A stretch of 40,757 nt of DNA, from assembly GCA_025201805.1 (NCBI GenBank), contig MU619320.1, positions 1 through 40,757 on the forward strand, given 5' to 3'. Both the position numbers and the translations under genes were made by a program. The DNA is from Parasitella parasitica NRRL 2501. Its lineage: Eukaryota; Fungi; Mucoromycota. The notes below the pieces were generated by a model. It made no database searches. It saw only the letters and a list, made by a program, of their open reading frames with translations, and was not told the DNA's origin. Shown one piece after another: positions 1 to 40,757 of this stretch; the stretch's first letter is position 1; each line of letters starts with the position of its first letter.

Positions 1-682
1 TACGCATTTCTACTCATGCTCGCTTTATTATGTATTATACAGAGTATAATATATTACCGCTCAGATTTTATCTATATCCTAAAATCAAGTTTTTTTTGAT
101 GAATCAAGCATTTCCCAACGAAAAAAATAAGGCTCTGCCTTTTTTTTACTTGTATGCGGCGTCTATTTTTTGTTACCATTTGCAATAAATTTTCAATCTC
201 TATTGACATGTGTTGGATTTTAATATCTGAAGCATATTTGGACGATTAGCTGTTGCATCAATTTTCCAGATTTAAGTTGAACTGTGGTATTTGCAAACAG
301 ACAACGAGTATCGTTACATGACCAAAAACCAGGCCGTTTGATATGATTTTGGTGTTTATCGCAAACAGTAACCTACCAATACATCGACTATTACGATTGA
401 ATTCGCATCTATCATTTTTGAATCGACCGATTTTTATCTGCTGTTGTTGTTACATAACCAGGCTATCTTTAAAGATACTGACATAAATCAACCCCCCTCC
501 CCCCAAGAACCAAAGATGCTTATGAATCAACAAAGGACGAAAAGAAATCCAGTTGCGTTTTGGTTTGGATGGTGTCAAACACAATATTCAAGACTGATAA
601 TGTCGAGCAGAAAAGAAACAATTTTAAAATGTGTTTATTTTTGGCAAAAAAAAAAAAAGGGTGTTATTTCATTTGGAGAAAT

Positions 683-2519
683 TTAGTTGAGTTCACCACG
701 AACCCATTTTTGCAACATATCTAGACCACTTTCAGGTTGGTCGTACGGGACCATGTGACCAGCACCAAAAACACGCAAGAAAGCGAAACGGCCATCCTCC
801 GTTCTACGAAGTTCTCCGGCTTGCTTGCCAGCAATATCAGAATACCACTCAGTATCATTAGCTTTAGAGAACTCTTCATGGCCAGTCCAAGGTAATTGAA
901 GGGCCCATGCCTTGTTACCCATCCAATTACAAATGAAGTCAGCATCACCAGCATAAATCAGAATCTTGATATCGTCTTCCAACAGTTTCGGAACTAGGTT
1001 TACGTATGGACGCATCCAGTCGCCAGCCATTTGGAATCTAAAGTTGATTTGCATGTTGCAGCTTTCGTATTTATCAGTTTCAGCGCCAACTTGTTCTTTG
1101 ACAGCGGGGATATTCAGGTATTTTTGGACGGATTCAAGGATATCATAGCAAAGGTTGCCGTTCTTGCACTTTTCACGGACATCGTAAGGGTTCATGCCGG
1201 TCTGCTGATAGGGTGAAATTTGATCCTTGTTACATTTCATTGCAGCAGGCAAACAGAAGAACACGTTTTGGTTGTCATAGCATTTTTGAATAAGACGTTC
1301 GCAAGCAGGGAAATTGGCCTCCATGTTGTCGCAGACATCTCTGTCGAGTACAGCACCGTAGGAGTTATCACAGGCCATTTGAGCATAGTATTTATATTGA
1401 ATTAAAGGATCGGTCAAACCATTTCCAATCAACAAACTCTTCAGATTGATATTGGCCAATGTATGCTTTTTCTTGAACAGCTCCAATGATTTAAATTCTC
1501 CCTTGTTGTTATCATTGATGACACTACCGATAGCAGGAATATAATGGCCTATAATATATATATATACATATATATGTATAGATATATTTATAAGGGATTA
1601 GTCATCTGAAAACCCAGATGCTTTCAATTAACAAACCGGCATAAGATTCACCAGAGACATGGAAATCGAGGTCAGCGTACTGAGGGAATTCTTTAAAGAA
1701 GAGCTGGAGGAAAGCGTAAACATCCTTTGCAGCAGCATCCGTATTGGAAGCACCATCACTACCATGAGAATAACCAACGTTCAAGGGCTATTATAATGCG
1801 TAAGTCTCGTTTCTTGGGGAGGGAGGGGGGGGGTGTCATAGGAGATTTTCAAGCTACTTACTTGATCCAAAAAGATGACATTGGCCTTCTCATTCCAGGA
1901 ATACTTGTTGATGTAAGTATCAGTGCCCTCTTCATTGACAGTACAAGGGCTAGAGTTAGGCAGTGATTAGTACAAGACTGCAATGCGATAACGATGACGA
2001 CCATTGCGCTTTACCCAAGTTCCATAAAGAGGCCGGTTAACGAAGAGCAGCCAGGACCACCATTTAACCACAAGACAACAGGGTCTTTCTTGGGCTTGTC
2101 TCTAGATTCGAAAAACCAAAAGAAAAAGTGCTTGTCGCTTCCGACGTCCAAGTAGCCAGAAATCTATTAGGATACAAATGAGCCGACTGCTTTCATGCTA
2201 ATAGCATTCTTTTGTTTACTTGTTTCACATCAGGGTCACAGAGGTTAGGCCTCTTGTATCTCAGAGCGTACTCAGAGAAAGCAGGATGGGTAAAGGTAGT
2301 GAAGGTATCGGCTCCGTTATGCAAAATTTCGCTGACCTTGTCAGTAGCGCTATGAATCTTGTCCACAGCGCCATCAAAGACATGTTGAACGTCACTCCAA
2401 GCCTTTTCGCCAAAATCAACAACAGCATCCTGTTGGAACATGGCAGGCTCGGCAAAGGTCAAGCCGAGTACGCAGGAAGCTACAGCGGCCACCTTGGCGA
2501 GTGAGAAGAGTGTTGGCAT
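683..2519 (-). CDS. PRC1: Serine carboxypeptidase S10 (carboxypeptidase Y-like), ~5 exons
   Basis: Signal/pro-peptide [19 protein letters not shown]. Spliced exons give [43 protein letters not shown], catalytic [17 protein letters not shown] and [11 protein letters not shown]. Confidence 0.95.
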
Positions 2520-3769
2520 TAGTCAAAAGAAAGAAAAAAAAATGATAAGAGAAAAAGAGGAAAACAATTTCCCTAACAGTGTTTCATTTTTATAGCTGCG
2601 TGTATGATCTCCAGGTCATTTTCATCTCCGTTGGCAGGATTGCCTGAACACACGGCCTCGAGATCTTTCTTGTGAGCCTTTATCCATGGTTCGCTTAGCA
2701 ATGGCCTTGGGCTACATGCCATCTTCATAAAATAGCTGTCAATGATAAGCGTCTTTCCGCAGTGTGTACCTGCTGAACTAGAAACCCCCCTCCCCTCCCC
2801 TCCTCTTTTTTTCCAAGACCATTGAGAAACGAGCGGCCGCTTCCTTTGAGCTGGAAGGCCAAGACACTATCTACACTGCCTGTTGCTCAAAATTACGTCT
2901 CTGACCTCGCCACAGTTTTCGAGTAGGCTTTGCTGTCCACCAAAATTCACATTCCAGCTCAAGCAAAGGAAGCAAAACACACTATGACGGCATCTGCTCT
3001 GTGAAAGATCCTACATGACCCAACAGGTAAAAGAGCTATAATGGAAGCATGAGAATTAGAACCAGCGTGGGAATTTGAACGAAACCTCATCGTTACATTG
3101 CTGAACAAGAGGCACCTGAGAGTAATAATTAAAAAAAGAAAAGACTATAACCTGCGAATTTAGTGGCAAAGGCTGGTCAAATAGCACTTGCAACTGGGGG
3201 ATGCTTGTACATAAAAAGGCTCAAAACGCAACCACAGGGCCACTATTGCTTTCATCGCCACTTTATGTCGATGTGTGGTTGGACACATGCAAGCAGGCTT
3301 TATCGATCCTCCATGCAAATTTGTAACAATCAAGTTCTGTCAAATCAAGAGCGCGAGATGTGTTGCATTATGGCAGGTCCGCTCTCAAATTTTTATGTCA
3401 TTAAAATGTGAGATAATTAGCACAGCTGACGAACTGTGTTGTGAGGCAGTGATAGCCAGCGAGCCATCCAACTAAAATATGCATGCAATGTGTGCTATTG
3501 TATATAGAACTTCACTTGTGAGCTTCGACGTCAGATGGCAAGCTGACAGCCGATGTTTATAAAGAACAACCGTAATCCTGGGCACTTTTGGGCTCGTTTC
3601 ATGACGTTGAAAAAATGTCATTTTACCAGAGTAGGAGTAGGGTTCTCAAATAGAAGGGGAGCCGAAAGCTGGTTCGTTGCAATATATACTCGAGTGGACA
3701 GTTTTACCAGCCCGCACCTGCATCTTTTGAAACCTTTTTATTTTAGTTATTTGTAATTGACTCAACAAG

Positions 3770-4889
3770 ATGGAAGCAAACAGCTCGCAACAAGTAATGA
3801 AATTGAGCTTGAACAACTCTGCCAGCGAGTTTACTCGTCGCAAAAATTGGTCCAGCAGCATCCTCGAATGCTTGAGAGATGTCGTCCATGTTTTGGACAA
3901 TGATATGCGCTTTGTCTACTGCTCAGCTGCATCGAGCGAGTTTCTAGGCTACAAACCCTTTGAGCTTATGGGCCATGCGTTCACCGAATATCTCCATGTG
4001 GATGATATCGATATGTTTGTCCGAGAATCTCGCAGCAGCAAAGCCTCGATGCAAACGTTTAAATGCTATTATCGCTTTTTGCGCAAAGATGGAAAGTATA
4101 CAACGCTGGAAACGAACGGCACTTTTTACAGGAATTTCTTGTTTGGCAGTGCTCGAAAGATGCCTAGCGACAGTGGCCGATCAATCAACCTGTTTTTGGA
4201 CTTGAAGATGGAAAACGAAGCATTGGAGAAAAAGCTTGCTCTGCTGAAAAACCAACACCGTCAGAGAGAAACATCCGCCAACAGTGATCGGACCCTATCG
4301 ACTGCATCCCTGACGACTGGTCATGACGAAGGAGACGACTCCAGCGACGATTTCGACGACTATAACATACCATTGAATGCGCCAAATGTCTACACTCAAG
4401 GCGTAAACTCTTCTTACGACATTAATGAAAGTCTGGCTCTTTTCACTGGACTAAGGTACGATTTAGGCGAAAGGTCTTCTGGCATATCACTCGGTTTGGA
4501 GGGCGGTCAATTGACAAATATTGGAATGGACCAGACCATCATGGTCAGCAATAACAAAGAAAATCCAATGGAAAGAACAAAGCCATTCAGCGACAAGCCT
4601 CGACCAAGCAAAAAGGTACGATTGCGCTGTGGATTAATAATCATGTACACCTAATAATACGATGCATTAAATCAAAGAAACGTGTCGATAAATCTGAGGT
4701 GCCCAAGATTTGCACTGACTGTGGTACAACTGATGCGCCAGAGTGGAGAAGAGGGCCCAATGGGCCGAAAACGTAAGCTGAAAGCTGTCACTATAGTGAT
4801 CTTGTAGATCCTCATTAGCTGTTTATAGGCTTTGTAATGCCTGCGGTTTGCGATGGTCAAAGACCAAGAAGAAGCTTGAAGCTGTGTAG
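3770..4889 (+). CDS. wc-2: White collar-2-like PAS domain + GATA zinc-finger transcription factor, 3 exons
   Basis: N-terminal [26 protein letters not shown] region. Splicing introns at ~4616-4677 and ~4773-4828 gives [32 protein letters not shown]; stop TAG at 4887-4889. Confidence 0.9.
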
Positions 4890-5073
4890 GACGTTGGCAC
4901 ACAAATCTGTCATTTTTTTATTGGGCCACGCTTCCCACTTTTTGAAATTTTCAATTGACGATGTGCTTGTATAGAAAATTAAAAACCCCTATATAAAGAG
5001 AAGAGAGTCGTTTACATCTTTTTTCTCTCTTTACCTGTTTACCGCTATATAATTCATTCAATCTTATATTATC

Positions 5074-6465
5074 ATGAGTGCCATTTACCGTCTGCAATGC
5101 AAGACTCAGTCTTATGATTGGGGCAAGTTGGGCAATGTTTCCAAGGTTGCTGCTTATGCAAAAGCGTCTGGTACCACTGTTGATGACAAGACTCCTTATG
5201 CTGAACTCTGGATGGGCACTCATCCCAATGCCCCTTCTATTGTCATGGATGGCAAGGACACTCCCCTCAACGATCTCATCAGAGACAACGAGAAGCTTAG
5301 CACTAAAGCCGTCTATGATCAATATAATGGTGATTTGCCATTCCTGTTCAAGATCTTGTCAATCCGCAAGGCTTTGTCTATTCAAGCTCATCCAGATAAG
5401 GTTTTGGGCTCTCGCCTCTTTAAGGAATTTCCGGACAATTATAAGGACCCTAACCACAAGGTAAGCATTAGTACAGCATCGCGTGAGTTTTACTCTGAAT
5501 TGAAGTTGGTATTTGTTTAGCCTGAAATGGCACTTGCTCTCACCCCTTTCGAAGCTCTCTGTGGATTCCGCCCATTGAATGAAATTGCCCAGCATATGGA
5601 GACATATCCCGAATTGAAGGAAGTGCTTGGAAACAATGTATCGGACGAATTTTTAGCCACAGTCAAGGCAACGGGAAACTCTGAATCTGAGAAAGATGTC
5701 GCTCACAACAGGGAGATCCTTAAAAAGACTTTTGGTGCACTCATGCGTAGTTCCCAAAAGAACGTTACACATATCCTGTCCAAATTGGTTGCTCGATTAA
5801 ATGACATCAAGGCAAACGACCCAATCTCCAAACTGGTCATTCGATTAGACGAGCAGTATCCTGGCGGCGATATTGGTGTATTCTCTTGCTTGATGTTGAA
5901 CTATGTCATTATGGAGCCTGGGCAAGCGATTTTCTTGGGTGCAAATGAGCCTCATGCTTATTTGTCTGGGGGTAAAAAAAAAAAACGGGATAGATTAAAC
6001 TGATTGCTGACATCTTGGATTCACGTTTTTTTAGATTGTGTAGAGTGTATGGCTGCTAGTGATAATGTTGTCCGTGCAGGCTTGACACCAAAGTTCAAGG
6101 ATGTCGAGGTATTAGTGGATATGCTCACTTATCGCTATGGAACTGCAGAATCACAAAAAATGACGCCTGAAAAGTTTGCAGACCACTCGCTTCTTTACGA
6201 TCCCCCAATTGATGAATTCTCTGTTGTTTGGACCAAAATGGAGGCCGCCCAAACCGAAAAGCATAAGCAAATTGAGGGTCCTAGCGTCCTAATCGTAACT
6301 TCAGGCAGCGGGAATATGACTAGCGAGGCTCTCAAAACCGAATCTGACTATAAGCTTGAGGAGGGTTACGTTTATTTTGTTGGAGCCAATACGCCTTTGG
6401 TTGCTCAAGCTGGAAATTCTGGATTGGAATTTTATAGAGCTTTCTGTATCGCCACCAGCAACTAG
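5074..6465 (+). CDS. PMI40: Mannose-6-phosphate isomerase, class I, 3 exons
   Basis: Motifs YDWGK, [60 protein letters not shown]; introns 5461-5520 and ~5972-6034. Confidence 0.96.
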
Positions 6466-6832
6466 AGGATATGCATCAATCTTGTCTTTTTTTTTTTTTG
6501 GAAAGAAAAAAAATAATAAATGATTTATTTGAATTGAAAAAATCTGAATGTCCATTCATTATTTTTGTTCATGGCGGTGCATTCTGAGTGGCTATTCTTT
6601 AGAATAAGCTTAAAAGAAGCCGGTCTTGCTGTAGTGTTTGTTCGCATTTTGACATCTACTGTGTTGTTGCCATCACATTTTACGGCTGCTAATTACAATG
6701 TAATTTGATGAACCTCAGTGTTCATGTTATGAAATTTGCGTCTCAACAAGNNNNNNNNNNNNNNNNNNNNNNNNNNNNNNNNNNNNNNNNNNNNNNNNNN
6801 NACACTCTAGAAAAAAAAACTGTCAAAAACAA

Positions 6833-7907
6833 ATGGCAGATCTGAAGCTTCAAAACATAAATCCACAGCAAAGAAAACTGCCCCAGCTTGCTCAAGATGT
6901 TATTGCAGGCACTTTGGCTGGCTGGGCACAAGTGCTTGTGGGACAGCCCTTGGACACCATTAAAGTTATGCTGCAAACTCAATCATCCTCGCACATATAC
7001 AGAAGCGCTACAGATTGCTTCAGGCAATTAGTGAGGCAAGAAGGTGTGAAAGGCTTGTATAGAGGCGTGGCGCCCCCGTTGGCAGGCATAGGATTCTGTA
7101 ACGCCGTTATGTTCATGTCTAACGGCTATTTCAGACGCTTATTACAAAAAGATGCCAGTAAGCCACTGTCAATATTTGAGATTGGGGCAGCCGGATCTAT
7201 GGCTGGATCTGTCATGTCATTTCTTAACTGCCCCATTGAATTGTTAAAGGTAAAGCTTCAAACCCAAGATTCTCAAGGCGTGAAGAATATGCATGGAAAG
7301 TTGGAACCGCCAGTAAAGTAGATCACAGGGCGTCTGTCGCTCACAAGTTACACTAACCATTTGTCAAGTTTAAAGGTGTTATTGATTGTGGTGTAAGAAG
7401 CATTAGATCCCAAGGATTGATGGGAATATATCGCGGTATGGTGATGACACTATTAAGAGATGTTCCTGGGACATTTGCGTATTTTGGTAAGTGTGCCCCT
7501 AGACAATTATCCAATAACTTATTCATCAAACATAGTTTGCTATGAAAGCTTCAAAAAATTGTTCAAATCGATGCGGAAGGATGGGCAACTGAAAACTATA
7601 GATTTGCTTATGGCAGGCGGATTCTCAGGATTTGCCGCTTGGGTGCCATCATATCCCCAGGATGTGATCAAGAGTTGTTACCAAAATGAAACAAGGTGAT
7701 GAATGCTATTTTAATTGAAACTTGTGCAAGCCCACTAAAGCCTACAACAATAGATTCAAATCTTACCGTCAAGTGTTTACAGAGATCTTAAGAAGGAGGG
7801 GACCCAGAGCATTTTTTAATGGCATTGGCCCTGCAATGGTGAGGGCATTTCCAGCTAATGCCGCCACATTTTTCGCCTACGAAATGGCCATGAAAGCAAT
7901 GCCATAA
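6833..7907 (+). CDS. Mitochondrial carrier family protein (YMC1/CRC1/ORT1-like), 4 exons
   Basis: Three carrier signatures PLDTIKV, PIELLKVKLQ, PQDVIKS, plus GLYRG and RAFPANAATF. Confidence 0.92.
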
Positions 7908-8141
7908 AACATACAATAAACAGACGTTTTTCGTCGAATGAACTAGACATGTTTGATATATGCCTGTGGCTACAGCGATTTCGACATGTGGTTGCATTAC
8001 CTTCTACATTTAATGTTTAGTTAGAAGCAGATCAATGTGACTATAGAGCGGACCGTTTTTTCACCAATTTTACTTGAATTTTGCTTTTCTGAACAATTTT
8101 TTTTTTTTTTTTTTTGATACATCAAAATCAAGCAAAATAGC

Positions 8142-10680
8142 ATGGCCAAAGAAAGCAAGCCAGTCAAAAAAATCAACACCAAAGAAAGTCAAAGAAAGCA
8201 AAGTCAAGATGACATAGCTACTCTGGAAGCCAAATGTAGCCATCCTGTAAGTAAATTGTTGTAATTCATGGAGGGGGAGGGGGGGGGGCACATCAAACTG
8301 AAGCTGGATCTACTAGGAAAACTACAGCGATGTCAAGCTTTTCTCAGAGCTGCCACTGTCTGACCGAACAAAAAAGGGCCTTGCTCAGTCGAATTTCAAG
8401 CAGATGACCGAAATTCAAAGGAAGGGGATTCCTCTTGCTTTGGCAAAGAAAGACGTATTGGGCGCTGCTAAAACTGGAAGCGGTAAAACGTTGAGTTTCC
8501 TCATTCCTGTAAGTATGGGGTTGCTGTTTTGAGTGCCATTTTACTAAAGTCTACATTTTACTAGATTCTCGAGATCTTGTTTAGACAGCAGTGGAATCCA
8601 GCAGATGGATTGGGCGCCTTGATTATCTCACCTACCCGTGAATTAGCTGTCCAAATCTTTGAAGTGCTTAAAAAGATTGGCAAATCACACACCTTTTCAG
8701 CAGGCTTGATCATTGGCGGCAAAGAATTTAAAGTGGAACAGGAGCGCATTGCCCGCATGAACATTTTAGTGTGCACACCTGGCCGTCTTTTGCAGCACAT
8801 GGATCAATCAGTTGGATTCACTTGCGACAATCTGCAAATGCTTGTGCTGGACGAAGCGGATCGCATTATGGACATGGGGTTCCAAAACACTATGAATGCT
8901 ATTATCGAGAATTTACCTGCACAGAGACAGACTTTGCTGTTTTCCGCCACACAAACTCGTTCTGTCAAAGACCTCGCACGCTTATCACTCAAAGACCCCG
9001 AGTACGTCGCCGTGCATGAAAAGGCCGAGCACAGTACGCCCAAAACACTCTCCCAGCATTACGTCGTTGCCGAACTCCCCAAGAAGCTGGATGTGTTGTA
9101 TTCGTTTGTGAAATCTCATCTCAAAAGCAAAACCATTGTATTTCTGAGCAGCTGCAAGCAGACAAGATTTGTGTTTGAGGCCTTTTGCAAGCTTCAACCT
9201 GGTGTGCCCATCATGCATCTGCATGGCAAACAAAAGCAAACCAAACGTGTGGACATCTTTAGAAAGTTTACGTCGAGCCAACATGCCGTGCTGCTATGTA
9301 CTGACATTGCCGCTCGTGGTCTGGATTTCCCTTCAGTGGACTGGGTCTTGCAGTTGGATTGCCCTGAGGATGCCGATACTTACATTCATCGTGTTGGTCG
9401 TACTGCTCGTTTCGATGCAGACGGCCATGCTTTGATGATTTTGGTGCCTTCAGAAGTTGAAGGTATTACTAATGAGCTGCAAAAGAAACGCGTGCCAGTC
9501 GAAGAGATCAAAATTAGAACAAGCAAACAGCAGAGCATTCAAAAGCAGTTGCAGAGCTTCTGTTTCAAAGATCCTGAAATCAAATACCTCGCTCAGCGTG
9601 CATTTGTCGCCTACATGCGTTCTATCTATCTCCAACGCAACAAATCTGTCTTTGATGTTACAGCGTTACCTGCTGAAGAATTTGCCTTGTCGCTTGGTTT
9701 AGCTGGTGCTCCCAAAATCAAATTTGTTAAGAAGGCTGAAAAGAAACTGATGGGTGCTCAAGTAAAGAAAAAGACGAAAGAAGGACCCAGTGATGAGGAG
9801 GAGGAGAACGAAGAAGAGGAAGAGGAAGAGGAAGAAGAAGAGCAAGCCAAGGTGCAAAGGACTAAATACGATCGTATGTTTCAAAGAAAGAATCAAGATA
9901 TTCTGTCAGAGCACTACAACAAATTGGTTGATTATGAGGGCGACAAGGTTAAACTGGATGGCGGTTTAGGAGACGATGACGAGGATGATGATTTCCTTAC
10001 TATTCAACGCGCTGACCATGCACTGGAGAGTGACGACGAAGACGAGGACAACATGAGCAACATTGCAGGTGAAAATATATCCAAGAGAAAGTTAGCGATG
10101 AGCAAAAAGGAGAGAGCAAAGACCATGGCTCGTGGTGACAAGCTACTCTTTGATGAAGAGGGCAATGCGCATGCCATGTATGAACTCGTTGAAGAAAAGG
10201 ATTTCTTAAAGGCCGGTGACGCCAAATCCCAAATCAAGGCATTCATTGAAGAAAAGGGCGAGTTGATGCAGACTGCTGATAAGGATGATAAACAGTATGC
10301 CAAGCAAAAGAAGCTCGAAAAGAAGATCAAGCGAAAGGAGAGAGAACGAGCCGTAAGTGAACACACTAATATTGACTCGAGACAAAACTTTAAACGTCCT
10401 TTTTTTTATTTTTTATTAGGCATTAAGGGAGGGTTTGGATGAGGACTCTTCTGCAGAGGAAAAGGACGAGGACGAGGACGAGGAGGATGAAGAAGATCAG
10501 GGCTCAGACATGTCTGAAGATGAATCAGAAGAAGAAGCAGCTGATCGCAAGAGAAAGTGGTTTGAGGATAGCGAATCTGATTCTGAACAAGAAACCAGCA
10601 AGAAGAGAGTTATTGATGTGGCTGAACCCCAAACCTTGGAAGACCAAGAAGCTCTTGCACTCAAGCTCCTGGGTGCTTAA
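8142..10680 (+). CDS. DBP4: ATP-dependent DEAD-box RNA helicase DBP4/DDX10, 4 exons
   Basis: ATG at 8142. Motifs [50 protein letters not shown]; DBP4-typical [19 protein letters not shown] and C-terminal [13 protein letters not shown]. Confidence 0.96.
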
Positions 10681-10849
10681 TTTTCAACATAGACACCATC
10701 TTGTATAGTAAAAAAAAAATATATATATATAATATATAATATATAGAATAAACATGCATTTTCAATAATCTGTGGCTTGTGTGTTGCTAGCTTGATTGAA
10801 AATTCTTTGTTTTTTCTTTCATGTCAAAAGTTACAACTTCTGCTATAGA

Positions 10850-11341
10850 ATGTCCAACTGCACAAACAACAATAGCAATGAGGATGACGATACTATACCG
10901 CTAACACAGCATAGATTGTCTTTGGAATTAAAAAGCCATCCAGTGAGAGGAAGAGGTGTGTTCACTAGAGAACTGTTAGAGCGCAATGTGCTTGTTGAAA
11001 TTTCGCCTATACTATTCTTCAACGCCGAGGAATATGCAAACCATGGGAAATATACAGTTTTGGATCAATATACCTATTGCTGGCCAGGCGGGTTTGCACT
11101 TGCGCTTGGATTAGGTTCAATGTTCAACCACAACAGTTCACCGAACGTTGGTTTTATTCGAGATATACCCAATAATCTAATTCGATATGTAACGTTACGG
11201 CGCATTGAAAAGGACGAAGAGCTATGCATATCTTATGGAAGTCATCTTTGGTTCAAAGACGATTCTAATGCGAATCCAGCATTGTCCGATTCAGATGATG
11301 AGCCATTTCCATATCAAGACTCATCAAGCGAAGAAAATTAA
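10850..11341 (+). CDS. Small SET-domain protein lysine methyltransferase (Set7-like)
   Basis: RGRGVF, GLGSMFNHNSSPNV, DEELCISYG SET motifs; likely start ATG 10850 (MSNCTNNN). Confidence 0.88.
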   Translation: MSNCTNNNSNEDDDTIPLTQHRLSLELKSHPVRGRGVFTRELLERNVLVEISPILFFNAEEYANHGKYTVLDQYTYCWPGGFALALGLGSMFNHNSSPNVGFIRDIPNNLIRYVTLRRIEKDEELCISYGSHLWFKDDSNANPALSDSDDEPFPYQDSSSEEN

Positions 11342-12467
11342 GCCTTATTTATAGATCTCCCGTTGAAAGCGCTGAACTGCCCCCCCCCCTCCCCTTCTTC
11401 AGGCCCCCTCTCGTTGTCACAATCTCCTAGACACAAATAAATAAATAAAACGCACATTATAAGCGATGCTTTATCGTAAAAACCGTTCCTCCAATGTAAA
11501 AAAACAAAAAATCAACGATTTTGATTATTTGCCTTTATTGGTTCTACTGCGTTTATATAATGCTTTTGATTCCATTATGATGATGGGGAAGGAAAAAAGG
11601 AGGCTATGGTGTGATTTATGCAACCTTGATTGTTGTCAAAAGTGCATTTCTAGAAATGGAAGAGTGAATAAGATTGAGAAGGTTGTGATAGATTTAGAGT
11701 TTTTGGTAATCCTGTTTAGGATGCTTCTTTGCGATAAGAGCAGACTTCAGTTTAGCATGAAACATGTCGAGACTATGTATATAACCGTTGTTAAAAAAAA
11801 GTGTCCTTTACAATTGTATAAAACTGTATTTATACGGTATTTTCTACAAAAATTGTGATTTGCCAAGTCATTTCAGTGATGGCCACAAAAATTGCGAGAG
11901 TAATGAATAATAAACAAAAATAGCAGCATTCCTTTATTATAGAGCCATATGCCGCATATAGTTATTCTTAATGTTTAGCTTGAAGTAACTTTACATATGT
12001 ACCGTTTCAAGATGGCTCTACATACTTCTGAGGTGAACTACACAGGTCAGAAGGAACTTTGCTATTTTTGGGATTACATTTTATGACGAAAATGCTGATC
12101 CATAGCTGTATCTTGAGCATCTCGGACCCAGGTGATGTTTCTCAACATGCCTTTACCATCAACACTGAAAATGGAAACGTATTTTGAAAAAACGTGATAT
12201 ATACGTAAATCAAATACAACCTGAATAAAACAATTAAAGACTAGGAAATGTATCAGGCACTTTATGGCTCGTTTTTATTGAAGGTTAATGATGGTTCTAT
12301 ATAAGGGACAGATAGAGGGGTTCTTGGGTTGACCAATTCAACTGAGTTATATATAAATTCATGCTGCATTGGACCATGTGATAAACTTTGTAGTAGGCAT
12401 ATAATGCTGTAGAGATTTCAAATATGCCTCTTTTTCTCCTTCTCTCTTTCCTTTCCCTTGAATAATA

Positions 12468-13804
12468 ATGACTACCACAGTGACCACGTCGCTCAATCCC
12501 ATGTTAGGCTATAAAATTGCTAGTTCGTACAGAATTGGGCCCAAAATTGGATCTGGCTCCTTTGGAGAAATCCACAAAGGTGATTATTACATTTCTTCTT
12601 GTGTTGAAAATATTCAAAATACGAGAACATGTAGAGGGAGACCAAACAGCGCGATTAATTTAAACAGGCATAGAGGAGAAATCAGGAGAAGAAGTAGCCA
12701 TCAAACTAGAAAAGATTACAGCCAAACATCCTCAGCTTGAGTATGAATACAGAGTGTACAAGGCAATTGCTGGTGGAACTGGCATCCCCAGAGTAAGACA
12801 TTTCTCCACAGAAAACAACTACAATAACATGGTCATGGACAAGTTGGGACGTAAGTCGTATATGTTTAAATGAAAATTGCGTTATAAATGAATGACACTT
12901 GAATGCGCTGACACATCATGTGCGCTTTTATGCGTGCTATGCTTTGCTTTTGCTTAGCCTCGCTAGAAGACCTGTTCAATTTTTGTAAGAGAAAGTTCAC
13001 GTTGAAGACAGTTTTGATGCTGGCAGATCAAATGGTACATGTTGCGTAGAATAGGCTATTTGCGCCATAATTGTGTCGTTAATCATTGATATGTACATGT
13101 GTAGCTCACAAGAATCGAGTATTTACATTCAAAAAAGTTTATCCATCGAGACATCAAACCAGACAACTTTCTCATGGGCCTTGAAGGCTACAACTACCTG
13201 GTCAACTTGATAGATTTCGGATTAGCCAAACGATACAAGGATGCCCGAACAAACGATCACATTCCATGGAGAGAAGGAAAAAATCTTACTGGGACAGCAA
13301 GATATGCTAGTGTGCACACCCATCTGGGCCGAGAGCAATCTCGCAGAGATGATTTGGAGTCTTTGGGATACGTTTTAGTGTATTTTTATCGAGGCTCTTT
13401 GCCATGGCAAGGTCTGAAAGCCAAAACCAAAAAGCAAAAATACGACATGATCAGCAATCGCAAATTAACAACGCCGCTCGATAAACTGTGCAAAGATATG
13501 CCATTTGAATTTATGACCTATCTCGACTATACAAGAAAACTGACATTTGATGGCCAACCCGACTACAATTTCCTGAGAGATTTATTTAGGAAAGTGTCCA
13601 TCCGCGAAGGAATCAAGCTTGACCTAAAGTTTGACTGGTTGGTTATCATGATGGTAAATAATGCTAAAACGCATGCGATTGAGCATTTCATAAGGCATTG
13701 ATGCTAAGAGCCTTTGAATACACATATAGGATAATGATAAGCAGATCAGCAAAGGAACCAATCCGATCGAGACACTGCAGACCAAGTACCAAATTCTTCA
13801 ATAA
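12468..13804 (+). CDS. Casein kinase I (HRR25/CK1 delta-epsilon-like), 5 exons
   Basis: [87 protein letters not shown]; short last exon ending TAA 13802-13804. Confidence 0.94.
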
Positions 13805-13944
13805 TGCATATGCTTCATCCAAATGATGATGTAATCACGTGATGGAAAGACTGGCCATGCTATACTTTATAATTAGAGACTACCTCTTTTTTCTTCGTCT
13901 TCACTCTTTCTTATTAAAGTATAATATATCCCAAATATAGAGCA

Positions 13945-15389
13945 ATGTCTGACCAAGGTAATGTTTTTGCTGAATGAAATAAATAATTATTTTGACAATA
14001 ATCGTGTAAAAAAAAAAAAAAACATCCCAAAATAAAAAGGTTCAACGTATGCTATCTTGCAAAGTGTGCCATTGATGGTGTCTCCCCTTTACAAACTTCC
14101 AAAGAAGGTAAACAGCACAATTCTCATGCATTACAGTAATTTTATACTGAGTCAATGTATAGATATTAGTAGCTTCAGAATTGAAAATGGTTCCTGATGA
14201 TATTACGAAATTGGTAAATGAAATCTCACCAAGGTCATTTTTTTTCTTGAATATACTGCTTATTATTGTACACATAGCCCTCTTACCCGTTCGCCGTAGA
14301 AAGAGAAGTTATAACGCAAGTTGAAGCAGCTAGAAAAAAGACTTTTGAAGCAGAAGAGGCCTTTAGGCATCAAAAAATGCAATACGAGCAGGACAAGTTG
14401 AACAAACAAAAGGCTGCTGCTAGAAGGATAGCACCAGGATTTTTAGATACGGAAACTCGCATGCTACAGCCTCAACCAACTTATGTTTACGAGCAACCTA
14501 CCGCGGGCAATAGTGAAGAGAGTGTTCATGGTGAAGATAGCCTCAGTGAGTCGACTTCACCGAAAATATTACAGCCTGGATTGAATGGTAATGACACAAA
14601 GATAGTGGTGCCTTTGGAAATTGGACCTGAAAAGCATTTTGATTATTTGAAGTTCGAGCAAGGATTGGCTCCAGCAGATCCTTGGGATGCTCCAGAAAAC
14701 GATATGGTCGCATTGAGATCTATTCTCGGTAGTCCAAAGTTGAATTACGAGCAAAGACGTACTTCCACGCCTCCCGCTTATCCGCCTCAGCAATACCAGC
14801 AGCCTCAGCCTCAACATCAACCGCTACCACAGCAGCAGCAGCAGCAGCAGCAGCATTCTAGACATTATCAAAAGAATGAAGGAGGTAGGAAATATTATGT
14901 TGTGTAATCTGCATTTTCTTAATGTTTTGCATAGCTTATTGGAATTTCCAGACCAACAACAGCAATGCCAACAGTTCAAACGGTGCGGCAGGCAAGTATC
15001 ATCAGCCTCAAACGCATCATGGACGCCAAATACAACAACACTCACATTCAGTCCCTGCTTTACCGCCCAAATTATTCCCAAACCCACCTCTGCCAACATC
15101 CTCCACTTCGTCGCCCATTGTTTCTCCGCCTACACTTCCCCCACCCAGCGATTACCATGCCAACAATATTCCTACTGCCACTACTCCTCCACCTTTACCT
15201 CCCTTACCACCATCATCACAACAGCAGCAGCAGCAGCAGCAGCAGCAAAAACAACAACAACAGCCAAATGAAGATTTGATTAATGAGCTAGGTAATATGG
15301 GATTTTCGAGAGGTCAAGCCATCGATGCATTGGAAAAGAATGATCACGATTTGATCAAAGCGACCAATTTCCTTTTGGATCAAGCTTAA
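13945..15389 (+). CDS. UBAP1-like protein (N-terminal UMA-like domain, Pro/Gln-rich linker, C-terminal UBA)
   Basis: Exons 13945-13957, 14040-14107, 14163-14213, 14278-14884, 14935-15389 give MSDQGSTYAILQSVPLMVSPLYKLPKKILV...PSYPFAVEREVI and a UBA domain LINELGNMGFSRGQAIDALEKNDHDLIKATNFLL. Confidence 0.75.
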
Positions 15390-15498
15390 TAAATTGTATT
15401 TATGAAAATAAACAGGCTGATTTATAGTAATGTATGTACGATGTGGTGGTGTTTTCTCTATATGCTCTTTCGTGTTGTTGTTGTTGTTGTTGTTGTTT

Positions 15499-16369
15499 TC
15501 AACTTCCCCACCATGAAAGAAGACCTAAACCATCTTCCTGAATTGAACACTATGGGAGAAAATGGATGAGCATAATACCATGGTTTTGATGTAGACATTT
15601 GTACTCACGGTAAGCGAATAGGGTGGTATTTTGGTGGAATTGCCAGCAAGATCGTCTGTTGCGGACACATCAGCTACTGATTGTCGTCTACGGGGTAGTG
15701 CAACTGAATACGGATGGTTTGTAGGTGTTGTGTCTGTAAATTGTTCACGTAATACTTTGAATCGAATTGGTTCTTCAATATCCATGTACATTTTTTCTCC
15801 TTCATAGTTCCAGACCCAAACTTGCTCTGCCGGATCACTATTTAATGGTTGATTAGAGTCATGATTTTTGACACTTTCTTACGGGTTGTGTCATTTTACA
15901 ATTTAGATCCAGGTTGCAGAGCTCCTCCAGGAATCAGTATGTCTTCGAAGAACCCCATTGTAACTATTAAAACCTACTGTCAGCCAATCCATAGCCATCG
16001 TTGACGTAAAGTCTATTGTACCTTCAACGCCATTTGGTGAGCAGCTTTTGATCTTTCCTGTCAAAATCTCTCCAGCAAAAGGTCTAAATACAACTATGCG
16101 GAAGGTAACTAAGAATGATGTTTAGTGCCTACGCCGGTAACTAGCTCGCCAATGACAATACCTTTGATATAACTGCAGCCATCACCATACAAAATGAAGC
16201 CTTCTGATGTGTGCAATACATCATGAATACAAATACAAAGGCCTACTTCTTGCACTACTTTGTTGGCATATTTTTCGTTCAAAACATCTGTAATCGCACT
16301 ATTATCTCCCTTTTTGAAGTCATTAGGCACAATCTTTACTGTATCCTCGAGCTCTGAAAGAATGAACAT
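15499..16369 (-). CDS. RPC25: RNA polymerase III subunit RPC25/RPC8, multi-exon
   Basis: [69 protein letters not shown]; C-terminus [16 protein letters not shown]. Confidence 0.95.
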
Positions 16370-16862
16370 TCTATAAATAAAGGTATATCAAAACAACAAG
16401 AAGAAATATTTGTAGATTTGGGAGGGGGAAAAAAAAGTTTTGTGACTGAAGCAGTGGTTATTGTTGTATGTTTTTGAGCTTCCAAGATCATTTACGTTGT
16501 GCGGATACAGCCTTTATTATGGGCTCTTCTTGATAGATATCTCGGGAAACACAAAAAGAGACTTACTGGCTATGCTACAAAAGCGGAAGAACTTGCCATT
16601 CAGTGAGAGTCAAAGTGCATTTGTTGCTATAGGGATACGGGCAAAGTTGCTTTTTTATGTCTGCAGTGGTGAAAAGAACGAAGGCTTCAGACACATCAAC
16701 CGTGCGAAACTATCTTTACAAACCACTATAGTGCCTGTACAATCACAACTAAACTTTTACATTAAAACTATTTCAAGAATTTTACTTGATCATGGACAAC
16801 ACCCCCATTCACAAAATTTCCAGATGTGCGCCAATGCTAAATGAAAATAGTATATCCAGAGT

Positions 16863-17906
16863 TCAATAAACTATCTGATTGAACCCTGCAGACATGGCCT
16901 GGATCCCCCATTGTGCGTTTTTGTAGCCTTCATTGTTTCTTTTCTGCATCTCATCAGCTTCATCTTTTACATGTTTCTTCATTATTTTTGTAAAAAGCCA
17001 TGAAACTATGGCCATTCCCACAGTCGCCAATGTAAAGAAAATGTAGCCAAAGTTTTGCGCCTTGCTAATATCAGTATTTGTCGAGGCAATTATGGCTTTT
17101 ATAATAAAGCCGACAATCAGCATTATGCCCCAACATGCTGTTAGTATCCTCAAGTCATTCCTAATCTTTGCCATGTGCGTATAGACCCAGTTCAGTGTCT
17201 TTGATTTATCTCCTTGTTGTGGGTGCTGCTGCTGCTGCTGCTGTAACCTTTGTTCATCCTGCGCCTCCAATTCTTCATTTGCAGGAGGTCTAGGCATAAG
17301 TTGATTTGTGATCTGGAATATTAACGGCCTTAATTCAAAGGAACCAAATTTGATTGGGAATAGCGACAAAATACAAAATACGCCTACTAACAAAGGTGCG
17401 ATGGACTCGCAGATTGATGAAACCTCGGGTGATGGTTGTGCGATGGACTTGATTGTACATTCATTTAGTATTCTATGTGAATATTGCAGTCCGATTATCC
17501 CGCATACTTACTATAATTCCTGTAATCAAGAAACTGAGGCCTGCCACAAACCCCAAAATGTCCAGCGTCCTTGATTTGATCATTCGTCTAATAGCACTCA
17601 ATGTTGGAAATCACAATTCAACAGAGTACAATGTACTTACGATACCACAATCACTAGAGGAGGACAAGAGGCAATGATCATAGCGACCACTTGTCCTAGG
17701 CGGGGCTTCAGTAGCTGATACAAGAGTATAGGCAATCCGATACTCCAAAGGATGGCCATGATAATGTTAGTTATCGGTCGCCCTTGAAAGAATTTGAACG
17801 TAAATATATCTTGTAGACTTCCCAAATCCATCGGCAAGTCTTCATTTTGCTTATTTAATTTATATTGCTGATTTGGATGTCCTTCTTCTTCTCTCACTTG
17901 TGACAT
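16863..17906 (-). CDS. Polytopic membrane protein resembling the VC0807 family, 3 exons
   Basis: Spliced product ILWSIGLPILLYQLL...MIIASCPPLVIVV..RMIKSRTLDILGFVAGLSFLITGII SIAQP...CESIAPLLVGVFCILSL...RPLIFQ...LRILTACWGI, matching the recalled VC0807 pattern; ~6 hydrophobic segments. Confidence 0.65.
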
Positions 17907-18482
17907 TTTATCATCATAAGAAAGAAAACAAATTGCATTTCTGTGAATTCAACAGAGAGTTTCAGAGTTTCAAAGTTTCAGAGTTCAAGGACACTTCATG
18001 ACGTAAAACTGAGTTACACGGCCGGATAATCAGCTTTGCCTTCCAAAAGTATGCAAAGATTACTCACGAAAGTACAATGCAAAGTTGCAATTACACAATC
18101 GCACTTATATAGTTGTAAAATTTGCTGTTTTACGACGCTGTTCAAAAGATATTAAACATGGCAAGCAAATCCAAAATGCCTGTCTTCGTTTATCGAAATT
18201 TACATAATAATCGTTTCATTAGGTTGGATCAAGCACTGAGAAAAGATTCAATGTTCAATCGATTAAAGTTGCGAAAATAAGATCATTGGCGAATAACCTG
18301 AACCAATTTTCGTCACCACTGGTAGAAACTTCTATGGCTATATTCATTGAACACCAGTGTTCTTCCTAGAGGTATCCAGCAGGTCCGGGCCGCACGCTAT
18401 CCGACCTCATCTAGTAATGATTTCACAAGATGCAGTGGAAGCAGTAGTTCTATCCTCTTTCAGCAAGGTATAAATTCATTCA

Positions 18483-18916
18483 ATGGTAAGGAAACACGAG
18501 AGACTGAGTAATTAGCATCGATACACACAAACGGATGATTAGATGGATGAGATGATTGAGCCGACCTTTTTTTTTTTTTTATTGTAGCCCAAGCAGGTTC
18601 TGGACATCAAGAACTTCCTCGAAATCACTCGTAGAAAGGACGCAAGCTGTAAGAGCTAAACACTATACACACATTGCAATGTAATATTGACTTGTACATT
18701 CACGCAGCTGCTCGTGTCAAGAAGAACGGTGAGCAATACAAGTTCAAGGTCAGATGTTCTCGTTACTTGTACACTCTCGTTGTCAACGATCGTCAAAAGG
18801 CTTTAAAGCTCAAGCAATCTCTTCCTCCTGGTACGTGTATTTCAATTTAGTTTTGCTGGGTTGCTTTATTGATATTTTTGTAATGTGCCTTAGCTCTCAG
18901 TGTCCAAGAACTCTAA
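18483..18916 (+). CDS. RPL38: 60S ribosomal protein L38, 4 exons (absent from ORF track)
   Basis: ATG-only first coding exon 18483-18485, then [68 protein letters not shown]. Confidence 0.96.
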
Positions 18917-19174
18917 GTTGCTTGAATCTTTTCATCTTGTTCACTCGTTTCAACCCTTTTCTTTTTCACAATAAAAGGCTTTGAATCGACATTATCTGGA
19001 TTTTATATGCTTTGGATTAAGGAAGAGCTCACTGATGACATTCTACACCATGATTCATGCATTCTTGAGTGTCTGTTTGACGGTAGCCACCCAGTCACTT
19101 TTTTTTTTTTTCTTTTTTTTTTTCTATGTGTATAAACGTTCTTTAATCAATCACTTTCACATCCATTTCTTCAT

Positions 19175-19571
19175 ATGTCAGATATACAAAGAATAGTTCT
19201 AAGCAAGAGAGTAGGATGGCATTTGGGTTTGATTTAGCACTGAGATTTGACGTGAGTTTATAGATAAATGAATCCAAAGTGCTCAACGCCGAGCTGTCTC
19301 ACTTAAAACCTACCACCGTAAGTAAGATCTGTGTTTGTGATATGGGAAATACCAGAATTTCTGCTAGGCTCTGTATGAACGCCAAGTACCCTCATCAAAT
19401 ATCTTTTTCCTGGCCAAAGACAATGAGGCTGTGAAGTCCAAGAGTTTAAGTAAATGCGTTATTATTGAGTGAGGATTATCACTGACTGAATTTTTGATTC
19501 AAGCTTTTCAGAAAGAACTAGAAAAGCAAATGTCGCTTTTTCAAGTGCCAAATTCAGAAAATTCGAAATAA
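19175..19571 (+). CDS. ASDURF: ASDURF-like (ASNSD1 uORF protein) beta-prefoldin-like microprotein, 79 aa, 4 exons
   Basis: Exons 19175-19210, 19264-19317, 19368-19449, 19504-19571 (240 nt, GT..AG introns) give MSDIQRIVLSKRINESKVLNAELSHLKPTTALYERQVPSSNIFFLAKDNEAVKSKSLTFQKELEKQMSLFQVPNSENSK*. The ELSxLK...Y...SNIFFLA pattern matches human ASDURF as recalled. Confidence 0.8.
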
Positions 19572-19631
19572 AACCCCACCTACGCAGTTTACCTTTGTAT
19601 TTGAATCTGTTTCTTACAATTTCCTGTTTTC

Positions 19632-20578
19632 ATGGCATCATTACCAGACCCTCTTGCCACTGCTAGTGGGCCAATTTCTGCTTACATGAGCGGCCACAGC
19701 AGCAAGTATTCTCCCGGCGTAGGGTAATTTTATGATGTATTCATCTTTTACAATAGGCGCCAACCTGGCTTATGTCAAATACTTTGCAAAGAAACAAGAC
19801 GCTGTTAGTGCCACCTTCAAGAGCCTCAATTCGCAAGGTTTCCTCGTCGCTTACAAAAAGGCAGATGGCTCTGAACATGAAGCTTTTATAGAATACAACA
19901 CCCCAATTTCGAGGCGCGAAGATGTAAGACCTGTGTTGGAAGCCATGGCAAAGGAAGCAGAGGCAGCACTGGGCATGGTATGTTATTCACGTCGTATTCA
20001 AGTCGGACGACTCATTTGATTAAATGACCATGTTCTAGCCAAGTTCACTTGATGGGCCTCCCCCCTTTCATGCATTAATGAAAGCTGCCGAAATTGAAGA
20101 GGCTCAAAAAGCCGAAATGAATAACCTACAGGAGGACAAAGACGCTGAAGCATCTGCAGCTATTGCTTCGGCTGCCATTGGAGATATTTTTGCGTCAAAT
20201 TCAGCACCGTCAGTCCCATTAGATGTATTTTATCCAGCAGATAGATTTTGGCAAACTGCTATTGCTGTCGGATTAGGCGTCAACGCTTTATTGGGCTACG
20301 CTTCTGACGAGTTTCTTTCTAGGCTTTTCCCATCATTTGTTGCATCATTTCGAAATTACTTAACGCCTCAGTTGATCCAATCTATATTCAATTGGGCAGC
20401 TGCTGTACATGCAGTTGAAGGACTCGTTGCCTTGGGTATTTGTTTAAAAAGAGGATGGTACAGCCCTGTAAATATCCTTAAATGGACAGTGAGCACTACA
20501 TTGTACGGAGGAGCGTCCATGATAAAATTACTCGGCCATGGAAACAAGGTAAAACGGGCGCGTACGAAGACGGATTGA
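19632..20578 (+). CDS. DUF2470-like N-terminal domain + TMEM254-like membrane domain protein, 3 exons
   Basis: MASLPDPLATASGPISAYMSGHS/SANLAYVKYFAK...REDVRPVLEAMAKEAEAALG (DUF2470-like); C-terminal VHAVEGLVALGICLKRG...KWTVSTTLYGGASM (TMEM254-like). First intron 19702-19756 is GC-AG. Confidence 0.75.
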
Positions 20579-21628
20579 ATAATAAAACGTGGAAGGACCT
20601 TTTTCTTTAAAAAAAAATTACTGTTTTGAAATGACAATCTTTTGTCAAAGTTCACTGGAAAATCTTTGATCTAAATGCTCATGTTTAGGCTCATCAGAAC
20701 TAACGAGAACCAAAATGAATTTGGCTATTTGCATCGGATATGTTGGATGAAAGGATCTGAAAGATATGTGTGTGCACAAATATACGAGACATTGTCAGTG
20801 ATATGCGACAACTGTATTCCATTTCGCTTTGAGTGATAAACTTGTCGTTAACAAAGTACCAGCCTTGAGCTCGATGAATTTTGCGCCTCACACATTAGCA
20901 GAGGAAGTTGCGATGCATGCATATTGACCAAATCTAAATATCCAATGAGAGTAACGGTGGCAAAGTGTCTGTGTGAGCGGCCAGCTAGACTTTACCCAAA
21001 AAAGCTCGCCATTTTCGTATCTTGAATCAATGACATTAAATGTGAGTTGGGCAAGATTACTCCTTATGCATATCTCAAAACTTATTTAACTAATGTCATA
21101 TAAGTTCTTTAAAAAAACCAAATTGAAAGGCAAAATTCTGTAAACCTTATAATCCTCTTTTGATTAATGATTAATTAATGCGCTTTTTTTTTTGTCTTTC
21201 GTTCAATGCTAACTAACGCATTCTTAAACGCGCTCTCTGCGTTGCTTTTTGTAGGAAAGTTGTAATATTCATAAAAATCTTTTGAGTTAAAGTTGTTGCA
21301 GTTCTGAATAATAAACTGACGGCATATCAAGCATTTATTTTCGCTTTTGGGCATTTTTGAGACTAGAACAATCAAGGATAAATAATAATAAAAAGCAACA
21401 AAGTAAAAGGATGAAATCAAAACGGACGTTTTTGAGAATGTGCAAGTTCGACTTTTGAACCTGATGTCACCACTCATCAAAATCGGCTTGATTACTCACA
21501 CCACCCTAGTTCATCTTTTTTCTCTATGATCATATAGAACTGAATGTCCAATGTGGCACTATATCTAGGTTTTTACGTAGTCATGGCAGTGTTCAGTTTT
21601 CTTTACTACATTGTCATGGAAAGATGAG

Positions 21629-22339
21629 CGTATTTTCGCTGGCTATAATCCTCATTGGAGCGCCATCTCTGATGTAGGTTGTCAACATCTTTCTATNNNN
21701 NNNNNNNNNNNNNNNNNNNNNNNNNNNNNNNNNNNNNNNNNNNNNNNNNNNNNNNNNNNNNNNNNNNNNNNNNNNNNNNNNNNNNNNNNNNNNNNNNNNN
21801 NNNNNNNNNNNNNNNNNNNNNNNNNNNNNNNNNNNNNNNNNNNNNNNNNNNNNNNNNNNNNNNNNNNNNNNNNNNNNNNNNNNNNNNNNNNNNNNNNNNN
21901 NNNNNNNNNNNNNNNNNNNNNNNNNNNNNNNNNNNNNNNNNNNNNNNNNNNNNNNNNNNNNNNNNNNNNNNNNNNNNNNNNNNNNNNNNNNNNNNNNNNN
22001 NNNNNNNNNNNNNNNNNNNNNNNNNNNNNNNNNNNNNNNNNNNNNNNNNNNNNNNNNNNNNNNNNNNNNNNNNNNNNNNNNNNNNNNNNNNNNNNNNNNN
22101 NNNNNNNNNNNNNNNNNNNNNNNNNNNNNNNNNNNNNNNNNNNNNNNNNNNNNNNNNNNNNNNNNNNNNNNNNNNNNNNNNNNNNNNNNNNNNNNNNNNN
22201 NNNNNNNNNNNNNNNNNNNNNNNNNNNNNNNNNNNNNNNNNNNNNNNNNNNNNNNNNNNNNNNNNNNNNNNCGTATTTTCGCTGGCTATAATCCTCATTG
22301 AAGCGCCATCTCTGATGTAGGTTGTCAACATCTTTCTAT
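21629..22339. repeat. 68-bp direct duplication flanking a 575-N scaffold gap
   Basis: 21629-21696 and 22272-22339 are identical except one base (ttggag vs ttgaag). Confidence 0.9.
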
Positions 22340-22910
22340 AGGCTGAGGGTCTCTTAGTTTGGCACTAGGCCACCCAAAGCAGCTATCAGTCAAACCTATT
22401 AAATATGGCGTTTCGGAAAAAATAAAACAAGACATTTTTTCCTTATAAAATTAATAAGAATAATCTTGATAATCTGAATGAATACATATAAACAACCTCA
22501 AAGTATTTAAATCTTGTTTTTTCATTTATTGTATCTGTTCATAACTTTACAGGGAATATGATATGATTATTCGGTAGCTATCTTTTATTCCTCATGGCAC
22601 ACTGCTGGTACCTGGAGTTAGAGTGACCAATAGAATTGCTAAACCTACAACTGGCGAAACCCAGCATTTTGGTTACTGAAATAAATCAAATTCGCAAAAC
22701 GAAGCACGATTCTACAAGCTATTTATGGTAGTCTTTTCAAAGGGATACCCTTATAAATAGCACAGATTGATTTTCGAGAATTAAACTTTGTCTTTTTCAT
22801 CTTTTTATCATTTCTTATTATCCTAATTGATCAAGGTATAAAAAAGTGAAAAGAGTGAATCAAGCAGTGGCACCAATGTCATTAAGCCCAACAAATCGAT
22901 TTTAGAATTT

Positions 22911-23685
22911 ATGTCACGAACATTACCATCCTTAAACAATAGTGATTTTGTAGAATTCATTGATAGCAGCAGCAATTCTTTTCAAAGTAGTGCACAGGGT
23001 ACTACAGCTGTCAATAGCCTCCAAGCAAATGTTCCTGAGCCAAGAACAGAAAATGATACGCTTCAATTGGAGGCAAACACTGCAAGTTTTTTACATATCT
23101 ATTATTGTGAAAACCCATCATTAAAAACACTTGTTTACAGGCTTTCAACCCTTTTCAAGCTAGTCAAGACCCTACTACGAGTGATGAGCATCATACCAGG
23201 CAGAAGGGATCAGATTTAAACCATATCATTGACATGGTTGAAAATGACTTCGAACAGTATAATTTTTTTAACTGCGAAATATCTGATTACTAAGTATCAA
23301 GTACCAATTGATATCAATATGATTATGCTATAAGTATTCATATTGACATCTTCTATAGTATTGGGTACGTGATCTTATATAACCTTTCTACGAGCTTCCG
23401 GCATCATCCGTAGTTATCGACCTATTCAAGCTTCGGCTATGGTTGAGCCCACTATAACCTAGTTTTCATAAAAGATACATGACTCTTCCGTCAATGGACG
23501 TTGACCTCAGCTACGCTGGCAGGCGAGAATTCTGTCAGAAATGCCAGAGATGGTATAGCTGGGGCAGATGTTCCCATAGTATCCGTAGGATGCCTGGGGT
23601 TTTGAGATCAGAGTTTGAACTTCTCCACCAATGTAATGTTTTAGATACTTGCGAGGATAAAAAGACAATGAGAATGATTTACTGA
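22911..23685 (+). pseudogene. Decayed spliced gene of unknown family
   Basis: Exon-like segments bounded by splice-like signals. The last segment YWVRDLI*PFYELP...LSPL*PSFHKRYMTLP...EFCQKCQRWYSWGRCSH has in-frame stops. Confidence 0.4.
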
Positions 23686-24047
23686 ATAAGGTATTGGGAT
23701 ATTTATACGTTTTGATATTCATGAGTTAAGTTATATTATTGTACTAAAATATAAGCTTAATAAGTATAAGGTAAAGTGTCTTGACAATACTTTGCCAAGT
23801 AGATACACTTTACAGTATTTGAATAAGATTTGGACGTCTACTTTGATTTAGAGTACCAAGTGCATATTTATTTATGTAATCGGACCATTACAGATTTCTC
23901 TTAATTTTCATTTAAAAGCAGCCCATTAGGTAATTACCAAAGGCTTTTTCCTTTTTTTTTCCATTCTGCAACGCGAAAAGGCCAACCAAACAGGTAAGAT
24001 AAATCTGATAAAACGCATATACGAATTCTGATCAGACATATTTTAGC

Positions 24048-25295
24048 ATGGCTAAGGTTGCAAGAAGGACCAGGCAATCCGTGAGGAACAACGAATCTAC
24101 GAAAAGCAATGCGGTCAATGTAGAAACCGCGGGAAACAACAGTGAGCATACAGAAAACGATGCAACATATGCCGTTGAAAATACCACACACAATGACGAA
24201 CCTATGGAAATCGATGCACTCGCTTCCATTGTTTCTGATTTTCCAAGAAAGTACACATGCCATGAATGCGGGAAAGACTTTTCATGCGGGTCTAGTCTCA
24301 AAAGACACTTATTAGATATACATGAACAAGAGATAAGGCTCAAATTTGGGCGAACGTATAAGGGTGGCAGAGCATTCAGCAATCATAGATATTACTTGAA
24401 ACATCGAAAGCTTAAAGAAAGCACCGAGAAAACCGAGAAGCAGCTCTCGAGAATCGAGATTAACCAACGCGCTTATCAGAAGAGAGTATTCAAGAAGGAA
24501 GCAGAAGCCCTCAAGCAGGATATCATTACAAGCACAAAAGAAACTTTGGACGGTTATAAAGATGCGAAGGATTTACGCAAGAAATTGAAACAAGTGGCAA
24601 GTAAGATGAAGGCGTTTCACCGAGAAAACATGTACTTGGAGATTCAAAGGACACTTGGCTTCGCAGACACCTTTGATATTCAGTACTCGATCGCATTTTA
24701 CTTTATTTTAGCTATTGCTAATCGTCTGCCAAACTTTATCAATCTCAATTACGATAAAAAGGAGGTTGCCTTCGGTCTTTGCTGGCAAACCCTGGAGAAG
24801 GATGGCGTGCAAGAGGGTTTCGAGTGCGATGAAAGTGTTGTAGAGGCCATGTTTGCATCATTGGACAACTACTTTCTAGGTAAGGGAAAAAAGGTCAATG
24901 AGCAAAAACATAAATACATGGTTTACATTGCTACATTTTTGAATGTTGTTTTTACAGCATGTGGCAATAGATATATAATCATCAGAAAAGAAACGAACCC
25001 CTGTTATTTATTACGGTCATTATTCAGTGAACCTTTGATTCCTCTTCCACCTTCTCCAAAGAAAAATGCTGGCCAAGATAAGCAACCTACCGAACTAAAT
25101 GAATCGGAATCCAGCACTACAGACAAAAACCGAGCTCAAGACCCTCATGATAGTCCTGAAGACGACAGCCGTGTGGAGCAGAAGGATTTATCTGTTAATT
25201 ATGGAAATCTTAAAGAAAAATTTTCTGTGCCGTCTGATCATCTCATGGAAGACGAATCATCCTGGCCATCCTCAAATCACATTGAGCCAAGTTAA
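24048..25295 (+). CDS. C2H2 zinc-finger protein of unknown function (415-aa uninterrupted ORF)
   Basis: YTCHECGKDFSCGSSLKRHLLDIH finger, followed by a basic/coiled segment and an unrecognised helical region. Confidence 0.7.
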   Translation: MAKVARRTRQSVRNNESTKSNAVNVETAGNNSEHTENDATYAVENTTHNDEPMEIDALASIVSDFPRKYTCHECGKDFSCGSSLKRHLLDIHEQEIRLKFGRTYKGGRAFSNHRYYLKHRKLKESTEKTEKQLSRIEINQRAYQKRVFKKEAEALKQDIITSTKETLDGYKDAKDLRKKLKQVASKMKAFHRENMYLEIQRTLGFADTFDIQYSIAFYFILAIANRLPNFINLNYDKKEVAFGLCWQTLEKDGVQEGFECDESVVEAMFASLDNYFLGKGKKVNEQKHKYMVYIATFLNVVFTACGNRYIIIRKETNPCYLLRSLFSEPLIPLPPSPKKNAGQDKQPTELNESESSTTDKNRAQDPHDSPEDDSRVEQKDLSVNYGNLKEKFSVPSDHLMEDESSWPSSNHIEPS

Positions 25296-26115
25296 AGGTG
25301 TATTTATCACCATTTGAATTAATTTGCTTTTATACGTATTCAGCATCACGCACCAAGCTATTTGTAAATCGCCAATTTATTGTAATAAACTTTTTGTATA
25401 TATGTATATATTAGTGTAGACAATGGTTTTTGTCTTGCAACACAGCTTGGGAACTAGTAGGTTCAACTCTCCATGTAAACAGTTCGTTACACTTGGTTTC
25501 CCGTCTATTACCCTATATCCTTACTCTAAAATAGCCTTACTTACTTCAATCTATAATATTTAAGGGGAGAGCAGCGCCTAGGCTCTCTTTACCCAAGTTA
25601 ATCATCAGCCAGCAACTTTCTTTTTATCAAATGTGTGCAAAGCTGATTCCTTCGTTGTTAAGGCCGATAATCCCCGGACGGTAAACAATACCGAGTATCG
25701 TATACAGTCGATTGATAATTGTGTTATGATTTGTCAAATTAAAATGTAATACCTACCATTGATTAAAAACTGGTGAGATTAGGTATTTATTTGAATATGG
25801 CCACCCTTATAGGGATCTTGGGATTCATCTATTGCTCACAGTACAGCTACAAATCAATTCAGCGAACAAATCTGCAAGCACTCCGATGAAAAGATAATCA
25901 GATGCAACTGATATAACCTTTCGCAAAAAGCGGTTCAGAGCTGTTTACTGATAGTTAACAGACGCATTTCATTTATTTATTCTACATCTAAATGTCTTTT
26001 GATAACGCACTTGCCCATACGTTTATCTCGAGTACGTGGTTACACCAATAAAATAAGGTTTTGTATCACAGAATTATTTGATTTGACCTTGGAACTCTTT
26101 CAATCTAAAGACTGT

Positions 26116-26191
26116 TTATCTGATCGAAATTAGCAGGCTTTGTTATCAGATTACAATCCAGATTCAAGGCAGAACTGCCATACTCAGATAA
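26116..26191. promoter_or_regulatory. SreA/Urbs1/Fep1-type iron-responsive GATA boxes upstream of the oxidoreductase
   Basis: TTATCTGAT 26116-26124 and TTATCAGAT 26143-26151 (both ATCWGATAA on the minus strand), plus near-match CTCAGATAA 26183-26191, all within ~140 nt of ATG 26257. Confidence 0.6.
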
Positions 26192-26256
26192 AAAGGCTTT
26201 CTATTTTTCTTCTTTCCTTTTGTTTTTTTCTAGTATACACAAACTTGTCTAATAAA

Positions 26257-27698
26257 ATGGTATCTGCTGTGAGTAGAAAACAGAAAAATATCGTTTTTAT
26301 TGGTGCTTCCAGCGCAGGTAAGGATTTTGACCAGCATTGAAGCAGTATGCTCAATTTTTGAATATTAAAGCTATGGGAGCCTCTCTTGAGTGGTGTGAAA
26401 ACCATCAGAAAGATTACAAATTTATTTTGATTGAAGCCAAAACTCATTACAATCATGTATTTGCATTTCCTCGTGCATCTGTCATTACTGGCTTTGAAGA
26501 GCAGCTTTTTTGCCCATATGATAATATGTTTCTTGGTGATGATACAATTGGAAAGGTCATTAATGCCCGCGCAACAGAAATCCTAAAGGATTATGTCCAG
26601 CTTGACAGATATGTACCTGGCTTCGGTGATAGAGTAGAGTATGCCTATCTTGTTTATACTGCTGGCACACAAATCCCCGCCCCTGGCCGTTTTAATGATT
26701 TGGTCTCAAAAGATGACTGCATAGCAAAACTTCAAGAGTATCAAAAGGTCATTAAAGAAGCTAAAAATCCTATTATTATTGGTGCTGGTGCTGTTGGTTT
26801 AGGTAACAGACAAACACATCTTTGTCTTGATGAAAATTACTAATTTAAATATTCCATACTTTAGAGATTGCTTCGGAAATCAAAGAACATTATCCTGAAA
26901 AGAATGTGACACTCTTGCATTCTCGCAATAGATACTTACCTCGATACAAGGTAAGCATGGATGTCATGATTTACAATATCCTCAAGAAGAGAGGAGTAAA
27001 GCAAAAACTGGGTGACCGTGTCATTTTGCCGGCAGAAGGCTTTCCTCTGGAAGTGAAGCCTGTCGAGATTCAAACCAAAAGCGGCAAAATTATTAAAGGT
27101 GATCTTGCTGTAGGTTATGGCTATAGTCATTTGTTGATTTAGCGTTTAATTTTATTTTTACAGATCACGTGTATTGGCATGAGTCCCAATAACTCTTTAA
27201 TCAAGACCATTGCGCCTGAAAGTATCAATCCTGAGACAGGATTTGTGAAAATCAAACCTACTATGCAAATTCAAGACGATAACTATCCAAATATTTTTTC
27301 TGCTGGCGATGTATGTGACCATACAGATGTTAAAACTGGTCACTATGCTTGGATGCAAGGCCTCGCTGCTTTGAATAACATTAGAAAACTGATTAGTGGT
27401 GCTTCTCAAGATGAATTAGAGCCCTATAAGAGTAAAGATTTAGCTCTTATCAAAGTGATCTTGGGAGAGGTATATAGAAAGAAATGGCAATACTATTTAA
27501 TAGCATATTAACACTCTGTTTGTTTTTCAGAAAGAAGCTGTTACTCAAACTCATCAACTTGGTCCTCTTATTACCTATGGCTCATGGGTGGGCGGAAGAT
27601 CTGTTCCTCACAATGTATACGCATCGTTTACATGGGGACTATTGCATGCTGAAGACCATTTAGAAGCTCTTGTGAACAAACAATCTACAAAGGCCTGA
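26257..27698 (+). CDS. AIFM2/AMID/FSP1-like FAD-dependent pyridine nucleotide-disulfide oxidoreductase, 5 exons
   Basis: NIVFIGASSA/AMGA, LIEAKTHYNHVFAFPRASV, YAYLVYTAGT, IIIGAGAVGL/EIASEIKEHYPEKNVTLLHSR, CIGMSPN, NIFSAGDV; stop TGA 27696-27698. Confidence 0.9.
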
Positions 27699-27872
27699 TT
27701 TAATTTTTACAAGTGGACATTACATTTTTGCGTTTCGGGTTGTAAGACTTAATCGTCATGGGGAGGGGGGGTTGAATAAAGTCATTAGTGAAATATCAAT
27801 ATAATCATATAAGATTTGGAGTATGCAAAGCAGAACATGTTTATTTTTATATTTTAACAAAAAAAGTTAAAA

Positions 27873-28644
27873 TTAATATTTGGTATTGCCACCATTAGTC
27901 TCAATTACAGCCCTAAATCATTACAGAACCATTCCCAAACTTCACAGTCTTTCGAATATGATCTGGAGAGAACCTTTCGCCTTCTTTCCAAATTACTCGG
28001 GCTATCATTGACGTTGAATATGGGTTCATCGGACCAGATGACATTCTGCCATTGTTTAGGTGTCTAATAACCTTTTCTTAAGTCCAAGCAAATCTTTTTT
28101 CCATTTGCTTGGGCTTCAGCATTGGTACAGATACTGGGGAATATGATCCAAAGTCGTGTATGTTAGCATAGATTGATAGCGTTTGATTATGTATGTCAAT
28201 TCCAGCTGCCTTCAATCTTGCATTATGACTAACAAAAGAATCAGAAGGTCTCTCTCTAAAGCTGCGCTGGTCTTTTTCAGACAACTCGAGAGGCCTTCCA
28301 CTACGTTGTTGGGTTACTCCATTTCCTGTTTCATTGTGGCAATTTACGCAATCAGTAACAGTAAACTTTGACAAGCACATTTCATGTGAAATTTGAGTGA
28401 TCTTTTGTTTAGCTTGTTATCTGCCAATGATAAGCCCACAGGTATAATCGTCAAGTTGTTTAAGGACTCTACGATGTTTGTTGGTTATATCTGTTAAAGT
28501 CATGATTAGTTGTGTGTTTGGAGTAGTGATAAAGGAGCGTTTGATTAACACTGAAATACAAAGGAAATGAAAATGAACGGTGAATAATTTTACAACATCT
28601 CGATTCATAGTCAAAATTTTAGCATTAGTCAATGGAGGAGACTA
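27873..28644 (-). mobile_element. Internally deleted, decayed Tc1/mariner element
   Basis: HTH region ...GVTQQRSGRP, WQNVIWSDE, KTVKFGNGSVMI*GC joined directly to the Tc1 C-terminal AVIETNGGNTKY*. Stops and frameshifts throughout; a TA-flanked probable left end near 28644. Confidence 0.85.
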
Positions 28645-28884
28645 TAGTTTATTAGCAGATAAGTATTTAGATTTGGGGAGTGGCTTGACGTTAATGTCTA
28701 ATATTAATGATATAAGTGCAATATGTAAATTAATTTTGTGGTTAAATTTGTAAATTGTAAATTATTGTGTGGTAAGTTTTTCAATGATATTTTCATACAA
28801 CTCTATCAATTAAATGGCACTAAAAAAGAAGATAATACGTTAGCAATTGATAGCTGCATATTAAAACTGTCCAAAAGTTACGTT

Positions 28885-30835
28885 TTACTGTTTCGCAATA
28901 CTGTGGCCATCAATAACTTGTTCATCGGGATATTCTTCTTTCTCTTTGATTTCAGGTCGAGGCTCATGGTGGTCATGATCGCTCAAACCAAATGCCTGCA
29001 TTCTAAACCAGAAGGCTAGAGCGATAACAGAGAGACAAAGAGCAACAATAGATAAAATTCTCTGAACACCACCATAGGCAATTGCAGCGCCATCGTGTTG
29101 TTCAGTAGAAAGAGCATGAATATAAGTAATGTTACCAAGGATTTGAGAAGCATCATATTCACCAGGAACATGCGATGCCAATTGACCAGGCAACAGTGAA
29201 TTCCAGATAGCACCTGCAATAGTACCGCCAACACTAGTAGAAATTGTACCACCAATAGACATCAAGGCGGTCACAATAGCAAGATCTATGTAAGATATAT
29301 GAGTAACGTAAATAGAATTAATGTGCGCTGCATACCGCCATGAGGAACAGAACTTTGAGCAGCTACGAGACAAGGGACATAAATCAAACCAGAGCCAAGA
29401 CCTGCAATAATCTGACTGATAATTACAAAACCTAAAGGAGAGGTAGGATAGCGAGATGGAATCATAAGGCCCATACCAAGTATATAAAAACAGATACCAG
29501 CAAGAACAACAGGCCTGTAGATCTTGAACCGTCTCATAATAAAGCCTCCAGCAAGTTGTGATACCAAAAACATGGCATGATAACTTCGATCGATATAGGT
29601 AGCTTGAAGAGCAGTAGAATAACGGGTAATTTGGAGATATGTCATGAAATACGTCCAGTTGATTGCGCGAATAGAACTGATCATGGCACAAACCATCACA
29701 GCGGCCATAGGAGTCGAGGTATCCCAATCGCCTACAGGAATAACAGGAAATTCGGCAACCTTGATTTCGTACCAGACAAATACAAGAGCACAGATGAAAC
29801 CACCCACAAGGCAGCCGATAGTAGGAGAAGTATCCCAACCGCCCCAGCGAGACGGGCCGAGAATGAGAGGAAGCAAGATCATACAAAGAGCACCGATAAA
29901 CAAGACGCTGCCCACAAAATCAATTTCGTTTCCAATAAACTTCGCCTTTTCTAAAAACGACATGTTTTGATATTTTGAGTTGTCCTTGGGCGGCATTTGA
30001 CCAGATTTTTTTACTGTTCTTTCAATCTTGTATAAACCGTATAACAAAGGAATGGAGCAAGTGCCTATACAAAAGGGGATCATGGAATAGCACCATCTCC
30101 AAGAGCTATTTTCAGCTATGGCAGTTCCAGCGATGGGTGCAACCCAGATATTAATCATGGCAGGGAAATCGTAGAAAGCTTGAAATATACCACGGTTTGC
30201 TGAAGACGTAATATCTACGATATTTCTATCTTAGGGTCTTGGTGAATCTCATACTTGTAATCTTTATAGTTACCTGCAATTAATACATGACCTAAAACCG
30301 TAACACCAGACAAACCAAAAGCGTATATAACTTGGCCGCCCTATTATTTTCATACACAATAATAATAAGTAACTGTAGAATAACCAATAATGACAATACT
30401 TACGATAAGAGTGTCCATGTTCTGAGCAGTAGCTTGAATGACACCGGAAATAACGTAGAAAAATATAGCCATGGTAAATGCTTCTGTTCTACCAACCATG
30501 TCAGAGAACTTGGCGTACATTGGCAACAGAATGGTTTGGACAATGTAGAGAACGACATCGACAAGTGCAGAGATACTAAGTGAGTTAAAAGCACTATATA
30601 TTTGAACAGATGCAGAGTAGACAAGATTTCCCTCCCAGTTCTTTGCCCATGCAACAAGGATAATACCAGTTACAACAAGGATTTTATCCCACTTGTGTCC
30701 AAGTTTTTTCATCAAGATGACCTTTTGGATACCATAGAATTGATTATCAAAGCTCTGTTCATCGTAATGCGAGGGAGTGCGCTCAGCATTAGATATAGAG
30801 TCTGATTGTCGTTTTTCAGCTTCAGAATTGCTCAT
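28885..30835 (-). CDS. Siderophore-iron transporter (MFS, ARN/SIT1/MirB family), 4 exons
   Basis: YGIQKV N-terminus, AKFSDMVGRTEA, ADITSSANRG, WRWCYSM, EIDFVG, FMTYLQI, AAQSSVPH, GAIWNSLLP, IAYGGVQRIL; 14-TM DHA2/SIT-type pattern. Confidence 0.9.
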
Positions 30836-30917
30836 TTTTGCAAGTTTTTAATGTCAAAAAGAAAAAGGCAAAGAAAACCAGATCCATCATTATTTGATAT
30901 TTGATATTTGGTATATG

Positions 30918-31435
30918 ATCTGATTATTGTTAGACATACAAAAATTAGTTGGTCTAGAATTTCTATTTGTGGTTTCTGGTGTGGTGTTACATCAGATTTG
31001 TCTAGGTTATCAGATCCTTTCCAATACAATATAATCGCTTAATTAACAGGTATTCTAGCAATTGAACTGGAGTAATCAGTTTTGATCAAGTGTCCTAATA
31101 TTTCTAAAATAGCTTTCTTTACATTTAATGGAATTAATCTTGTTATGCTGGACATGCTCTCCGCCATAATTGTACATGAAATCTATTTCATATTTGTCAG
31201 ATTCGCGCAATCTCAAAAAGATCATATATTAGTGACACCAATTGGAATATATAGAAACTTTAAATAGTATTTTAAAGACCAATATCTATAAATTAGTTTG
31301 GTAAGCAGTGGTTGTATCTATTCGAATTCTATTAGAGCTCAAAAACCTTCGGTGATGAATTGATTGAGTCTTTTCCTTGCATATCCTTCCAAAAAAAAAA
31401 AAAAAAAAAAAAAAAGAATGTACAGGATCTGATAA
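30918..31435. promoter_or_regulatory. SreA-type GATA boxes upstream of the siderophore transporter
   Basis: TTATCAGAT 31007-31015 and ATCTGATAA 31427-31435; near-match ATCTGATTA 30918-30926. Confidence 0.65.
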
Positions 31436-32384
31436 GCGCAACGCTCCCAGCTGTTTCATATGTACTTCTTTTTTTATTCAACTCGTTGTGATAAATAATG
31501 AGCAAATTTATATATAGTACGTATCACACAAATCATTATTCGTATGTTAAAATCATTCTGTATTACAGTGGAAAAGCGATTTCTTCCGAATAGTTTATAA
31601 TTCAAATCAATTTTTTTAGACCTTTATTTAGTTTAGTTGCTTCAAAAAGTTATACTACTACATTAAAGCTTAAGATTTAAAATTTAAGTTTCCAAGTATG
31701 CATATACAATTAGCCTCTCGCGTGATGAATGGTAATAAATACAAGGTTCCAATCGCAGGGTTTTGAAAGTACTATCCCATGCTTATTCAATAGTTTTTAT
31801 TAAGATAGGGATGATTGTAGATCCTAGCAAGAATTAGCCGTTCTTTTCAGAAACATTTTATTAGCTATAAGTTATAATCCAAGACAGCATGCGAAGGGGT
31901 TACAGTTCTTAACAGGATAGTCGTTCTGAGTGTTTACCAAGGCTAAAATGATGTAGTTAATCGATATGGGATCCTGGACATTAAATCATTTCCTGCACGA
32001 TTTGTGAACTAAAGTATTAAAGAAGAGAGAAATAGTAAATTGCTACCTCTACCTCTATCGATAATGAAATGATCATCCCATATTAAGAAATCGTTTTAGG
32101 GCTCTTCCTCCTCCACCCAGCTAAATTTGATTAAAAGTTTTGGAATGTGAACAATAGCATAGGATCAAGCGTGAAAAATTACCTTGCCATTTGTCATTAT
32201 CTTGATATCTTACATTGCTTCTATGATCACTTATAAACACTATTTTGTAAAAGTTATACTCAAGCATATACAACATTATAGAACACATTCTATTATCAAA
32301 CCAGAAACTTTAGGATTTGTAAAACACATGAAAAAAATTTATGAGAGAGAGGAGGGGGGGGGGGAGCTGAAAGGTTAAAAGTCT

Positions 32385-33425
32385 ATGCCAGATAAGTAGT
32401 TTTTTGTTGATTCTCATGAATATTTCATTGCTGAAAAGATATAGACATACATAAATTGCTGACATAATAACTAAAGCACCTATCAATTAAAAAAATCTAC
32501 CAAAAATATCGAAATGCTGACAACAATCAGAGATATTGTATCCTCGATAGAACTGACACAGTTGAATACCATCCTCAGGGTGGCCCATGAAATATATAGA
32601 TTCAGCAAATCCACTCTTAATTTTTTAGAAATATAATTGATGAAGAAGACGAGGGAAATATTTTGACACTAGAGCAACTTCAGCAGAGACTAATCGATGA
32701 GCTCCCAGAAAATTCCCTTTAAAAAATGCAATTGAAATTTTTACAATCCAAAAACACATAGCTCAAAAGCTGTGTTTGACTCTCAAAAAAAACATCCCCA
32801 GCGAAAGAAATACAAACAACTGAAAGTATAGCAAGAAAGCGAAAGAATTACTGTATTGGCCTTTCGCACAAGGGTAGTAATTACTTGAAAAATTGTAATT
32901 TTGTTGATGAAAGTGGATTTAATGCTTGTATGGTACCTGGACGTGCAAGATCAGCCAAAGGAAAGAAGGCCCATGAAATCACAAAGACCAAAAAAGGCAA
33001 GAAAATTTCAACCATTGGCGCTATTTTCAGCAAAAAAGGTTGAATCTTTACAAGCTGCTATGATAGATGGTTCTACAAACAGGTTTATCTTTGCTGAATT
33101 TATCAAGCAGCTGTTGGAATGGGTTGATATAGAATTCCCACATCAAGAATTTTCTTTTATAATGAATAATGTAAAATTTTACAAGAGTCCTATTGTACAG
33201 GATCTTTTTAGACATTCAAAACATAGCTGCCATCTCTTGCCTATGCTAAATCCCATAGAAACTAGCTTCAACAAATTGAAAAACTTTGTTAGAAGGAGCT
33301 CAAAGGAGAACAAAGAGACTCTCCTGGAGCTCATTAAGGAAGCAGAGAAGAAAATAACTCCTCAAGTCTGTGAAGGATGGACCCATCACTGTGTCAATAA
33401 TGTCAATAGATGTATCACTGAAAAA
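32385..33425 (+). mobile_element. Decayed IS630/Tc1-like transposase remnant
   Basis: LTLEQLQQRLIDELP, FVDESGFN (~32901), IMNNVKFYKS (degenerate second Asp motif), LNPIETSFNKLKNFVRR; many stops/frameshifts; ends approximate. Confidence 0.8.
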
Positions 33426-33496
33426 TATCACCGAAGCGAAGCGAAGGTCGATTATTTTCACCGTAGTTCGGGGTGTCTAAAAGCTCGTCTCTTATA

Positions 33497-34868
33497 CAGG
33501 ATTTCGCATTCAAAAAGAAGAAAATCAATAGTTTTTGGTGAAAGCCACTTTTAAAAAAGAAGAAAGTCTAAACTAAAAATGATGATGGTGATGTAAAGCG
33601 TAGTGAAGTACAGTATAAATAAAGAGCTTATTGCTAGGTACCGGTAGTAGTCGCCTGCATTTTTCTTCCCTCATTTACAATACGTACCACCGCTATTCAA
33701 ATGTCTTCTAATAATGATAACTCTGCTACTTCTTCCTCAAAAAAGCAAAGAAGAAGAAACACTCGTATTAGTGACCATCTAAAGAAGCTTATCATTGAAA
33801 AGCATCTTGATGAAGACTTGTCCATTGTTAAAATTGCAAAACTCTTTAATTTGTCTTGGTCCACAGTTAATCATATCGTCGATCGATATATGGAGAGAGG
33901 AACTGTAAAAGACAAGTCGCGAAGAGGACGAGTTCAATCGTTCGTAAAACTCACCGAAGAGCACACCAAGTACATTATCCACCTGCTGGACGATGACCCT
34001 CAGCTTACGTTGGGTATTATCAGAGACGAGCTCTTTAAGAATTTTCCCAACCTTGCTGACAAGGGATTATCCACTCAGCAAATTCACAAGCATATTCTTC
34101 AAAAAGTTGGTTTCTCGCTCAAGAAAACAAAACCTGTAGAAAACAAAAGAAAATTCCCCACAATTAATTAAAAGCAGAAAAGCAAATTGCATCTTTTTTC
34201 GATGAGGCAGGCTTCAATGCCAACTTGATTCGAGGAAAAAGATGGTCAAAGAAAGGAGAAAATGCTATCCTAAGGACCAAGACAAAAAGAGCAATCAGTA
34301 TTTCTGTTCTGGAGAATTTCTTACAATGGTATCGAAGATGTTTCCTTGAAGCAAGTTCCTGGAGGCACTACCGCCGAGATCTTCATTGATTTTATCAAAC
34401 AAATCATTGCAAGCATTGAAAGAGACAATGCTGCGCATTATTTCATTTTGGATAATGCTAGAATTCGCATGGTTTCCAAGGTAAGGAAGTATATTGAGAG
34501 TACTTGCCACCATGTCCATTTCTTGCCCGCCTATAGTCCATTCCTCAACCCAATTGAGGAGTGCTTTTCTATGCTAAAAGGACTCGTTAAAAGAAAGCCT
34601 GGGTTCACAACAGCAGAGCTGGTAAAATACATTAGGGAATGCAGTCAGAAAATAGCTCAAGAAAACTGCCCTAAATGTTTAACAGAAGAAGAGATTTACC
34701 GAAATTAATAAAATTAAAATCGTCAGTCAAGACTTTCTTCTTCTCAAAAATTATTGATTTTCATCTTTTTGGATGCGAAATCTAGTACTTAGTTTCACAT
34801 CACCATCATCAGTTTTAGTTTAGACTTTCTTCTTTTTCAAAGGTGATCTTTTTGAATGCGAAATCCTG
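33497..34868 (+). mobile_element. IS630/Tc1-like DNA transposon with both TIRs and TA flanks; disrupted transposase 33701-34708
   Basis: TA|CAGGATTTCGCATTCAAAAAGA at 33497 mirrored by TCTTTTTGAATGCGAAATCCTG|TA ending 34868, with imperfect inverted similarity over ~100 bp. HTH ORF 33701-34171, FFDEAGFN, ILDNARIR, FLPAYSPFLNPIEECFS. Confidence 0.92.
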
Positions 34869-35451
34869 TATAACTATAGAAAATCACATCATAAGATACC
34901 CTCCTTAAATTAGGCCCCAAACATTTTGTGCGATAAATCTGTTCTAAATATCTACGCCATCAACTGAGAACCTTGGTGCGCGGAACATTAGTCATGAAGG
35001 AATTTTTTTTTCTCTCACATAAACATCACTGATCACTATTCAGAGGTTATTTCGATAACAAGATGAACCGGGTAAGATTATACTGAAGGATTTTTGTTTA
35101 AGGTATAATTTTACGCCACCTCTTGCTTATAAACTCGTGAGCTTGATAGCTTTCCTTGGCTTTGACAAATTCTGGGGTGCTTGCGGTAAGATTGCATTTA
35201 TGTGCTTTCTTGTTGCTTCATCGTAGTAGCAACCGAGTATAAGCAGCTTTGGTTTTGCAAGCTAACAAACAGCTGTCTAAAGATAAGTTAAAAAATGCTT
35301 TTTGAGAGCTTTGCATAAAGGCAAAATATGGGGAAATATTTTCTCACCTAATTTCCAACGATAGAAATGAATATATTTAGATGAGGGATAGACCATAATT
35401 ATTATTTATACTATTATTTTCATTGAGTATTTGATAGTAGTATAAAGTATA

Positions 35452-35485
35452 CTAGCCGTTTGATCTCGCTACGCTCGAGGACGGC
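35452..35485 (-). other. Helitron 3' terminal hairpin and CTAG end
   Basis: Minus strand reads GCCGTCCTCGAGCGTAGCGAGATCAAACGGCTAG|T: CTCG/CGAG and GCCGT/ACGGC stems, then CTAG followed by T. Confidence 0.85.
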
Positions 35486-35690
35486 GTCGCCCTGCGGGAA
35501 GATATAATTTACACTGCTGCAATAAAAATTTAGTTAAATCAAGTAGATTAAGCAATCAAGCATTGATAATCAAGAAGTTTACATAATAGTCAGGGGGAGG
35601 TATCTCCCTTGAACCCCACCCCCACCCCCCTCTACTGGAGGAGACCCCCAGACCCCTTTTTGCTTACAAACTGATGTCAAACGAAGGCCA

Positions 35691-37241
35691 TTAAGATGAT
35701 GTGAAAGAGAGTTCAATTTTGTATGTAGCATTTTTAAATAGGACTTCTGGATACACTACATTCTCCGTTCGCGTAACATTTTCTGGTAGTAAGATTTTTA
35801 TACCATTCGCTGATGTTGCTCTTGAGAAAGCGACATAGAGCTGGCCATGAGTGAATACAAGACTCTTCAGATCTACAGCGACTTTTTTGAGTGATTGACC
35901 TTGCGACTTGTTAATTGTCATTGCAAATGACACCCTTACGGGGACCTGTTTTCTAGTCAAGGTAAATGGCAAGGTGCCAGGCAATGTTGACAATGTAAAG
36001 CGAGGAATCAACTCGATTGTATCTGACCCGCCAAGAATTTTCAACTTGAGCACATATTGCCCAATTTTTTGTATGATGAGCCTGGTGCCATTACATAAAC
36101 CTCTTTCAGGATTTAGATTTCTTAACAGCATGACAGGAAGACCTACTTTCAACTCCGAAGCTGCTGGCGGCAGCCCTGAAGGCGAAAGAGTCTGTAGATA
36201 CTCTGAGGGGTAGGTCTGTTCAGTGTTAGTCAGATCAGACTGAACCGTGTCAGCAGAGTACAAAGTAATCTTATCGCCAATCACATTCTCCATCACCTTG
36301 TTATTGATAACATCAACATTAATGTTTTTCGAACAGAGGATTGCCCTTTCCTTGAAGAAATCACTATTTTGCAGAGGACGTTGCAGAACATGCCGAGGAT
36401 AAATATCTTCAATGAACTGATCAAGGTCAGTCATCTGTCTCAAAAAAGAAGGCAAAGCAATACTGCCAATCATTGCTGATTCGTAGGACATTCTGCCGAT
36501 CCAATCTGTAAATTGACGGTCGATTTCATTTGAGTTGGCTAGTCTCATATTCTCGGTAAGCATCAGTTTTTGCAATCTAGGCCACAATCTTGACGAAATC
36601 AGCGACGCATCTACGATTTGAGGACGACCGCCTTGCTTGACGACAGGAGGGATCTGGGCAAAATCACCACCAAGAACGACAGGAATACCACCGAAGGAAA
36701 CTTCATCATCACAACTGCAGACATCACAGAGTGTTTTGTCAAGAGCTTCGAAGCAATAACGATGTTGCATTGGCACTTCGTCCCAGATGATCAATGCTGT
36801 GCTTCGAATGAGGTTAGCAAGGTCACCATTCTTCTTGATAGCACACACGGATTGCTCGTGTATGTTTAATGGAATCGCAAAGCGAGAGTGAGACGTACGC
36901 CCACCAGATAACAGCAAAGCAGCAATACCAGAGGAGGCAACACAGAGAACAATCTTTCCTTGGCTTCTATAATAGTGACAAAGAGTATTGTAGACAAAAG
37001 TTTTACCAGTTCCAGCTGGACCTTGCAAGAAGAAATGAGAATTGTTGGTATTGCTGTTAATGGAGGAGGTGATGGTGTCAAAGACATGCTTCTGAGTGGC
37101 GTTCATTTGAGCATACTTTTGCTGATATGAAAACGCTTCCTGATCTCGTAAATATGACATTTCGCTGAGGATCAGTGAGTTGCGTTGTATATCAGTCATT
37201 CTATTTATCGGTCCATTCCAGTTGAAGAGAGACAAAGGCAA
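35691..37241 (-). pseudogene. Pif1-like helicase portion of the Helitron RepHel
   Basis: 516-aa open segment with the SF1B/Pif1 motifs, disconnected from the Rep portion by frameshifts and stops. Confidence 0.9.
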
Positions 37242-40200
37242 ATTGAATTGATCCAGAGATCTATCTGAGCACCAAGAGACATCTGAAGCAAATACAGGCC
37301 GTAATCCAGACTACGGGCTCCACGAAAGAACTCAGCATTGGTTTGTACATCGAGCAGTTGAGAATACCCCTTTTGCATAATTGTATGTTCAAGATCATCA
37401 CAAAAACTTTCACAAAATTGATTCCAGATCTCAACAGGTGATACCAGAGAGTTAAACATGAGCGCAGACACAAACATTGAGCGCATGGCATAGCCAGAGG
37501 CAAAAGTAGCAGCTTCTTGGAAGGCTTTTGCCCATTCCTCATCATCTTCGGTTAAATGTAGCATCATACACGCTTCGCGTTAAGTGGCACATTCTTGACC
37601 ATTTGATGTTCTCAAGTGCGAAAAGGACGTAGCTCTGCTGACAACTGTCAAAAGCAAACGGAGTTAGTATCTTTCACCAGCAGCAGGCCTGCAGTAGTAC
37701 ATACGACCAATTGACACACGGCTGTTTTGTCTTGGTTTCCATTCCTTTGTTGCTTGATGCCATGTCATGAACTCAGGAAATTGTTGATACAGTAATGGTC
37801 GAAAGTTGGCTCTATTCTGATTTTGGTTATTGCAGTGAAAATAAGCCATCAGTGTGGAGCGACTCTCTCTCAGTACTTTATCAATTTTTGCCTGGGGCCA
37901 CAAAGGGTGTCAAAGCACACGGGCTGTTTTTTTTCGAGATGGACAGCAAGAGGAGAGACAGACGGGCTTCCTTCATGCATTGGGAATTCATACAATCTCC
38001 AAGCAGCCTCAACAGGACTGATATAACGGCCATTCAAATATTTGGCAACTTCACCATTCTGGTTTGTTACTGTTGTTGTTTTCTGTGTTGTTTGATCAAA
38101 TCCTTTGTAAACATACTTGTTGATATATTTAATTGTCTGGACACTGGCACATACTTCCACATTAATCTGAGCATTGTATTTCCTTTGAGAGATAGGGATT
38201 GTATGGAACAACCCATTCATTTGTCATTTCAAAGCCGTGATGCAAGTTCTGCTCGTCTTTGATGCGTACATGGAGGGAGCGACCATCTCGTCTTCTGCGA
38301 TGCAGTGGATATCCATCCTCGGTTACTATTGTTGACGGTTGGTAATGCTTTAGAAATTTTTTGGAGCATACATCATTACCAAAAGCATCCTTCACAATGC
38401 ATGGCGACTTCTTGTTGTAATCACCACAGGGACCGTGCATCATGTTCAAGGTAATAATGGCAGCAATTCAGGTTCTTCGAGGACGTCTGGAATTTCAGCA
38501 CAAATGATTTGATTAATTTTTTCTGCCGTGTCAAATTTGTCTGTTTCATTATCTAAGAACAGCAGCATATGACCATGCGGGAGACCACGTTTTTGATATT
38601 CAATGGTTCTGACAACACCTCTGTATCTACCAAATATGTTTTTGGTTTTGAGCTCGTGCAAAAGCTCTCTGTGCTTCAGGTTGAACACGCGAGCCACCAA
38701 GTCTGGAAGATCAGTTGCAGTTTGACCGGGTAACAGCTCATTCTGAATTTCCCTCCAGTTTGGATTGGCAGTGAAGGTGATAAACAAAGTTGGCTTACCA
38801 AAGAATCGTGAAATAGCCATTGCATTTTGATATAGTTGCTGCATAAATCTGGGTCCACCAGTAAAGCTGCTAGACAGTATAAAGGTTTTTCCAACCATTT
38901 CCAGGTCTGCGTCAGCAGCACTAATAGCATCAGAAAGCCCCTTGTAGAGATCAGCCCTAAGGTTTGATTGATTCGCTTTGATCTAATCCAGTTTTGTTTG
39001 CTCACAAACTGCCCATGCATCAATCACGTATTGCTGAAATAGACGTTTTGACAGGAAAATGATTTTCGACTCATTATTTCTCACATGCAATCTGGATCTG
39101 TAAAACACTCATTGGGTGAGTCTGTTTCGCTGTGGTTGACGTTCTTCTTCAGCTACTTCTTCTTTGTTTACTTCTTCTTGTGCTTCTTCATCATCGATAG
39201 CCATGACAGTAACGGCTAGATCAAGCGATTGCAAGCGACGGCCCCAGTGCCACCCATATTCGCCTCTAGGAAAAAAAAAGACATAATGAAGAGGCATGTG
39301 GGCAGCATGAGTTTCATTAATTCTTTTGAAAAGACCCTGAGTGCTGGCGGAGGAGCTATTTCGATATGTAATCAAACTATCTCTGAGACTCCTGTCAGCA
39401 TATTCGTTGGGTATGATAGCCGCAACCTCGTTGACAGTTGGCAGATTTTGGGTGCGTCTGTCTTCACCAACAATTAACTCCATTCGCATCTGAAGGTTGA
39501 GCCTGATGTGAGCATCCTCGTTGATACCATTTTGGGCTTGTCGCTCCTCTTCCTCGCTCAAAATTTCGTGGGTGTGCTTGTATATTTGAACGAAAGGATT
39601 GCCACAAATATCTGGATTAGCAATCATCTCGCTCAACTGCTCAATGATTGTCTCGTCTAACCCTTCATTCCGTTGATCTGCAGACCGAATTGCAGCAGAA
39701 TAATCCGGATCATAAATACACAACTGGTTGTATTTTGGGCTGCTGTTCAAATTCAAAGGAGCTTGCATATGATACAGTTCTCCATGAACACGAATTCGAG
39801 TATGATCCCACCTCTGATTTCTTCTTGTCTCTCTCATTGAAGTTGCTCAGGGGCAGCGTCAGCACCAAATGAGGTAAACGTAAACAAAATGTTGTAATAT
39901 CTCGTATGCTGCAAGAAATGCGCTGAGCGTGGATGATTACCGTTGATCATGCGGTTCTTGTAGTAAGGGCAATATAGCCTTTCCTTTTTTACAGCAAGCA
40001 TGGAAGCGAATGTCGTTCCCAGATTAGAGATTCGCATTCTTGCCAATTCAGAAACAAAAGCTGTGGGTGCTCTGGGTGCTATGGGTGCTCTGGGTGCTGT
40101 CGGTGCTGTCGATCTTGACGCAGCTCTCTGTCTGGGCACGTCCCTAAAAAAAAAAGGTCTGCTCAATTTACAATTTATTCTGCAAACAATTTTTATTTAC

Positions 40201-40757
40201 ACGACACGAATCACATTTTTGTAACGAAGAGGTTTCAGGAAGAGCAATTCTGCAGCTTGTGCAATTTCCAGTCTGAGAAGGAGGTATACTGATAGTAAAA
40301 GAAAGTAATTGCCAAAAACTTCAAAGCCTTGTTGGCCCATCCAAGGAAAAAAAAGTTCTTGATTTGTTGATTAAGCGCTTCATTTAAAAATATTTTAGCG
40401 ATAGGATGATTGTTATTATAAATTTTCAAAGTCGCCAAAAGTCGACAAAAGTCGACAAAGTTTCCACCTCCGATATGGCGACTTAGCTTATAACCCGAGT
40501 TATTTGGGAAAATAATCACAAATAACTGGAGTTATTTTTGATCAAAGTCGCTCCCAGTAAAATAAATAAAGTTTGGATCAGAATATGCGTAAAAGAAATT
40601 TTTTAACTTTATTGAGACAATGTCTATGAGGGAAACGAAAAAAACTAGTGCAGAAATGATATATTTTATGATACATGTGTATCTGTTTTAATTAAAGAAC
40701 TCATCAAGATTTTCTGATATATTATGAATGCTTATTGCACCATTTTCGTTGCGGGTT

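Follow-up and report, generated by a model that had tools for sequence, protein, structure and literature searches.

The question raised by contig MU619320.1 of Parasitella parasitica NRRL 2501 is whether four short exons, picked out from the letters alone within the stretch of 40757 nucleotides analysed here (the window), belong to a real gene, and whether the product of this gene is a fungal member of the ASDURF family of small beta-prefoldin-like subunits. In human, ASDURF has been described as one of four beta subunits of a complex with URI1, UXT, PDRG1, PFDN2 and PFDN6, and this prefoldin-like complex forms, with R2TP, the PAQosome (PMC9406135, PMC11009110). The reviews record ASDURF, UXT and PDRG1 in mammals and Arabidopsis and report them as absent in yeast (bioRxiv 10.1101/2023.12.13.571423). 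The evidence assembled below leads to the conclusion that the Parasitella gene is very probably an ordinary single-copy, four-exon ASDURF orthologue of the Mucorales, that goes back to the last common eukaryotic ancestor.

Exon-Intron Structure and Conservation in Mucorales

The four exons splice in frame into 240 nt, in which 79 codons precede the stop, through three GT..AG introns (Table 1); the chain proposed in the sequence-only reading has therewith been borne out, and it is conserved in the relatives. The acceptor of intron 3 is an AAG, a less common type, the frame of this acceptor, which opens exon 4 at 19504, being fixed by the orthologues; a competing CAG at 19511, 8 nt further on, was discarded, since it would break the frame and is not conserved. 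The TAA stop is part of an AATAAA (19567-19572), and this AATAAA closes a block of about 28 nt (window 19545-19572; L001:3903-3930) that is conserved between Parasitella and Mucor. The block is non-coding in Mucor, while the Parasitella frame enters it: some 30 nt that include the ancestral stop are absent from Parasitella, so that exon 4 of Parasitella is 11 codons longer than that of Mucor. In Pilobolus the ASDURF frame terminates on the same last nine bases of the block. The block may act as a signal for the 3' end or as a promoter element of the gene that follows.

Table 1. ASDURF of Parasitella parasitica and its neighbours, with positions counted from the first letter of the window
Feature	Position	Strand	Description
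RPL38 (ribosomal protein L38e)	18483..18916	+	Pfam PF01781, E 1.7e-20; ends 258 nt upstream of ASDURF
ASDURF exon 1	19175..19210	+	36 nt; ATG at 19175; 12 codons; first helix (predicted) begins
ASDURF intron 1	19211..19263	+	53 nt, GT..AG, phase 0; position and phase as in fish ASDURF
ASDURF exon 2	19264..19317	+	54 nt, 18 codons; remainder of first helix (predicted)
ASDURF intron 2	19318..19367	+	50 nt, GT..AG, phase 0; position and phase as in fish ASDURF
ASDURF exon 3	19368..19449	+	82 nt, 27 codons + 1 nt; beta-hairpin (predicted) with SNIFFLA motif, second helix begins
ASDURF intron 3	19450..19503	+	54 nt, GT..AAG, phase 1; position and phase as in fish ASDURF
ASDURF exon 4	19504..19571	+	68 nt, ends with TAA; second helix (predicted) ends
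Spacer from ASDURF to the DUF2470-TMEM254 start codon	19572..19631	+	60 nt
DUF2470 + TMEM254 gene	19632..20578	+	276 aa, KAI8639686.1; Pfam PF10615 + PF14934

The region upstream of the DUF2470 gene in the relatives served as the comparison DNA. Mucor ambiguus, Benjaminiella, Mycotypha and Pilobolus carry the same four exons there, and Phycomyces has these exons as well; exons 2 and 3 measure 54 and 82 nt in each, and exon 1, with its ATG and phase-0 donor, has 12 codons in four other genera and 10 codons in Phycomyces. The conservation of intron positions, suggested earlier as a check, thus holds in five other genera of Mucorales for the exons and phases alike. An in-frame GT..AG chain by itself is cheap by chance, whereas the Parasitella chain is a conserved one. 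Between Parasitella and M. ambiguus the differences on codon positions 1, 2 and 3 number 13, 5 and 31, respectively, and exons 1-3 carry 23 synonymous versus 9 non-synonymous codon changes; judged by this codon pattern, the locus is a real gene under purifying selection. It is single-copy in the genome. Moreover, a search with the exon-3 profile led to a 74-aa ASDURF protein encoded on four intron-free Logan contigs from the RNA of a close relative, by which all three junctions are confirmed in that relative and the spliced form is seen to start at the exon-1 ATG.

Identification as ASDURF

The exons of the window were searched one by one, and natural full-length proteins of the relatives (P0074, P0083 and others) were used for the whole-protein tests. 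Against the Pfam family PF21975 (ASNSD1-SEP), with the cut-off of 27 bits, five natural orthologues (P0083, P0085, P0086, P0087 and P0088) score above it, at 27.4-32 bits, and P0074 just below it, at 26.3 bits; of seven more distant proteins from Mucorales, six have PF21975 as their best Pfam family. A profile built from Mucorales only retrieves the Mucorales orthologues and then vertebrate ASDURF (best E 5e-8), its named or Pfam-labelled matches outside Mucorales being all vertebrate ASDURF, with no canonical prefoldin retrieved by this search. The profile-versus-profile alignment by hhalign gave a probability of 98.6% (E 1.2e-15, 64 columns), and the exon-3 alignment one of 95%. In the reciprocal search with a vertebrate-only ASDURF profile, exon 3 of the window came out as the best of 2611 open segments (E 6.7e-4), the exons of PFD1/2/4/6 standing behind it at E 0.6 or worse. 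The Atlas neighbours of ASDURF are ASNSD1-SEP and plant prefoldin-like clusters. Single window exons, which are too short alone, matched no prefoldin family in Pfam, and the ASDURF exons went undetected when the whole genome was searched in six frames with PF21975 or the vertebrate profile, likely because of their shortness; the Atlas with exon 3 alone, the PDB sequence searches and the metagenome scans were blank or uninformative.

The gene structure is the strongest independent test of this identity. The ASDURF exons of the fish Denticeps measure 78, 54, 76 and 41 nt, and all three introns interrupt the same aligned codons in the same phases in Parasitella and Denticeps. For human, the comparison was made with the exon coordinates quoted in the exon table of PMC13303939, no human sequence being used, and the sizes of 105/54/76/71 nt give the same phases as in Parasitella. 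Exon 3 is of 82 nt in Mucorales versus 76 nt in vertebrates, the 6-nt difference corresponding to two gaps of the protein alignment.

The AlphaFold model of the orthologue P0074 (pLDDT 78) has helices at residues 3-24 and 49-72 and strands at 33-36 and 43-46. When this model was submitted to Foldseek, ranks 1-8 were all occupied by beta-prefoldin chains (probability up to 0.99, TM 0.58-0.72), with E-values of 0.1-0.7, that is, about 0.1 or worse, as is expected for so small a fold; a wide structural search returned generic helical hairpins only, which are not specific. The two helices and the single beta-hairpin are accordingly predicted to make a beta-prefoldin fold. The ASDURF-like identity put forward in the sequence-only reading is therefore supported from four sides, namely the family profile, the reciprocal profile search, the shared introns and the predicted fold, the product being a beta-prefoldin-like subunit.

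Neighbouring Genes and the Transcription Unit

ASDURF is placed between two genes of the same strand. An AATAAA near 18970 follows RPL38, and the last exon of the DUF2470-TMEM254 gene is 100% identical to the P. parasitica protein P0001. The first intron of the latter gene (19702-19756) is an apparent GC-AG intron with the donor GCAAGT, the junction being required by the annotated P0001; M. ambiguus, Mycotypha and Pilobolus have a GT donor there. Farther downstream, at about 21700-22290 of the window, there is a run of N of ~600 bases, either a gap or a withheld part of the sequence.

In this tightly packed genome, ASDURF most likely forms a transcription unit by itself rather than an upstream ORF. 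On the opposite view, ASDURF and DUF2470-TMEM254 would share a bicistronic mRNA in five genera (Mucor, Parasitella, Mycotypha, Benjaminiella and Pilobolus), with ASDURF as the upstream ORF. This would be a second case, independent of the vertebrate one with ASNSD1; ASDURF would then be a recurrent upstream-ORF gene, and polycistronic transcripts would be indicated in these fungi. The shortness of the spacer (60 nt in Parasitella, 54-188 nt in about five or six relatives) speaks for such an mRNA, as do two RNA contigs (L025 and L026; SRR14532551 and SRR14532555) that each span both genes, ASDURF and DUF2470-TMEM254, in spliced form. However, an AATAAA is present in every spacer, at or after the ASDURF stop; the contigs of two other RNA libraries break 7 and 43 nt past that stop; and in all four RNA contigs ASDURF is joined as well to a different upstream gene, of the OSBP family. 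In RNA contigs of Lichtheimia an unrelated gene is joined to DUF2470 across 215 nt, so that joins of this kind look like a general property of short-read contigs from dense genomes, and a further RNA contig has its start 48 nt upstream of the DUF2470 ATG. The linkage of ASDURF and DUF2470 is, furthermore, broken in Choanephora, where the gene after ASDURF is on the opposite strand, in Phycomyces, where no gene was called in the 3 kb downstream of ASDURF, and in Lichtheimia. Since short-read contigs can merge close neighbours, the bicistronic arrangement is considered unlikely.

A direct link to ASNSD1 was rejected: ASNSD1 is located on contig C57 and ASDURF on contig C84, and the latter is not an upstream ORF of the ASNSD1 mRNA. 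Bicistrony with ASNSD1 is not a defining property of the ASDURF family, since in Arabidopsis the orthologue is recognised as an independent gene. In SRR6965961 and SRR6965957 (L008 and L009), intron-free contigs were observed with a 321-aa gene and DUF2470-TMEM254 in one piece. The two- or three-gene same-strand contigs of Mucorales represent either polycistronic transcripts or merged neighbours; a literature search for polycistronic mRNA in Mucoromycota returned no paper.

Candidate Partners in a Prefoldin-like Module

The genome encodes PFD1, PFD2, PFD4, PFD6, PFD3 and PFD5 by separate genes. URI1 is present as an alpha-prefoldin domain and DUF3835 at one locus, and a fourth alpha-type prefoldin gene is found, which we take to be UXT-like by elimination. 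An RPAP3_C domain (G000:C5:352409-352681, L029; E 4e-24) and a PIH1 gene occur in the genome as well. The yeast Tah1 is short and lacks the RPAP3 C-terminal domain, and the R2TP of Parasitella looks more like the animal form. PDRG1 was not found in the genome search with PF01920, TIGR02338 and the PFD4 exon, a search insensitive on short exons in which few first-look candidates were scored; the blank means little, because ASDURF, which has a Pfam family of its own, was missed by the same search. Among the partner genes named for checking in the sequence-only reading, URI1 and, by elimination, a UXT-like gene have thus been located and PDRG1 has not, so the module is not complete on the evidence.

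We infer, by analogy with the known complexes, that the Parasitella protein takes the ASDURF position in a prefoldin-like hexamer of fungal subunits. On the pattern of the human and Arabidopsis complexes, the ASDURF hairpin would join the beta-barrel of a six-subunit complex of URI1, UXT, PFD2, PFD6, PDRG1 and ASDURF, and the two helices would make up one of its short tentacles. The complex may dock on R2TP (RUVBL1/2, RPAP3 and PIH1D1) and, when docked, would help Hsp90 to assemble RNA polymerases, snoRNPs/snRNPs and PIKK complexes.

It is rather improbable that the orthologue acts outside a complete module, for instance replacing PFD1 in an alternative prefoldin, with PDRG1 lost. Such an arrangement would account for the missing PDRG1, and a substitution for PFDN1 in alternative complexes has been suggested for the animal ASDURF (bioRxiv 10.1101/2023.12.13.571423); nevertheless, the loss of PDRG1 is read from an insensitive search, URI1 and a UXT-like gene are present, and the human ASDURF was recovered by DIP-MS only with PFDL and PAQosome subunits (PMC11009110).

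Annotation and Distribution in Fungi

About 13 Mucorales orthologues of 63-78 aa are predicted in NCBI as standalone genes without a name, in M. lusitanicus, M. fragilis, M. flavus, Blakeslea, Choanephora, Cokeromyces, Rhizopus, Rhizomucor, Dichotomocladium, Cunninghamella, Circinella, Phycomyces and Absidia. Several carry PF21975, and their labels are hypothetical or uncharacterised, with one 'Prefoldin subunit 6'. Faulty models of the gene are those of M. ambiguus (the fusion with RPL38 considered below), Benjaminiella, M. saturninus and one Rhizopus assembly; for Mycotypha and Pilobolus no model was called. In Parasitella it is probably unannotated, since the database searches returned the DUF2470 neighbour and no Parasitella ASDURF protein. 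The expectation that annotation pipelines miss this gene is consequently right for Mycotypha, Pilobolus and probably Parasitella, with four more cases of wrong models, and wrong for the standalone predictions. As a side observation, the DUF2470 models P0038 and P0035 (M. fragilis and one M. circinelloides) have N-terminal extensions through the post-ASDURF spacer, which are probably wrong choices of the start.

The RPL38 gene stands directly upstream of ASDURF in Phycomyces, Mucor (M. ambiguus), Mycotypha and Parasitella, an adjacency that constitutes an old microsynteny. In M. ambiguus (GCA_000950595) the NCBI model P0085 joins RPL38 to exons 2-4 of ASDURF in a 129-aa '60S ribosomal protein L38', by which the ASDURF exons would be the tail of an alternatively spliced RPL38-ASDURF fusion; the upstream position of RPL38 in the four genera fits with this, and the window has an AG at 19195-19196 whose phase would suit the RPL38 donor at 18831. 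The fusion is nonetheless highly improbable and was rejected. Its model skips the conserved exon 1, which is kept with its own ATG in six of six genera, and contains a linker found in no other full-length protein; the AG at 19195-19196 is not conserved; RPL38 carries a separate stop and AATAAA; the spliced form in the RNA contigs begins at the exon-1 ATG; and in Choanephora, Pilobolus and the species of the RNA contigs the gene upstream of ASDURF is not RPL38.

The probability is negligible that the locus is a chance splice chain, which is refuted by the conserved exons and the synonymous-biased codon pattern, or a divergent copy of the canonical PFD1/2/4/6, for which only the Prefoldin_2 scores of some orthologues could be cited (E 0.0002-0.035; 14.5-21.7 bits, below the cut-off of 27.6 bits), the four canonical beta subunits being all present elsewhere in the genome, PFD1 as a separate gene, and both profiles and introns pointing to ASDURF and not to a PFD1 paralogue.

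An ASDURF orthologue is thereby shown for Mucorales. Profile searches returned no matches from other fungal groups, these searches being too weak to show absence, and the literature search returned no paper on a fungal ASDURF or on the unnamed Mucorales proteins. The broader claim that early-diverging fungi keep the module stands for Mucorales only, and for a module that is incomplete on the evidence for lack of a PDRG1 match. Its designation as animal-type goes too far: in Arabidopsis, ASDURF, UXT and PDRG1 belong to a complex verified by AP-MS (bioRxiv 10.1101/2023.12.13.571423), from which it follows that the module is ancestral to eukaryotes and was lost in yeast.

Evolutionary Meaning

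The plant orthologue implies that ASDURF was present in the ancestor of fungi, and its retention in Mucorales is to be expected. The surprise to specialists is accordingly low, this being an expected ancient gene with relatives already in the databases. The reviews take yeast, with only URI/Bud27, as the fungal case, and this gap in the distribution is filled by the Mucorales, where ASDURF, URI1 and a UXT-like gene are retained together with an RPAP3 that has an animal-like C-terminal domain. The three shared introns show the 'upstream ORF' of vertebrates to be not a new ORF but an old gene placed before ASNSD1, in agreement with the model in PMC13303939. The identification corrects several gene models, and it offers a haploid microbial model, Mucor lusitanicus, for a module of mostly unknown function. 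Mucor lusitanicus is genetically tractable.

Comparison with Known Systems

The canonical PFD1, PFD2, PFD4 and PFD6 have the helix-hairpin-helix fold in common with ASDURF, but they are longer (about 105-130 aa), and their identity to ASDURF in the structural matches is 13-20%. Much closer is the vertebrate ASDURF (Pfam PF21975, ASNSD1-SEP; Cloutier et al. 2020, as cited in PMC8567396), with which the Mucorales proteins share about 35-45% identity, the EL-x-x-L and SNIFFLA motifs, the small size, the positions and phases of all three introns, and the predicted beta-prefoldin fold. Unlike the vertebrate gene, which in fish is 10 nt away from ASNSD1, that of Parasitella is not upstream of ASNSD1, and its product has a shorter N-terminus and two extra residues in exon 3; the 11-residue C-terminal extension is peculiar to Parasitella. 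The Arabidopsis ASDURF (At1g49245), a gene of its own whose product co-purifies with URI, UXT, PDRG1, PFD2 and PFD6 (bioRxiv 10.1101/2023.12.13.571423; PMC10893143), is, by its published description, a non-animal orthologue like the Mucorales gene, and in the Atlas a Streptophyta Prefoldin_2/ASNSD1-SEP cluster is among the nearest to the Mucorales ASDURF.
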